64,000 nucleotides of DNA from Candidatus Krumholzibacteriota bacterium (lineage in GTDB: Bacteria > Krumholzibacteriota > Krumholzibacteriia > JAJRXK01), in contig CAVXTH010000009.1 in the NCBI GenBank assembly GCA_963764625.1, forward strand, positions 96,001 through 160,000, read 5' to 3'. Positions 1 through 64,000 of this stretch are shown here, in pieces. The position numbers and the translations under genes were made by a program. Under the pieces are notes generated by a model. It was not told the DNA's origin. It was given only the letters and a program-made list of their open reading frames with translations, and did no database searches. The first letter of the stretch is position 1; the number at the start of each line of letters is the position of its first letter.

Positions 1-1362
1 AGTATCGACCACAGTGCTTCCTTTCAGAGAGAGCTGGACCTGGGCGTCTCCCTGAAGCACCAGGGTGTTGAGATAATCCTGCGCTAGAGCCGTCCCATCT
101 TGGTTGACCTGAAAGGAGAGGCGTCGACCCAGGAGCTGATTGTCCGGTCCGAGTGTGCCTCGGTCGTTGATCGTGACGAGGAAACCATCCCAACGATCGA
201 AGTCGGGGTGGTACTGCACCACCTGATCGTTCACGTCGAAGCCCAGGTAGAGTTCGTTGCCCTTGAAAAACATCTTCACTGTCGCGTCGCCGGGATCCAA
301 GACGAAGGCGGTGCCGCCATTTACCGTTGGCTGAAATTGACCGGCACGAGCGGCAGCGACGCCTGGGTAGGAATCGCGCAAAGTCTGGTCCCCATAGCGC
401 AAGTCAATATTCAGGACCTTGGCGTCGTTCCACTCGGGTTCATCAAGAACTCCATCGATGACCGGCGATGCCGAAGGAATCTCGTTGATCACAAATTCGG
501 AATCGATGGGCGGGACGGGCCCCGAACTGGTCGTGACGTCGGGCCGGGCATAGATACGAACCTCGTTGTACCAGGTCGCGTTGCCCCACGGTGACTGCCA
601 CCACACACGGTTCACGGTGAAGAGCGCAGAGCTGATCGGCCAGAAATAGTCGCAGTCGTAGATGGAGATTCCCCATTCGAGAATGTCGCCGGCGGGCTTC
701 GTGACGTCATAGCCCATGGGGGTGAGATTGAAGCGCATCTCGACCGTATAGCTTTGGTCAGGAGTGGAGTCGTCATTGCTGAGACCGTCGACGACGGTCG
801 CCGCGTCCCAGGCGTCGATCTGAGTCGGAGTGCGGGGTGTTCCGGGAGGATATTCCGCCCAGCTTCCCACAAAGCCCGGAGCTTGTCCGGCGGGCTGCGG
901 GTCCGGTTCCAGCGGATTATCTGGGTGCCACCAAGAGTAGAAGTACTCGGCGGTTGGTTTCGGGGCTGCGGTGAGATACGAGTGATCTTTGAGCGACATC
1001 AGGAGCCCGTCGAAGCGGTTGAACTCCGCGGATCCTCCGATGGATTTATCGGGAATGAACGCCCCCAGATACAGCTGGTTGTCTTTGATCAGGAACTTGA
1101 GGGTGGCGTTCGTGGGGTCAGTACTGGTGAGATGACCGCTTTCCACTTTCCAACCGCTCCCCGGAATGCCGGCGTCCTGCGCCCACTGCAGAGTCATGGT
1201 CTCCGCATTCGCCCAGGCGGGTTCGTCCAAAACACCGTCCAGGGTGATCGCGTCCGTCGTGGTCCTCGCCCAGATGGCATCCGACCGAGGGGTGTCTGCG
1301 TGTGCGGGGAGAACGAGGGCTAGGCTCAGGACTAACAAGGCTAGAAGAATCGTTCGTTTCAT
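1..1362 (-). CDS. Secreted protein with tandem CBM9/DOMON-like sugar-binding domains (runs off the left edge; absent from the ORF track)
   Basis: Manual translation from ATG at 1362 (GGGAGG upstream) gives MKRTILLALLVLSLALVLPAHA-DTPRS..., open to position 1. It contains two copies of a CBM9-like signature (ITLDGVLDEPAW and PVIDGVLDEPEW), each followed by a 'LYLG' strand. Confidence 0.75.
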   Translation of the reverse strand, partial: MKRTILLALLVLSLALVLPAHADTPRSDAIWARTTTDAITLDGVLDEPAWANAETMTLQWAQDAGIPGSGWKVESGHLTSTDPTNATLKFLIKDNQLYLGAFIPDKSIGGSAEFNRFDGLLMSLKDHSYLTAAPKPTAEYFYSWWHPDNPLEPDPQPAGQAPGFVGSWAEYPPGTPRTPTQIDAWDAATVVDGLSNDDSTPDQSYTVEMRFNLTPMGYDVTKPAGDILEWGISIYDCDYFWPISSALFTVNRVWWQSPWGNATWYNEVRIYARPDVTTSSGPVPPIDSEFVINEIPSASPVIDGVLDEPEWNDAKVLNIDLRYGDQTLRDSYPGVAAARAGQFQPTVNGGTAFVLDPGDATVKMFFKGNELYLGFDVNDQVVQYHPDFDRWDGFLVTINDRGTLGPDNQLLGRRLSFQVNQDGTALAQDYLNTLVLQGDAQVQLSLKGSTVVDT

Positions 1363-1400
1363 GACTGGGGCCTCCCGATGAAGCTGGTAATTCATGGAGT

Positions 1401-2459
1401 TCATCCTGCCGCAAACCTCGTATCCGAGTCTTTGGGGCGCAGCCAAGCCTGTTCCCATTCTGCGCTGGTACCGCAGGACTTGCGGATCACCAGGGGGGCA
1501 GGTAGGACTTCGTTGACTACACCGGTTCGCTCAGGGTTTTGGATCGAAGCAATGAGGAGATCAACCGCCCGCTCTCCCATTCCGAAGGCATCGACCTGGA
1601 CAGTTGTGAGGGCGGGAGTGATGAATTGGGCGATGGAAATGTCGTCGAAGCCGACAATCGCGATATCACCCGGAATCTCGACACCGGCGCCTTTGAGCGC
1701 GCTCAGCGCACCGATTGCCATTGAGTCGTTGGCGGCAAAGATGGAGTCGGGCAGTTTGTCCATTCGCAGCAACTGGGTGGCTGCGCGGAACCCTGAAATC
1801 TCCGTGAAGTCGCCCTCGAGTTCCAATCTCGCCTCGGGCTCGATTCCCTGGTCGAGTACGGCTTTCTGGTATCCGCGCAGGCGCTCTTCGGCGTCAACGT
1901 TGCTCGCGGGTCCCTTGATGATGGCTATGGATTCATGCCCGAGGCCCAGCAGATGCTGAACCAGGGCGTGTGCGCCATCGTAATTGGGAACCATTACCGA
2001 ACTGCATCCCGGCACATCCGCGCCCGGATTCAAGAGCACGGTGGGAAACCTCTTGGAGATCCGCAGCAGCGCATCTGACGAATCACGGTGGGGTGCCATG
2101 ATGATGAGGCCCTCCGCCCGACCGAGCATGGATCGGGCGGTACCGAGGATCGTCTCGGGCTCGCTGTGCGAGCTCGACATGAGAATCTGAAAGTCCTGTT
2201 TCCGCGCCGTCTGGTCGACGCCTCGAATCAACTCCGAATAGAACTCCCCGTAGAGGTCGGGGAGCAGAATGCCGATAGTGTGGGCTTTACGAGTGGTCAG
2301 GCTGCGCGCGGCCGTATTGGGCCAGTAGTCGAGTTCGGTGGCAGCGTCCCAGACCCTGCGGCGTGTCTCTTCACTCACCCGGTTGCTGCCATTCAGAACC
2401 CGCGAAACCGTCGCGATCGACACCCCAGCAATTCGAGCCACGTCGCGGATGGTAGACAT
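1401..2459 (-). CDS. LacI-family transcriptional regulator
   Basis: N-terminal HTH TIRDVARIAGVSIATVSRVLN, hinge YWPNTAARSL, C-terminal IVGFDDI...PALTTV. Confidence 0.97.
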   Translation of the reverse strand: MSTIRDVARIAGVSIATVSRVLNGSNRVSEETRRRVWDAATELDYWPNTAARSLTTRKAHTIGILLPDLYGEFYSELIRGVDQTARKQDFQILMSSSHSEPETILGTARSMLGRAEGLIIMAPHRDSSDALLRISKRFPTVLLNPGADVPGCSSVMVPNYDGAHALVQHLLGLGHESIAIIKGPASNVDAEERLRGYQKAVLDQGIEPEARLELEGDFTEISGFRAATQLLRMDKLPDSIFAANDSMAIGALSALKGAGVEIPGDIAIVGFDDISIAQFITPALTTVQVDAFGMGERAVDLLIASIQNPERTGVVNEVLPAPLVIRKSCGTSAEWEQAWLRPKDSDTRFAAG

Positions 2460-2552
2460 GGTGACGAGTCTTTCAGTGCATGGTCCAGCGAACTGCCCTA
2501 GGCCAGCTTGGCTTCGAAGGCAGTTCTTGACTCAAACGCCTTAATCGAGCCA

Positions 2553-2566
2553 TGTAAACGGTTGCA
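2553..2566. promoter_or_regulatory. LacI-type operator upstream of the lacI-family gene
   Basis: TGTAAACGGTTGCA, an imperfect palindrome with central CG. A minus-strand TTGACA lies at 2582-2587. A near-identical site occurs at 9047. Confidence 0.7.
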
Positions 2567-2687
2567 CGCCAGGCTAGCGCCTGTCAAGGGCCTTGCCTGG
2601 GCATGAGTCCCTCGCGGACTCTAAAGTGGCCCGAAGAGCCGTAAAACACACCGGCTAGGACCGGAACCAGGCTACCGCCCAGCCGTT

Positions 2688-5600
2688 TCAGCGTTTCCAG
2701 ATCAATGTGGCCGGAAGCTCGTGGATCACAACTCCTGGCCCCTGGGACTCGGGCTGCCACTCGGTGCCTTGGCTCCGCTGAGGGCGCTCTAGGGGTTGAG
2801 AAAGAGGAGGGCGGACGATGATCCCACCCGGTGGGATTCGGTCGAGGCCGCTTAGCCGCACCCTGAGGCCCTGGGGTGTGAGATGCATGCGCAGATCGAG
2901 AATGCCGTAACCAGTCGAGAGACCCTGCACGCTCACCCCGGGTTCCTCTTCCAACCAAGCCCGGGGAATGCCCGCTCCCACGACCAAGGTCTGCGCGCGG
3001 TCATCTTCGTACGCGAAGAGATCCAGGATCGAACGGATGTAGTCGGAGCCAACCCAGGTGTGGGGAAGATCTCCGAGGAAATGAGGCTGACGATCCTCTC
3101 GGAACACCACTTCGGGCCACTGGTGCCAGCCGGCGGGCTTCTGTTGCGAAAGGAAAAACGTGAGCAGTTCTTGCGCGCGATTCCTCCAGCCCAAGCGTAC
3201 GAAAGCACCGACGTTGCGAATCTCATAGGGAGTGAATGCTGTCCAGTCAGCTGTTTCTTGCCGGAGCTTGAAGAATTCGTAATAACGTTGAAAGGTGTTC
3301 TTCAGCTCGCTCGCCGGAAGAAGATCCGCGGCGCCGGTAGGCGCAAAGGCGATCGCTGTAGAAGTTGCATCGAAATCACCCAGATCAGCGCAGCCCGGAA
3401 CATAGTCTATCGAGTGCGCCTGAATCGCGGCCTTCACGCTGCTGGCCAGATCTTTGGAAAATGCTCTCAGGATGGTTTCGTAGCGCGCCTGAACCTCTTT
3501 CTCCTGAAGCTCACCCGCCAGATAGACCGCGTCTTTGAAGCCCAGCAGTGCGAAGAAATCGTCCCAGTAGGAATGCATGGGCTTGGCCGAATAGCCTTCG
3601 TGACTGATGGATGGGGGAGAATGCCCCTCATGGCCTTGTCGGCTTCGGTGGTCGATTGCGGGCCGAGATTCTCGTGACGCAGGGAGTCCAAATAGGCGAC
3701 GGCGGAGCGGACCCGAGGCCACATTTCGCGGGCGAGATCCAGGTCCCGCGTGTGACGATAGTACTCTGCGACAAGATGGATGAACTCACCGTTGCTGTCG
3801 TGTTCTGGGACTGGATCGGCGCCGCGGTAATCGACAACGCACGGGACCTTGCCGTTTCCGTACTGGAAATTTGCGTACCATCGAAGAAATGCGCGCACAA
3901 CATCGGCTCGGCCGAGGCGAAGCAATGCGCTAGAGGTGAGCGCACCATCCCGGATCCAGGATCGGGCGTACGAACGCGAACCCGGTTGAATGGCGGGTCC
4001 GTCACGGTTCACCAGTATGTACGCAAGTTGGGCGTAGAGACTCTGCTCGATCGACTTGGCAGATTCGGGTAAATGCACGCTCACGGTTCGCGTGGCTTTT
4101 CGCCAGTTGGCGAGCGAGGCCTCGAATTGGGCTGCGGTCCAGCTCGCCACAGACTGGGCAGGTGGAGCGCCATCTCTCGCGATGCTCGGGGCTTTGTAGG
4201 AAGGGGACTGTGGAATCAGGACTTGCACCTGCGCCGACTTTCCCGCGGGAACCTCAAGGGCGTAGGAGAGAGCTCCTGAGGCAGCTCCGAAGGAGTCTTC
4301 CACCCGATGCGCGCTTGGTAGTGATCCATGTTGAAGGAAATCGACGACGATATCGCCGGCATCGAATCCAAGACATCCGAACGCGGAGCCGGGAGTGAGA
4401 GAGATCACCTGATCCCGTCCATTGACGAGGATGATGGACGAGCGTTTCTCCAGGGACTCTAGAGTCGCGGTTCCGCCCGCGCGATTGAGAGTCTGCGAGG
4501 GAGGATCCACTTGGAACGGCCGAATCGCGAGATAGAGGGTCAGAGCGCGATCTTTGCCGCTCCGATTCTCCACGCTGTACCGCGCCAAGAGAGCGGATGA
4601 ATCAGGACGGCCCACCGCGAAGGCCTGGATGCGTAGACTTAGATCTCCCTCTGTCCAGCTTACCGATGGGATGGGGACGCCCTCCTCCGCCAGACTCTGC
4701 TCAGTCTCTACGTCGGCCCAGCTGATGAGCCGATCGCGGACGAACAGGAATGGCTCTACCGAAAATGATCCCTGCCGCAACTCCAAGGCCCCATCCTTGC
4801 TCAATAGGCCCTCGGCCGCGCCACCGTCCAAGCCAACCAAAGTCCAGTAGCTCTGTTCACCGCTGAATCCACGGGGATAAAAGCCGCGGGAACTTCCCGA
4901 CGCAATGTGTTCGAAGAGTTGCTCTCGCGATTGGGCCCATTCCACCGCCTGGATCCTCAGTTCCGCAAGTTGAATCTCGGTCGGGACCGGGTCCGCTCCG
5001 AATCGGAAGCGGACGTAGCGGGCTTCGGATTCGGGGAGATACAGGAGATCTCTGGGGCCAGCACCGTCAGCGACCGTTCGCAACTCGCTGAAGTTCAGGG
5101 AATCAAATGAGGCTTCCACCCGATACTCACGAGCCCCGGATCGGAGCTTCCAGTCCAGGATCAGCGCGCTGAATTCTCGGGCTCGGGAGAAGTCGACCAG
5201 AAGCCAAGGTGACAGATCGTCTTCGCGCGGAGACCAGTAGGAATCGGGATCAGCGTCCACGCACCGCGAGGCCTCGTGACCACGCCGCGAGGAGGATGAG
5301 GTGACGATGGGGTCTGCGGGTGGGGAACCCTCGGGGGGAAGGGGCACAAGCTCGAGCTGGTCGATCCATATCCGTCCCTCGCCGCCGGAACCGGCGGTGA
5401 CGGCGAACTCCAATGCAGCGGCATGGTCGAGATCTCCTCCTTTGCGAGGACCCCAGGCAAAGCTGATCTGTCGTTTCTTGATCCTGACCTGCTTCCACTC
5501 TCCAGAGAACACCACGTTCCGGCGTCACGTTCCACCATACATTCTCATTACTCGCATCGATCAATTTGAACTCGATGCTGTTGCTAGGAGCCTTCCCTTT

Positions 5601-5870
5601 CATCCAGAAGCGGAATTCGTAGTTGCCCTTCAAGGGGAGGTCGAGCTCGCGCCTGGCGATTGCATACCCCCCACCGGTGAAATGAAAATCCAGACGGATC
5701 GCCCGGCCGATTTTTCCCTTGTCCGAGACGAGCTCGAGCTGAACGCCGTCCGCTGGATGCGCGCTCCAGGCATCTATGGATTCGAAATCATCCACGAGCA
5801 CGCCATGAGCCGCACGCGCGCTCAGCACGAGGGAGAGGCTCATCAAGAATCCGATGATCAGATGTCTCAA
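2688..5870 (-). CDS. Secreted multidomain carbohydrate-active enzyme: CBM11/CIA30-like + F5/8 type C (discoidin) + six-hairpin glycosidase-like domain; two apparent frameshifts
   Basis: ORFs 5250-5870, 3467-5515 and 2688-3722 join into one ~1060 aa protein. Junctions: NVWWNV/RRNVVFSGEW near 5525 and GILP/PSISHEGYSAKPMHSYWD near 3615. It has a signal peptide and the motifs RSYARSWIRDG and GDLPHTWVGSDY. Confidence 0.75.
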
Positions 5871-5874
5871 TTCC

Positions 5875-6699
5875 TCACCCTTTCAGACTGCCCGAGAGAA
5901 TGCTCCGCACATAGGTTCGCTGAAAGAGAAGGAAGACGATGAGAGCGGGAAGAATGGCAACGACCGAGCCTGCCATCATCAATTCGGTGTCTTGAACGTG
6001 TTCGCCGGCGAGACTGGCCAGCGCTACGGGGAGCGTGAACTTCGAGTTGTCACTGAGTACGATGAGCGGCCACATGAAGTCGTTCCAGGTGTTGAGAAAG
6101 GTGAAAGTGGCAAGGGTTACGATGACGGGTCGAATGATCGGCACTACGATCGTCCAGAAAATCCTGAATTCCCCTGCGCCATCGATTCGGGCTGCATCGA
6201 GCAGGTCGTCCGGGACACTCAGCATGTACTGCCGTATGAGAAAGATGCCGAAGATATTCGCCATGTAGGGGATTAGAACGCCCATGTAGCTGTTGACGAG
6301 TCCCATCTCCCGCAGCGCGAGAAAGAGCGGCAACATGCCGACCTGCGCCGGAATCACCAAGGCGGAAATGAGGGAGCGGAAAAGCGGATCACGGCCTTTG
6401 AAACTCAATTTGGCGAAGGCATACCCGGCCATCGAATTCACGAATAGCGAGATCACCGTTGCCATCGTCGTGATAAAGGTGCTGTTGAGAAGGCTGCGGG
6501 CGATGTTCAAACGCGTAAAGAGCACATGGTAGTTCTCTAGCGTGGGAGTCACGGGCAGAAAGTGCGGAGGGATGCTATTGGCTTCACCCGGCGACATGAG
6601 TGAAGCGGAGAGCATCCACACCAGAGGCGTCATCGTGACTGTCGCACCCAGAACGAGGCCCAGGTTGATAAAGAGGGTGTGGAAGCGTCTCGGTATCAC
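5875..6699 (-). CDS. Carbohydrate ABC transporter permease (MalG-like)
   Basis: EAA-loop DLLDAARIDGAGE and WNDFMWPL. The GTG start overlaps the upstream stop. Confidence 0.95.
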   Translation of the reverse strand: MIPRRFHTLFINLGLVLGATVTMTPLVWMLSASLMSPGEANSIPPHFLPVTPTLENYHVLFTRLNIARSLLNSTFITTMATVISLFVNSMAGYAFAKLSFKGRDPLFRSLISALVIPAQVGMLPLFLALREMGLVNSYMGVLIPYMANIFGIFLIRQYMLSVPDDLLDAARIDGAGEFRIFWTIVVPIIRPVIVTLATFTFLNTWNDFMWPLIVLSDNSKFTLPVALASLAGEHVQDTELMMAGSVVAILPALIVFLLFQRTYVRSILSGSLKG

Positions 6700-7589
6700 T
6701 TTCGCTCCCTCTGTAGCCTGAGCTGAACCATGGTGGCCAAGAGCGTGACGATGAGCAGGAGAACCGCGATGGTGGAGGAGATTCCCATGCGCCACCAACG
6801 GAAGCCCTCTTCGTACATCAGCAGAACGACACTCCGGGTCGCTCCCAACGGACCGCCCTGGGTCATGACATAGGGTTCGGCGAAGAGTTGGAAATAACCG
6901 ATCATCGTCGTCACCCCAACAAAAAGGAGGGTTGGCCGCAGACTGGGCAGCGTCACGAAGCGGAAGCACCACCAGGGACCGGCCCCGTCGATGGAGGCCG
7001 CTTCATAGAGTTCTTCGGGGATGGTTTGCAAGCCGGCCAGGAAGATGAGCATGTTGTACCCGAAGTTTTTCCAGACTGCCAAAAGGATGATCGCGGGCAT
7101 TGCCCAGTGCGGATCGCCCAGCCAGTCGATGGCCCCAATTCCCAGCCACTGCAGCGCCTGGTTGAGGAGCCCATACTGCGGATGATAGAGGTATCTCCAG
7201 ATGATGGAGACAGCGACCAGGGAGGTCACCACTGGAGCAAAGTAGATCGTCCGGAACAACCATCTCATGCGCACCAGTTTTGAGTGCAAGGTCAGCGCCG
7301 CAGCGAGCGACACCGAGACCGCTAAGGGTCCCCCCACCACGACGAAGTACAGGGTATTTCGCAGTGCCTGCCAGAAGACATGATTGTGCAACATCTCCAA
7401 GTAGTTTTGCAGGCCGACGAATCTCGCATTACCGATGGAAGCCAGCGCGTAAATATCGAAGTCGGTGAGGCTCAGCAAAAGACCGAAAGCTACCGGCAAC
7501 ACGAAAAATACACAGATCAACAAAATGGCGGGTGCGAGGAAGAGCCAAGCGGATCGAGACTGCTGCTTCTGGAGGTAACCCGCCATCAT
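6696..7589 (-). CDS. Carbohydrate ABC transporter permease (MalF-like)
   Basis: EAA-loop ELYEAASIDGAG, multiple transmembrane segments, start coupled to the SBP stop. Confidence 0.95.
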   Translation of the reverse strand: MMAGYLQKQQSRSAWLFLAPAILLICVFFVLPVAFGLLLSLTDFDIYALASIGNARFVGLQNYLEMLHNHVFWQALRNTLYFVVVGGPLAVSVSLAAALTLHSKLVRMRWLFRTIYFAPVVTSLVAVSIIWRYLYHPQYGLLNQALQWLGIGAIDWLGDPHWAMPAIILLAVWKNFGYNMLIFLAGLQTIPEELYEAASIDGAGPWWCFRFVTLPSLRPTLLFVGVTTMIGYFQLFAEPYVMTQGGPLGATRSVVLLMYEEGFRWWRMGISSTIAVLLLIVTLLATMVQLRLQRERK

Positions 7590-8983
7590 CTTCCCTGGAG
7601 TGCATGGGGAGACGATGTGCCCGGTCGATTTCGCAGCCATCGTCGTTTCTGCAGGATACGATCCACCTCGCGGTCGAGTTCAACCAGTGCCGAATCCGGT
7701 TCGGTCACTCCGCGGATCGCTTTCTCGGCATATTCCTGTACTCGTACCGCAATCAGCTCCCATTCGGGCACTGCCGGTAGGGGGATTGCTCTGTGGAGTT
7801 GGATCCAAAAGGCCCTGGTTTTCTCTCCTTCGGCCAGGCCGCCGTCCTTCCATGCTTCCAGTTTTGCCGGAAGATCACCGCTGAGCTCGTAGAAGCGCAA
7901 CTGGTTTTCGGGCCTCGAGAGGAACTCCACGAGCTTCCACGCGGCATCGCCATGACGGGATCTCTTGAAGACAACGAGACTGGCGCCGCCGGCCAAAGAT
8001 ACTCCGGGATGGCCGGGCGATGGACCTGGGAGGGGGGCCGTACCCCAGGCGTCCTGCAGCTCCTCGGGTAATCGATGTTGGAACTCGGATAGATTCCAAG
8101 GTCCCGTGATGTACATGGCGAAGAGACCCTTCGCGAATTCTTGGTAGAGATTCGCGATCTCATTGTTACCGACTGGTGGAGCGAGGCCCCGTTCGAAAAT
8201 ATCGTAATAGAAGTGGAAGGCATCGCGGAAACGCGGGGCAGAAAAAGCTCCCCGGGTGAAGTCGTCGACCAAGAGCGGCGACCCCTCTTGCAGACCGAAG
8301 ATCACAGCCTGCGTCCATTCGTTCAGAGGCAGGAAGATCGCGTAGCGATCGGGTCCCACGGAGTTGCGGACCGCTTCCATCGCCTTGATCCATCCGGCCC
8401 AATCACCAGGCATGGAATCAAAACCAGCCTGGGCCAGGACGTCCTTTCGGTAAAACAGAAGTCGGGTATCCACGTACCATGGAACTCCCCATGTCACTCC
8501 GTCGATGACGTTTGTGCGCCAGATGCCTTCGAAGTAGTCATGGGGAGCGATCCCGGGCGTTGTAGCAATATGTGAGTCCAATTCTTCCAAAGCGCCCAGA
8601 GCGGCGAACTCGGCAATCCACGTATTTCCGAGCTGCGCCAGATCAGGGGTCGCGCGGCCCACAAAGGCGGTGAGAAGTTTCTCGTGCGCTGCGGACCACG
8701 GAATCTGTTGAACGTCCACCTCGATCCCTGGGTTATCCTTCTCGAAGATTGCGACCAATTCTTGGACCAGTTCGCCCTCACGCCCCATCACCCAGAAACG
8801 AAGCCTGGTCGTGGGCGACGATGTCGAGCTCCCGCACCCGAGTGCGAGAAACAGTACTATTGCGGACAGCCCCAAGGAGAGGAATCGGCGGCGCGAGCCG
8901 ATCTTCCCGTACCCGATTGAGGGTAATCTGGGCAAAAAAATCACCGAGCCCTGAGGGCCTGGAGCGAGGACGACAGCTACCAT
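7586..8983 (-). CDS. Sugar ABC transporter substrate-binding lipoprotein (start uncertain)
   Basis: Lipobox LALGC and SBP family-1 motifs GVPWYVDTRLLFYRKD and AMYITGPW. Confidence 0.92.
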   Translation of the reverse strand: MVAVVLAPGPQGSVIFLPRLPSIGYGKIGSRRRFLSLGLSAIVLFLALGCGSSTSSPTTRLRFWVMGREGELVQELVAIFEKDNPGIEVDVQQIPWSAAHEKLLTAFVGRATPDLAQLGNTWIAEFAALGALEELDSHIATTPGIAPHDYFEGIWRTNVIDGVTWGVPWYVDTRLLFYRKDVLAQAGFDSMPGDWAGWIKAMEAVRNSVGPDRYAIFLPLNEWTQAVIFGLQEGSPLLVDDFTRGAFSAPRFRDAFHFYYDIFERGLAPPVGNNEIANLYQEFAKGLFAMYITGPWNLSEFQHRLPEELQDAWGTAPLPGPSPGHPGVSLAGGASLVVFKRSRHGDAAWKLVEFLSRPENQLRFYELSGDLPAKLEAWKDGGLAEGEKTRAFWIQLHRAIPLPAVPEWELIAVRVQEYAEKAIRGVTEPDSALVELDREVDRILQKRRWLRNRPGTSSPHALQGR

Positions 8984-9046
8984 GGCGGCGCATCCGAGAG
9001 CAATGACCGAGGATGGCCAGCGGAACTAATGGCTGCCAGAGGCGCG

Positions 9047-9060
9047 TGTAAACAGTTACA
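9047..9060. promoter_or_regulatory. LacI-type operator between the divergent ABC operon and the GH94 gene
   Basis: (G)TGTAAACAGTTACA(C) near-perfect palindrome, with minus-strand TTGACA at 9075-9080. Confidence 0.75.
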
Positions 9061-9130
9061 CTACTGCAATTGCTTGTCAAGACGGTGGCAAGCCCGGTGT
9101 CCCCAGACCGAATCATGGCGGGAGAACTGG

Positions 9131-12100
9131 ATGGCTTTCCGTTTGCCTGGATTCTCGAGAGGTCCAACGGTCCACCGCCTGAGCAACGGGCGATATAGAG
9201 TCGAGATCGACTCTCGCGGCGCGGGTTGCTCGTCCTTGGGAGAGCTGTGCCTCAGCGGGAGTTCGAGCGGGGCGGAAGCCTATCCGAAGGGGCTCTTTCT
9301 CTATCTGCGAGATCTCGACCAGAATCGGGTCTGGTCTGTCGGGCTCGAGCCGGTGTCCGCCTTACCCTCCAAGTACGAGATCGAGAGAAGTTCCAAGCTG
9401 TTCGCGATTTCGCGTACTGATGGCGCAATCCACTCTCGTATGGAGATCTGTGTTGCTCCCAAGCACGATGCTGAACTTCGAAACCTTCGCATCACGAACA
9501 CCGGTGCTCAAACCAGATCGCTGGAATTGACCTCCTATGACGAGGTTGTTCTTCAGTATCCCGCGGACCATGAATCTCACCCGGCATTCTCGAAGCTCTT
9601 TCTCCAGACAGAGTTCGTATCTGAGCAAGCAGCGTTGCTCGTCCGTCGCCGCCCGCGATCACCCAATGAGGATTATCCGTTGTTGGTGCACGCCCTTTTC
9701 GGCAGCGATGTGCACGAATACGAGTCGGATCGCGCGCGCTTCTTGGGGCGCCGTCGTTACCCGGCCGAGGCCCGCGCTCTTCGAACATCTAATGCTCTGT
9801 CGGCGAGCACGGGCAACGTTCTCGATCCCATCGTATCTCTGCGAACGCGGTTTCGGTTGAAAGCGGGAGAGAGTATTGAGATCTGTCTGTTGCTGGGCGC
9901 CGCGTCGAACCGGGAGGATGCGCTGGCCCTGCGGGATGTCCATGCCTCGACCCAAGTCCGCGAGGCGATCTTCGAGGAAGCGCGCTCCGAGCCAATGGCG
10001 AGAGAGACCCTGCTTGACGTGAGTTTGCCATCTGGGGATGGGAGCCAAAAACAGGGCCACCCGGCATCCACCGGAACTCATCAGCCAGCCGCGGAAGATA
10101 ACGGCGACGATGAAGAGCCCCTCCTCTTCTTCAACGGTTACGGTGGTTTCAGCGAGAGCGGAAGTGAATATGTGATTCGTCTCCCGTGGCGGCATGGGGA
10201 GGGTCTGCTGTATCCACCGCAGCCCTGGATCAATATCCTGTCGAACGAGAATTTCGGGTCACTGCTCAGCGAATCTGGGGCGGGGTATACCTGGGCAGGC
10301 AACAGCCGTCTTCGAAGGCTAACCCCTTGGCGGAACGACCCGGTCGTGGATCCCCACAGCGAAGTCTTCTATGTTCGGGACGAGGACGACGGATCGTATG
10401 GATCGCCATTTCCCGGTCCCGTGCCGTTTCCTGCTTCTTACGAGGTGCGCCACGGATTCGGATACACGCTCTGCCGCGTGCGACACGATGGGATGCAGTA
10501 CGAGACGACTGCGTTCGTTGCCAGGAAGGATCCAGTGCGCTTTGTGCGGATCCGGGTGAGTAATGGTACTGAACGCACGAGGCATCTCTCCCTGCTCGGA
10601 TACTGCCAGCTCGTCATGGGTGATACCCTTGCTGGACAAGGCCGCCACGTATCGGTCGAAACCAGCGGTGTTGAGGGTCGACTCTTTGCTCAAGGCGCCT
10701 GCGATGCGGGCGAGCTCCCATTATATGCCTTCGCTGATCTTGTCGTGGATTCTCCCGATGTGAAGATCAGCGCCACCGCAGACCATCAGGCCTGCTTTGC
10801 GCAGCAGGTCTCCTTCGAACTCGAGAAGGGGGCAAGTGCCACAGTAGTTTTCATTCTGGGTGGAGGCGCAGACAAGAAGGAACTCGATACTCTGAGTGAT
10901 CGATATTCCACATTGACCGAAGTGGACGCTGCGCAAGAGGAGGTTCGATCGTTCTGGAAACAGCAACTCTCAACGGTCCGTATCTCCACTCCTTCGCCCG
11001 AACTCGACCTCATGATCAACGGTTGGCTTCCCTACCAGACTCTGAGCTGCAGACTGTGGGCCCGTTCCGCCCTCTATCAATCGGGAGGTGCGTTCGGTTT
11101 CCGAGACCAGCTGCAGGACGCCTCGTCGCTGACGCATGTCGCGCCTGAAGTCTCGAGGGCGCAAATTCTGCTGCACGCGACTCACCAGTTTCTCGAGGGT
11201 GATGTGCTGCACTGGTGGCATCCGCCGCATGATCGAGGAATTCGTACCCATTTCGTGGACGATCTGATCTGGCTACCTCACTTGAGCGCGCATTATGTCG
11301 AAACCACTGGCGACGCGGGAATCCTGACCGAGGAAATCCCCTTTCTTAGCGGACCCGCCGTGCCGGAGGGAGAGGATGAAATTTATATCAGTCCCGAGCC
11401 CTCCGGGAGCAGCGCGGATCTGTACGAACACTGCTGTCGTGCACTGGATCGATCCCTGGCAACTGGTCCACACGGACTTCCTCTGTTCGGGACAGGGGAT
11501 TGGAACGATGGCATGAACCGCGTGGGCCGGCTTGGGCGAGGTGAAAGTACCTGGATGGGATTCTTCCTCTACCTCACTCTTGGTCAGTTCCTGCGCTACT
11601 GTGAGCAGAGAGGGGACACGACCCGCGTACGCGAGTATCGCCGGCACCGGGATCAACTGCTGGGAGCCCTCAACGAGGGGGGCTGGGATGGAGAATGGTA
11701 TCGCCGCGGATTCTACGACGATGGCACTCCGCTGGGGTCGGCGAAGAGCGAAGAATGCCGGATCGATGGTCTGGCGCAAGCGTGGTCTGTTCTCTCCGGG
11801 GTGGCTCCCCCCGAGCGGGCGGAGCAAGCTCTCCAAGCGGCGGATGCGCTGCTCGTATCCGAGGAAGACGGACTGATCCGGCTGCTGACTCCGCCCTTCG
11901 CCGAGACTTCGCATGATCCCGGGTACATCAAGGGCTATGTCCTTGGAGTTCGCGAGAATGGGGGCCAGTACACCCATGCAGCTCTCTGGTTGGTGAGTGC
12001 CATGGCACGCCTCAAGAAGCGAGATCGGGTCGCTTGTCTTCTCGATCTCCTCAATCCAATCCAGCACGCGCTCACACCCGAGCAGGTTGACTTGTACCGA

Positions 12101-12493
12101 GTGGAGCCCTATGTCGTGGCCGCCGACATCTACGGCGCGGCGCCCCATGTTGGTAGGGGAGGGTGGAGCTGGTACACAGGTTCGTCGGGTTGGATGTCGC
12201 GGGTGATACTGGAGTCGCTCTTGGGACTGAGAATCATTGGAGGCAAATCACTGCACGTGGACCCATGCATTCCCGATGATTGGCCGGGATTCACCATCGA
12301 GTACCGTCCTCTGGGCGGCACGACCCGCTACTCGATCGAAGTGGAAAACCCTATGGGCACGGCCGAGATTCTGCATGAGGTCTGGATGGACGGTACGCTT
12401 CTCTTCCGATCGGTGGAGGCTTGTCGGATCCCTCTGCTGAGTGATGGCGGCTTGCATTCGGTGCGCATCGAGATGGGGCCTGCCAGCGCCTGA
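9131..12493 (+). CDS. GH94 glycoside phosphorylase resembling the C-terminal phosphorylase region of cyclic beta-1,2-glucan synthase
   Basis: Two tandem GH94 N-terminal beta-sandwich modules, then YQSGGAFGFRDQLQD, GTGDWNDGMN, RENGGQYTHA and GRGGWSWYTGS. No signal peptide. GGAG precedes the ATG at 9131. Confidence 0.9.
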   Translation: MAFRLPGFSRGPTVHRLSNGRYRVEIDSRGAGCSSLGELCLSGSSSGAEAYPKGLFLYLRDLDQNRVWSVGLEPVSALPSKYEIERSSKLFAISRTDGAIHSRMEICVAPKHDAELRNLRITNTGAQTRSLELTSYDEVVLQYPADHESHPAFSKLFLQTEFVSEQAALLVRRRPRSPNEDYPLLVHALFGSDVHEYESDRARFLGRRRYPAEARALRTSNALSASTGNVLDPIVSLRTRFRLKAGESIEICLLLGAASNREDALALRDVHASTQVREAIFEEARSEPMARETLLDVSLPSGDGSQKQGHPASTGTHQPAAEDNGDDEEPLLFFNGYGGFSESGSEYVIRLPWRHGEGLLYPPQPWINILSNENFGSLLSESGAGYTWAGNSRLRRLTPWRNDPVVDPHSEVFYVRDEDDGSYGSPFPGPVPFPASYEVRHGFGYTLCRVRHDGMQYETTAFVARKDPVRFVRIRVSNGTERTRHLSLLGYCQLVMGDTLAGQGRHVSVETSGVEGRLFAQGACDAGELPLYAFADLVVDSPDVKISATADHQACFAQQVSFELEKGASATVVFILGGGADKKELDTLSDRYSTLTEVDAAQEEVRSFWKQQLSTVRISTPSPELDLMINGWLPYQTLSCRLWARSALYQSGGAFGFRDQLQDASSLTHVAPEVSRAQILLHATHQFLEGDVLHWWHPPHDRGIRTHFVDDLIWLPHLSAHYVETTGDAGILTEEIPFLSGPAVPEGEDEIYISPEPSGSSADLYEHCCRALDRSLATGPHGLPLFGTGDWNDGMNRVGRLGRGESTWMGFFLYLTLGQFLRYCEQRGDTTRVREYRRHRDQLLGALNEGGWDGEWYRRGFYDDGTPLGSAKSEECRIDGLAQAWSVLSGVAPPERAEQALQAADALLVSEEDGLIRLLTPPFAETSHDPGYIKGYVLGVRENGGQYTHAALWLVSAMARLKKRDRVACLLDLLNPIQHALTPEQVDLYRVEPYVVAADIYGAAPHVGRGGWSWYTGSSGWMSRVILESLLGLRIIGGKSLHVDPCIPDDWPGFTIEYRPLGGTTRYSIEVENPMGTAEILHEVWMDGTLLFRSVEACRIPLLSDGGLHSVRIEMGPASA

Positions 12494-12558
12494 CTCTCGT
12501 TCGCGGGGTTGGGAAGATCGGTGTGAACAGTTTGAGTCCAGCGTGGGCGCGTGTGATC

Positions 12559-14088
12559 TCACCGATCGGAAGTAGCTTCCTCCAGCCAGCCACCGCTGAA
12601 GCCCGCGGCGCGCAAGCCGTGAATCAACTGTGAGTTCTTGCGCAGCAACCGCCAGATGAGGCCGCTGCGATAGTTCTCCACCATGATCAAGATCGGTCCC
12701 TCATCGATACCGAGATAGTCGACATCGATCCAACCGTACCGTGGATCGACCCTTCCGTGTTGAACATGGGTGTGAAACCGGAAGCTCGGATTGAATGCAT
12801 CCAGGAAACCATACTCCGAGAACAGGGACCCGTCATGAACATTCCTCAGATCCAAGAGGGTGGGAATGACGATCTCCGGCGCGAAGGCGATGGAGGCCGC
12901 GGCGGCCGAAGGAGAAATCGTACCATCATCACGAATGTCGGTGAATGAGACACCACGAGCCCAGTAGGTGTGGAACTGCCTCTCCTGGCCGGCCACGGTT
13001 CCCTTGAATTCCAACGGACCATCGCACGCCGTCCACCCCCAGCAGAGAGCGCCGTATCCATCCCAAGCTTCCGGATTTTCGATGCCGTACTTTTGCTGCG
13101 CGTAAGTCGCTCGTCGCGAGTTTTCGAAATAGTCGATTCCCCGCCCTCGCATGTACTCGTCTTGGATTCCTCTCAGATCGATCCAGCACTGAGTGTACTG
13201 ATGTCCAAAGAGTGGGGGGAATCCGAGGTGCTCCTCGCCTTGGAATGTTCCCCAGCGATAGCCGGAGGTCCAAGCCGACCAGGCCTGCGGTGAAACGGGG
13301 TGGCTTGGGGAGCCCAATGCGAGGAGATAGAGCAGCATGGCTTCGTTGTAGCCGCGCCAGTCATAGGGGAGGTACCCGTTCTCGGGCGTCCATCCGTGAC
13401 CGATGGTAGGAGGACGAACCGATGCCCACTGCCAATCCACGCGCTCATAGAGGTGAGTGGCGAGGGTTCTGATGCTGTCCTCTGCCGCGCTATTTCCGTC
13501 GAAGTAGGCCTGGCAGCTCAGTGCTCCGGCCACAAGAAGTGCAGTGTCTACTGTCGAGAGCTCCACTTTCTCGAATCGAGTCCCGGTAGCGGGATCCAGG
13601 AAGTGGTAGTAGAAACCACGATAGCCCGTACTTGATTGTGATGAATCCTGGGAGGATTCCCAGAAGAAGCGCAATGTGTTCAGGGCTCTCCGCGCGGCTC
13701 GTTCGCGAGAAACGTATCCCCGGTGGACCCCGATTGGATAGGCGGTCAGCGCGAACCCGGTGGCGGCCACGCTGGCAAAGGAGTGAGTCGGCCAGCGATC
13801 CGGGGTCAGACCGGTCTTGGAGTCACTGAGCTCCCAGAAATAACGGAAGGTCCGTTCTTCCAGGGAATCGAGAAAGGCAACGCTAGCGCTGGAGAGATCC
13901 ATCCCCCGCTCGGAGGCGGTCCTCCCCGCGAAGGATTTGTCTGAGCTGCCTACATTCGAACAGGCAGTGGGGATGATTCCAAGGAGAAGTGCTGAGAGGG
14001 CCATCCCTGCCCAGAACCTCGAACTGCGCTGTGGTCTCCTGGATGACATTTCCTGTACCTTTTTCGCAGGAAGCGGACTCATCGCCAC
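12559..14088 (-). CDS. GH144-like endo-beta-1,2-glucanase ('glucoamylase family'/DUF3131-type) lipoprotein
   Basis: Motifs SVAATGFAL, GFYYHFLD, ELSTVDTALL, YNEAMLLYLLALGSP, PLFGHQY, WGWTACDGP, YGFLDAFN and GIDEGPI; lipobox-like PTAC. Confidence 0.85.
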   Translation of the reverse strand: MAMSPLPAKKVQEMSSRRPQRSSRFWAGMALSALLLGIIPTACSNVGSSDKSFAGRTASERGMDLSSASVAFLDSLEERTFRYFWELSDSKTGLTPDRWPTHSFASVAATGFALTAYPIGVHRGYVSRERAARRALNTLRFFWESSQDSSQSSTGYRGFYYHFLDPATGTRFEKVELSTVDTALLVAGALSCQAYFDGNSAAEDSIRTLATHLYERVDWQWASVRPPTIGHGWTPENGYLPYDWRGYNEAMLLYLLALGSPSHPVSPQAWSAWTSGYRWGTFQGEEHLGFPPLFGHQYTQCWIDLRGIQDEYMRGRGIDYFENSRRATYAQQKYGIENPEAWDGYGALCWGWTACDGPLEFKGTVAGQERQFHTYWARGVSFTDIRDDGTISPSAAAASIAFAPEIVIPTLLDLRNVHDGSLFSEYGFLDAFNPSFRFHTHVQHGRVDPRYGWIDVDYLGIDEGPILIMVENYRSGLIWRLLRKNSQLIHGLRAAGFSGGWLEEATSDR

Positions 14089-14191
14089 GCTGAGGGTAGA
14101 GGCAGACTCCCGCCTTGTATATAGCCCGCGTCGTGTTTATCGAGGGAGCTTGATAGGAGAACCTGGGGCCTCTATCCTACCTCTGGGAACC

Positions 14192-15127
14192 ATGAAACGT
14201 TTTCGACTCATTCGCTATGCCTTCTATGTGCTCGTGATCGCGGTTCTCTTTCTTTTGAGGGGAACGAGTCACCTGGAGGTTTGGAAGAACCACCTATTTG
14301 GGCCGGTGAAAAACGATCTCGTGCTATCAGGTACCGAATTGGCGCCCGAACTGATTCAGCACCTCACGACGAGCTATCGTCGGGACTATCCGGAAATCAA
14401 CCTGGAATTGCGAGGGGGAGGAAGCGCTCGCGCTCTGGACGATCTGCTCCATGGCGATGCTGATGTCGCATTCCTCATCCGCCCCCCTCTCCCTCGCGAG
14501 CAAGAGATCTTTCGCGCCGCGACCGGAGATAGCGTCGACTACCAGGCGATCGCGCTGGGTGGTATCGCGTTGCTGAGAAACAGCGCATCCCAGCCCACCC
14601 ACCTGGGCCCGCAGGATTTGCGGACGCTACTGGGCGGCCAAAGTACTCCAGGATCTTTCCGCCGTGTCTACGCGCCCGATCCCAATTCGGGGCTCTGGAC
14701 CGCATTCGAGGATCAACTGTATGAGGGCGGCAAGGCCCCCGAATGGAAGGGAAAGGTAGAATTTCTCGCCGATGAAGAGAGTGTGGTCGAGGCGATCCTG
14801 AATGATCCGGAGGCGGTGGGTGTAGTGAGTACGCTCAACACACATCTCGCGGATCTGCCCGAAGGAATCGGAACCATTTCCCTGCGCGTCGACGCCGAAG
14901 GGCCGAATCGAGAGCCTCTGCGTGAAGAAATCGCTGACGGATCGTATCCGTTCTATCATTATCTCTACGCCGGTCTCCGCGGGGATGGCAATGTTCAGGC
15001 GAGAAAGTTCCTCAGTTATCTCAGCAGTGATTCCGGGCAGCGTGGAGTCGAGCGCGCGGGGTATCTCCCGCAACGCCGGGTACTACGTGAGGTCCATCTC
15101 TCGAGGAAAGCAATTGGCGAGGAATGA
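14192..15127 (+). CDS. PstS-like (PBP type 2) substrate-binding protein with an N-terminal membrane anchor
   Basis: RGGGSARALDDLLHGDADVAF, IALGGIAL and IADGSYPF..YLY resemble the PstS family. No pstCAB genes nearby. Confidence 0.7.
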   Translation: MKRFRLIRYAFYVLVIAVLFLLRGTSHLEVWKNHLFGPVKNDLVLSGTELAPELIQHLTTSYRRDYPEINLELRGGGSARALDDLLHGDADVAFLIRPPLPREQEIFRAATGDSVDYQAIALGGIALLRNSASQPTHLGPQDLRTLLGGQSTPGSFRRVYAPDPNSGLWTAFEDQLYEGGKAPEWKGKVEFLADEESVVEAILNDPEAVGVVSTLNTHLADLPEGIGTISLRVDAEGPNREPLREEIADGSYPFYHYLYAGLRGDGNVQARKFLSYLSSDSGQRGVERAGYLPQRRVLREVHLSRKAIGEE

Positions 15128-15128
15128 T

Positions 15129-16943
15129 ATGAACACCCGTATTTCAGTCCTGATCCTCGTAATCCTGTGCTGGGTCCTGCCCAGCAAGGTGCTCGCCCAG
15201 AAGCACAATTACACTTTCGACGAGGACCCTGTTCGTCTGGGTGGAAAGGCACTTCAGAAGGGTGAACTCCAAAAGGCGAAGGAGTACTTCGAGGCTGCAC
15301 TTAAGTCTGAGTACCATCCCGACCAAGCACACTATGGGCTGGCAAAGGTAGCGGTCTGGCAAGGACGCTACGAAGACGCCGAGCCTCATTTGCGGATAGC
15401 CTTGGAGCTTCATCAGACGCAAGAACATGGAGATTACCCAGAGGCAAGGGCAGCTCTCGCATTGCTTCTGCTGCGTTTCGGGCGCGATGAGGAAGCAGAG
15501 GGCGAATTGAAAGCGGCGCTGAAAGAGAAACCTGATCTCTGGGATGCGCAGTATTGCCTGGCGCGCCTTTCACTCAAACGCAAGGACTGGAACAGAGCGC
15601 TGAAGGAGTTGGAAAATGGCGCCAAGCTGAAGGGTGTTCAGGAAGGCGAAGACAAATACCACTTCGGAATGGCGCTCTACTCGATGGCAAAGAACGATCT
15701 GGACTCCGCGGAGAAGGATGCTCTGACCGCTTTCCACTTGAATCCCGCCGACCCCGAGTACGGAGTACTCGTGGGGGAAATCTACCAAAAGAAAAAAGTG
15801 CCTACGCTAGCGATTTCGGCATTCGAGACGGTCCTCAAAAGCCCGGAAGTTCACAAGACCGCGCCGATGCTCCATACCCTGGGTGGCCTCTATCGTAGTG
15901 TGGGTCGCTACGAGGAAGCGCGAGACAGTTACCTGGAGGCCGCTCGAGTCGATTCCACTTACGCGCCTGCCCTGAAAGATCTCGCCGATCTGTTCTACTC
16001 CGCGAAACAATACGACAACGCGGCCAAGACCTATCTCAGGTATGTGATGCTGGAACACGACGACCCGAAGGCCCTGTTGGCCCTTTCAGAGGCTTGCTAC
16101 CTCACGGCTCGTTTCGACCAGGCCGCGGAAGCAGCGGGGAACGCGTTGAAACTGAATCCTCAGGATCAGAAGGCCAAGTACGCATTCTTCAAGTCGGGGA
16201 TCCAGAGCCGCAATCCTGACACCAAGGCGCAGGCGGCAAAACTGTGGCCAGAACTCCGCGGTACGAAGGTGGAAGCCCCCGTGCTCGTCGCCCTGGGGGC
16301 GTATCAATCGCAGACAGGACAGTTCGCGCAAGCCCAGGCCACATTGGAATCCGCGCTAGCTGCCGAACCCCAACGGGCGGATGCCCACTTCCAATTGGGA
16401 GTGCTGGCCCTCAAAGTTCGCAAACCTCTCGAGGCCATCGCCCAGTTCGAGGCTGCGATCAAAAAAGAGCCCGACCAGCCGATCTATCACCTGAATCTGG
16501 GAATCGCCCACTTTCAGGCCAACCAGCTTCAGGAAGCCATCCCACCCATTCGAAGAGCTCTCGCCCTGAACGGCAAACTGACGGTCGGACGACTTCTACT
16601 GGCGCAGGCTCTTGCCGCCAGCGATTCGCTCGAGGAGGCGCAGGCGGAGTTCGGGCGGGTGCTGGACGCTGAACCCCAGAATCCCAAGGCCTTGCGTGGT
16701 CTGGGATACTGCCAAATACGCGCGAAGGACTTCAAGAAGGCCATCGCCACCTATGAAGCCGCCACTCGGGCCGACCCCAAGAGTGCCGATGGCTGGGCTG
16801 GTCTCGGCAACGCCCAGCTCAGCTTGCAACACTGGGATGCGGCCGAGGCGGCCTTTGAGAAATCACGAAAATTGGATCCCCGGAATGCAACCATGCTGAA
16901 GGGGGTGGAGCTGTTGAACGAAGCGCGCCCCCAGAACCACTAG
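15129..16943 (+). CDS. Secreted tetratricopeptide-repeat protein
   Basis: Signal peptide followed by many TPR-like repeats (e.g. AHFQLGVLALK, YHLNLGIAHFQ, GWAGLGNAQL). Confidence 0.9.
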   Translation: MNTRISVLILVILCWVLPSKVLAQKHNYTFDEDPVRLGGKALQKGELQKAKEYFEAALKSEYHPDQAHYGLAKVAVWQGRYEDAEPHLRIALELHQTQEHGDYPEARAALALLLLRFGRDEEAEGELKAALKEKPDLWDAQYCLARLSLKRKDWNRALKELENGAKLKGVQEGEDKYHFGMALYSMAKNDLDSAEKDALTAFHLNPADPEYGVLVGEIYQKKKVPTLAISAFETVLKSPEVHKTAPMLHTLGGLYRSVGRYEEARDSYLEAARVDSTYAPALKDLADLFYSAKQYDNAAKTYLRYVMLEHDDPKALLALSEACYLTARFDQAAEAAGNALKLNPQDQKAKYAFFKSGIQSRNPDTKAQAAKLWPELRGTKVEAPVLVALGAYQSQTGQFAQAQATLESALAAEPQRADAHFQLGVLALKVRKPLEAIAQFEAAIKKEPDQPIYHLNLGIAHFQANQLQEAIPPIRRALALNGKLTVGRLLLAQALAASDSLEEAQAEFGRVLDAEPQNPKALRGLGYCQIRAKDFKKAIATYEAATRADPKSADGWAGLGNAQLSLQHWDAAEAAFEKSRKLDPRNATMLKGVELLNEARPQNH

Positions 16944-16988
16944 GCTCATCTGCTCCAGGACTATCCTGTGGTTCTTGAGCGGGATGGG

Positions 16989-17017
16989 TTGACGCAGAAG
17001 GAAAACGGTTACATTCT
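16989..17017 (+). promoter_or_regulatory. Putative sigma70 promoter with an overlapping LacI-like site upstream of exbB
   Basis: TTGACG-N17-CATTCT. GGAAAACGGTTACA (17000-17013) matches 12/14 of TGTAAACNGTTRCA. Confidence 0.45.
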
Positions 17018-17148
17018 CGAATCCAGCCTGGGCGAGGTGCCAGCCTCTCGTGGCGCGGCCAGAGAGAGCGGCTGGCAACACTGAGACAGTAAGGAACCGG
17101 CATCCGGTCCAAGGGCGGACGTCGTCAACGAAAGGCAAAGTACCAGGA

Positions 17149-17865
17149 ATGAAGAACTATGTACTCGTGCCCATCTTCATCCTCTCCATCGTCGTATCTT
17201 GGTACATTTGGACCAATACGCCCGCGTACATCAAACAAGGTGGCCCTCTTCTGATCCTGGGCCTCTCCTGTCTATTCCTAGTCCTGACCTTTGCCGTGGA
17301 GCGATTTATCGTCCTGTGGCGAGCTGGCGGCAGAGGAGGGGTCCAGACCTTCATCCGGAACCTCAAGGAATCCGTGCATTCGGGAAAGATCGGAGACGCG
17401 GTCGAAGCTTGTAAGAAGCAGGGGGGAAGCCTGGCCAACGTCGTGGGCGCGGGGCTGGATCGCTATCAAAGGGTGGCCGGCAATGGAAACAAGCCCAAGG
17501 AAACCCTGGAAGAGACCCGGCGTGCCATTCGCGAGGCGAACGCACTGGAGAGCCCACATCTCGAACGAAACCTGACCGCACTTTCCACCATCGCATCCAT
17601 CGCGACTTTGCTGGGTCTCTTGGGAACCACCATCGGGATGATACGTGCATTCCAGGCCATGTCCCACGCGGGCGCTCCTGATGCCACGCAGCTCGCCCTG
17701 GGTATCTCCGAGGCCCTGGTGAACACGGCACTCGGCCTGGTTACCGCGATCATCGGGACGGTCCTCTTCAACTACTTCACCACTCGAGTGGACGATTTCA
17801 ATAACACCATGGAAGAAACCTCCTATGAGGTACTGCAGCTGCTGGAGCTGAGAGAGGAATCGTAA
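17149..17865 (+). CDS. exbB: MotA/TolQ/ExbB proton channel protein
   Basis: LSTIASIATLLGLLGTTIGMIRAF and GISEALVNTALGL. Confidence 0.92.
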   Translation: MKNYVLVPIFILSIVVSWYIWTNTPAYIKQGGPLLILGLSCLFLVLTFAVERFIVLWRAGGRGGVQTFIRNLKESVHSGKIGDAVEACKKQGGSLANVVGAGLDRYQRVAGNGNKPKETLEETRRAIREANALESPHLERNLTALSTIASIATLLGLLGTTIGMIRAFQAMSHAGAPDATQLALGISEALVNTALGLVTAIIGTVLFNYFTTRVDDFNNTMEETSYEVLQLLELREES

Positions 17866-17868
17866 GTC

Positions 17869-18306
17869 GTGGCGCGACGCATTCCCGTACGCATCGACAT
17901 GACCCCCATGGTGGACGTGGCATTCCTGCTCCTGATTTTTTTCATGTCCACCACGCAGTTCAAGCCACCCGAGCAAATCGCGGTTCGGCTGCCAGCTTCG
18001 ACTTCCAAGCTGATGGTTCCAGAGACGAACACGATCATTCTGACCGTCACGAAGGAGGGGGGCTTCTATATTTCGAGTGAGAATGCCGCGGATACGCAGG
18101 AAGTCGCCCCCGACGATCTCCAGAACGCCATCATGGCATGGCGCAGTCAAAATCCCAACGCGGTCGTGATCCTCAAAGGAGATCGCGATGCCTCTTTCGG
18201 GCCCATAGCCGATTTGATGGATGCGCTAGCCGAGTCGAAGACCCTCCGCTTCAATCTGATGACGGATTTGAAGCGCGATAAAGAGCCGACCGATCAGGTG
18301 AAATAG
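17869..18306 (+). CDS. exbD: ExbD/TolR biopolymer transport protein
   Basis: IDMTPMVDVAFLLLIFFM with the conserved transmembrane Asp; C-terminal LKGDRDA. Confidence 0.92.
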   Translation: MARRIPVRIDMTPMVDVAFLLLIFFMSTTQFKPPEQIAVRLPASTSKLMVPETNTIILTVTKEGGFYISSENAADTQEVAPDDLQNAIMAWRSQNPNAVVILKGDRDASFGPIADLMDALAESKTLRFNLMTDLKRDKEPTDQVK

Positions 18307-18318
18307 GGAGTCCCGACG

Positions 18319-18819
18319 ATGGCAGAGATTCAAACAGTTGATCGCAAAAAAGCGGAATCCCCGGAGGATCCGGGATTGGGTCGCCGGAAAAAGAGGGTCG
18401 GAATTAGGATCGATATGACGCCGATGGTCGATATCGCGTTTCTCCTGCTGATATTCTTCATGGTTACCACCGTTTTCCGTCGGCCTCTCGCAATGGAGGT
18501 AAATCTTCCAGAGTCGGGGGCCACGGTCATGGTGCCCGAGTCGAATGTCATGACTCTCTATGTCAACGCCGAGGAGCAACTCTTTTACAAGTTGGGAAAA
18601 GGCGAGCTCAGTTCGGTTCCCTGGGAAGATCTGGATCCTCTGTTCCGACAGAGTCTGGAACAAAATCCGGCGCTCATCGTTTTGGTGAAGATCAGTCGGG
18701 CTGCGCGCTATGAGCGCATGGTGGACATGATGGATACACTCGACGACGCTCACATGGAGCGATTCAGTTTGGTCCCCATGGCTCCTGGTGACGCCGAGAT
18801 CTTGGAAGGAAAGAAATGA
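18319..18819 (+). CDS. exbD: Second ExbD/TolR protein
   Basis: IDMTPMVDIAFLLLIFFMVTT. Confidence 0.92.
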   Translation: MAEIQTVDRKKAESPEDPGLGRRKKRVGIRIDMTPMVDIAFLLLIFFMVTTVFRRPLAMEVNLPESGATVMVPESNVMTLYVNAEEQLFYKLGKGELSSVPWEDLDPLFRQSLEQNPALIVLVKISRAARYERMVDMMDTLDDAHMERFSLVPMAPGDAEILEGKK

Positions 18820-19589
18820 GCTCCAAGAACTCGATGCATATTCCCTGGGCTTTTTCTCTGGATGATGCGCCGCGTTTGCCTCTGACCGGGGAGGACCATC
18901 CTCTCAAGCGGGAGCTCGGGCGATGGCTATGTTGGGGAAACGCCGCGGCGATCCTGTTTGGGATCGTATTCTTCGGGGGTTGGTATCTTATCCGTCACTT
19001 GGAGGGCAACAGGGCTCCAGTAGAACGAGAAGTGCATATCGTGCGCTATACAGAATTGGGGGTTCCACCTTCCCTCTCCACGCCAAAGGCCCCCCAAGTG
19101 AATGTTGCCGAAGCAGTGGCTCGGGCCGTGAAGCCCCCCTCGATTGGCGTGCCGGAGCCCGTTCCCGATGAGATGGCGCAAAGTACGACGATTGCAACCA
19201 CCGCGGAGATGTCGGAGTTTCTCGCTCCTATCACCATGGAAGACCTCGGCATCGAGGCTGGGGACCCCTTCGTGGTCGATTTGGATGTTGAGGTTCAGCC
19301 GAAGCCTGATGAATTCGTCGCGGTGGAAGAAGAGCCCGTCAGAATCAGTATCGATGCTCCTATCTATCCGGAAGTAGCGAAAGCAGCTGGCGTCGAAGGA
19401 ACGGTGCACGTCCGGGCTCTGGTCGGAAAAGACGGTAAGGTCGCCAAGTGTGTCATCCTCGATGGCCAAGAGATGCTCAACGATGCCGCCATTGCATGCG
19501 CCAAAACCGCCATCTTTCGACCCGCTCTACTCCAACATCGTCCCGTCGAAGTCTGGGTGATCATCCCTGTGACCTTCAAGATCCACTGA
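18816..19589 (+). CDS. tonB: Energy transducer TonB
   Basis: Single transmembrane segment, Pro-rich linker, TonB_C domain YPEVAKAAGVEGTVHVRALVGKDG...FRPA...IPVTF. Confidence 0.9.
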   Translation: MSSKNSMHIPWAFSLDDAPRLPLTGEDHPLKRELGRWLCWGNAAAILFGIVFFGGWYLIRHLEGNRAPVEREVHIVRYTELGVPPSLSTPKAPQVNVAEAVARAVKPPSIGVPEPVPDEMAQSTTIATTAEMSEFLAPITMEDLGIEAGDPFVVDLDVEVQPKPDEFVAVEEEPVRISIDAPIYPEVAKAAGVEGTVHVRALVGKDGKVAKCVILDGQEMLNDAAIACAKTAIFRPALLQHRPVEVWVIIPVTFKIH

Positions 19590-19812
19590 GGCGCGCGACT
19601 CAACAAGATGTTCTCATCTCGTCAGTTAGGGGCATGAGTACCTCCAACAATCGCGATGCTTCGGGCCCCTGGAGTAAATGCCGGCCACTTTCGATGCCAA
19701 CCGTACGATCCAGCCCGCCCTCAGGGCCTTGGCTTCACCCCCATGAAAACCTTAGATTAGAGGGCACCGCTAGCCGGTTGCCCACGTCTCCTCAAAGCTA
19801 GAGGTTATTACC

Positions 19813-21345
19813 ATGAGGTCCCCTCTCGCCTCCGTTTCGCTTTTCTCTTCTCTTCTGATCTTCGCGTTCGCGGGCTGTTCGGACACCACGGCGCCGACTC
19901 CGTCTAGTCCCACGGATGGGGGAGCGGTCTTCGACGGCTCGTTTGACGCGGGCGGCGGCTCCTTCGTGATGCAACGCATCGAGGAACCCGTCCCGGGACA
20001 TCTGCCTCTGCTCATCGAACTCGTCGGAAGCAACGTTCAAGTCGACGCGTCTCTCGGGATGGTCTCGGTCGATGTCGCCATCCGCAACGCGGGCTCTGAG
20101 GCGCTCTACGCTCCGGCCACGATTTGGTTGAATCGTTTTGCTCCCCCCGGTGTAGCACCCACCAACGCGGACCTTACTGGCGACAGTGCCGATTCCATCT
20201 CCACCGCTCCCACTCTAGCAGTCTATGGCTTCGACTACTCCGAGCTTTTGGGTGGCGATGGCATGCTCGCGCCGAACGAAAGTTCACAACCGAAGACCTG
20301 GACCTTCCACGATCCCGGTTTGGGCTCATTCTCTTTCAGCGCGCGAGCAGAGTTCGGGATGGAGCCCGGTCGACCGGTGATCGCGGGCATGTTGTTCAGC
20401 GACGACAACCAAAACGGAATTCGGGATGACGGCGAAGGACCATACTTTGGTGGTGGCGTAAGTATCGAAGCTCCTGACGGAAGCGCCCTTCAGGCTCAGA
20501 TGGACGAAGCCGGAGCGTACCGTGTACCCGTGACGCAAGCTGGTCTCTACCGGGTCCGCTTCGTGAGCGAGCTCGCGTGTCCCGCGTGCTGGTGCGAGAC
20601 GACGCCGAATCCCCTGGAGGTATTCATCACCCAAGGGCCTGATGGGCAGCTGAACAGCTACGAACACGCCGACTTCGGCATCTATCCCGGACCATGTGGT
20701 GACCCGTCACCTGCCGTTCACCCGGTGGTGCTCACGGAGCTTTCGCTGGATCAAATCGAGCAGGACTCCTATCAGCCCATCTGGGCCAAGCTCGTTGGGA
20801 ACACATTCTACATCCGCGTGGGCTACAGCGGTTGTTCGCCGGATCATCCCTTCAAGCTCTATGCGGGACGGGCCTTCATGGAATCCGATCCAGTGCAGAC
20901 CTGGATGGTGCTCCAGCACGACGATCGGGGCGAAGCGTGCCGCACGTACTTCGAGAAGACGCTCGCGTTCGATCTCGTTCCCATCCAAGATGCGCACATC
21001 GAAGACTATGGCTCGCCAGGCAAAGTACGACTTCGATTCCGCGACTTCATGGGCAACGATTCGGAATTCCTCTACGATCCAGTGGTGATCTTGCTGAATG
21101 GAACCGTGACGCGGATCGATGACCAGGTGCCGTCCGATGGTGGGGTGGTGATCGAGCTAAAGCTCGACAGTGGGGAGACGGCGCAGGTCTTCTTCGGCTC
21201 GCTGTTCACCTATCCCCCTCCGCCCGCCTGGAGAACCGAGCTCTACCATGTGATCACGAGCCTGGTGGTGGGAGATCAGGTGATGGCCAAGGGAATGCTC
21301 GTCCAGGGAGGAATTTCTCTCGTGGGGCTCACGATTCTCCATTGA
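19813..21345 (+). CDS. Modular surface lipoprotein (SdrD-like Ig domain + NigD-C-like domain)
   Basis: Lipobox FAGC. FSDDNQNGIRDDGE is SdrD-B-like. VGYSGC..HPF.L...ESDPVQ....L.HD..GEAC is NigD-C-like. Confidence 0.6.
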   Translation: MRSPLASVSLFSSLLIFAFAGCSDTTAPTPSSPTDGGAVFDGSFDAGGGSFVMQRIEEPVPGHLPLLIELVGSNVQVDASLGMVSVDVAIRNAGSEALYAPATIWLNRFAPPGVAPTNADLTGDSADSISTAPTLAVYGFDYSELLGGDGMLAPNESSQPKTWTFHDPGLGSFSFSARAEFGMEPGRPVIAGMLFSDDNQNGIRDDGEGPYFGGGVSIEAPDGSALQAQMDEAGAYRVPVTQAGLYRVRFVSELACPACWCETTPNPLEVFITQGPDGQLNSYEHADFGIYPGPCGDPSPAVHPVVLTELSLDQIEQDSYQPIWAKLVGNTFYIRVGYSGCSPDHPFKLYAGRAFMESDPVQTWMVLQHDDRGEACRTYFEKTLAFDLVPIQDAHIEDYGSPGKVRLRFRDFMGNDSEFLYDPVVILLNGTVTRIDDQVPSDGGVVIELKLDSGETAQVFFGSLFTYPPPPAWRTELYHVITSLVVGDQVMAKGMLVQGGISLVGLTILH

Positions 21346-21507
21346 TGAGGCATGACCATTCCTCAGTTGTTTCCAGCTTCCCCTTCCACCAATATGAGCT
21401 CGTGATGGGCCCCTGGATCTGAACACAGCCCGCGAGCCGCATTCCCAAGAGAGGTTGGGCAATCTCCTGGCTGGCGGAAGGACCTTCCGAAACCTGAGGA
21501 TACGGCC

Positions 21508-23919
21508 ATGAGGCGACCCGAAAGTGGCACATTCGTGCGCATCATGCGCCGTCTGCCTTTCACGGTGGCTCTCATCATCGCGGTGCTGACCGTTTCTTCT
21601 GTCGCCGGCGTGTTGAGTCGTCCCATCAGCGCGGTTCAGCTCAGGCATTGGGGATTCGGCTGGGAGGATCTGCTTGCCGGGCGCCTCTGGCACCTCTTGA
21701 GCGCGCCGTTTTTGGTGTTGCGTCCCTACATGGCGCTGACGATCACGGCCATCCTCCTTTTCTTCGTAGGAAGCTGCGAGCTACTTCTCAGGACCAAGCG
21801 AACCATCGTGGTTTTCATCAGCTCCCATGTGCTGGGGTATTTGGGAGCCTTCGTATTGTTGCGCATACTATCTCGAGCTGGCTGGAAGGCCGCCACGGCC
21901 ATGACCATCCATGGTGACGTCGGCGCATCGAACGGTGCCTTCGGAGCGATCGGCGCTCTCCTCGTCTTCTTGCCCGCCACCGTACGCACGACGGGATTTC
22001 TCTTCCTTGGAACCTATCTAATCGGCGCTCTCATCGTGGAGGGTCAAGTCTGGGACGTGCAGCACATCGTGGCCTTTTTGTGTGGGATGGCTCTGGGTAC
22101 CCTGCTGTTTTGGCGCGACTCGAGAAACCAAGAAGGACAGAGGCTCACGAAAGTCGTGCTCCATCGGCAACGACCACGTCTGATGTCCTGGCTCGTGGGT
22201 GGAATGGGTGTCGTGAACGTCCTATCCGCGGCGTTGCTTCCCAACCATGCAGGCTTCGAGCGTCTCGAACGGGTCCTGCCTCTGGGCTTGCCTCACGGCC
22301 CTCGCATGATGCTGATGTTCGGAGGTCTTTTGCAGCTCTTGGTGGCTGGATCCCTGAGGCGAGCGCAACGGGTTGCCTGGTGGCTCGCGTTTCTGCTGCT
22401 GCTCATGACGACGGTTCTGCAACTGATTCTAGGTGTGACCAAGCTAGAGGCTCTGTTCGCGTTTCTTTTCCTCCTCATGCTCGTGGCCTGGAAGGAGGAT
22501 TTCCCCGCTCCGGTTGATCCGCCATCCTTGAGAGCGGCGGGCTCACGAACTCTGGGCATCTTGCTTGGGGTGCCCTTGGTTTCGTGGGTGAGCGTGCTGG
22601 CACTTCGTGGATTCTACCTCGATTTTTCCGGCCCCATCGCGAGCCTGCATGATGTGCTGCGAAGGCTCCTCTACTTGACGCCGACTCTGGTTCCGGCAGG
22701 GAAGCGGGGCGACTGGCTTCTCGAAGCCATCCCATTGGTGTTCTGGTCGGGAATTCTCCTCGTTCTGGCTCAGACTCTGCGTGCGGTGCGAGCACCGCGG
22801 GCGAATCCCAGCGAGCTGACCCGAGTGCGAGGACTCGCGCTCGAACATGGGCGCACCGGAACCGATTTCATGACCACCTGGTCCGGCAATTCCTACTTTT
22901 TCGGGCCGGGCGGTCTCTCTTACATTGCCTATCGGCTTCAGTCGGGAATCGCGGTGGCGCTCGGTGACCCGGTCGGTGTCGATAGCATGCGCGGAGCTAC
23001 TCTCCATGCCTTTATCGGCTTCTGTCGGGAGCGGGGTTGGTCGCCGGCCGTGATCGGTGCTACGTCGGCGGCGCGAACCATCTACGAAGAAAGCGGGTTC
23101 CGGCTGCTGCAAATCGGCGAGGAAGCGATCCTCAAGCTCGGTTCCCTCGAATTCAAGGGCAAGGAATGGCAGAACATGCGGACGGCCCTGAATCGAGCGC
23201 AAAAATTCAACCTTGTCTTCCAACTCTTCGAGGGCGGCCACGTTCCGCCCGAGATCGAGACACAGTTGAGGGACATCGAGGACACCTGGACCAAAGACCA
23301 GCAGCTTCCGCCGATGGAATTTACCCTGGGACGGGTCGATGACATCCACGACCCCGAGGTCGAAGTGGCCGTGGCGGTAGATGCAGCGGGCAAAGTACAT
23401 GGATACGTGGACTGGCTTCCCGTGACCGAGAGGCAAGGGTGGGTGCTCGACCTCATGAGACGCCGCCGCGATGCGATGAGCGGGACGATGGAATTCTTGC
23501 TTGGCATGTCCCTCCTCAGGTTCCAACAACGAGGCGATCGCTTCGCCAGTCTTGCGACGGCGCCGCTGGCCGATCTGAACCGAGATGATGATCAAACTCT
23601 CGTGCCGCGTTTGCTTGGGCTTCTTTTCGAGCGATTCAAAGCTCCGTACGATTTCCGGTCCCTCTTCGAGTTCAAGAGTCGTTTTCAGCCGCACTGGGAA
23701 CCGGTGTATCTCGCGTACCTCGATCCGGTCGAATTGCCTACAGTTGCGCTCGCGGTCCTCCGGGCGCATCTGCCTGACCTGGGCTGGGCCCAGGCCATCA
23801 AGCTGTTGGGAGGCACTCTGGTGGAAAGACTCCAGAATTCGGCCGGTGCAGCACTGCCGCAGATACCGGGCTTGTCGCGAATGAGAGAAGATGAACCTTC
23901 GCCACCAGAAGAAGGGTAG
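21508..23919 (+). CDS. Aminoacyl-phosphatidylglycerol synthase-like protein (rhomboid-like membrane domain + DUF2156/MprF C-terminal domain)
   Basis: Membrane domain with DVGASNG; C-terminal VALGDPVG, LDLMRR...GTMEFL and SLFEFKSRFQPHWEPVYL. Confidence 0.85.
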   Translation: MRRPESGTFVRIMRRLPFTVALIIAVLTVSSVAGVLSRPISAVQLRHWGFGWEDLLAGRLWHLLSAPFLVLRPYMALTITAILLFFVGSCELLLRTKRTIVVFISSHVLGYLGAFVLLRILSRAGWKAATAMTIHGDVGASNGAFGAIGALLVFLPATVRTTGFLFLGTYLIGALIVEGQVWDVQHIVAFLCGMALGTLLFWRDSRNQEGQRLTKVVLHRQRPRLMSWLVGGMGVVNVLSAALLPNHAGFERLERVLPLGLPHGPRMMLMFGGLLQLLVAGSLRRAQRVAWWLAFLLLLMTTVLQLILGVTKLEALFAFLFLLMLVAWKEDFPAPVDPPSLRAAGSRTLGILLGVPLVSWVSVLALRGFYLDFSGPIASLHDVLRRLLYLTPTLVPAGKRGDWLLEAIPLVFWSGILLVLAQTLRAVRAPRANPSELTRVRGLALEHGRTGTDFMTTWSGNSYFFGPGGLSYIAYRLQSGIAVALGDPVGVDSMRGATLHAFIGFCRERGWSPAVIGATSAARTIYEESGFRLLQIGEEAILKLGSLEFKGKEWQNMRTALNRAQKFNLVFQLFEGGHVPPEIETQLRDIEDTWTKDQQLPPMEFTLGRVDDIHDPEVEVAVAVDAAGKVHGYVDWLPVTERQGWVLDLMRRRRDAMSGTMEFLLGMSLLRFQQRGDRFASLATAPLADLNRDDDQTLVPRLLGLLFERFKAPYDFRSLFEFKSRFQPHWEPVYLAYLDPVELPTVALAVLRAHLPDLGWAQAIKLLGGTLVERLQNSAGAALPQIPGLSRMREDEPSPPEEG

Positions 23920-23964
23920 AGTAGGGTAGAGCCGTTCGAGAACCTCTTCTTGGAGGATAGCGAC

Positions 23965-24228
23965 ATGAAAGAGATACGAAACAAGACATCTCGACCGATT
24001 CGCATCGGGCTTCCCGGGGGAAAGACTCTCCACTTGGGACCATCTCAGGTCGCGCAGATCGCCGACCATGCCGCGGATCATCCCGAGATCCAGAAACTCG
24101 TAACGGAGGAAGTGATCGAGATTTTGGGTGAGGGGGAGAGATCCACTGAAAATAGGGGCCCGGGTGCCGCCAAAGAGCGGACGCGGGGAAACCTCAAGTC
24201 ATTTCGTCGTGGGCAGGGAGATCGATAG
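23965..24228 (+). CDS. Small hypothetical protein
   Basis: GGAGG RBS and a plausible coding sequence MKEIRNKTSRPIRIGLPGGKTLHLGP. Confidence 0.65.
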   Translation: MKEIRNKTSRPIRIGLPGGKTLHLGPSQVAQIADHAADHPEIQKLVTEEVIEILGEGERSTENRGPGAAKERTRGNLKSFRRGQGDR

Positions 24229-24289
24229 CCGCACTGGGATGGATCGTTCCACCGACGCACATCGACTTTGCACATCGAGGATCTGGCCC

Positions 24290-25015
24290 TCAAGGTGAGG
24301 TCGTCGTGGCCTTGTGGGCGTGAACCCGCGTGAGCATCTCGTCGGAGACCTCACCTTGATGGCAAATGCCGCAGAAGTCGGGGCCGGGAATCACCAAACC
24401 CGCTGCCCTGGCCTTCTCCGGATCCTTCATCACCGCGATCGCCTTGTACTCGCTTCCCGCTCCGTGACAGCTTTCGCACTCGAGCGGAGGAGTGCGCTTG
24501 GCGTGGGCGGTGGTCGACCAGGAGGTGAATTGCAGCTTGTGGCACATTTTGCACTTCGCCGCCCCGATCTGCGTGAGCCCCTCCTTCGTCGCCTTCACCT
24601 CCACCGTGCCCCCGGGGTCGTCGACGCTGGACGTCGGACTCACTGGTGGCTCGCTGGGAGGCGGGGGAGGCGGTGTCATCTCGGGTTCGCTGTCGGTGGT
24701 CTTGGGAGTCAGGACTTTCGCCGGAGTTTGGGGCGTCACCTTCGGCGCGGGCGTGGGTGCCGGGACGGGGGTCGGAATCGGAGTCTCCGCGGGAACGGAG
24801 GCCTGGGCGGTGGACGAAAGATCGGTGTTCTCGGAAGGGACCTCCTGAGAGCTTTGCATGGTGTCCGAGGACACGGCCGTAGTCTCCGGAGCGGAGCTTT
24901 CCATCCGGCTCGCACTCTCCGCCGGCGCGGCCTGCCGCGGATTCTCGCGCTTCCCGCAGCCCACAAGTCCGAGAAGCGCGGCGACACACAGTACCGATGT
25001 AAACTTCAAGCTCAT
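24290..25015 (-). CDS. Lipoprotein triheme c-type cytochrome (c554-like) on a Pro/Thr-rich stalk
   Basis: Lipobox LVGC; heme motifs CKMCH, CESCH and CGICH; long P/T/S/A linker. Confidence 0.85.
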   Translation of the reverse strand: MSLKFTSVLCVAALLGLVGCGKRENPRQAAPAESASRMESSAPETTAVSSDTMQSSQEVPSENTDLSSTAQASVPAETPIPTPVPAPTPAPKVTPQTPAKVLTPKTTDSEPEMTPPPPPPSEPPVSPTSSVDDPGGTVEVKATKEGLTQIGAAKCKMCHKLQFTSWSTTAHAKRTPPLECESCHGAGSEYKAIAVMKDPEKARAAGLVIPGPDFCGICHQGEVSDEMLTRVHAHKATTTSP

Positions 25016-25057
25016 GGTTGGATCGTAGGGGCACGCGCGCCTTTGTGCAAGCTCCAC

Positions 25058-25180
25058 GTGCCGGCGTGGGGGGTGTACGACAATGGCTACACCCTGTACG
25101 AGATGATCTCCCTCACGGCGAGCAACGAGCCTCCCGACTCTTCGCTGTTCGTTCCGCCGGCTGAGTTCAGGGAAGGATGA
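25058..25180 (+). pseudogene. Possible 3' remnant of a gene (DUF4412-like C-terminus)
   Basis: VPAWGVYDNGYTLYEMISLTASNEPPDSSLFVPPAEFREG* reads like a real protein C-terminus but has no room for an N-terminus. Confidence 0.35.
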
Positions 25181-25184
25181 GGCT

Positions 25185-27222
25185 CTACTTCACGGCCACG
25201 CTGCCGGTGATCGTGAAGGAGGAGTCGGGCCGGGCGAGGACGGCGTCGTCTCCGAAGGCCCACTTCGCGTCGGAAGGAACGCTGGGCGCGTTCAAGCCTC
25301 CGATCGGAAGGCTGAATACAGGTACCGCACCCACGATTCCTGATAGGAGCTTGGGCAGAGCACAGCGGAGCAAGTCTCCATATTGCGCACTCAACGCGTC
25401 GAGGTCGGCGTCCTCGGGGGCGGAGACGATTTGCACTTCGACTTCCGGGTTCTCGGCCGGAGTGAGCACCAATTCTCCACTTGCGGTATCGAAGCTCATG
25501 CTCGCGCCGAGGATCGCCGAGGCATAGAGGGCGACGTCCGAACTCGCGGGGACGCCCTGGGAAGCGGCCACCTGCATTTGAGGGGTGGCCACCAGGTAGA
25601 GGTCACCGAGTCCAATGTCGATCTGGTGACCGTTGGTTCCCGGCATGATGACGGGGGGCAGCTTGGCGGACAGGCTCACGAGAGATCCGTCTCCCGCGGT
25701 ACACTCGGTGCCCGAGAGCTGATCGAGTTCGAGAGCTCCGCCGCTCCAGGCGGCCCACAGGAACTGATTGAGCAGATCGTCCTTGAGACCCACTCCGAGG
25801 GCGTAGTCCGTAGAACCGAGGGCAGGGGGAGGACCGTCACGGCGAATCGAACCGTAGCCGTTTTCGACCACGGGATTGGCCGGTGTGACCGAGACCGAGA
25901 GATCCGCCGTGAGGGATCCATTCGGATAGTTCCCTGCGAATTGAATGCGGTCGAAACCGCTGCTGAGGCTGAGAGAGGTGTTCACAGGAGGGGGCAGATC
26001 GATCGTTGCCTGTGGTTTGAGACCAGCCAGGAGATCGGACACGAAGCCAGGGATCCTGTTTCGCAGTTCTGTCTCGACGAGACTCTCGAGATCATCTCGA
26101 AATGCGTTGAGAATCGCAGTGGCGATGTTGGAAAGCCCCAAAGGTCCATCCAAAAACTCGAGAGCGCCGAAGTCGACGTCGACGTAGGGGTTCGAGGTGC
26201 TGATCATCGCGCAGCTCGGACACACGTCGACTTGTGGATGGCCGGCCCCGTCCGCGGATGCGTTCACCGTAACCGTGATATGGAGCAGGTCTGCTCCCAC
26301 GGTTCCCGAGCCACTCGCGGTCGTCAAATTCCGGCTCACGCAGGCCACCGCACAGGACGGGTCGAGGTACCCGGTCACCGTCACGTCCATCGCAATGTGG
26401 GCGAGGGATAGGTCCATGGCGAGTCCATTGCTCGAAAGCCTGAGGTAATTGACTACCCACGGCCCGCTGCTGAGCGGGCCGCGGGTGACCCGATAGCCGG
26501 TGCTGTGCACTACGATGTCGGGAATCGGGTAGAAACAGTCGCAGGTATGGCTGTCGACCTGGCCGTCGCGATTGCCGTCGGGGCTTACCAACAGAGGGTT
26601 GGGCAGCAGAGCGTTGAAATCGATCGTCTCCAGATAGTCTTGGAGCAGAGTCGCCATGTCGTCGGGATCCGAACGCACGCCGTCGTCGACGAGCTTCTGG
26701 TTCAGCCTCATGCGGAGACCAGTGGGCACACTTTCGCTCGCGGCCTTCGCACCCACCGAGAGCGGGCTCTTGGCCGAGGTCCCAAAGTACTCGGGGCTGC
26801 GGATGTAGGACTGCACGAGCCTGGCCGTCGCGCCCACTTGGTTTCGCGCGCTCCCGGTAATGATGTTCAGACCCCATTGGCTGCTCAATTGGGTCATGAA
26901 GTCGAGGCACGGCGGAGTTCCCGTCAGGGCAACCGCTTGTCCGTCGAGAGTGAGACTCGTGACTGTGCTTGCGGTGTCGCACGCCGTACCGTTCACGGAG
27001 ATCATCGAAGGTTCGAAAGTCCCGGATTCCAGCATCCCCCCGCGTGGTGGATTCGTAACCTCGATGCGTGGAGGTGGAGGGAGGAGGGGGTGCCGGCGGT
27101 GACGTCGGGCTGCCGCTGGAACAGCTCCAAACGATAACGAGAAGAATGCCGAGTACAAGCGGAAATACGAGGCGGAGTGGGCGCCGTGAAATCCTCCGAG
27201 AGGATGCAAAAGAGAACTTCAT
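25185..27222 (-). CDS. Large Cys-containing lipoprotein, Ig-like + possible BPI/LBP (TULIP)-like domains; frameshift near 27075
   Basis: The signal/lipobox (LLVIVWSC) is in the frame of 26092-27222 and joins the 25185-27209 frame at a G-rich tract. Motif DDLLNQFLWAAWSGG. Confidence 0.6.
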
Positions 27223-27396
27223 TCAACGAGTCTACTGCTCATGCTCCCGACCAGTCAACTGGCTCACAGTATGGATTCGGATGATCGATTACAGGACCGT
27301 ATATATTGGATTCACACGAGCAAGCTCGCAACTCCAACTCGATTGCAGTGCGTGAGATTCGGGTCGAATCCTGAACCGTTCGGCAGAAGGGGGCGA

Positions 27397-28110
27397 TTAG
27401 GGCGCCGGTGTCAAAGTGACCCTAACTCCGGTCTCTTCATCGACCTCGAGCGTGTCGCTGACCGCACGAAAACCGGTTGAGGAGTCAAAGGCCCAAATCC
27501 GAACTCTGCGTGCGATGGAATAGGTCGCCAAGGAGTCGCCTGCCTCGTTCGTGAGGGTGAGAACGAAGTCGAAGGGCAGGCAATCCTGGCTGAGTGTGAA
27601 ACGTCCCCAACTGTCCGTCACCACGAGTGGCACTACATCCGTCGAGGAGGGGAGTCCTCCGTAATCGATACCGAAGCGCATAACCACAGGCCGATCCTCC
27701 ATGCCGTCGTGGAGTACGTGCACCTGATACACTCCCTCGGGCGCGAATTGGCCGGCATCGTCCAGGCCATCCCAGGCCACGGCGTGAATTCCGGGCTCCC
27801 TCCCGCCGCTTACGAGAGTCCGCAAGGAATCGGTGTCGCAGAACGACGCGATCCAGACCGTGACCCATCCCGCTTCCAGCTGCTCCCATTGGATCAAGTT
27901 CGTCGGGGTTCGCTTCGGGAGTCCCGAGGCATCATACGACAGGTACTCGAGTACTATGGCCGCATCAGCTACCGGCCGTCTCGTCGAATCCAAAACGTGT
28001 CCCCTGATGTCGGAACCGACCACGCCAGTACCGTCTGGACCCGTTGTGTCATTGCAGGCACTCAGAAGCAGTAGGGCTGCAAATAGAGTCGAAATCGCGG
28101 TGCTCCGCAT
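27397..28110 (-). CDS. Lipoprotein with an internal FlgD-Ig-like domain
   Basis: Lipobox LSAC; LRTLVSG.REPGIHAVAWDGLDDAG..APEGVY. Confidence 0.7.
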   Translation of the reverse strand: MRSTAISTLFAALLLLSACNDTTGPDGTGVVGSDIRGHVLDSTRRPVADAAIVLEYLSYDASGLPKRTPTNLIQWEQLEAGWVTVWIASFCDTDSLRTLVSGGREPGIHAVAWDGLDDAGQFAPEGVYQVHVLHDGMEDRPVVMRFGIDYGGLPSSTDVVPLVVTDSWGRFTLSQDCLPFDFVLTLTNEAGDSLATYSIARRVRIWAFDSSTGFRAVSDTLEVDEETGVRVTLTPAP

Positions 28111-28131
28111 GAGGGAATCCTCCAATTTCTT

Positions 28132-30873
28132 TTATCGCGCCAGGAGCATCTTGTGACTGCTCGTGAACGTCCCCGCGTGCATGGAATAGAAATAGACTCC
28201 ACTTGCCACTGCGTTCCCGCGCGCGTCCTTGCCTTTCCAGATGGTCTGGTGTTCACCAGCCGAATACCGGTCGTGCACGAGCGTCTTCACCAGCCGGCCG
28301 CTCACGTCGTAGATGTCGATTTCCACTTCGCTCTGCTGCGGAATCGAGAAGCGGATTACAGTGGCCGGGTTGAATGGGTTCGGTGCGCATTGACTCAGAT
28401 GATAGGCGAGTGAAGAGATCTCCGGCGCGGCCGTGATTTCGCCAAACACCAGGTTTACATATTCGGGGTGGTCGATGTAGGGATTGCGGTTCAATTGGTA
28501 TTCATAGATCGCGGCGTTGCGTTGGAGCTCCTTCAGACTGACGGGATCCTCGTCGTTCCATTCCAGGAGCATCGAGAGGGCCCAGGGCAGGAGGTTGGCC
28601 CCCTCGACCATGGGGCTGCCGGTCCATCCGGCGTCCTCGGTGTAGTACCGGGTCGACATATAGAAATAGGTTCGAGCCAGATCTCCCTTGTAGGCGTCGA
28701 TGGGTTCGAAGACGACACCGGAGTACCCGGGATACGTGCACGGCCCCACCTTGCTGCCATTGAGGGACACCCACTGGGGATTGGTGACTTCTCCATAGGG
28801 ATAGTTACCGCGGTGCCCGTTGACGTCTGCGTCACAGGGATAGAGGATGAAGATATCGGTATACATGGGAGAGACCTCTCCCCCGAACCAACTCTTGGGC
28901 CACGAGTGCTCGCGGGTATAGCCGGTGCCCTCGCTGCCGCCGGTTCCACCCTGGTCGACGCCGAGAGTGTACTCGTAGGGCGGTGTGCCCCCCGGAACGT
29001 CCGAGTAGATGTCCCACACCTTGCCGTTGGGTTTGACGTCGGTCGTGTAGTACGCCGACCAAACGAAGTCATAACTGTGGGATTGATGGTCCTTGATGAT
29101 GGCGTGGAGAGCGCCGCGCAGGTCCTCGCCGATCAGTCCCTGCGCGCTGGCGTAGTATCCCGCGGGCGGTCCGTAGTCGGCGTAGTCGAAGGGAGTGGAA
29201 GCGGACGCGATGGCGTTTCCGAAGAGATCCTGGACCCCATCCACCGTCAGAGCGTACGACCCCTCGGACATCGCACTCACGGTCAGACTGACACGGCGGA
29301 AGTCGCTCACATCGCGCTGTGCCCCGCTCACCACCAATCCAGGAATCGAATAATGCGAGGTGAGCGCGGCCGATGTGGGATCGAGATCCTCGGAGAAGGA
29401 AACGATCACGGTCGTCGCGTTGGGGGCCGAGACCGAAGTGATGGAGGGAGCGGTGGGGTCGTTCACGAAAACGACATCCGCCGAGTCCCGAGGTTGGATC
29501 CTGTACTCGCCGCCCGCGTCCATGAGGATTCCGGTGAGGTCGTACACGGTTCCCAGAATCACGTTTGCCGGCACCGCCAGCTCTCCGACGAGACATTCCC
29601 CGCTCCCATCGTTTCCCGCCCACGCTCCGGCTCGATCGGTGTCGGTACACATCACGCCGGTCAGATGCACCGTTACTCCCTCGAGGTCCTCCATCGAGAC
29701 CGTCCCGCTCGTCGCATTCGTCGGCGCCGGGATCTCGCTCCCGGTCACTCGGTTCAGGACCAGAGGTTCGGTGAGTACCGTGGTTCCGTCGAAGCCGGAA
29801 CCCAGATTCTCGGTGACGACGCCACGGAGCAACACCGAGTCACCGAGCGCGTAGGGGGCAAAGCCGTTCACCCACACTCCGTTCCACGAGCCTCCACCAT
29901 TCTGGAGGACCGCGAAATCTCCGATGAAGGCGGTCACGACCCCGCTGGTGATGACCGGCTGCCCGGCGAAGAGAGATGTCGGTCCCTCGGACTGGATCTC
30001 GTGAATCGTGGCGGTGGTGGGAATTTGGTAACTGAAGCTCGCAGTTTCAGTGGCGGCGGGTACGTCGTTGGCGGCCGCGACCCGATAGTAGATCGTCGTG
30101 CCTTCCGGCTGTCCTGGAATCGGCGTCTGGGTCTGATAGAAGTCCCCGTAGAACTTCAGCATGGAAATCTGATTGGGCAATGAGACCGCGGAGAAGCCCC
30201 ACGAGAGCGTTACCGAAGTGATCGTGGCGACCGCGTCGCTGACCTCGGCCTGTACGTAAACGCTATCTCCCGGCAGGGGAGCGGTGGGAGCGATGGCCAC
30301 CGAGGAGATGCTGGGCTTGGGCACGGGAGGCGCCGTGCTGTGGGTGCCCGGGCTTCCCTGACTGGGGTAGTCGACCGGCGTGGCGGCCCACTCGTTTGGA
30401 TCGAAGGAGGTGTTGGGCGAGGTGATTCCCACGACGCGGACGTAGTCGGAATTCTCGAATCGAGTGGCGTCGGCCACCACGTAGTCGATGACGGTCGCGC
30501 TGGCGTTCACCAGCTTGGCTCCATCCCCGACCTTGCCGTTCCATAACCCGTCGTTGTCCGACCATGCTTCATCGGCGAAGTCGACCGTGAAGACGTCCAC
30601 CGTCGTCGCATCCCCGACGACCAGAGCGTCGCCGGCCAAAATGGTGCCGCTCAGATTCCAGGTGAACTCGTTGGTACCATTGCCGACGGCCACGACCGAC
30701 CAGCCAGTGAGGTCAACGTCGGTCGCTCCGGAGTTGTAGATCTCGATGAAGCGATCGGAGGCGTAATTGAGGCGCGGATCGCAGAGCTCGGAGATCATGA
30801 CATCGGCCACCGCGCGGCGGGCGAGAAGAAACGACAGCATCACCAGGAGAGAGAGAACGAGAGTCCGACGCAT
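28132..30873 (-). CDS. Secreted endonuclease I-family nuclease (lamin-tail + Ig-like + OB-like + EndA/Bsn catalytic + FlgD-Ig C-terminal domain)
   Basis: Signal peptide from ATG 30873 with GGAGG. LTD motif FIEIYNSG..VDLTGWS. Catalytic REHSWPKSW, VNGHRGNYPYG, KGDLARTYFYM and NRNPYIDHPE. Tail PNPFNPAT...IYDVSGRLVKTLV...VASGVYFY. Confidence 0.9.
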   Translation of the reverse strand: MRRTLVLSLLVMLSFLLARRAVADVMISELCDPRLNYASDRFIEIYNSGATDVDLTGWSVVAVGNGTNEFTWNLSGTILAGDALVVGDATTVDVFTVDFADEAWSDNDGLWNGKVGDGAKLVNASATVIDYVVADATRFENSDYVRVVGITSPNTSFDPNEWAATPVDYPSQGSPGTHSTAPPVPKPSISSVAIAPTAPLPGDSVYVQAEVSDAVATITSVTLSWGFSAVSLPNQISMLKFYGDFYQTQTPIPGQPEGTTIYYRVAAANDVPAATETASFSYQIPTTATIHEIQSEGPTSLFAGQPVITSGVVTAFIGDFAVLQNGGGSWNGVWVNGFAPYALGDSVLLRGVVTENLGSGFDGTTVLTEPLVLNRVTGSEIPAPTNATSGTVSMEDLEGVTVHLTGVMCTDTDRAGAWAGNDGSGECLVGELAVPANVILGTVYDLTGILMDAGGEYRIQPRDSADVVFVNDPTAPSITSVSAPNATTVIVSFSEDLDPTSAALTSHYSIPGLVVSGAQRDVSDFRRVSLTVSAMSEGSYALTVDGVQDLFGNAIASASTPFDYADYGPPAGYYASAQGLIGEDLRGALHAIIKDHQSHSYDFVWSAYYTTDVKPNGKVWDIYSDVPGGTPPYEYTLGVDQGGTGGSEGTGYTREHSWPKSWFGGEVSPMYTDIFILYPCDADVNGHRGNYPYGEVTNPQWVSLNGSKVGPCTYPGYSGVVFEPIDAYKGDLARTYFYMSTRYYTEDAGWTGSPMVEGANLLPWALSMLLEWNDEDPVSLKELQRNAAIYEYQLNRNPYIDHPEYVNLVFGEITAAPEISSLAYHLSQCAPNPFNPATVIRFSIPQQSEVEIDIYDVSGRLVKTLVHDRYSAGEHQTIWKGKDARGNAVASGVYFYSMHAGTFTSSHKMLLAR

Positions 30874-30931
30874 GATGCCTCCCGGTGGCGAATGCCGATG
30901 ATCGGGGTCAGGAGTCTTCCATTGATAGTCC

Positions 30932-31546
30932 GTGGAACGGGAGCATACCACAGAAACAACGGCTCGAATCGAGCGAGTCGCTTGCGCCGGGCCCTTTCGA
31001 CTCCTCGGTGCCTCCGGCCCTGGCCTGGCAAGCATGTCCTTCAACAACATTTCCACTCCCGCTTTGGGAAACGACAACTTCGTCGGAACGTCTCCCAACG
31101 AGATCAACGTGAACCAAAAGGCTTACGATACGGTGGGTTACATCGACATGGTGTTCGAAGTGACCGACGTGGGAGCACCGGCGACCGAGTACGTGCTCAA
31201 TGAGGGTGTCGCCAACAGCACCGGGGACGACTGGACCGATTACCACCTGGAGCTGGGCTTTGGCACCGGGGCTGGTTTCGTTCCATCGGCAGCTGGAGAC
31301 GGTCTCGACTTCGACAGCCCCGACCTCGATTCTCCCTACTCCTTCGGACCTTTCACTTCGATCAGCTTCGGCGAGGACACGATGGATGCCATGGGGGGCA
31401 CCATCTTCAGCGGGGGCTTCTACAACTTCTCCTTCCCCATCGACGTGCCCGAGACCATCACCGAGTTCACGGTCCGGCAGTGGCCCACCGTCGCTCCGGT
31501 AGGAACGGAGTCCTCGAGCATCGGAAAGGTCAAGTCGCAATACTAG
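30932..31546 (+). CDS. Putative surface protein ending in a V-x5-[WI]G-x-[VI]K-x-x-Y tail; 5' end uncertain, possibly truncated
   Basis: Acidic beta-rich domain (TEYVLNEGVANSTGDDWTDYHLELGFGTG..DGLDFD), C-terminus VGTESSSIGKVKSQY. No clear signal peptide. Confidence 0.65.
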   Translation: MEREHTTETTARIERVACAGPFRLLGASGPGLASMSFNNISTPALGNDNFVGTSPNEINVNQKAYDTVGYIDMVFEVTDVGAPATEYVLNEGVANSTGDDWTDYHLELGFGTGAGFVPSAAGDGLDFDSPDLDSPYSFGPFTSISFGEDTMDAMGGTIFSGGFYNFSFPIDVPETITEFTVRQWPTVAPVGTESSSIGKVKSQY

Positions 31547-31574
31547 CAATCGAGCCTCGTGCTCGAACTGTTTC

Positions 31575-31604
31575 AGGGGCGGTCTCAGACTCGGGACCGC
31601 CCCT
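31575..31604 (+). terminator. Stem-loop after the surface-protein gene
   Basis: AGGGGCGGTC...GACCGCCCCT inverted repeat; weak U-tract. Confidence 0.45.
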
Positions 31605-31780
31605 AGGTCTCCCCAGGCTCCCCCGGCCCAAGACTTCCTCCCCGGCCACCCGCTCTCCTCAAAAGATCTGAACAAATCTTCAATTCTTTCTCCGCTGGTC
31701 TTGCCGAGGACATGCGTTGGGTACAGTGTACGAGCAATCCATGTCCGAGCTCCAGGGGTTGGGGCGAGCAGGGGGGACCC

Positions 31781-33010
31781 ATGAAGAAACTCGTGATTCC
31801 GGCTCTGCTGGTGGTCGTGGCCCTGGTCGTGGTGGCCTTGATGCACTGGCGCCGCGAAAAGGGTGAGGAATACCGGCTCGTCGAGGTGACGCGCGGGGAC
31901 GTACAGAGCACGGTGACCAGCACCGGAATCCTGCAGGCGATCAATACGATTCAGGTTGGAACCCAGGTTTCTGGGAAAGTCTCCGAGATCCACGTGGACT
32001 TCAACGATCACGTCAAGAAAGGGGAGCTCATCGCCCGCATCGACCCGACACTCTTGGAGCAGGCGGTTCGACTGACGGACGCTGATCTTACCCGCGCCCG
32101 CGCCGGGCTCGCCGACGCCAAAAGGCAGTTCACTCGAAGTGAGGATCTCTACCAACAGAAGGCGATCACCGAGAACGACTACAGCACGGCCAAGTACAAT
32201 CTCGAAGTGGCCAAGGCCGCTCTGGAATCGGCGGAGGTCAATCGGGAACGGGCGGCGCAGAATCTCGCCTACACCGAGATTCGCTCACCGGTCGATGGAG
32301 TTGTGATCGATCGCACGGTCGATGTGGGCCAGACGGTGGCCGCCAGTCTCTCCGCCCCTCAACTCTTTCTCATCGCCGAGGACCTCTCCAAGATGGAGAT
32401 CTTGGCCTCGGTCGACGAGAGCGACATCGGGAAGATCCACGAGGGGCAGGAGGTAAAATTCACCGTACAGGCTTACCCCGACTCGAGCTTCGCCGGAACC
32501 GTCAAGCAAGTGCGGCTGAAGTCGACAATTCAGGAGAACGTGGTCAACTACGTGGTGTCGATCGCGGTTGCGAACCCCTCTGGTCGACTCTTGCCGGGAA
32601 TGACCGCCACCGTCGATTTCATCGTGGCCGAATCCAAAGATGTCCTGATGGTTCCCAACGCTGCCCTGCGCTTTCGAGCCACCGAGAAGATGCTGACTGA
32701 GCTCCGCAAGCAGCGTAGTGCGGCCGCCGCTGGCGACAGCACGCGTGCCGCGGGACGACGGCTTCCACGGGGTACGAACACTCCTAGCCGCGTCATGTTG
32801 TGGACTCTGGACGAGAATGGCCAGCCCACCCCGATCTTCGCGCGCACCGGAATCTCCAATGGCCAGTCCACCGAAGTCACCAGCCGGCGCTTGCAGGATG
32901 GCATGCAGATCATTGCGTCGGTGGTGAGCTCATCGGGAGGAAGCGCGGTCTCCAATCCCTTCCAGGGCGAACGGCAGGACCGGCGGCGCGGGCCGCCTCC
33001 CGGCCTTTAG
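31781..33010 (+). CDS. MacA-like membrane fusion protein
   Basis: VGTQVSGKV..I.VDFND.VKKG, IRSPVDGVV and LLPGMTA. Confidence 0.93.
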   Translation: MKKLVIPALLVVVALVVVALMHWRREKGEEYRLVEVTRGDVQSTVTSTGILQAINTIQVGTQVSGKVSEIHVDFNDHVKKGELIARIDPTLLEQAVRLTDADLTRARAGLADAKRQFTRSEDLYQQKAITENDYSTAKYNLEVAKAALESAEVNRERAAQNLAYTEIRSPVDGVVIDRTVDVGQTVAASLSAPQLFLIAEDLSKMEILASVDESDIGKIHEGQEVKFTVQAYPDSSFAGTVKQVRLKSTIQENVVNYVVSIAVANPSGRLLPGMTATVDFIVAESKDVLMVPNAALRFRATEKMLTELRKQRSAAAAGDSTRAAGRRLPRGTNTPSRVMLWTLDENGQPTPIFARTGISNGQSTEVTSRRLQDGMQIIASVVSSSGGSAVSNPFQGERQDRRRGPPPGL

Positions 33011-33020
33011 AGGTGGCGTC

Positions 33021-33779
33021 ATGAACGAGCATCCCGTCATCGAAGCCACCGAGCTGGTGAAGACCTATCGCATGGGAAGTACCGAGGTACACGCTCTGCG
33101 TGGAGTTTCCTTGCGGGTGGAGCCGGGCGAGATGATCGCGATCATGGGTTCGTCGGGATCGGGCAAGTCGACTCTCATGAACATCCTGGGTTGCCTGGAT
33201 CGACCGAGCTCGGGGAGATATTTGCTCGAGGGAATGCGGGTAGACGAGTTGAGCCGGAACCGTCTCGCCGACATTCGTAACGCGAAAATTGGTTTTGTCT
33301 TCCAGACTTTCAACTTGCTGGCCCGGACCAGCGCGGCCGAAAACGTGGAGTTACCGCTCCTGTACGACCGGTCGGGACGGACACTGGATGTTCGGGCGCT
33401 CGCCAAGGAAGCCCTCGCCCGCGTCGGTCTCGCCGATCGGTTCGAGCACGAACCGTCCGAACTCTCGGGCGGGCAGCAACAGCGCGTCGCTATCGCCCGC
33501 GCTCTGGTGACCCGACCCGCCCTGGTTCTCGCGGACGAGCCCACGGGAAACCTCGATACCAGAACCTCGCTCGAGGTCATGAATGTCTTTCAAGAACTCA
33601 ATCGCGAGGGAACGACGACGATTCTGGTAACACACGAGCACGACATCGCTGCCTACGTCCGCCGCACGGTCGAGCTGCGCGACGGGCGGATCGTGCGCGA
33701 TGAACCGGTGGCCCAGCTTCGCGACGCCGCCGCCGATCTCGCGAGAATGGACGAAGCCAAGGCAGGGGGTGGCAGGTGA
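33021..33779 (+). CDS. ABC transporter ATP-binding protein (MacB/LolD-like)
   Basis: Walker [25 protein letters not shown] and [10 protein letters not shown]. Confidence 0.96.
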
Positions 33780-34993
33780 AAAGCACAAACCTGATTCGCA
33801 TCGCCGGCCGTAGCCTGGTCAAGAACAAGACACGGGCCCTTCTCACCATGCTCGGCATCGTGATCGGAGTGGGAGCGGTCATCCTCATGGTCGCCATCGG
33901 ACAGGGGGCGACCAAGCAAATTGAGTCGACGGTACAAGGGCTGGGAACCAACATGATCGTCATCACTCCTGGCGCGGTTGCGACCAGCGGGGTGAGTCAG
34001 GGCGCTCAGAGCTTCAATCGACTCACCGTGGAGGACGCCGACCACCTTCGTCAGCAGAGTTTCATCTTGTCTGCAATCTCACCGGTCGTGACGACTCGGA
34101 GTCAGATCGTGGGAGGACACGGCAACTGGAGGGCCTTCATCTTTGGGGTCCATACCGACTACCAGATCATTCGCGACTGGCCGACGGAGTCAGGGGTTTT
34201 CTTCGATAACACCGACATGAAGGCGATGCGAAAGGTCGTCGTGCTAGGGAAGACGGTGGCAGATAACCTTTTCGGTGACGAAGATCCCCTCCAGCAGCAA
34301 GTCCGAATTCGCAACGTTCCCTTCACCGTCATTGGAGTTCTCGCGAGAAAGGGACAGACGGCGGGGGGCAACGACCAAGATGACGTCGTTCTCGCTCCCT
34401 ACACCACGGTGCAGAGCCGGCTCGCGGGCCACCAGTTCATCACCCAGATCCTGGCGAGCACTTCGTCTCCCGACGACATCGAGGCCGGCGAAGAGGAAGC
34501 GCGCGCCATCATGCGCGACTCCCACGGACTCCACCAGGGACAGGACGACGACTTCACGGTGCGTAACCAGGAGGACCTGGCCAAGACCGCGGCCAAGACC
34601 ACCGAAGTGATGACCCTCTTGCTCTCCGCCATTGCCGGAATCTCGCTCGTCGTGGGGGGCATCGGCATCATGAACATCATGCTCGTTTCGGTGACCGAGA
34701 GAACGCGCGAGATCGGTTTGCGCATGGCCCTGGGTGCGCGCGGCGGGGACATCCTCACCCAGTTTCTGGTCGAGAGTGTGGTCTTGAGCCTCGCTGGCGG
34801 TTTGATCGGTGTGGCGGTGGGGCTGGCCGGTGGTCTGCTTCTGGGTTCCATCACCGGCTGGGCGATTGCCATTTCCCCGGTTACGGTGCTCCTAGCTCTG
34901 ACCTTCGCTGGGTCGGTGGGAGTGTTCTTCGGATTCTACCCTGCACGCCGGGCCGCCGCGCTGGACCCCATCGAGGCTCTGCGCTACGAGTGA
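33776..34993 (+). CDS. MacB/FtsX-type ABC permease
   Basis: LTMLGIVIGVGAV, GGIGIMNIMLVSVTERTREIG and PARRAAALDPIEALRYE. Confidence 0.96.
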   Translation: MKSTNLIRIAGRSLVKNKTRALLTMLGIVIGVGAVILMVAIGQGATKQIESTVQGLGTNMIVITPGAVATSGVSQGAQSFNRLTVEDADHLRQQSFILSAISPVVTTRSQIVGGHGNWRAFIFGVHTDYQIIRDWPTESGVFFDNTDMKAMRKVVVLGKTVADNLFGDEDPLQQQVRIRNVPFTVIGVLARKGQTAGGNDQDDVVLAPYTTVQSRLAGHQFITQILASTSSPDDIEAGEEEARAIMRDSHGLHQGQDDDFTVRNQEDLAKTAAKTTEVMTLLLSAIAGISLVVGGIGIMNIMLVSVTERTREIGLRMALGARGGDILTQFLVESVVLSLAGGLIGVAVGLAGGLLLGSITGWAIAISPVTVLLALTFAGSVGVFFGFYPARRAAALDPIEALRYE

Positions 34994-35020
34994 CGGGGTT
35001 GGCGGAGAGCTGAGGCAAAG

Positions 35021-35053
35021 AAAAACCCCGCCTCCTTTCGGAGGCGGGGTCTT
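35021..35053. terminator. Intrinsic terminator between convergent genes
   Basis: ACCCCGCCTCC-TTTC-GGAGGCGGGGT stem with an A5 flank (U-tract on the minus strand). Confidence 0.85.
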
Positions 35054-35080
35054 GCCGTCTAAGCAAGTGGGCTCTTCAGC

Positions 35081-35407
35081 CTACCAGCGGTTATTGCCGC
35101 CGCCACCACCGTAGCCGCCGCCACCGCCGCCACCGTAGCCACCGCCACCGCCACCGCCGCGCTTCGGGCGATCCTGGGCCTCGTTGACCCTAAGATCACG
35201 ACCATCCATTTCCTTCCCATTCAGTGCGGAAATGGCGGCTGTCGCCGCGTCGTCGTCCATCTCCACGAATCCAAATCCGCGGGGGCGACCCGTGTCGCGG
35301 TCGTTGATCAACGCGACCGAGTGCACGTTTCCGTGCTTGCTGAACATCTCGTTGACTGCTGCTTCGGTCGCGCTGAAGGGCAGATTGCCCACATAAAGTT
35401 TCTTCAC
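35081..35407 (-). CDS. RRM RNA-binding protein with a Gly-rich tail
   Basis: RNP2 LYVGNL, RNP1 RGFGFVEM, tail GGGGGYGGGG; GTG start with GGAG upstream. Confidence 0.95.
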   Translation of the reverse strand: MKKLYVGNLPFSATEAAVNEMFSKHGNVHSVALINDRDTGRPRGFGFVEMDDDAATAAISALNGKEMDGRDLRVNEAQDRPKRGGGGGGGYGGGGGGGYGGGGGNNRW

Positions 35408-35423
35408 TTTCGTCTGTCTCCAA

Positions 35424-35561
35424 GAACCGGAATGCCGGTTCATCCCAAGTGCTTCAAGCCATTCCGAGGATCGGATGGGCCCCTGCACTCTATACAAGTC
35501 CAGCGACTTGCTGGACAACTTCCCCCTGATCAGGGGAATTTGAACTCGGCGATGCCGAGTT
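35424..35561 (-). promoter_or_regulatory. Hairpin-rich putative 5' leader of the RRM gene
   Basis: Five consecutive inverted repeats at 35424-41, 35459-78, 35498-516, 35520-38 and 35543-61. Confidence 0.5.
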
Positions 35562-36120
35562 AAATCTGGTTTGGTCTCTGGTCCGGGTTTGCTGAGGTCG
35601 AGAATTCCGTACTGGACGAGGCCGTTTCATCCGACCCGCACAACAGAGGGGGCAAGAAGATCTTAAAATTGGCGTGCTGTCTCTCGCGAGACGCTGTTGT
35701 CCGCCGCAGCCGATCGGGACCAGGCCGCTTAGTGGAGCCAAGTAAAGCAATTCGTGGGCCGACAGCTAGGATTATCTTGAGCCAGGGTCCAGTCAGATCA
35801 AGATTGGGACTATCTCTTCGGGGCGAAGTCTGAGGTGGGTGCGATGCGCGGCTTGATTCCCCGGGGTCTCTGCACGGTCTGGATCGCGGGGAGCTTCACG
35901 CAGACGCGGAAGATGGCGCTCCCGAAATAAGCCGGGTCCCGAGTCCGCTCGAAGACGGACCGAAGTCTCAGCGCTGTTTTCTTTCTCCTCGAGATTCCGC
36001 GGAACCCAACCCTTCACAATACGTACTCGATAGATCCGTCTTGCATCGGGCATGGGGTCCGGTATCCTTCAATACCGCCAACTCGTTGTCGCTTCAGAAC
36101 ATCAATCGAAGAGGAAAGTC

Positions 36121-39100
36121 ATGAGATCGTTCGCGTGTGTCGTCCTGGCGCTCGTACTTTTGAGTGCCCTTGCTTCGGCGCCGGCGCTGGCCGCTTCCGA
36201 GTACATCCAGACCTCCGATATCCATGGAGACATGATCGTCTTCACCGCCGAGTCGGATCTCTGGCTCACCTCCACCAGTGGCGGAATACCCCAACGACTC
36301 ACCACCCACGAGGGAGCGGAGTACTTTCCTGCCTTCTCGCCCGACGGCAAGCTGATCGCCTTCACCGGTTCCTACGACGGGAATAACGACGTCTTCGTGA
36401 TGCCGGCAACTGGAGGGGAACCGCACCGCCTGACCTGGCACCCCGGTAGCGATCAGGTGGTGGGTTGGTGGCCGGACGGCTCCAAGGTGATTTTCCGCAG
36501 CAGTCGCAACGATCCCAATCACACCTATCACCTCTTCACCGTCGACCTGGTGGGCTCAGATCCAGTGGAACTGCCCCTGGGCTGGGCTTCGCGGATCGAC
36601 GTCGATCCCAAGAGCGGCATGTACGCCTTTGACCGTACCACGCGGGAGTGGGCCACCTGGAAGCGCTATCGAGGCGGAACCGCTTCGAACCTGTGGGTGG
36701 GCGACCCCACTAAGGCCAACTACAAGCAGATCACCAGCTTCGCCGGGATGGATCTGTTCCCCATGTGGCACGATGGCCGCATCTATTTCCTGAGCGACCA
36801 GGGAGGTACGGCCAACATCTGGTCGATCAAACCCGATGGCACCGACCGCAAGCGTCACACCGACTTCGGGAAGTGGGACGCGCGCTGGCCTTCCATGGGT
36901 CCCGACGGCCGCATCGTGTTCACCCTAGCCGCCGACCTCGAGATTTTCGACCCCGCCAGCGGGAAGACGCACAAGGTCGAGATCAACCTACCCAGCGACC
37001 GCAAGTTGACCCGAACCCGCTATCCCGATGCCGAAAAGAACATGACTGAATTCGCGCTCGCTCCCGACGGGGAGAGAGTAGCCGTGGCGACTCGCGGTGA
37101 GATCTTCTCGGTTCCGGTGAAGGACGGGGTGACGCTGCCCATCACCCGGGGCACCGGATCCCGCGAACGCGGGGTGAGCTACGGGCCCAAGGGAGAGAAG
37201 ATCCTCTACATCACCGACGAACCCCATGAGGACGAGTTCCGTCTGGCCGACGCCTGGGGCCGTGGCGAGCCCACGGTTGTGAAGAAAGCAGGCACCACGA
37301 CCTGGCATCGCCAGCCGACCATGTCGCCCGACGGCAAGTGGATCGCCTGGGCCGACAACACCTTCACTCTCTTCGTGAAACCGGTCGACGGCGGCACGGT
37401 CCAGAAAGTAGATCACAGCGACCAGTTCGAGATCGGAAGCTATCGCTGGAGCCCCGACGGTCGCTGGCTGGCCTACGACAAGCTGCTACCCAACGAATAC
37501 ACTTCGGTGTACATCTACGACACCCAGGAAAAGAAGACCCACGAGATCACCGGGCCCAACACGAACGACTACGATGCGACCTGGGACCCGGACGGCCGCT
37601 ACCTCTATTTCATCAGCGACCGGGCCACCAACCCTCTGATCGGCGAGAACGACTACATGGACGTCGAGTTCAAGAACGACCAGCTCTACATGGTTCTTTT
37701 GCGCAAGGACGTGAAGGATCCCATGGCGAACCTGAACGGTCTGCCACCCGACAAGGACAAGGGCGACAAGGACAAGAAGGATGACAAGGGGAAGAAGGAC
37801 GAGAAGAAGGACAAGAGACAAGGACAAGATTGAGCCGGTGAAGATCGACTTCGACGGTCTGGCCGAACGCTTCGTCGAGCTTCCCGTCGATCGCGGCCAC
37901 TACTACGGTTTGGCGGCCACCAGCAAGAACCTGTTCTTCGTCTCCCGTCCGAAGAAGGGGATGGCCGAGAGCGGCGGCTTCTTCAGCGATCCCAAACCCA
38001 CGGACATCCTGATGTCCTTCAGTCTGAAGGACAAGGAGGCCGATACTTTCGTCGACGGCATCATGGACTACGACCTGAACGCAAAGGCGGACAAGATCGC
38101 CTTCATGAAACGGAAGGGTGACCTCTACGTGGTCGACACCGGCTCGGCTCCCAAGGATCTTAGCAAGGCCAAGGTTGACCTGTCCGGACTCGTGGTCGAG
38201 CTGGATCCGCGTGAGGAATGGAGCCAGATGTACTACGAGGCGTGGCGTCAAATGCGCGATTTCTATTGGGATCGCAACATGGGTGGGGTCGATTGGGAGG
38301 CCAAACGCGATCAGTACGCGAGCCTGTTGCCTCGGCTCTCGAGCCGCGGCGATCTGAGCGATCTCTTGGGTCAGCTCTACGGCGAGATGGCGACTTCCCA
38401 TACCTACGTATGGGGTGGTGATTCCGGGGTGAAACTACCCCATGTCTCGACCGGCATGCTGGGCGCTGATCTGGTACGTGAGGGTAAGGCCTACAAGGTG
38501 GCGCGCATCTATCGTGGCGATGACGCGGATCGCGTGCGCTCGCCGCTCCTGGAGCCGGGCGTGAACGTGAAGGAAGGCGACTACATTCTGGCCGTCAATC
38601 GCAAACCCTTCGACGGCAAGCATTCTTTCTACTCTTCGATGGAAGAGCTGGCCGGCAAGGGAGTCCAGTTGACCGTCAACGACAAGCCCACGATGGACGG
38701 GGCGCGCGAAGTCACCGTGGTACCGATGGGCAGCGAGAGCGACCTGCGCTATTCGGACTGGGTGAGGCGTAATCGCGAGTACGTGGCCAAGAAAACCGAC
38801 GGCAAGATCGGCTACATTCATATTCCCGACATGGGCACCGACGGCATGATCGAGTTCAACACCTGGTTCTATCCGCAGTTGGACAAGGAGGGAATGGTGG
38901 TCGACGTGCGCTGGAACGGAGGCGGCTCGGTTTCCCAGATCATCCTCGACCGTCTGCGCCGCCACGTGCTGAGCTTCGATCGCAATTGGGGTGGGGGCAT
39001 CTGGACCTATCCCGACAAGGTCCTCAACGGACCTTTCGTGGTGCTCACCAACGAATTCGCCGGCTCCGACGGGGACATCTTCCCTCAGGCGGTGCAACTG

Positions 39101-39433
39101 GAGAAGTTGGCGCCGGTCATCGGCGAGCGCTCGTGGGGCGGGGTGATCGGGATGAATAGCCTTCGCCCGCTGGTCGACGGGGGCATGGTGACGATGTCCC
39201 AGACCGCCTGGTGGGATCCGCGTGACGGCTGGAGCCTGGAAAACCGCGGGGTGATTCCCGACATCGAGCTACAGAATCTGCCCCAGGATCTGGCCCGTGG
39301 TGTCGATGCTCAGCTGGATCGGGGAATTGAGGAAGTGATGAAGCTGCACGACGAGCATCCGCCGGTGAAGCCGCAGTTCGGGCCCATTCCCGGCCGCGAC
39401 CGCGAGGATTTCCAGAAGGAGCTCACGAATTAG
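36121..39433 (+). CDS. Tricorn-like S41 peptidase (PD40 propellers + PDZ + catalytic domain); frameshift near 37815
   Basis: Signal peptide; PAFSPDGK repeats; WKRYRGG; IGYIHIPDM, DVRWNGGG, AGSDGD and IGERSWGG. The break lies in a GACAAG repeat. Confidence 0.92.
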
Positions 39434-39477
39434 CGGGTTCTGAGTCGAAGCGACGGGCAGGCAGAGAGCAACGAGCA

Positions 39478-39502
39478 GCCCTCCGGTCTTTGGCCGGAGG
39501 GC
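39478..39502 (+). terminator. Stem-loop after the tricorn gene
   Basis: GCCCTCCGGTC-TTT-GGCCGGAGGGC. Confidence 0.55.
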
Positions 39503-39553
39503 CCTTGTCTCTGACTTAGTATCGGACCTACCGGTCCTGGAACTCTTCGCGGA

Positions 39554-39567
39554 TTGACGAGTATCAA
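39554..39567. promoter_or_regulatory. FNR/CRP-family-like box
   Basis: TTGAC-GAGT-ATCAA matches 9 of 10 positions of TTGAT-N4-ATCAA and ends 40 bp before the tlpA-like ATG. Confidence 0.5.
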
Positions 39568-39607
39568 CCGAGCCAACCAGAACATTTCAATCCGGAGGTA
39601 CATCCTC

Positions 39608-40129
39608 ATGAGGATTGCGGCCCTCGCCAGCCTCTTGATGTGTCTCCCCCTGACCCTCTGGCCCGGAATGGCCAGCGCGGGCGGCGTCAGCTCCCAGGCG
39701 GCTTCGGCTGCCGCGCACGACGCCGCTCCTTCCTTTCAGTTGCCAGCGGTCCAAGGGACCGTCGACTCGGACTCTCTGCGCGGCCACCTCGTGTTGGTCG
39801 ATTTCTGGGCGTCGTGGTGCGGGCCCTGCGCGCAGTCGTTCCCATGGCTCGGCTCCGTGCAGAAGCGCTACGAGGCCAAAGGCCTGAGAGTCGTCGCGAT
39901 CAACCTGGACAAGAAACGTGAGGCGGCCGAGCGATTCCTGCTCAAGCACGAAGCGCCGTTCACCGTGGCGTTTGACCCGGAGGGAAAGACGGCCGAGGCG
40001 TTTCAGGTGCAGAGCATGCCGTCGAGCTATCTCATCGGCCCCGACGGAACGATCCTCTACACGAAACACGGCTTCCGAGCAGACCACACCCAAGAGATCG
40101 AATCCAAGATCGAGGAGGCCTGCCGATGA
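39608..40129 (+). CDS. TlpA-family thiol-disulfide reductase (secreted)
   Basis: Signal peptide, LVDFWASWCGPC, cis-Pro motif MPSSYLIG, GGAGG RBS. Confidence 0.93.
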   Translation: MRIAALASLLMCLPLTLWPGMASAGGVSSQAASAAAHDAAPSFQLPAVQGTVDSDSLRGHLVLVDFWASWCGPCAQSFPWLGSVQKRYEAKGLRVVAINLDKKREAAERFLLKHEAPFTVAFDPEGKTAEAFQVQSMPSSYLIGPDGTILYTKHGFRADHTQEIESKIEEACR

Positions 40130-40367
40130 GGACGCGAGGTCTCCTGGGGTTCATCGGTCTGGTTCTTCTGGTGATTCTCGCGGGCGCGATCAGCGGATGC
40201 GCCTCCATGCAAGCTACAAGCCCTGGGATCGTGACCTGTTGGCGGAGCCGCAGATGAGTTTCATCGCCGAGCCCATGCTGAGCGTACTCGACGAGCACAT
40301 CTACTTCAGCAAAGAGGGATCGTTAGGCGGTCAGGATGCATCCGGCGGAGGCTGCGGATGCAACTGA
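40126..40367 (+). CDS. DUF4266-type small lipoprotein; frameshift near 40210
   Basis: MRTRGLLGFIGLVLLVILAGAISGC (lipobox) joins KPWDRDLLA...HIYFSKEGSLGG...GGGCGCN*. The ATG overlaps the tlpA stop. Confidence 0.85.
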
Positions 40368-41620
40368 GTCCACCCAAGAAGCCCACCTCGGTTCGCGGCA
40401 AGCTGGGGATGGCCGCGTGCGTGCTTCTGGCTTCGAGTCCCGCCACCGCGCGGGCGGAAGCACCGCTTCGCTGGCAGCTCGACATGTCGGGCCTGCTCTA
40501 TGGCGAACAGAGCCGTACCCGCGTCGTCGAACCGACGGCACGCATCACCCGGCTGTTTCCCGATGGGCAGACCCTGTCGGCCACTATCGCGCTGGATGCC
40601 ATCACCGGAGCCTCGCCGACCGGCGGCATCGCTTCCACCAAGATCATCACTACCACCACTCCCTCGGGGCGGCTGCAAACCCAGCAGGTCGGGACCATTC
40701 CGACCAGCAACTTCCACGACATCCGGGGTGCGCTCGATCTGAACTGGACGAAGCCCACTGGAGGGTGGCTCACCACCTCGCTGGGAACCCATCTCTCAAG
40801 TGAGAAGGACTACCGCTCGCTGGGAGCGCACGGCAAGCTCTCGGTGGCGTTCATGCATCGCCTGACCACCCTGTCCCTGGGCGGCGGCTATAACTCGGAT
40901 GGCATCACTCCGGTGGGGGGCACGCGCGCGCCCCTGAGTGACGGTACCGTGATCATCGACAACGGGACCCAGGCCAAGCACGTCACCACCGTGCTCGTGG
41001 GACTTTCGCGCGTTCTCACGCGCCGCTGGATGGTGGCTGCGAATTTCTCGCAGACAAAAGAACGGGGCTATCTCACCGATCCCTACAAGATCGTGAGCAC
41101 GGTCGATCCTCAAACCGGGGATCAGGTGGGCCAGCTCACCGAACATCGTCCGTCGACGCGCGATCGCAAAGACGTTCTCGTGAGTTCGGTCTATCACTTC
41201 GAGAGCGATCTTCTCTATCTCGCGGACCGGGTCTACTGGGATGACTGGGGCATCCATTCCCACATGCTCGACTTCAGGTACCGGCATCGCTTGGAGCATT
41301 TGGCCTTCGTGGAACCCCACGTCAGATTCTATTTCCAGGGACGCGCCAATTTCTTCCGCTACTCACTACTCGATGGGGAGGCGCCTCCTGAGTACGTTTC
41401 GGCCGATAATCGCCTGGGCGCGCTGCGGACCCTCACGCTGGGCCTCACCTACGGCTTCCACCTGCAGAACACTCCCGGCACCTGGAGCGTACGCGGTGAG
41501 TACATGCGGCAGTGGGGAGATGGCTTTCCCACCGACGCGATCGGGAAGCAGCAGAACATCGATCTGGCACCGCCGGTCAACATCGGCTCTCTGGCCGCCA
41601 CCTACACCCTGCAGTTCTGA
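40358..41620 (+). CDS. DUF3570-type outer-membrane beta-barrel with a flavinylation motif
   Basis: DAITGAS motif (40595-40615), SSEKDYRS, YWDDWGIHSH, C-terminal Phe; sits between DUF4266 and ApbE. Confidence 0.85.
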   Translation: MQLSPPKKPTSVRGKLGMAACVLLASSPATARAEAPLRWQLDMSGLLYGEQSRTRVVEPTARITRLFPDGQTLSATIALDAITGASPTGGIASTKIITTTTPSGRLQTQQVGTIPTSNFHDIRGALDLNWTKPTGGWLTTSLGTHLSSEKDYRSLGAHGKLSVAFMHRLTTLSLGGGYNSDGITPVGGTRAPLSDGTVIIDNGTQAKHVTTVLVGLSRVLTRRWMVAANFSQTKERGYLTDPYKIVSTVDPQTGDQVGQLTEHRPSTRDRKDVLVSSVYHFESDLLYLADRVYWDDWGIHSHMLDFRYRHRLEHLAFVEPHVRFYFQGRANFFRYSLLDGEAPPEYVSADNRLGALRTLTLGLTYGFHLQNTPGTWSVRGEYMRQWGDGFPTDAIGKQQNIDLAPPVNIGSLAATYTLQF

Positions 41621-41629
41621 GGAGGCCGT

Positions 41630-42553
41630 GTGCACCGAGTCGGAGATTCTTCTGAGCTGTCCGAGTCGATCCCGGTGGCGATCGAAAGGGCGGAGGATTG
41701 TCAGGTGGGACGGTTCGAGGCCATGGCCAGTCCGTGCAGCGTTCTGGTGAACACGGAAGACGCGAGTGAGGCCGATCGACTCAGCCGCGTCGCGGCGCGA
41801 GAGGCGCTGCGCATCGAGCGCAGCTTCAGCCGCTACCGCAGCGACAACATCGTGCACCGGATCAATCATTCCGACGGGCGCCGGGTAGCGGTGGACGAGG
41901 AGACAGCGAAGCTTCTGGACTACGCGGCCACCTGCTACGAGATTTCCGATGGACTGTTCGACATCAGCTCGGGCGTTCTGCGTCGGGTCTGGCGCTTCGA
42001 CGGCGGCACTCGTGTGCCTTCACGGCGCGCGGTGAGTGAGCTACTCGAGTTGGTGGGCTGGGAGAAAGTGGACTATGACGGCGCCGGGATCAGCCTGCCG
42101 GCGGGCATGCAGATCGACTTCGGCGGCATCGGAAAGGAGTACGCGGTCGATCGCGCGGCCGCTCTGCTCGCAGAAAAGACCGAACGCCCCTTCCTCGTGA
42201 ACTTCGGCGGCGACCTGTACGCGAGCGGCGAGCGTCCCGGGGGACGTCCGTGGGGGATCGGGATCGACGACCCCTCCCGGACCGGTGAAGCGGTGCTCTA
42301 CCGGGTCGAGCTCCGCGGTGGGGGGCTGGCCACCAGTGGGGACGCCCGCCGTTTCGTCCGCTACAAGGGCCGTCGGTTGGGTCACATTCTCGATCCGCGG
42401 ACCGGATGGCCGGTGGAAGGCGCGCCTCAGGCCGTCACCGTGATCGCGTCGACCTGCCTGGAAGCGGGCACGCTCTCCACCCTGGCCTACCTGCAGGGGA
42501 GTGGTGCGAAGGAGTTCCTGCAGGCGCAGGGAGTTCACTTTCAACTGACGTGA
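41630..42553 (+). CDS. apbE: FAD:protein FMN transferase
   Basis: FEAMAS, FSRYRSD, GLFDIS, IDFGGIGKEYAVD, NFGGD, LATSGD and HILDPRTGWP. Confidence 0.95.
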   Translation: MHRVGDSSELSESIPVAIERAEDCQVGRFEAMASPCSVLVNTEDASEADRLSRVAAREALRIERSFSRYRSDNIVHRINHSDGRRVAVDEETAKLLDYAATCYEISDGLFDISSGVLRRVWRFDGGTRVPSRRAVSELLELVGWEKVDYDGAGISLPAGMQIDFGGIGKEYAVDRAAALLAEKTERPFLVNFGGDLYASGERPGGRPWGIGIDDPSRTGEAVLYRVELRGGGLATSGDARRFVRYKGRRLGHILDPRTGWPVEGAPQAVTVIASTCLEAGTLSTLAYLQGSGAKEFLQAQGVHFQLT

Positions 42554-42688
42554 TGGGCGGCAGGTGGCAGGGTTTTGCGGCTTGCCTACCCTATAGAGAA
42601 CAGCTCGACCACCGAAGAAGCTGCCAGCCGAAATTGCTGCGCGCGCGGTCTCGGACTCCCCCTTGCGGTCGATCGGAACGGAAAGCCA

Positions 42689-43258
42689 ATGAAGATCGCA
42701 ACCTGGCGCAGGTTCTCAGTCGTCCTCGTCTTGGGATGCGCCGGGTTTGCGTCCGCTTGCAAAGACGACTCCCCGACCGCCAATCACGACGGCCCGGTCA
42801 TGGCGGCCGACTTCTCCCTCGAAGACCTCAATGACAGCTCGCAAACCTACCAGCAGGCAATTTCTCCCCGCGATTATCTTGGCAGCGTCTCCGCCTGGTA
42901 CTTCGGGCACTCGACCTGAGGCTACTGCCGAAGCCAGTTTGGCTTGATGGACAGCTTGCAGACCGAGATTCAGTCGCTGGGGTGGGCCTCAGAGGTGCAC
43001 TTCTTGGGGATTAATGACAAGGATCAAAGCGCGGGGAATTACCTCATCCCCTTCGTCGCCCATCTTCCGTGGCTGCAGGACGATACCACGCAGCACGTAT
43101 GGGATTCATGGAATGCTATCTGGCGCGACATCATCATCCTGGACCAGAACAATACGCCGGTGGCCCGCTTCAACGTCACCACCTACAACCTCACCAACCC
43201 CGCCAACTTCGATTCCCTGAAGACCCTGCTCAGATCCTTCGCGCAACCCAGCCCTTGA
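42689..43258 (+). CDS. Predicted selenoprotein: thioredoxin/redoxin-fold lipoprotein with a U-x-x-C motif (Sec77 at TGA 42917-42919)
   Basis: ORFs 42575-42919 and 42944-43258 are in the same frame. Read-through gives ...AWYFGHST-U-GYCRSQF...HFLGIN...LPWLQD...WRDIIILD (189 aa). Lipobox ASAC; SECIS-like hairpin directly downstream. Confidence 0.82.
42925..42954 (+). promoter_or_regulatory. Bacterial SECIS-like hairpin
   Basis: Upper stem AAGCCA-GTT-TGGCTT and lower stem CTGCC/GG(A)CAG. The apical-loop G sits after a 17-nt spacer from the UGA. Confidence 0.65.
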
Positions 43259-43282
43259 GTCGCAAACGACAAGCAGACAGTC

Positions 43283-45436
43283 TCAACCCTTCTTCGTGAG
43301 GGCTTCACGAACTCTCTCGGCGGTCATGGGAAGCTGGTGGAGCCTGACTCCGATTGCATCGAAGATCGCGTTGCCAATGACCGCTCCCACGCAGATGATG
43401 GCTGGTTCGCCTCCGCCCTGAGGACTCAACTGATCGTTCTTCACCAGGACGGTTTCGATCTCGGGCAGCGTACTGAATCTCGGCAGCTCATAGGTGTCGA
43501 AATTCTCATCCAGAATCTGTCCGCCCTTGAATCGAATCGCCTCCGAAAGCGCATAGCCCAGCCCCATGGTGAGGCAGCCCTCCATCTGGATCGTCGCTCC
43601 CTCGGGATTGACGACGATTCCCATGTCCTGGGCGCACACCAGCCGCCGAACCCGGATTCTCCCGTTCGTCTTGTCGACCTCGATCTCACCGATCACCGCG
43701 ACATAGGTGCCGGCGTCGATTCCGCAGGCAATGCCCCAACCGCGGCCGCTCGGAGAGCCGGCCTCTTTCCAACCGAAGCGCTCTGCCGCGGTCTTCAGCA
43801 CCTGAAGCATGCGGGGGTCGCTGGTGTTGTTCAGGCGGAACTTCAGAGGATCGGCTTTGATTTGCGCCGCCATGATGTCGATTTGTGATTCGCGGGCGAA
43901 GGTGTTGGTGTTGGCTCCCGGAGCGCGCCATGGACCCACCGCGAAGGGGTGCGCCTTGGCGGTTGCCCCCATCCATCCGCCATGCACTTTCACCAGGTTG
44001 TTGGGTACGTCGTAGTACTGCTCGGTGCCTCGGGAGCCCGCGAAGTAGACAGTGTAGTCCCACAGACAGATCTTTCCCGAAGCATCGACACCCGATCGGA
44101 CGTCGACTACTGCCGCCGAATGGAATGTGTCATAGAAGAATTCCTCGGCGCGATCCCAAGCTACCTGAACCGGCAAACCGGTAATTACGGCCAAACGGGC
44201 GGCCTCTTCGGCCTGGAGTCCCGCAGTCTTCCCTCCGAAACCCCCACCCACGAAGGGAGTGATCACCCGCACTTTGTCCTGCGGCATGCCGACGATCTTC
44301 GCGATTCTCTCCTGGGTGGGGAAAGGCGTCTGCGTCGAGGCCCAAACCGTCAGCTTACCCTTCTCGAGCGTGGCCAACGCGGTGTGCGTTTCCATCGGGG
44401 CGTGGGCGCAATAGCCGTCCAGGTACCGCTCTTGAATGATGGATTTGGCGGCCCGCTCTCCGGCTGTGAGATCACCTCTGGCATCGCGTTTCTCCGGAGC
44501 TGCCGCGACCTCGACCAGATGGTCGAAGATCGTCGTGTCGTCGACCTGCGGCTGAGGGCGCTCGTATTCCACCTTGATGCTCTGCAGAGCCTTGGTCGCT
44601 TCTTCAGGATCCTGATGGAGCACCGCAATCAGGTCCTTCTCCTTCACGACACGTGCACCGGCCCACTTCTCAGCTGCCGAAGTGTCGACGCTCTTTCGGA
44701 TGGCATCGTGCGCGGGAGGACGAAGAACTCTCGCGTAGACCATACCCGGCACGCGCACATCCCCGGCGTAGAGCGCCTTGCCCGTCACCTTGTCCCACGC
44801 ATCCCTGCGAAGACTGTCCTTCCCCATCACCTTGAAGTCGTCCACCGAGGTGAGGGCCACCGAGCGATCCGTCTCGCGAAAGATCTGACGGCCTTTGGCC
44901 AGCTCCCCGAATCCTACTTTCTTACGCCGGTTGTCCCTGAGGAAGACGATGCCGTCCTCCACCACCAGCTCGTCCCTTGGCGCCTGAAGGTGTTCGGAGG
45001 CCAGGTCGAGCAGAACCGCGCGCGCCTCGGCCGCGGCCGCGCGGAGAGCCGGGCCGAAGAAGCGTGTACTCATCGAACCGAAAGTCCCCATGTCCCACGG
45101 GCAGAGATCCGTGTCGCCCATGACCATCTCGATGGCCTCCAGCGAGACCCCGAGTTCCTCCGCGGCCATCTGCGCCAAGGAAGTCACCACTCCCTGACCC
45201 ATTTCGATCTTGCCGGTGAATACCGTGACTTTCCCGTTCTCATCGATCCGCAGGTACGCGTTCGGATCACTTGGATACGGTCTGCGCTGCGCCTCGGCAT
45301 AGTCGATCGGCCAGCTGCCCACGGTGAACAGAACGACGATTCCACTCCCGATGAATTTGAGGAAATCGCGCCGCTCGAGCCGCCAACCGCGATCCCAAGC
45401 GCCAGTTTCTGGAGGATTGATTTGATCCTTCTTCAT
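43283..45436 (-). CDS. Molybdopterin hydroxylase large subunit (IorB/xanthine dehydrogenase family) with a Tat-like N-terminus
   Basis: RRDFLK, GKIEMGQG, HAPME, GGGFGGK, WRAPG and GGGEP. Confidence 0.92.
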   Translation of the reverse strand: MKKDQINPPETGAWDRGWRLERRDFLKFIGSGIVVLFTVGSWPIDYAEAQRRPYPSDPNAYLRIDENGKVTVFTGKIEMGQGVVTSLAQMAAEELGVSLEAIEMVMGDTDLCPWDMGTFGSMSTRFFGPALRAAAAEARAVLLDLASEHLQAPRDELVVEDGIVFLRDNRRKKVGFGELAKGRQIFRETDRSVALTSVDDFKVMGKDSLRRDAWDKVTGKALYAGDVRVPGMVYARVLRPPAHDAIRKSVDTSAAEKWAGARVVKEKDLIAVLHQDPEEATKALQSIKVEYERPQPQVDDTTIFDHLVEVAAAPEKRDARGDLTAGERAAKSIIQERYLDGYCAHAPMETHTALATLEKGKLTVWASTQTPFPTQERIAKIVGMPQDKVRVITPFVGGGFGGKTAGLQAEEAARLAVITGLPVQVAWDRAEEFFYDTFHSAAVVDVRSGVDASGKICLWDYTVYFAGSRGTEQYYDVPNNLVKVHGGWMGATAKAHPFAVGPWRAPGANTNTFARESQIDIMAAQIKADPLKFRLNNTSDPRMLQVLKTAAERFGWKEAGSPSGRGWGIACGIDAGTYVAVIGEIEVDKTNGRIRVRRLVCAQDMGIVVNPEGATIQMEGCLTMGLGYALSEAIRFKGGQILDENFDTYELPRFSTLPEIETVLVKNDQLSPQGGGEPAIICVGAVIGNAIFDAIGVRLHQLPMTAERVREALTKKG

Positions 45437-45444
45437 GACAGACC

Positions 45445-45909
45445 TCACATCCCCGAAGAGGTGCTTTCGATTGCCGCGACGATGCGCTTGTGCGCGCCAC
45501 ACCGGCAGAGATTGTCATCCATGCCCCGGATGATTTCCTCACGACTCAGGTGGGGATTCTTCAGCAACAGAGCATAGGCGGTCATGATCATGCCGGGAGT
45601 GCAGAATCCGCACTGCATGGCGTCGTGCTGAATGAACTGTTCTTGGAGGGGGTGGAGCTTGTCTTTCTGCGCCATTCCCTCGATGGTCAGGACTTCCTTG
45701 CCCGTGACCTCTTTCATGGTCAGCTGGCAGGAGCGCACGGCCTCTTGGTCGATGAGGACGGTGCAGGCTCCACAGAGCCCTTCGCCACAGCCGTATTTTG
45801 TTCCGGTGAGGTCGAACTCGGATCGCAAGACCCAGAGGAGCGTCCGATCGCCGTCGATTTGCAGACGCCTGGGCCGACCGTTGAGCGTGAAGTCGATGGT
45901 CTCCTTCAT
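45445..45909 (-). CDS. 2Fe-2S small subunit (IorA/CoxS family)
   Basis: GCGEGLCGACTV, QCGFCTPG and NLCRCG. Confidence 0.95.
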   Translation of the reverse strand: MKETIDFTLNGRPRRLQIDGDRTLLWVLRSEFDLTGTKYGCGEGLCGACTVLIDQEAVRSCQLTMKEVTGKEVLTIEGMAQKDKLHPLQEQFIQHDAMQCGFCTPGMIMTAYALLLKNPHLSREEIIRGMDDNLCRCGAHKRIVAAIESTSSGM

Positions 45910-46151
45910 GGTCCCTTCCTCGCTGATTCTTGGGCTAGAGGGGATGGCACCCCGAGCAATCCTAGGATCCGCTTCGGGATCCTCCAAGGACAGCCACTGG
46001 CCAGCGCTGGATCCGCCGCTCCCACGCGTTAGGGTGAGTAGAACGGAAAGTCACAGCCTCAGCTGCCGCCGTGAGCATGTCCAAAAAGGCCTCTCGGGCC
46101 CAAAATGGCGGTTCTTCGACGGTTTCGGGGCGCTTTCGAGGGGAGAATCCA

Positions 46152-46598
46152 ATGCGCAACCTCAAATCAAGAATCCTGGTTCTCACTGGGGCCGCGCTGG
46201 CCTTCGTGGTTGGAGGCTGCGCGACCGTGCCCTACGGCCAGCAAATCGTGGAATACGAGCCGGCGTACTGCTACGACCCGTTTCCGCCGCCTCCACCGGT
46301 GATCTACGTGACACAGCCCATCGTGGTGGTGAAGAGGGCCCCCGCGCGCCATGCCAAGCAGGAGCCTGCGGTCACGCTGCACTCCCGGGAGGCTCCGCCC
46401 ACGGTGACGAGGACGCCGGCGCGCGTGGAGCCGCGTCAGCCGGTGATCACGCGTCCGGAGCCCGAGCGAAGAGTCCCGGAGCGGAAGGAGCCCACTCGGG
46501 CGCAGCCGCCACGCGAAGAAAGGCGAGTGAGCCCGGCGACTGCCGTCGACCGTAACGATGACAACCCCGTCGCTGCCCAACGCACATGGGGCCGCTGA
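46152..46598 (+). CDS. Pro/Arg-rich hypothetical lipoprotein
   Basis: GGAG RBS, lipobox VGGC, low-complexity tail. Confidence 0.6.
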   Translation: MRNLKSRILVLTGAALAFVVGGCATVPYGQQIVEYEPAYCYDPFPPPPPVIYVTQPIVVVKRAPARHAKQEPAVTLHSREAPPTVTRTPARVEPRQPVITRPEPERRVPERKEPTRAQPPREERRVSPATAVDRNDDNPVAAQRTWGR

Positions 46599-46604
46599 AA
46601 TAGG

Positions 46605-46626
46605 ATCGGTCCCTTCGGGGACCGAT
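46605..46626 (+). terminator. Stem-loop with a C(UUCG)G tetraloop
   Basis: ATCGGTCCC-TTCG-GGGACCGAT immediately after the stop codon. Confidence 0.6.
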
Positions 46627-46807
46627 GAACCCACTTCGCCGCATCGCTCCGCTTATGGAAACTTAGTCAGAGCACACGGGGGAGCGAGGCAGTACCATAT
46701 TGGGAACAAGTCCGTTCCACGAGCCCGTGGTTCGTGGAACGGCTGCGTCATGGACCCCGTCGGGTTGAGGTTTGCAGGCAGAATGAGAGTGAGGAACTGG
46801 AGGTGGC

Positions 46808-47887
46808 TTGATTCTGACGCTGCCTCTTTTGGTTTCGGTGGCCGCTTGCTCACGGAGCGGTGTGGAGGGGAACGAGGCGGGCGCAAAGGGTAAGGGCAAT
46901 CCCGACCGGGCCGCGGCGGCGGTTCCCGTATCGGTGACCGAAGTGGTGCCCCACGATCTTGCCCGTACGGTAGCAGTGACCGGTCCCGTCGAGCCCATCC
47001 GAACCGTCACCGTGAACGCCCAGACCGCGGGCACCGTGCTCTCGGTGTTGGTGGAGGAAGGCAATCGGGTCCACGGCGGGCAGCTCATGGCGCAGCTCGA
47101 CGCGCGGGAGACCACCGCGCAGTTGGAGCGGGCCCACGCGGTGTTGGCCAACGCGCAGGCGGCCTACGAACGCATGCAGCGATTGCAGAACAGCGACCTG
47201 AGCTCCGACGCCGAAATGGAGTCAGCGCGCTCCGCGTTCGACATCGCCAAAGCTGACGTCCGGCTCTGGAGCACCCGGCTCGCATTCTGCCGCGTCACCG
47301 CTCCAATCTCCGGTATCGTCACCGCTAAACGGGTCGAGAAGGGCGCCGCCGTCTCTTCCACCAGTCCCATGTTCTCCATTGCCGACGATTCCCTGCTCGT
47401 GGTGCGCGTCCGCGTTTCCGAACTGGACGTTGCTCATCTTCACCCGGGACAGTCGGCCACGATTCAGCTCGATGCCTATCCGGGCGTGAAGTTCTCGGGG
47501 TACATCAGGAGGATCTTCCCCAGCGCCGACGCGGCGAGTCGTCTCGTGCCGGTGGAGACGGTATTGGGCAAGTTGCCCCAGGGAGTCATCGCGCGTCCGG
47601 GCTACCTGGCGCGCGTGGAGTTCGCCCTGAACACCCGCAGCGGAGTGTTGGCCGTTCCCGCCCCGGCCATCGGAGTCACCGACAGCACTTCCTACGTCTA
47701 CGTGGTGCAAGCCGACACTCTGAGCCGCCGAGTGGTCAAAACGGGTCTTACCACCTCGGGTTGGATCGAGATCAGCTCGGGGCTGAAGCCTGGCGAGACG
47801 GTGGTCAGCTCTGGGCACGTGAATTTGCGACCGGGAGTGAAAGTGAGAATCAGCGGGTCAACCCCGCCGGCCGAGAGCGCACGATGA
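46808..47887 (+). CDS. RND efflux membrane fusion protein
   Basis: Lipobox VAAC, VEEGNRV..GQL and VTAPISGIV. Confidence 0.92.
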   Translation: MILTLPLLVSVAACSRSGVEGNEAGAKGKGNPDRAAAAVPVSVTEVVPHDLARTVAVTGPVEPIRTVTVNAQTAGTVLSVLVEEGNRVHGGQLMAQLDARETTAQLERAHAVLANAQAAYERMQRLQNSDLSSDAEMESARSAFDIAKADVRLWSTRLAFCRVTAPISGIVTAKRVEKGAAVSSTSPMFSIADDSLLVVRVRVSELDVAHLHPGQSATIQLDAYPGVKFSGYIRRIFPSADAASRLVPVETVLGKLPQGVIARPGYLARVEFALNTRSGVLAVPAPAIGVTDSTSYVYVVQADTLSRRVVKTGLTTSGWIEISSGLKPGETVVSSGHVNLRPGVKVRISGSTPPAESAR

Positions 47888-50800
47888 GCGAGTCCAAAAA
47901 ACAGTGGGGCCTTTCGGGTCTCTCGATTCGGCGGCCGATTGGCGTCTTGGCCTGCGCCTCGGTGGTGGTGGTGCTGGGACTGTTCTTCGTCCGGCAGCTT
48001 CCCCTCGATCTGTTGCCACAGATCATCTATCCGCAGATCCGCGTGCGCGTGACTTACCCCGGGGTCGCTCCGGAAGTGATGGAAGAACAGGTCACCAAGG
48101 TTCTGGAGACCAGTCTGGCCACTACCGAGGACCTGGTCGCACTCGAAAGCGAGACCAGCGAAGGTGATTGCGACATCGACCTTCACTTCAACTACGGAAC
48201 GGATATCAACTTCGCACTTCAAGACGCCTCCAAGAACCTCGACCGCGCGCGCAGTCGTCTGCCGATCGAGGCCGATCCGCCGGTCATTCGCAAACTCGAC
48301 CCCTCACAAATTCCGGTCTTCGAGGTGGGCTTCAGCTCCGCTACCCGCGATCTGATCGATCTGCGCAATTGGGTGGAGCTGCGCCTGCAGCCCCAGCTCC
48401 TGACGATCGAAGGGGTGGCGGCGGTGGACGTGGCCGGTGGTCTGGTGCGCGAAATCCACGTGACGCTCGACCAAGAGAGACTTCGATCCTACGGACTCAC
48501 CATCTCCGACGTCCTTCAGCGCATTCGCTCCGAGAACCAGGATATCGCGGTGGGCAATGTCACTTCGCCCAACTTCGAAATCGTGGGCAAGACGGCGGGG
48601 AAGTTCAAGAGCGTCGATGACATCCGCAAGGTCCTACTCACGGTGCCCGGCACCTCGCAGAGAATCCCGCTCTCGGAAGTCGCGAAAGTCACCGATACCC
48701 ACGAAGAGCAGAGGTTGTGGGCGCGGCTGGATGGCGTGCCGGCGGTGAAACTCTCGGTGAGCAAGCAGCCCGATGCGAACACGGTTACCGTCGCCCAGGG
48801 TATTGCCGAGACGCTTGAGAGAGCTCGCGAGTTCCCGCTTCATTCCGGACGACATCCACTACGAAGTCATCTCCGACCAGTCCTTCTTCATTCGCAATGC
48901 GGTGGACGGAGTTCGCAACGCCGCGATCGTTGGAGCCGGTTTGGCCATGTGCATCGTGTTGCTGTTCTTGGGCAGCATTCGCAGGACATTCATCATCGGC
49001 CTGTCCATCCCGTTGGCCGTGTTGGCGACCTTCGCCATGATGGGGATGGGAAAGCTCACGCTGAACATCATGAGTCTTGGCGGTCTCGCACTGGGCATCG
49101 GACTTCTCATCGACAACTCGATCGTGATGCTGGAGAACATCTTCCGGCATCGGCAACTGGGAGTGATCGATCCGGTCGAATCGGCCCAGCGCGGGTCGGC
49201 CGAGGTTGCCTCCGCCGTGACCGCGTCGACTCTGACCAACCTCGCAGCGGTCGTGCCCTTCCTTCTCATCACCGGCCTGGCCGCCCTCATTTTCCGCGAA
49301 CTGATTCTGACCATCTCGTTCGCGATCGTGGCTTCTCTGGCCACCGCCTTGACTCTGGTGCCGATGCTCTCGGCCCAACTCGCCAAGGTTCAGCGGAGCA
49401 GCCACCTCGATCGCAATCCGGTCGTCATTCTCTTCAACCGCGGACTGGTGGGCTTCACCTCACTCTACCGGCACATGGCCGCCGGGGCGGTGCGCTTCCG
49501 CTGGTTGGTGCTCTTCATCGCATTCGCGGGGTTCTTCGGCTCGCTCGTTCTCATGCGAGGTCTGGGTAACGAGTTCCTCCCCGCGGTCGACGACGGAAAC
49601 GTGGGTGTCTACGTGCACATGCCTCCCGGGACCTCTCCCGAGCGAACCAATGAGATCGCACTCAAACTGGAAGATCTGGTGCACGGCATGCCCTACGTAG
49701 AGCACGTCTTCACCACGGCGGGGGGGTATTTGTACGGAGGCGCCACTCTCGCTCGCGGCGGCCGCGGTTCGATGTCGATTCAGCTCACACCGGCCAGCCA
49801 ACGGCGCAGCATGCCTGCCTCCCGTTGGGTCGACGAGCTGCGAGCCAAGATCAACCAGCTGGGCATTCCGGGGGCCCAGATCTTCGTGCGTCCGCCGCGG
49901 ATTCGCGGCTTGCGGACGAACCGGGTCGGCTCGGACGTGGCGGTCTCGGTGCAGGGAGACGATCTGGCGAAGCTGCAGTCCCTCGGCTACGAGATGCAGC
50001 GGCGCATGAAGGGGATTCTAGGCCTTTCAGGAGTCGAACTGTCGACCGAGGAAGCCAGCCCCCAGCTCTCCATCGAGATCGATCGTCAACGCGCCGCCGA
50101 TCTCGGACTGGACGTGGCCCAGGTGGGCCAGACTGTCCGGACGGCTCTGGACGGCACCATCGTCACCCGGTACACCGACAAGAACAACGAGTACGACATC
50201 CGCGTACGGCTTCCTCGCGACTCGTTCACCAGCCCCGAGGATCTGGGAGCCATCGCGCTCTTTCCCGGCGATGAAGCGCCCATCTACCTGCGCGACGTCG
50301 CCGACGTCCGTTTGGGAACCGGGCCTACCACCATTTTGCGGGTGAACCAGAACCGCCAGCTGCGCGTGACCGGCGATGTCGACGACCAGGTGGCGAGCGT
50401 GGGTCAGGTCACCGCCGCGGTCCGCAGCGCTCTGGCCGACCTGCCGTTGCCGCAGGGTTACTCGTTGATCTACGGAGGAGAGGAACAGGCGCTGCGCGAG
50501 AACCAGCGCAACCTGCGCATCGTAATTCTCTTGGCCGTCTTTCTCGTCTTCGTCGTGATGGCGGTCCAGTACGAGAGCGTCAGCGACCCCCTGACCATCC
50601 TGGTCTCCATTCCCTTGGCTTTGATCGGGGTGGGGGCTCTGCTCTGGATCACCGGGACCCCCCTCAGCGCCCCGGTTCTTTTGGGAGTCATTCTCTTGGC
50701 CGGAATCGTGGTGAACAACGCGATCCTTTTGGTGCAGTACGTGGAGATCGCCCGCCGCGAGAAGGGAATGCCGGTGGAGGAAGCAGTGGTGGAAGCGGGA

Positions 50801-51025
50801 GCGGTCCGTCTGCGGCCGATTCTGATGACCACGACCACGACCGTCTTCGGTATGTTGCCTCTGGCACTGGGACTGGGGGAGGGATCGGAGCTGATGCAAC
50901 CTCTCGCCATCGCGGTCATTGGAGGATTGACGGTGTCCACCCTACTCACCCTGATCGTCGTGCCCTGCGCCTATCTCATCGTGCACCAGGTGGCGGATGG
51001 CTTGCGACGGGTGGTCATCGGATGA
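47884..51025 (+). CDS. RND (AcrB-family) transporter; frameshift near 48815
   Basis: SIRRPI, GLLIDNSIVMLENI, GIVVNNAIL and RLRPILMTT; the two ORFs overlap at a GAGAGAG tract. Confidence 0.92.
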
Positions 51026-51037
51026 GTCGAGGATCAC

Positions 51038-52037
51038 TCAGGCTTTCTTCGCCTGGATCACCCAATCCATTTCGCGCGTTCCCTCGCGCACGGTCGGGAT
51101 CTTCGAATCCCGCTGCCGCGAGGTCCTCGCTCTGTTCGGCGAAGCTGAAGGTTCCGCCCGCCTCGGTGTTCACCAGCATGTTGATCGCGAACATCGCCCC
51201 CGCGGTGGGGGAGACGTGGTCGTCACTCATCACCATGTCGCGAATGAAGATGCTCCCTTCCGGGGCGAGAGCGTCGTGAACTTTGGTATAAAGTTCCCGG
51301 TTTTGCTCCCGCGAGTTCTGATGGGTGATGGCGCTGATCCAGGCCATGTCGGCGCCCTTGGGGAAGCTCTCGTCCTGGTAAAAGTCTCCCGGCACCAGCT
51401 TCACCCGCTCGAGCAAGCCGTGGGCTCGAAGTGGCGGCGCGCGATGGGGACCACTTCGGGCAGGTCGTAGTAGATGGCCTGCAGTTCTGGGTTGGCATCG
51501 AGGAAGGCGCGGGTCCAGGTCCCGGGTCCGCCGCCGATATCCAGGAGCTTCTTGAAGGGAAGGGATCCCAGGGAGGTGACCACCTTCGGGCGCGGCCTCG
51601 TGGCTGGCGACTTCCATCGCCTCGATGAACGACCGGCGGTCCTCGTCGTAGCCGCGCACGCTGGCCAGGCGATCGAAGTGCGTCCCCTGCTTCACGACGT
51701 TCGCGAGCTGGGCCCAGCTGCGCAGACAGTTGGCCTGATGACGCAGCATGTTCACCACGTTCCCCGGCGAGTTCTCGTCGAAGAGCGGCGCGATGCCGTC
51801 AGCCGGCCGATATTCGACCTTCTCCTTTTGAAGCAATCCGAGCGCGGCGAGAGCATCGGCCAGAATTGCGGTGGCGCGTTCATCCAGTGTCAACCTGCGC
51901 GCCAGATCCCGCGCGTTCATGGGGCCTTGGGAAAGGGCGGGAATGAGATCGAGTTCGGCCGCGGCGACGATCACGCTCGCACTTTGAAACTGACGCGCCG
52001 TCGTCAGAAGCGTTTCGGTATTCCATTGTGAAGTCAT
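51038..52037 (-). CDS. Class I SAM-dependent O-methyltransferase (Methyltransf_2 + dimerisation domain); about three frameshifts
   Basis: LLDIGGGPG (alternate frame 51401-51583), VPGDFY and NMLVNTEAGGTFS. The likely C-terminus ...MDWVIQAKKA* ends at 51038. Confidence 0.8.
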
Positions 52038-52168
52038 GACATTCCTCGATTTCTAGGAATTCAGTTCGCGGGTCGTTCTCTCTAGTTTCCACCCGGGCGA
52101 GCTTCTCGCAAGCCCCATATACGCGTTCTGACGAAAGAAATTCCCCCCGCTCGCTTGCCGATCTCAAG

Positions 52169-52187
52169 AATGAAAACGAGTTTCAAT
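52169..52187. promoter_or_regulatory. Fur-family-like 19-bp inverted repeat
   Basis: AATGAAAACGAGTTTCAAT (TGAAA-N5-TTTCA) in the divergent intergenic region. Confidence 0.4.
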
Positions 52188-52207
52188 CCTGACGATCTCA
52201 GCTACGG

Positions 52208-52236
52208 TTGACGAGGATCTGCAACTACCCTAGAGT
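52208..52236 (+). promoter_or_regulatory. Putative sigma70 promoter for the peroxidase operon
   Basis: TTGACG-N17-TAGAGT. Confidence 0.55.
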
Positions 52237-52412
52237 CGCCTTACGTCCTGTTCCGGCCATTTCCCTCACTTCATTCCGCCGGATACCACCATGACTCGAC
52301 CGCAAGAAGCGCAGTGCAGCCAGCTCTGCCGACGAAGATGCCGCAATCGTGGCATGTTGCTTCGCGTGCCCTCGAGGCACCATGTCCTCTCATGCCGCGA
52401 GAAGGAGGAATC

Positions 52413-53561
52413 ATGAAGCGAATTCTGTTCGTCGGAATCCTGTGCCTGGGACTTCTGATGACGGCTACCCCCGCCGCCACCGCGGGGGACGCAGGGCCGT
52501 CCTTGGGCCTGCCCCCGGTGCCGATTCCGGCCGACAACCCGCAGACGCCGGACAAGATCGCTCTCGGCGACAAGCTGTTCCACGACAAGAGATTCAGCAC
52601 GACCGGCGAAGTCAGCTGTTCCACTTGTCATGACAACGACAAGGCCTTCACCGACAGTCCCCTGCGGTTCTCCGAAGGCATCAATAAGCTCAACGGAACC
52701 CGGAACGCGCCGACGGTGGTGAATGCTGCCTACTTTGGAACGCAATTTTGGGATGGACGTTCCCCGGATCTCGAAGATCAGGCGCTGCACCCCTTCGTAA
52801 ATCCGGTCGAGATGGGTCTACCAGACCACGAGCCCATTCTGGCCCTGGTGCGGGAGGATCCAGAGTACGTCGACGCATTTGGCAAAGTCTTCGGCAAACA
52901 CGGCATGGGGATCACCATGGTGGAGGTGACCGACGCGATCGCCGCGTTCGAACGCACCATCGTGGCGGGAGACTCGCCCTTCGACCGCTACTACTACGGA
53001 GGCGACGACCACCGCGCTTACGCCACAGCAGATCCGCGGTTTCGATCTCTTCGTCAACAAGGGGCGCTGCCTGTCATGCCACGTGCTCGAACAGACCCAG
53101 GGAATCTGTTCACCGATAGCCGATTCCACAACATCGGAGTGGGCATCAACGGCATTCAGTCGGATGTACCCGAATTGGCCCACAAGTTCTTGCAGGCGGA
53201 CGCCACCCTGAGCGAAGTGGATGTGGAGGTTCTGACCGATCCGAGAACTTCGGAGTTGGGACGCTTCGCGGTTACGCGCAAGTTCGACGATCTGGGAGCG
53301 TTCAAGACACCAACCCTGCGAAACGTCGCGGCTACTGCACCCTACATGCATGACGGTAGTATCAAGACTCTGCGCGAGGTCGTGGTGCACTACAACAACG
53401 GCGGCGTCACCAACGAAGGCGACCCCGTGAACGACTTTCTCAGCGGCGGCATCAGGCCGCTGAATCTGACCGAGAGTGAGATCGACGACCTCGTCGCGTT
53501 CATGGAAGCTCTCACCAGCCCTCAATTCACCGAACTGGCCGTCAAGGCCGGCACGGAATAA
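52413..53561 (+). CDS. Diheme cytochrome c peroxidase/MauG-family protein; two compensating frameshifts (about 53010 and 53103)
   Basis: AAGGAGG RBS, signal peptide, CSTCH, RNAPTV, QFWDGR and FKTPTLRN..TAPYMHDG. The second heme motif CLSCH is in another frame at 53068-53082. Confidence 0.9.
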   Translation: MKRILFVGILCLGLLMTATPAATAGDAGPSLGLPPVPIPADNPQTPDKIALGDKLFHDKRFSTTGEVSCSTCHDNDKAFTDSPLRFSEGINKLNGTRNAPTVVNAAYFGTQFWDGRSPDLEDQALHPFVNPVEMGLPDHEPILALVREDPEYVDAFGKVFGKHGMGITMVEVTDAIAAFERTIVAGDSPFDRYYYGGDDHRAYATADPRFRSLRQQGALPVMPRARTDPGNLFTDSRFHNIGVGINGIQSDVPELAHKFLQADATLSEVDVEVLTDPRTSELGRFAVTRKFDDLGAFKTPTLRNVAATAPYMHDGSIKTLREVVVHYNNGGVTNEGDPVNDFLSGGIRPLNLTESEIDDLVAFMEALTSPQFTELAVKAGTE

Positions 53562-53575
53562 AGAGAGGAGCCGAC

Positions 53576-54652
53576 ATGTCCACATTCAAGATGAGCCGGC
53601 GTGAGTTTCTCAAGGGCGCGGGCGTCGTGACGGCGGCGAGCTGTCTACCGATGAGCATGGTGGAGTTAGCCTTCGCCGATTCGCGTCAGAACTTCAGCTT
53701 CGCCTACATCTCCGACTCCCACCTTCAACACATCTCTGGCACCAGCTTCGTCAACAACTGGGACCGCGGACTGATCCGTGCCGTGGCCGAGACAAACTTG
53801 CTCACTCCAAAGCCCGACTTCGTGGTGTTCGGAGGCGACCTGGCTCAACTGGGGAAGAGAGAGGAGCTCGACCATGGGGCCGAGATACTGTCCAAGCTCA
53901 ACGGCAAGACCTATCACGTCATGGGCGAGCACGACTATTATCTCGATCTCGGCAAGTACTGGTCGAAGCTCTACGGCGATCACTATTACAGCTTCAACCA
54001 CAAGGGAACCCACTTCGTCGTCCTCAACAGCATTCTCACCTACGACGACTGGACCTTCAATCGCTGGCCCAGCGCCGAGCAGCGCATGGTGGAGATGGCG
54101 GGTCTGGACAACCCCAACGGCTCGCCCTTCATGGTCGGCGACAAGCAGCGCGAGTGGCTGAAGAAGGACCTTGCCAAGGTCAAGAAGGACACTCCCGTCG
54201 TAGTCTTCTCGCACTCACCGATCCAGAAACTGTACAAGGGATGGAACTTCTGGACGGAAGATGCCGAGCAGATCCACGAGCTGCTGAAGCCCTTCGACAA
54301 GGTGTCGGTGATCTACGGCCACGTCCATCAGGTGCAGTACAACCAGATCGGAAACATCAGCTTCAACGCGGTGATGGCGACGGCGTGGCCCTGGCCGTAT
54401 CCGGAGAGTTACGCGCAGGCGCAGCATCACATGCCGAAGTTGACGGTGCGGATGAACCGCGCCGATCCCTTCTTCGAGAGAGATGCCACCGGCTGGCAGT
54501 TCATCGACGTCAACACCGGTAAGGTCGCGCTGAAGTACAACCTGTACAACAACACCAACCGCACCGTGGCCTACAACCCCGAGACGGGACAGCCCGAGGA
54601 CACCACGTTCCAGGATGAATCCGAGCGGATTCCCCCGCAACTTCATTTCTAG
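53576..54652 (+). CDS. Tat-exported calcineurin-like metallophosphoesterase
   Basis: Twin-arginine SRREFLK; metal motifs DSH, GGD, GEHD, SH and GHVH. Confidence 0.88.
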   Translation: MSTFKMSRREFLKGAGVVTAASCLPMSMVELAFADSRQNFSFAYISDSHLQHISGTSFVNNWDRGLIRAVAETNLLTPKPDFVVFGGDLAQLGKREELDHGAEILSKLNGKTYHVMGEHDYYLDLGKYWSKLYGDHYYSFNHKGTHFVVLNSILTYDDWTFNRWPSAEQRMVEMAGLDNPNGSPFMVGDKQREWLKKDLAKVKKDTPVVVFSHSPIQKLYKGWNFWTEDAEQIHELLKPFDKVSVIYGHVHQVQYNQIGNISFNAVMATAWPWPYPESYAQAQHHMPKLTVRMNRADPFFERDATGWQFIDVNTGKVALKYNLYNNTNRTVAYNPETGQPEDTTFQDESERIPPQLHF

Positions 54653-54665
54653 AAGGAGTGAGACG

Positions 54666-55079
54666 ATGCGAACGAAAATTCTGGGAGCCTCGCTCCTTAC
54701 GCTCGTGATCTTGATGGTCGCGGGAGATCTCATGGTTCGCGCCGACGAATTCTCCAAAGAGGATCTGGCGCGCTGGCAAGAAGAGTATATGGGCGTGGTC
54801 GCACGGGGCCGCGAATTGTGGACGAGTCCCGACCTGGGGACGAATGGCGTCGCATGTGCTCAGTGCCATCCGAATGCGGCGGATACGCATCCGGAGACCT
54901 ACCCAAAATTCCAGCAGCAGCTGGGCCGTGTCGCCCCGTTGCGCGACATGATCAACTGGTGCCTCATGAATCCTCTGGAGGGAGAGCCTCTCGAATTAGA
55001 TGATCCCGATCTGGTGGCGATCGAAACCTACGTGAGCTATGAGCGCAGGGGAGTACCGATGGCGCCAGGCAAGCACTGA
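54666..55079 (+). CDS. Monoheme c-type cytochrome with a SoxA/TsdA-like distal Cys segment
   Basis: Signal peptide, CAQCH, then YPKF...LRDMINWCLMNPLEG. Confidence 0.8.
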   Translation: MRTKILGASLLTLVILMVAGDLMVRADEFSKEDLARWQEEYMGVVARGRELWTSPDLGTNGVACAQCHPNAADTHPETYPKFQQQLGRVAPLRDMINWCLMNPLEGEPLELDDPDLVAIETYVSYERRGVPMAPGKH

Positions 55080-55130
55080 GGCGCGGCAGCACACCGCAAA
55101 ACCAGTACGTGTATCATTTGACGCGTTACG

Positions 55131-55160
55131 AAAAGGGCCCCGTCGAAACGGGGCCCTTTT
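55131..55160. terminator. Bidirectional intrinsic terminator
   Basis: AAAAGGGCCCCGT-CGAA-ACGGGGCCCTTTT between convergent operons. Confidence 0.9.
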
Positions 55161-55188
55161 GCGAAGAGCTCGAGCTCACGGATTGCCT

Positions 55189-56031
55189 TCACTTCTTCTC
55201 GAGCTTGACCTCTCCGCTGAAGACCGAGATCTCGATGCGGGCGCTCCCGTCGCCGTTGGTGAAGGAGAGTTCCTTCCCCGGAGCGAATTTCGAGGTGCGC
55301 TCTGCCTTCTGTCCGAACTCGTTGTCGATGTCTCCGCTGAAGGTGCTGATCTCGAATTCGGCGCCGATGCTCGAGGGCACGATCAGGTGTGCAGTGCCAC
55401 TGTGGCAGCTAATTTCCCAACTCGCATGCTTGGCCGCGTCCCCCGCGAGTTCGAAATTGCCACTGACGCTGCTGAATTCCAGCTTCTTCAGGGTGCCCGC
55501 GGTCATCTTTGCGTCTCCACTCACCACCGAGATTTCCAGACTCTTCTGAACTCCGGATACCCTGACATTCCCGCTGACACATCCGATCTCCACGTCGTCG
55601 GAGTTGCAGTCCAATTCGATGTCGCCGCTGACGGTCTCGATGTCGAGCGAACCATCGACATCGGTGATGTGGAAATTCGTGCTGACTCCCTGCACTTCGA
55701 GTTCACAGCCCTTTGGAACCATGAACTCCAGGGTGGAGCCATCGAGGCCTCGGTTGTTCTGAGGATAGTCCACCCGGAAGGCCATGTCGTCTTTGTCGCC
55801 CTCGATCTCGAAGCCGTTGGCCTTGGGGTCGAGAGTTCCGGTGACGTGGACCTCGTTCTTGTCCCAGGCGGTAATCGTGACGTCTCCCGCTAGCACTTCG
55901 ATCGAGATCTGAGCGTCAGCATCGACGCTTCGCGTCTCGTCCACCTTGGTGGCGCTAAAGCTCTTCGGAATGCCGAAGAGGGAGACGGCCAAGAGAATCC
56001 CCAGGGCCGAAAGTAGTCTCGAGTTCTTCAT
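55189..56031 (-). CDS. DUF4097-like beta-strand repeat protein (secreted)
   Basis: Signal peptide; repeats ETVSGDI, CVSGNV, VVSGDA, SVSGNF and TFSGDI; typical partner of ECF operons. Confidence 0.85.
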   Translation of the reverse strand: MKNSRLLSALGILLAVSLFGIPKSFSATKVDETRSVDADAQISIEVLAGDVTITAWDKNEVHVTGTLDPKANGFEIEGDKDDMAFRVDYPQNNRGLDGSTLEFMVPKGCELEVQGVSTNFHITDVDGSLDIETVSGDIELDCNSDDVEIGCVSGNVRVSGVQKSLEISVVSGDAKMTAGTLKKLEFSSVSGNFELAGDAAKHASWEISCHSGTAHLIVPSSIGAEFEISTFSGDIDNEFGQKAERTSKFAPGKELSFTNGDGSARIEISVFSGEVKLEKK

Positions 56032-56043
56032 GGTCACACCTTT

Positions 56044-56715
56044 CTAAAGGGCGGTCGTTTGGGCGGCAATCCGTTGCAGAATGTCTAGCTTGTTCCGGTA
56101 ACCCGCTGCCAGGCTGCGGTACCCCGGAGAGTTCACGTCCGTTTTGTTCATGGCGGCGACGGTCTCGCGCAGCGCCTGTGCGATCTGGTCCAGGCTCCGG
56201 TCCAAGGCGAGCTCAGTGGCCGAGGGAAGATCTCCATCCTTTCTCGCGAAGACGGTCCGGCAGTCGCTGATCATGGACTGTGAGCAGAGAGCGAGCATGT
56301 CCTTGTCGTTGCTTTGCACCGGGGAGGATTGCGGATGCAGTCCCCGCAGTGTCGGAGGCAAGAGCAGCGCGAAGGCCAGGACTGCCGCCAAGAGCCAGGT
56401 CACCGAACGGAGCGAGAGAAGAGAGTTGCCCTCGGACGCGGCTGGCCTGCTACTCGGAAGGTTGATCACCTTCGCTGGTGTGCCGGCCGTTGCTTCGTCC
56501 AAACGCACCTCAAGCTCGGGCCAGAGATCGCGCGAGGGTTCGATTTCCTCGGGGAGTTCCCGGACGCTGGCCAAAAGCGAGCGCAGGGACTCGAGTTCGA
56601 GGCGGCAAGCCGTGCAGGACTGCAGGTGCGCTTTCACTTCCTCTGCTTGCCGGGGCTCCAGCTGCCCATCCGCGAAGTCGTCCAGTTGCGCGAGGATTTT
56701 TTCGTGCGTCGTCAT
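56044..56715 (-). CDS. Zinc-finger (zf-HC2) anti-sigma factor
   Basis: HLQSCTAC motif plus a single transmembrane segment; coupled to the sigma gene. Confidence 0.9.
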   Translation of the reverse strand: MTTHEKILAQLDDFADGQLEPRQAEEVKAHLQSCTACRLELESLRSLLASVRELPEEIEPSRDLWPELEVRLDEATAGTPAKVINLPSSRPAASEGNSLLSLRSVTWLLAAVLAFALLLPPTLRGLHPQSSPVQSNDKDMLALCSQSMISDCRTVFARKDGDLPSATELALDRSLDQIAQALRETVAAMNKTDVNSPGYRSLAAGYRNKLDILQRIAAQTTAL

Positions 56716-57254
56716 GCCAATGCCTCCCTCAGGAGTCTGCGGGCGCGGTGGAGTTGCGCTTTGACCGTTCCGATCGCGAGATCGGAGAGCTCGGCGATCT
56801 CGCGGATCTTGTAGCCCTGCACGTCGTGCAAAACGAAGGCGCTGCGGGCTCCGTCCGGCAGCGTAGCAATGGCTCTCTCGAGGTCCATGCGATGTCCGCC
56901 GTGCTCGGGACGACTCCGGGTCTCCGGGATGGTCCCGACTTCCGGAGCTTCGTCGAGAGAGGTCTCCCGGGCGTCCCTCCGGCGCGTCCTGCGCCGCTGA
57001 TCCAAGACCACGTTGACCGTCAGCCGGTGTAGCCAGGTCGTGAAACGACTGCGACCCTCGAAGGAGGAGAGATTTCGCCAGGCCCGAATGAACGCATCTT
57101 GGGTGAGGCTCTCCGCCAGATCCCGATCGGCACTCATGCGCAGGCAGAGGGCATATACGCGGTTGACGTGCAGGTGATAGATCTGCTCGAAGGCGCTCCG
57201 GTCGCCGTCACGCGCGCGGTCGAGGAGGAAGCCGAGATCGGGCGGTTCGGTCAT
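56712..57254 (-). CDS. ECF RNA polymerase sigma factor
   Basis: GDRSAFEQIY, QDAFIRAW, FTTWLHR and GTVKAQLHRARRLL; GAGGTG before the ATG at 57254. Confidence 0.95.
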   Translation of the reverse strand: MTEPPDLGFLLDRARDGDRSAFEQIYHLHVNRVYALCLRMSADRDLAESLTQDAFIRAWRNLSSFEGRSRFTTWLHRLTVNVVLDQRRRTRRRDARETSLDEAPEVGTIPETRSRPEHGGHRMDLERAIATLPDGARSAFVLHDVQGYKIREIAELSDLAIGTVKAQLHRARRLLREALA

Positions 57255-57588
57255 CTCGAGCACCTCTGCACCGCAAGTAGGTTGCCGTTCTGGCAGCATT
57301 CCGCTCTCCGGGGTCGAATTGTTTCGTGCATATGGTTCGACTTCCGGCGGGCCCAAAAGGCTTAAGGCCGGACCAGAGATTTCAAGAATTCCCTGAAGGG
57401 GGCCCGAGACCCAGGATCCGCGTTTCTGGGCCCAGGGGAAAGCTCTCATTGGAGAATTCGGCCGATTCGGCCTTGCCCCGGGCCGGACATCGGTTCTATC
57501 CATTTAAGGACGTGTTGAAGCATCTGGTGTAGAACTTCTCCTCGAGGGAGGACTCCGCAGCCAACGAGCCGGAAAGAAAGGTAGAGCA

Positions 57589-58092
57589 ATGGGAAAACGA
57601 GGACGTGAAATCGTCGGCATGGATGTGGACGAGTTGCTAAGACTGCTCAATCAGGCATACGCCAGCGAGTGGCTCGCCTATTACCAGTACTGGCTGGGTG
57701 CGAAGCTGATCAAAGGACCGATGAAGGGCGCGGTTGCGGCCGAACTCGACCAGCATGCCACCGAGGAACTCGGTCATGCGCTGATGCTCGCCAATCGCAT
57801 CATTCAGCTCGGCGGCGTCCCGGAGCTCCAGCCCAAGAGCTGGGAGAAGCTGAGCCCGTGCAAGTACGATGCGCCCGAAGACGCCTACGTGGCGGTGTTG
57901 CTCGACCAGAACATCGACGGCGAGCAATGCGCCATCACGGCCTACAAGAATCTCATGGACGCGACCAAGGACAAGGACATGGTGACCTACAACTTGGCCT
58001 TGACCATCCTCGAACAGGAAGTCGAGCACGAAGAGGACCTACAGGGTCTTCGCGAAGATCTCGACCTGATGGTCGAACGCGGGAGCAAGTGA
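57589..58092 (+). CDS. Ferritin-like/DPS-like di-iron protein
   Basis: ASEWLAYYQYW, EELGHA, GEQCAI and QEVEHEEDL. Confidence 0.9.
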   Translation: MGKRGREIVGMDVDELLRLLNQAYASEWLAYYQYWLGAKLIKGPMKGAVAAELDQHATEELGHALMLANRIIQLGGVPELQPKSWEKLSPCKYDAPEDAYVAVLLDQNIDGEQCAITAYKNLMDATKDKDMVTYNLALTILEQEVEHEEDLQGLREDLDLMVERGSK

Positions 58093-58180
58093 TCTGGCCG
58101 CGGGCTTCAAGTCACTGCTGAAAGGCCGATCCGACGACGAGGCAAAGCTGGGAGCATTCCTGGGCGTCTACACGCCGACG

Positions 58181-60538
58181 GTGCTCACCATCCTCGGCGT
58201 CATCCTGTACCTGCGCCTCGGCTGGGTCACCGGACAAGTGGGGCTGGCGAAGACGCTCCTGATCGTCGTCATCGCCAACCTCATCACCCTCGTCACCACG
58301 CTTTCCTTTTCCGCCATCGCCACCAACTTTCGGGTCGGCGTCGGCGGCGCCTACTACATCATCTCCCGTAGTCTCGGGCTCGAATTCGGGGGAGCGATCG
58401 GGCTTCCCCTCTTTCTCTCGCAGGCGTTCTCGGTGTCACTTTATGCCTTCGGTCTCGCCGAATCGCTGCGCCTGTTATGGCCCGGCGTGCCGATTCAAGT
58501 CGTGGCGTTCGTAATCGTCCTGGCGGTGGCAGTGCTCGCCCTTCGCGGCGCGCAGATGGCGCTGAAGGCACAGCTTCCCATCATGGCCTTGATCGCGGTC
58601 TCACTCATAGCGCTCATTGGCGGGGCGTTCGGCGGTGCCCGAGTGGAGGCCGAAGTCGCGCAGCCCGCCACCGCGGTGGGATTCTGGGTGGTGTTCGCGG
58701 TCTTCTTTCCCGCGGTGACCGGCATCATGGCGGGACTCGGACTCTCGGGCGATCTGCGCGACCCCATCAAGGCGATTCCCCGCGGTGCACTGGCCGCCAC
58801 CATCACCGGGTTTGTGGCGTACCTCCTCATTCCCTTCGTGTTGGCGCGTGGCGCCAGCCCGGAAGCGTTGCGCGAGAACCCCTTGATCTGGACCAAGATC
58901 GCGCCGCTCGGGGTGCTCTTGGTGATGCCGGGGCTCTGGGGGGCCATCTTCTCTTCGGCCGTCGGCTCCATTCTGGGCGCGCCGCGCACCCTGCAGGCGC
59001 TGGCGGCGGATGGGCTTGCCCCTCGGTTCTTGGGTCACACGCGGAAGCAAAAAGGCGAGCCGGTGAAGGGACTCGTCGTGGCGCTTGCGATCGCGCTGTT
59101 GGGGGTCACGCTCGGCGACCTCAACACGGTGGCGCCAGTGGTCACGATGTTCTTTCTCACCGTGTACGGCATGGTGAACATCGTCGCCGCGCTGGAGACC
59201 ATCTCCGGCGATCCCTCGTGGCGTCCGGCCTTCCATGTGCCCTGGTGGCTGTGTCTGGCCGCGGGGGTAGGCTGCTTCTGGGTGATGTTCCTCATCAATC
59301 CCAAGGCCGCGCTCGCTGCCATCGTGATCGAGTTTGTGCTGTGGAGCGTTCTGGCGCGTCGCGAAAAGCGCGCCGGCTGGGGCGACGTGCGGCGCGGTGT
59401 GTACGAAGCGCTCATCCGCTGGTCGCTGATTCGTCTCTCGCACCGCCCGATGACCCCTCGGAATTGGCGTCCCCACGTCCTCGTCTTCGTCGAGGATGCC
59501 GATCGGCGGCTCGATTTGATCCTCTTCGGCACCTGGTTCAGCCAGGGGCGTGGAGTGGTGACGGTGTGCGAACTCGTGGTGGGGGATCTCCTCGCCGAGG
59601 ACCTCTCGCTCGCCGAGCGCGAGGAGGGCATCCAGCGGACGCTTCGGAACGAGGGACTCGTGGCCTTCGGCGAGGTGGACGTGGTCCGCGATGTCGTCGC
59701 GGGCATCACCAGCGTGGCCCAGGCCAATGGCATCGCGGGACTGGACAGCAACACGATTCTCATTGGATGGCCGCGTGATACGGCACGAGCAGTGGAATTC
59801 CTGCGGGTGGTCCATCGTATGGAGCGACTCCACAAGTCGGTGGTCATCGGCCGGATTCCCTCACGAACCGTCGCCCGGGAAAGCAGGGAGCGCGTGATCC
59901 ACGTGTGGTGGGGAGGACTGCAGCGCAACAGCGACCTGATGCTGCTCTTGGCCCACTTGATCACTCTCAATCCCCAATGGCGCGATGCTCGGATCAAGAT
60001 TCTGAGCGTGGCGTCCAACGAACTCATGAAGGCCAATACCGAGGCCTATCTGGCCGAACTGATTCCCTCAATTCGCATTTCGGCCGAGGCCACCGTGATG
60101 CTGCGCGAAAAGGATCGCAAGATTCGCGATATCATCCACGAGGAAAGCGCCGAAGCGGACATCGTGTTCCTGGGCCTCGACCCTCCCGAGGAGGAAGCGG
60201 AGCTGGAGGCCTACGTGGAACGACTCACCGAGTTGAGTGATTCGCTCCGGACCGTGTTCTTCGTCAAGAACGCGAGCCTGTTCGTGGGGCAGCTCGTGCA
60301 GACGACGGAGGAAGTAGCTGCTGCTTCCGAGGAGGGCGAAGAAGAAGATTCCCCGCCACCCTCGAAACCGAGCCACTTCCTGAGTCGCGCAGCTTTCAAA
60401 GGCCGAGCCTACTTCCCTCTGAGACTATTGATCGTTCGGTTCAGGCCGCGAGCCGCTCGCCCAGCTGGCGCAGGAGTTTTGCTCCATCGCCCTCCCAGGC
60501 CGCACCGTGCATGCAGGCCAGAACCTGGGGCGAAGTGA
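58181..60538 (+). CDS. SLC12-like cation-chloride cotransporter (APC superfamily); true termini uncertain
   Basis: KLGAFLGVYTPTVLTILGVILYLR (begins upstream at 58145), GGAYYIISRSLGLEFGG, FFPAVTGIMAG, NWRPHVLV and IHVWWGG. Confidence 0.88.
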   Translation: MLTILGVILYLRLGWVTGQVGLAKTLLIVVIANLITLVTTLSFSAIATNFRVGVGGAYYIISRSLGLEFGGAIGLPLFLSQAFSVSLYAFGLAESLRLLWPGVPIQVVAFVIVLAVAVLALRGAQMALKAQLPIMALIAVSLIALIGGAFGGARVEAEVAQPATAVGFWVVFAVFFPAVTGIMAGLGLSGDLRDPIKAIPRGALAATITGFVAYLLIPFVLARGASPEALRENPLIWTKIAPLGVLLVMPGLWGAIFSSAVGSILGAPRTLQALAADGLAPRFLGHTRKQKGEPVKGLVVALAIALLGVTLGDLNTVAPVVTMFFLTVYGMVNIVAALETISGDPSWRPAFHVPWWLCLAAGVGCFWVMFLINPKAALAAIVIEFVLWSVLARREKRAGWGDVRRGVYEALIRWSLIRLSHRPMTPRNWRPHVLVFVEDADRRLDLILFGTWFSQGRGVVTVCELVVGDLLAEDLSLAEREEGIQRTLRNEGLVAFGEVDVVRDVVAGITSVAQANGIAGLDSNTILIGWPRDTARAVEFLRVVHRMERLHKSVVIGRIPSRTVARESRERVIHVWWGGLQRNSDLMLLLAHLITLNPQWRDARIKILSVASNELMKANTEAYLAELIPSIRISAEATVMLREKDRKIRDIIHEESAEADIVFLGLDPPEEEAELEAYVERLTELSDSLRTVFFVKNASLFVGQLVQTTEEVAAASEEGEEEDSPPPSKPSHFLSRAAFKGRAYFPLRLLIVRFRPRAARPAGAGVLLHRPPRPHRACRPEPGAK

Positions 60539-61169
60539 GTGCGAGCTTCTCCGCCAGCGCCCGGACATTGCGCGTGTGAGAGAAGTAATCGAGTGCCCCG
60601 CGCATTTGCTCGCTGCTCTCCAGGATGTTCTCTTTTACCAGAGGCTGATGCTCGCTGCCTCCCTGGGTGAAGAGATCGCCACAGAACAGCGTCTTGGTGG
60701 AGTTCTCGTAGAGATGCCCGCATTCCCAGCCGTGGGGGAAGTGGGGGGTATCGAGCCAACGAACCACGTGCGTGCCCAGGGAGAGTTCCTCCCCGTCGCT
60801 CAAAGCGCGCGCCGGCCGGTCGGCAACGTCGTCGACGCTGACCATCTTGGCGATGGCGCTGCACAGGGGTTCGGCCTTGGGCGCGACCGTCAGAAAGTCA
60901 TTGAGGGAGCCGCATTCATCGGCCTCGTAGTGGGAAAAACCGATGTAACGCAGGGATTCGACCGGGATGACCGAGGCGATGGCTTCCTTCACCAGAGGAA
61001 ACATCTTGCGCGGACCGGTGTGGTAGAGCAAAGGCGCCTCGTCGACGACAAGGTATTGATTGAAGGTGAATCCTCCCGGAACCACTTCGGGCGGTACCGG
61101 AGTGCTAATGCGGTGAATCCCCTCGGCGATCTCGTCGATTCTCGTGCCGGTTTGGGTGTTGGTCGTCAT
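60441..61169 (-). CDS. Metallo-beta-lactamase-fold di-iron protein (ODP/FprA N-domain-like, no flavodoxin domain)
   Basis: FNQYLV, SHYEADECG, TPHFPHGW, LFCGDL and CMHG. Confidence 0.85.
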   Translation of the reverse strand: MTTNTQTGTRIDEIAEGIHRISTPVPPEVVPGGFTFNQYLVVDEAPLLYHTGPRKMFPLVKEAIASVIPVESLRYIGFSHYEADECGSLNDFLTVAPKAEPLCSAIAKMVSVDDVADRPARALSDGEELSLGTHVVRWLDTPHFPHGWECGHLYENSTKTLFCGDLFTQGGSEHQPLVKENILESSEQMRGALDYFSHTRNVRALAEKLALTSPQVLACMHGAAWEGDGAKLLRQLGERLAA

Positions 61170-61777
61170 GATGATTCGTTCTCCTTCTTCAGGTTTGTGG
61201 TTGGGTCATCGGGGTGGCCGAGAACGAGTGGGCGAAGGATCGCGATCAATTCGTCCCGGGCTTCCTCGGGGGTGAGCTCTCCGGAAAGACGGAGGGCCCG
61301 ATAGGTCAAGAAATCGAGGAGCCCGCGCACGAGCGGGGATCTGCGCGGTTCTAGGGGTTGGAGAATCTGGGTGATGGCGTCGGCCAGACCCTCGTAGGCG
61401 TTCATCTCTTGGTCGAGAGTGGGGGAATCCTCGCGGAGATGCGCGCTGGTCCACGCGTAGCCGAACATGGCCTCGTGAATGCGGCAGAGCTCGGCAACAC
61501 TGCCGGCCAATCGCGCGGCCGGGTCGTCGATCTCCCCTAGAGCGTCGAGGTCGGGCAGGGTGAGCGACTCCGCGAAGGTGCGGGTGCAATTCTGAAAGAG
61601 TTCCTCCTTGGTGGGGAAGTGATTGCGCACTGTGGGCAGCGAGCAGCCCGCTTCCTCGGCGAGGGGACCGAACTCGGTGATCCCTTGCCAGTGGAGCTTG
61701 AGGGCTGCCTCCAGGATTCGTTCGCGCGTCCGGGCGGCGGCTCTCTCGCGTCGGCGGTTGTCGTAGCGTCGAGTCAT
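61166..61777 (-). CDS. TetR-family regulator
   Basis: RRYDNRRR..TRERILEAA...LAEEAGCSLPTVRNHFPTKEEL; the AT-rich 5' extension in the ORF track is non-coding. Confidence 0.9.
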   Translation of the reverse strand: MTRRYDNRRRERAAARTRERILEAALKLHWQGITEFGPLAEEAGCSLPTVRNHFPTKEELFQNCTRTFAESLTLPDLDALGEIDDPAARLAGSVAELCRIHEAMFGYAWTSAHLREDSPTLDQEMNAYEGLADAITQILQPLEPRRSPLVRGLLDFLTYRALRLSGELTPEEARDELIAILRPLVLGHPDDPTTNLKKENESS

Positions 61778-61783
61778 GAAGGA

Positions 61784-61883
61784 AGAGTAGAAAAATAAAT
61801 AAGAACCAGCAATATTGAATATTGCATATAGATAATAATAAATGAAAATCACACATAATACATTGTAACTAATTAAGTTACAA
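61784..61883 (-). promoter_or_regulatory. AT-rich promoter (probably leaderless) with two inverted repeats
   Basis: TTGCTG-N17-TACTCT-N6-ATG on the minus strand; GCAATATT-G-AATATTGC (61809-25) and TTGTAACT-N5-AGTTACAA (61863-83). Confidence 0.65.
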
Positions 61884-61906
61884 CATCTAAAGGCTCGCGG
61901 ATCTCT

Positions 61907-62557
61907 CTAGTCCAGCGGGGTGAGGCCTTCGCGGATGGCGTACTTGGTCAGCTCGGCGACCGAATGGATTTCGAGCTTGTCCATGATCTGCTTGCGGTGG
62001 CTCTCGACCGTCTTGACCGAGAGGTGCAACTCGCCGGCGATTTCCTTGGTCGCTCGTCCTTCGGCCAACAGTTGCAGGACTTCGCGTTCGCGTGGGCTGA
62101 GCAGCGCGAAGGCGCTGCCCTCGTCGACCTCGGCCAGACGGATGTAGTCCTTGATGACTGCCACGCTCACCATCGGGCTGAGATACAGGTGGCCGGCCTG
62201 AACTTCCTTGATCACGTCGATCAGTTCACTGAAGCCCGCTTCCTTGAGCACGTACGCCACCGCTCCAGCCCGCAGGGCTTCGATCACGTAGCGCCGGTCG
62301 TTGTGCATCGAGAGCACGATGATCAGGGTCGACGGATTGGACTCGTGCAAGCGCCGGGCGACCTCGATGCCGTGCAGGCCGGGCATGGCGAGATCCAGAA
62401 TCAGGATGTCCGGACTCAGGCGCGAGACCAGATCGACTGCCTCCAGTCCGTCCTGCGCCTCGCCCACGACCTCGAAGTCCGAACGAGTCTCGAGCAGAGC
62501 CCGCAGGCCATCGCGGAAGATCTGGTGATCGTCGGCCACCACGATTTCCACACTCAC
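61907..62557 (-). CDS. NarL/LuxR-family response regulator
   Basis: VADDHQIFRDG, ILDLAMP and LSPREREVLQL..GRATKEIA..LHLSVKTVESHR. Confidence 0.96.
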   Translation of the reverse strand: MSVEIVVADDHQIFRDGLRALLETRSDFEVVGEAQDGLEAVDLVSRLSPDILILDLAMPGLHGIEVARRLHESNPSTLIIVLSMHNDRRYVIEALRAGAVAYVLKEAGFSELIDVIKEVQAGHLYLSPMVSVAVIKDYIRLAEVDEGSAFALLSPREREVLQLLAEGRATKEIAGELHLSVKTVESHRKQIMDKLEIHSVAELTKYAIREGLTPLD

Positions 62558-63666
62558 AGGCGCGTCTCCTTGGGGAGGGGAGCGACGAGTCGCGCGCGGC
62601 TGCCGCGCTCGGGGGCGCCTTCCAGCTCGAGCCGTCCCCCCAGCTGACGAAGGCGCTCCTCGATGCTGAACAGTCCGAAACGCTGGTCGTCTCTCGCTGC
62701 GAGCGCGGCGACGGGATCGAGCCCTTTGCCGTTGTCTGCCACGGTCAGCTCCAGTTTTCCCTCTTGGCAATCGAGCTCGATGGAGGCCTCATTGGCGCCG
62801 GCGTGCTTCACCACGTTGTGCAAGAGTTCTCGAGCCGAACGGAAGTAGAGGACACGCAGGTCGTCGGGCAGGTCTTTACGGCAGCGATCGCGCACTCTCA
62901 CTCTCAAGCCATGCTTGATCTGCACCTGTTCTCCGAGCCACTCGAGCGCCGGGCCCAAGCCCAACTCGTAGAGCACGGGCGGGCTCAGTTCGAAGGTGAG
63001 ACTCCGCGTGTAGCTGATGGCCTGATCGACGAGTTGCAAGAGTTCGTTCACCGCCGGATCGTGACCACCGAACACCGCATCCCCTTGCAATTGTCTTAGA
63101 CGAGCGCGCACGAAGGCGAGTCCCTGCCCCAGGTGATCGTGGAGGTCGCTGGCGATCTCGCGGCGCTCGCGCGCTTCGGCCAGGCACACTTCACTGGCCA
63201 GGCGGCGCAGGTCGTTGGTTCGGGAAGCGATCTGGCGCTCGAGTTCTTCATTTGCCTGCAGGATGGCAGTGTGGTCCCGGCGATGCTGCCAGAAGCCGCG
63301 CAGCATTTCAGCCAAGGACTGGATGAGATCGCGCTCTTCCTGCAAAAAGGGCCCTTCGTCGGCGAGCGGCCGCTCCTCGTGGTAGGCCACTTCCAGAACG
63401 CCGCCGGACCCGTCCCGCAGCCGGAACTCCTCGCGCTGAATCCATGGCGTCGAAGCGTGACGTGGGGTGGCCCAAGCGTCTTTTTCCAGCCCGACCTGCG
63501 CGGTGGCGATTTCGGGGTACTGCCAGGCCAAAGGAACCAGGGCCACCACCTCGGCCATGACCTCCGGCAGCGGCCGCTCGACGTTCTGGAGCAGCTGAGC
63601 AGTTCGGTGCAGAGCGGTCAGTTCCTTGACCCGCTCGTTGAGCTTGTGGTGCAGAACCTCGTGCAT
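62554..63666 (-). CDS. Cytoplasmic HisKA_3 sensor histidine kinase
   Basis: ERREIASDLHDHLGQ, ELLHNVVKHA, VADNGKG and FGLFSIEER; no transmembrane segment. Confidence 0.93.
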   Translation of the reverse strand: MHEVLHHKLNERVKELTALHRTAQLLQNVERPLPEVMAEVVALVPLAWQYPEIATAQVGLEKDAWATPRHASTPWIQREEFRLRDGSGGVLEVAYHEERPLADEGPFLQEERDLIQSLAEMLRGFWQHRRDHTAILQANEELERQIASRTNDLRRLASEVCLAEARERREIASDLHDHLGQGLAFVRARLRQLQGDAVFGGHDPAVNELLQLVDQAISYTRSLTFELSPPVLYELGLGPALEWLGEQVQIKHGLRVRVRDRCRKDLPDDLRVLYFRSARELLHNVVKHAGANEASIELDCQEGKLELTVADNGKGLDPVAALAARDDQRFGLFSIEERLRQLGGRLELEGAPERGSRARLVAPLPKETRL

Positions 63667-63709
63667 GCCCGCAATCCTAGTCCGCCCAGGGCCACCGGAC
63701 AACCGCGGT

Positions 63710-63743
63710 CAGGGAATCCCTGGTCCCCTCTGGGGGAATCCCC
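63710..63743. promoter_or_regulatory. Paired GGG-AAT-CCC inverted repeats
   Basis: CAGGGAATCCCTG (63710-22) and GGGGAATCCCC (63733-43) between the divergent kinase and amt genes. Confidence 0.45.
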
Positions 63744-63868
63744 GAGGGAAATTCAGGATCGGCCGGGTTGTTCTCCCCTAGCCCGAAACGGACCATGGAG
63801 CTAGCGCGCTTCCCGCTTCGGGGGCGCCTTTGCTCCATTTTGAGGCCCGTGAGGGGGAGGTTCAGGAC

Positions 63869-64000
63869 ATGATCGATACCGGCAATACCGGCTTCATGCT
63901 ACTCGCCACCAGTCTGGTCATGTTGATGACGCCAGGCCTGGCATTCTTCTACGGAGGACTGGTCGGACGCCGCAACGTCCTGTCGATCATGATCCAGAGC
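63869..64000 (+). CDS. amtB: Ammonium transporter, 5' end (absent from the ORF track)
   Basis: MIDTGNTGFMLLATSLVMLMTPGLAFFYGGLVGRRNVLSIMIQS; GGAGG RBS. Confidence 0.93.
   Translation, partial: MIDTGNTGFMLLATSLVMLMTPGLAFFYGGLVGRRNVLSIMIQS

What the first reader, a model, noticed from the sequence alone, without database searches (positions are those of the whole stretch)
42689..43258. Hidden selenoprotein: exported thioredoxin-fold lipoprotein with a U-G-Y-C active site
Seen: two adjacent 'hypothetical' ORFs are in one frame, separated by a single TGA (42917-42919). Read-through gives a 189-aa protein with lipobox ASA-C24, a redoxin-like start (ADFSLEDLN), then WYFGHST-[TGA]-GYC, followed by thioredoxin-like strands (HFLGIN, LPWLQD, RDIIILD). 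Known: UGA at the first position of a CxxC motif is the classic signature of selenocysteine in thioredoxin-fold proteins. Inference: this is an extracytoplasmic Sec redox lipoprotein that standard gene callers would split in two. The assembly errors visible in this window are indels, so a stop at exactly the catalytic Cys position is unlikely to be noise.
Basis: partly seen in the sequence, partly recalled or inferred. Interest (0 to 1): 0.9.

Follow-up and report, generated by a model that had tools for sequence, protein, structure and literature searches.

The report
Known-family selenocysteine thioredoxin-fold lipoprotein gene
The apparent stop codon inside this gene is almost certainly read as selenocysteine in a lipid-anchored, exported thioredoxin-like redox protein, but NCBI curators have already catalogued this protein family as a selenoprotein, so the call is correct rather than new.

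Summary
Positions 42689-43258 (+) are one reading frame interrupted only by TGA at 42917-42919. Read through, the 189-aa protein scores 198.5 bits (cut-off 100) on NCBIfam NF053656, 'TUGYCR motif thioredoxin fold (seleno)protein'.

The genome has tRNA-Sec, SelA, SelB and SelD. In its phylum, 28 of 208 genomes carry the family, and all 28 have TGA at the same column. A 5-bp hairpin with loop AGUUY starts 11 nt after the UGA. It covaries (0 of 500 shuffles reach the score) and constrains synonymous sites. Cys forms exist.

The AlphaFold model (pLDDT 89) is closest to DsbE/ResA/TlpA-type extracytoplasmic reductases, with Sec at the first CxxC position. A lipobox Cys is present in 28 of 28.

New detail: an invariant Arg replaces the cis-Pro and is lost only in domains that lost the redox motif.

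This scan already met the family on other DNA.

The parts
42689..43258 (+). Whole gene for the 189-aa TUGYCR-family selenoprotein lipoprotein, including the terminal TGA stop at 43256-43258
   Evidence: NCBIfam NF053656 scores 198.5 bits against a cut-off of 100, residues 40-182 matching profile positions 2-144 of 146. The same match is found in the genome search.
42689..42757 (+). Lipoprotein signal peptide, residues 1-23: a positively charged start, a hydrophobic core, then A-S-A before Cys24
   Evidence: The sequence shows it directly. Equivalent signal peptides ending in a lipobox Cys occur in 28 of 28 homologues. No dedicated signal-peptide predictor was available, so this is pattern-based.
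42758..42760 (+). Codon of Cys24, the predicted lipidated first residue of the mature protein. An acidic, low-confidence linker follows, to about residue 38.
   Evidence: C24 is an invariant column of alignment A3. pLDDT is 55-73 over residues 1-40.
42917..42919 (+). UGA codon read as selenocysteine (U77), at the first position of the U-G-Y-C redox motif
   Evidence: TGA sits at this column in 28 of 28 homologues. The column aligns with the first Cys of the neighbouring TlpA-like protein's WCGPC motif (hhalign probability 93.8%).
42926..42928 (+). Codon of Cys80, the predicted resolving partner of U77
   Evidence: C80 is an invariant column of A3. TGC or TGT is present in 28 of 28.
42931..42945 (+). 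SECIS-like hairpin. The 5' arm is 42931-42935, the loop AGUUU is 42936-42940, and the 3' arm is 42941-42945. There are 11 nt between the UGA and the stem and 16 nt between the UGA and the loop. The hairpin overlaps the codons for S-Q-F-G.
   Evidence: Searches cover covariation, synonymous-site bias, and coordinates and energies. One search shows the same hairpin in Sec loci of a second phylum.
43124..43126 (+). Codon of Arg146, an invariant Arg directly before strand 147-151, where thioredoxin-fold reductases have a cis-Pro
   Evidence: R146 is an invariant column of A3. R is kept in 62 of 67 CxxC/WxxC domains and in 0 of 12 degenerate domains.

Best explanation
This is one gene for a selenocysteine-containing, lipid-anchored, extracytoplasmic thioredoxin-fold oxidoreductase of the curated family NF053656.

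**Decoding (shown computationally).** SelB carrying Sec-tRNA(Sec) reads UGA 42917-42919. It is directed by a small mRNA hairpin that begins 11 nt downstream and overlaps the S-Q-F-G codons.

**Export and anchoring (inferred from sequence patterns).** The precursor leaves the cytoplasm through a lipoprotein signal peptide. It is lipidated at Cys24 and held on the membrane by an acidic flexible linker.

**Catalysis (inferred from fold and motif position).** U77 sits at the N-cap of helix 78-97, the nucleophile position of CxxC reductases of the DsbE/ResA/TlpA type. It attacks an oxidised substrate. The adduct is resolved by Cys80 to give a selenenylsulfide. That bond is then re-reduced, most plausibly by a DsbD/CcdA-type membrane electron shuttle, which the genome encodes. 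The invariant Arg146 at the cis-Pro position is part of the active site.

**Unknown.** The physiological substrate is not known.
For: **Family**
- NF053656 scores 198.5 bits against a cut-off of 100.
- The T-U-G-Y-C-R motif is present exactly.

**Sec machinery in the genome**
- tRNA-Sec scores 73.3 bits, and ARAGORN calls it with anticodon tca.
- SelA scores 378.8 bits.
- SelB scores 355.5 bits, and its wing domain 37.8 bits.
- SelD scores 358.1 bits.

**Conservation of the UGA**
- 28 of 208 genomes of the phylum match above the cut-off, and all 28 have one TGA at the same column.
- In a second phylum, 21 of 401 sampled genomes match. Of the 23 matches, 21 have a TGA.

**SECIS hairpin**
- 90.5% of 168 cells are paired.
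- The covariation score is 0.363 against a shuffled mean of 0.151, and 0 of 500 shuffles reach it. Slid controls reach at most 0.097.
- RNAalifold finds the same stem.
- Ser at +5 is AGC in 21 of 21 cases, against 19% of 235 Ser codons elsewhere in the same genes. The +4 codon ends in T in 18 of 28.
- One Sec locus of the second phylum keeps pairing through a U-A change that turns QFG into QFD.
- The hairpin meets the published bSECIS constraints: loop of 3-9 nt, G then U in the loop, 16-37 nt spacing (PMC13188914, passages read).

**Sec/Cys pairs**
- Cys forms are P0002-P0005, three Planctomycetota MAG loci with TGT, and 65 CxxC domains among the best 150 representatives.

**Fold**
- The model has pLDDT 89.1 and pTM 0.81.
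- Foldseek's best hits are ResA 2h1b (E 4.9e-9) and DsbE 3gl3 (target TM 0.79).
- VIA-align gives Z 16.9, rmsd 2.1 over 135 residues to 3gl3, Z 16.0 to ResA, and Z 15.1 to the pneumococcal lipoprotein thioredoxin Etrx2.
- The U column aligns with the first Cys of WCGPC.

**Lipobox**
- The lipobox Cys is present in 28 of 28.

**Electron input**
- A DsbD_TM homologue is in the genome, at 64.3 bits.
Against: - **No experiment:** Nothing here shows selenium in the protein.
- **No strain-identical reads:** No read or contig from the same strain was laid over the TGA.
- **Trp at the Sec column:** P0006 and P0067 have Trp there. This may be gene calling under a TGA=Trp code, but I could not check it.
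- **Reductase role is by analogy only:**
  - The defining cis-Pro of TlpA/ResA-type proteins is absent and replaced by Arg146.
  - The protein passes no Pfam or NCBIfam model of those families.
  - A profile search of PDB sequences is not significant (best E 0.18).
- **No functional hint from context:** The ApbE/DUF3570 neighbours are kept only within the genus, in 2 of 27 other loci. The 20 flanking ORFs scanned in other loci are unrelated to each other in function.
- **Hairpin energy:** The window's 71-nt fold is not unusually stable (z -0.79), and the bare 15-nt hairpin is only -5.4 kcal/mol. The hairpin rests on conservation and covariation, not on energy.
- **DsbD homologue is generic:** It is present in 10 of 14 control genomes.
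Confidence: 0.85

Rival explanations
1. It is the same selenoprotein, but it is not a disulfide reductase. Instead it is an Arg-dependent extracytoplasmic peroxidase-like or small-oxidant-reducing enzyme. Sec77 reacts with a peroxide or similar oxidant, Arg146 activates it as the conserved Arg does in peroxiredoxins, and Cys80 resolves the selenenic acid.
For: - Arg146 is invariant in A3 and lies directly before strand 147-151, where reductases have cis-Pro.
- Arg is kept in 62 of 67 CxxC/WxxC domains and in 0 of 12 domains that lost the redox motif. Structural residues W70, Q130 and W141 stay in both groups.
- The only Pfam hint is AhpC-TSA, at E 0.017.
- Peroxiredoxins and Bcp proteins match the model at Z 13-14.5, close behind the reductases.
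- That the catalytic Arg of peroxiredoxins occupies the cis-Pro position is recalled knowledge, not tested here.
Against: - The peroxiredoxin PxxxTxxC motif is absent. The sequence before U77 is W-Y-F-G-H-S-T.
- The AhpC-TSA score of 15.5 bits is below the cut-off of 26.
- hhalign against the genome's own Bcp-type peroxiredoxin gives probability 2%.
- The best structural matches are DsbE and ResA, not Prx.
- The 12 degenerate domains come from only 10 proteins, so the Arg correlation rests on few independent events.
Confidence: 0.25
2. It is a metal-handling (copper) thioredoxin-fold lipoprotein of the Sco or TlpA-Sco-partner kind, and the U-x-x-C pair binds or reduces a metal site.
For: - Sco1-type chaperones match the model at Z 14.2-14.5.
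Against: - None of the 20 flanking ORFs scanned in other loci hit a copper-handling family. The flanks were only about 1.5 kb.
- The RND pump 3.5 kb downstream in the window scores best on multidrug-type models.
- Sco proteins use CxxxC plus a distal His. Here the spacing is UxxC.
- H74 is not conserved outside the phylum set: 23 of 67 active domains have it.
Confidence: 0.07
3. The TGA is a true stop or a sequencing error. Under this reading there are two separate small genes, a pseudogene, or a gene whose true codon is TGC or TGG.
For: - Table 11 splits the frame into two ORFs.
- The window shows two genes that look frameshifted, so assembly errors are possible.
- No strain-identical contig was laid over the site.
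Against: - TGA sits at the same column in 28 of 28 and in 21 of 23 independent genomes of two phyla.
- Conservation is equally strong on both sides.
- A covarying hairpin is placed at SECIS distance.
- The complete Sec machinery is present.
- The C-terminal half alone would lack the active site and the signal peptide.
Confidence: 0.02

Closest known systems
NCBIfam NF053656, redoxin_TUGYCR: 'TUGYCR motif thioredoxin fold (seleno)protein' (domain model, release 20.0)
   Same: - The protein scores 198.5 bits against a cut-off of 100 over profile positions 2-144 of 146.
- It carries the exact T-U-G-Y-C-R motif.
- It is a member.
   Different: - Nothing distinguishes it from the family.
- The family itself has no tested function.
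- I found no paper that names it: searches for 'TUGYCR' and 'NF053656' returned 0 papers.
- The main text of the 2026 selenoproteome review does not list the accession. Its supplements could not be seen.
DsbE/CcmG, ResA and TlpA-type extracytoplasmic thiol-disulfide oxidoreductases (PDB 3gl3, 2f9s/2h1b, 1jfu, 1kng)
   Same: - These are the best structural matches: Z 16.9 and 16.0, Foldseek E 5e-9.
- They are membrane-tethered and act outside the cytoplasm.
- The redox motif sits at the N-cap of helix 1, and the Sec column equals their first Cys.
   Different: - This protein has Sec instead of Cys.
- It has no cis-Pro before strand 3. An invariant Arg-Asp stands there instead.
- Sequence identity is only 11-20%.
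- It is below threshold on all their sequence models.
- It has a lipid anchor rather than a transmembrane helix.
Etrx1/Etrx2, surface-exposed lipoprotein thioredoxins of Streptococcus pneumoniae (PDB 4hqz, 4evm)
   Same: - They are lipoprotein-anchored thioredoxin-fold domains outside the cytoplasm.
- They match the model at Z 15.1 and 14.7.
   Different: - They are Cys proteins of Gram-positive bacteria.
- Their known partner, a methionine sulfoxide reductase, is recalled knowledge.
- No such partner is linked to this gene.
Peroxiredoxins (AhpC/TSA, Bcp/PrxQ)
   Same: - The fold is the same, at Z 13-14.5.
- A conserved Arg precedes strand 3.
- There is a weak AhpC-TSA hit.
   Different: - There is no PxxxTxxC motif.
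- Sec occupies the first, not the second, position of the CxxC-equivalent.
- hhalign probability against the genome's own Bcp is 2%.
Other UxxC selenoproteins of the thioredoxin fold listed in PMC13188914 (thiol-disulfide isomerase-like cd02966, redoxin family PF08534, DsbA-like, DsbG-like)
   Same: - They have UxxC at the catalytic position.
- They have Cys homologues.
- They have a SECIS hairpin just downstream of the UGA.

Membership tests
NCBIfam NF053656 (TUGYCR thioredoxin-fold selenoprotein) | HMM score above the curated cut-off of 100 bits | tested here: met
   The protein scores 198.5 bits. The six-frame genome search gives 191.2 bits with one TGA inside the match.
NCBIfam NF053656 (TUGYCR thioredoxin-fold selenoprotein) | T-U-G-Y-C-R motif, with Sec or Cys at the U position | tested here: met
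   Residues 76-81 read T-U-G-Y-C-R.
NCBIfam NF053656 (TUGYCR thioredoxin-fold selenoprotein) | Thioredoxin fold | tested here: met
   The AlphaFold2 model has pLDDT 89.1. VIA-align gives Z 16.9 to DsbE 3gl3. This is a prediction, not a solved structure.
Bacterial selenoprotein (Sec decoding) | In-frame UGA conserved among homologues, with Cys-containing homologues at the same column | tested here: met
   TGA is present in 28 of 28 and in 21 of 23 matches. Cys forms appear.
Bacterial selenoprotein (Sec decoding) | Genome encodes tRNA-Sec, SelA, SelB and SelD | tested here: met
   All four are above the family cut-offs.
Bacterial selenoprotein (Sec decoding) | bSECIS hairpin: loop of 3-9 nt with G in its first two positions followed by G or U, upper stem of 4-16 bp, 16-37 nt from UGA to loop, MFE at most -7.5 kcal/mol (PMC13188914) | tested here: met
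   - The loop is AGUUU (5 nt).
- The stem is 5 bp, or 6 if the loop's A-U closes.
- There are 16 nt from the UGA to the loop.
- MFE is -13.1 kcal/mol for the 44 nt starting at the UGA. The bare 15-nt hairpin is only -5.4.
- Covariation is shown.
Bacterial selenoprotein (Sec decoding) | Selenium actually incorporated at the UGA | not testable with these tools
   This needs 75Se labelling or mass spectrometry.
TlpA/ResA/DsbE-like extracytoplasmic thiol-disulfide oxidoreductases | Thioredoxin fold with N-terminal hairpin and central insert; redox motif at the N-cap of helix 1 | tested here: met
   These are the top structural matches. The U column aligns with the first Cys of WCGPC.
TlpA/ResA/DsbE-like extracytoplasmic thiol-disulfide oxidoreductases | Conserved cis-Pro directly before strand 3 | tested here: not met
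   There is no Pro between P127 and P156. The residue before strand 147-151 is the invariant R146. The position was assigned from the model's strand order, not from a residue-level superposition.
TlpA/ResA/DsbE-like extracytoplasmic thiol-disulfide oxidoreductases | Match above threshold to the families' sequence models | tested here: not met
   Pfam gives only AhpC-TSA at 15.5 bits, below the cut-off of 26. NCBIfam lists no ResA, DsbE or TlpA model at E up to 1.
Peroxiredoxin (PF00578) | Pfam gathering score and the PxxxTxxC active-site motif | tested here: not met
   The score is 15.5 bits against 26. The sequence before U77 is W-Y-F-G-H-S-T.
Peroxiredoxin (PF00578) | Catalytic Arg before strand 3 | tested here: inconclusive
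   R146 is invariant and is lost together with the redox motif. The profile alignment to the genome's own Bcp has probability 2%.
Bacterial lipoprotein | Signal peptide ending in a lipobox with an invariant Cys | tested here: met
   The pattern is seen in the window and in 28 of 28 homologues. No dedicated predictor was run, and lipidation itself is not testable here.

The most novel reading that the evidence does not exclude
The TUGYCR family is not a plain ResA/TlpA-type disulfide reductase. It is a distinct class of exported seleno-enzyme in which an Arg at the cis-Pro position works with Sec77 and Cys80, giving peroxiredoxin-like chemistry on a reductase-like scaffold. It would act on a small oxidant at the cell surface. 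Tandem proteins that pair catalytically dead copies with one live Sec domain (L061, P0013) would mark a substrate-binding or scaffolding role for the dead copies.
Probability: 0.25. Interest if true: 0.5.

Novelty: already known. Interest (0 to 1): 0.22.

Why it matters
- **Annotation fix:** Ordinary gene callers split or truncate this gene. Of the best 150 database representatives of the family, 72 are C-terminal fragments that start just after the UGA.
- **Already catalogued:** The family is in NCBIfam, so the kind is not new.
- **What remains open:** The function is untested. The family is widespread: 1243 representative clusters at E up to 1e-10, and members in 28 of 208 and 21 of 401 genomes of two phyla. 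It is a lipid-anchored selenoprotein outside the cytoplasm with no known substrate.
- **Concrete handles for an experiment:** The Arg-for-cis-Pro replacement, its co-loss with the redox motif, and the SECIS hairpin that shapes the conserved S-Q-F-G peptide.

Tried and rejected
- **Rfam:** There were no matches at gathering score in the window. A permissive local scan gave only two chance-level hits, at E 0.7 and 4. No curated RNA family covers this hairpin.
- **Fold energy:** The 71-nt fold is no more stable than shuffles (z -0.79). I dropped energy as evidence and used covariation instead.
- **Sequencing runs:** All 16 listed runs hold under a quarter of the sampled words, and no RNA holder is listed.
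- **Laying contigs of 4 runs:**
  - Only relatives' contigs, mostly under 95% alike, reach 42917-42919. No strain-identical piece spans it.
  - None of the 40 listed differences falls on the TGA, but 31 further rows were not shown.
  - I treat this as no verdict on the raw reads.
- **Gene context as a clue:**
  - The ApbE match is kept in only 2 of 27 other loci, both of the same genus.
  - Of the 20 flanking ORFs scanned, the hits were aspartate kinase twice, an ATP-grasp ligase, CysNC, a TPP enzyme, and carboxypeptidase-regulatory-like domains twice. There were no copper genes.
  - Flanks were only about 1.5 kb, and many ORFs in this GC-rich DNA may be shadows.
- **Promoter and terminator scan:** It found nothing upstream of the gene beyond chance.
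- **PDB sequence search with the family profile:** The best E was 0.18.
- **hhalign to the genome's own Bcp:** The probability was 2%.
- **Deiodinase lead:** I recalled a resemblance between the F-G-x-x-T-U stretch and the iodothyronine deiodinase active site. No deiodinase appears among the 50 rows of either structure search, and Pfam gave no T4_deiodinase hit at E up to 1. The lead is left open, not excluded.
- **Genome-collection scan:** It used a Cys-containing peptide pattern, so it could only find Cys forms.
- **Literature:**
  - 0 papers for 'TUGYCR'.
  - 0 papers for 'NF053656'.
  - 0 papers for selenoprotein with DUF3570.
  - 0 papers for selenoprotein, thioredoxin-like, lipoprotein and Planctomycetes together.
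  - The 2022 preprint on eight selenoprotein families (passages read) concerns other families.
- **First search of this genome's earlier notes:** It returned nothing.
Full report
**1. The observation**

An ATG at 42689 opens a frame that runs to TGA 43256-43258, broken only by TGA at 42917-42919. Reading TGA as U gives a 189-aa protein with Cys24 after A-S-A, U77 within W-Y-F-G-H-S-T-U-G-Y-C-R, and the quoted downstream motifs. Under table 11 the frame appears as two ORFs, 42575..42919 and 42944..43258.

TGA is an ordinary stop in this genome. The upstream ApbE gene ends in TGA at 42551-42553. This gene also ends in TGA, as do 19 of its 28 homologues.

**2. What it is**

NCBIfam holds a curated domain model named for this motif: NF053656, 'TUGYCR motif thioredoxin fold (seleno)protein'. 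The protein scores 198.5 bits against a cut-off of 100, over profile positions 2-144 of 146. The model matches none of 14 control genomes. Pfam gives only a sub-threshold AhpC-TSA hit, at 15.5 bits against 26.

**3. Sec decoding capacity**

The window is G000:C9:96001-160000, in a 3.57-Mb, 9-contig genome that is 96% complete. The genome encodes all four components:
- tRNA-Sec at 73.3 bits, confirmed by ARAGORN with anticodon tca.
- SelA at 378.8 bits.
- SelB at 355.5 bits, plus its wing domain at 37.8 bits in the same open frame.
- SelD at 358.1 bits, itself with one in-frame TGA.

**4. Conservation of the UGA**

Across the 208 genomes held for the phylum, 54 match the model at E up to 0.001, and 28 of those, G000 included, are above the cut-off. 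All 28 contain exactly one TGA. The 26 weaker matches (20-29 bits) have none and are other redoxins. The 28 fall in three of the nine families of the phylum.

Extracting the loci shows that TGA sits at the same column in 28 of 28, inside W-Y-F-G-H-(A/S)-T-U-x-x-C-x-x-Q-F-G.

In a second phylum, that of a Planctomycetaceae MAG found, 21 of 401 sampled genomes carry the family. Of the 23 matches there, 21 have one TGA and 2 have none.

**5. Sec/Cys pairs and split database entries**

A word-indexed protein search returned 10 hits:
- Four full-length Cys forms, P0002-P0005.
- One full-length protein with Trp at the Sec column, P0006.
- One C-terminal fragment, P0007.
- Three N-terminal fragments that end exactly at …W-Y-F-G-H-S-T, P0008-P0010.
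- P0011, which was not aligned.

An exhaustive profile search found 2384 representative clusters at E up to 0.001, 1243 at E up to 1e-10, and 91 at E up to 1e-30. The best 150 proteins gave 159 domain matches:
- 79 cover the Sec column: 65 CxxC, 2 WxxC, and 12 with neither Cys.
- 80 do not cover it. Of these, 72 are proteins whose match starts within their first three residues just after the Sec column. These are the truncated calls expected for Sec forms.

**6. The SECIS element**

Every one of the 28 loci has a hairpin of the form (A/G)GCC-AGUUY-GGC(U/C), starting 11 nt after the UGA.

Covariation evidence:
- On the ungapped 72-column alignment A1, the 6-pair helix is paired in 90.5% of 168 cells.
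- Four of the six pairs show changes on both sides.
- The covariation score is 0.363 against a shuffled mean of 0.151 (sd 0.028), and 0 of 500 shuffles reach it. Sliding the partner by 1-3 columns gives at most 0.097.
- The outermost pair is unpaired in 14 of 28, so the core is 5 bp.
- RNAalifold recovers the same 5-bp stem on its own.

Synonymous-site evidence, which matters because the hairpin overlaps conserved codons:
- Ser at +5 is AGC in 21 of 21 cases, although AGC is only 19% of 235 Ser codons elsewhere in the same genes.
- Gln at +6 is CAG in 28 of 28.
- The +4 codon ends in T in 18 of 28, in GC-rich genes.

Evidence from the second phylum:
- Five Sec loci keep 3-5 of the 5 core pairs and the AGUUY loop.
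- One of them, L060, has a U-A pair whose 3' change turns Q-F-G into Q-F-D.
- A sixth locus, L061, reads as fully paired by eye.
- The three Cys loci are close relatives of one another, so they count as roughly one observation. They encode S-Q-F with different codons, have A instead of the loop G, and still keep 3-4 pairable positions through wobble pairs.

In the window the arms are 42931-42935 and 42941-42945, and the loop is 42936-42940. There are 16 nt from the UGA to the loop, and the MFE is -13.1 kcal/mol for the 44 nt starting at the UGA. These values satisfy the published bacterial SECIS constraints (PMC13188914, passages read). From memory, the 11-nt spacing and the G-U in the loop also match what is known for Escherichia coli fdhF and for SelB recognition.

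**7. Export and anchoring**

All 28 homologues have a short, positively charged start, a hydrophobic stretch, and a Cys preceded by small residues. An Asp/Glu-rich segment follows. Cys24 is an invariant column. Residues 1 to about 38 have low confidence in the model, consistent with a signal peptide plus a flexible tether. This reading is pattern-based, because no signal-peptide predictor was available.

**8. Fold and active site**

The AlphaFold2 model built from 33 sequences has mean pLDDT 89.1 and pTM 0.81. Strands are at 67-73, 103-109, 128-130, 147-151 and 157-162, and U77 caps helix 78-97.

Structural matches:
- Foldseek's best hits are ResA (2h1b, E 4.9e-9) and a DsbE (3gl3, target TM 0.79), followed by TlpA and CcmG.
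- The independent all-against-representatives search gives Z 16.9 (rmsd 2.1, 135 residues) to 3gl3.
- It gives Z 16.0 to ResA and Z 15.1 to the pneumococcal lipoprotein thioredoxin Etrx2.
- Below those come Sco1 (14.5), peroxiredoxins (13-14.5) and glutathione peroxidases (about 12).
- A profile comparison with the TlpA-like protein encoded 3 kb upstream aligns the Sec column with the first Cys of its W-C-G-P-C motif (probability 93.8%).

One defining feature of the reductases is missing. The residue before strand 147-151 is an invariant Arg146 followed by Asp147, not a cis-Pro.

Among the wider family, Arg is kept in 62 of 67 domains with CxxC or WxxC and in 0 of 12 domains that lost both redox residues. 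W70, Q130 and W141 persist in both groups. The 12 degenerate domains come from 10 proteins, so the number of independent losses is small. Even so, the pattern points to Arg146 as part of the active site.

This resembles peroxiredoxins, but the Prx motif is absent, and a profile comparison with the genome's own Bcp is not significant (probability 2%).

**9. Context**

Upstream on the same strand lie three genes:
- A ResA/TlpA-like redoxin at 39554-40129, with W-C-G-P-C.
- DUF3570 at 40358-41620.
- ApbE at 41630-42553.

Downstream and convergent lies a molybdopterin-binding subunit of the xanthine dehydrogenase/aldehyde oxidase type, at 43283-45502.

The ApbE adjacency is found in only 2 of 27 other loci. 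Both are of the same genus, and there about 1 kb separates the genes. Flanking ORFs elsewhere differ from locus to locus. The gene therefore behaves as a stand-alone unit, and context says nothing reliable about its substrate. A DsbD-type membrane electron carrier exists in the genome, which makes re-reduction outside the cytoplasm feasible, but the finding is generic.

**10. Mechanism, and how sure**

- **Shown computationally:** One gene; UGA decoded as Sec through a covarying hairpin; family membership; thioredoxin fold with Sec at the nucleophile position.
- **Inferred:** Lipoprotein export; a U77-C80 selenenylsulfide cycle; re-reduction through DsbD/CcdA; Arg146 as a catalytic residue.
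- **Unknown:** The substrate, and whether the enzyme reduces disulfides or a small oxidant.

I put 0.95 on a genuine Sec-containing member of NF053656. I put 0.85 on the whole statement, excluding the direction of chemistry. Within that, about 0.6 goes to a reductase-type role and 0.25 to a peroxidase-like role.

**11. Novelty**

The family is already curated, and the gene is an ordinary member. This scan has met the same family on other DNA several times, with the same verdict.

I found no paper that names the family. The main text of the 2026 review of prokaryotic selenoproteomes does not list its accession. Older categories such as 'thiol-disulfide isomerase-like' or 'redoxin family' UxxC selenoproteins may overlap with it.

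My flanks were short, though.

**12. Limits**

- No strain-identical read or contig was laid over the TGA.
- No RNA run was listed.
- The two Trp-bearing database proteins could not be traced to DNA.

Noticed in passing
window 39554-42553 (+): A same-strand cluster lies upstream of the finding: a ResA/TlpA-like redoxin with W-C-G-P-C, DUF3570, and an ApbE flavin transferase. It looks like an extracytoplasmic redox/flavinylation module. Its adjacency to the selenoprotein gene is kept only within the genus. The 43-aa ORF at 40126-40257, between the redoxin and DUF3570, hit no family.
   Followed up: partly
window 36052-37833 and 37781-39433 (+): A tricorn-like protease appears split into two overlapping ORFs in different frames. 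The first holds PD40 beta-propeller repeats. The second holds Tricorn C1, PDZ and peptidase S41 domains. This is a frameshift, either real or an assembly indel.
   Followed up: no
window 47761-49569 and 48773-51025 (+): An RND efflux permease is split into two overlapping ORFs that match profile positions 2-307 and 307-1008 of 1009. An RND adaptor subunit precedes it at 46808-47887.
   Followed up: no
G000:C1:137574-138506 (locus L011): The genome's selenophosphate synthetase SelD match contains one in-frame TGA. SelD here is probably itself a selenoprotein.
   Followed up: no
L061 (G339:C135), minus strand of the locus: A two-domain lipoprotein. The first TUGYCR-like domain has lost Sec/Cys, the second Cys and the Arg. 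It is fused in frame to a second domain that keeps UGA, Cys and Arg. Database protein P0013 (612 aa) has several tandem degenerate domains.
   Followed up: partly
L054, L055, L056 (Planctomycetaceae and Pirellulaceae MAG records): The Cys forms of the domain lie at the end of open frames of 885-982 aa, so in these organisms the domain belongs to much larger proteins. The N-terminal fragments P0008 and P0009 carry a long acidic region, and P0008 has a precomputed PKD-domain hit.
   Followed up: no
proteins P0006 and P0067: Two database proteins have Trp at the Sec column while keeping Cys80 and Arg146. The Trp could be TGA translated under a TGA=Trp code by the gene caller, or a true TGG. I could not check the DNA.
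   Followed up: no
window 42863-42945: When metagenome contigs were laid on the gene, many short pieces from other organisms aligned only to the roughly 80 nt around the UGA and the hairpin (records 3, 5, 7 and 9-13). This fits unusually strong nucleotide-level conservation of that stretch.
   Followed up: no
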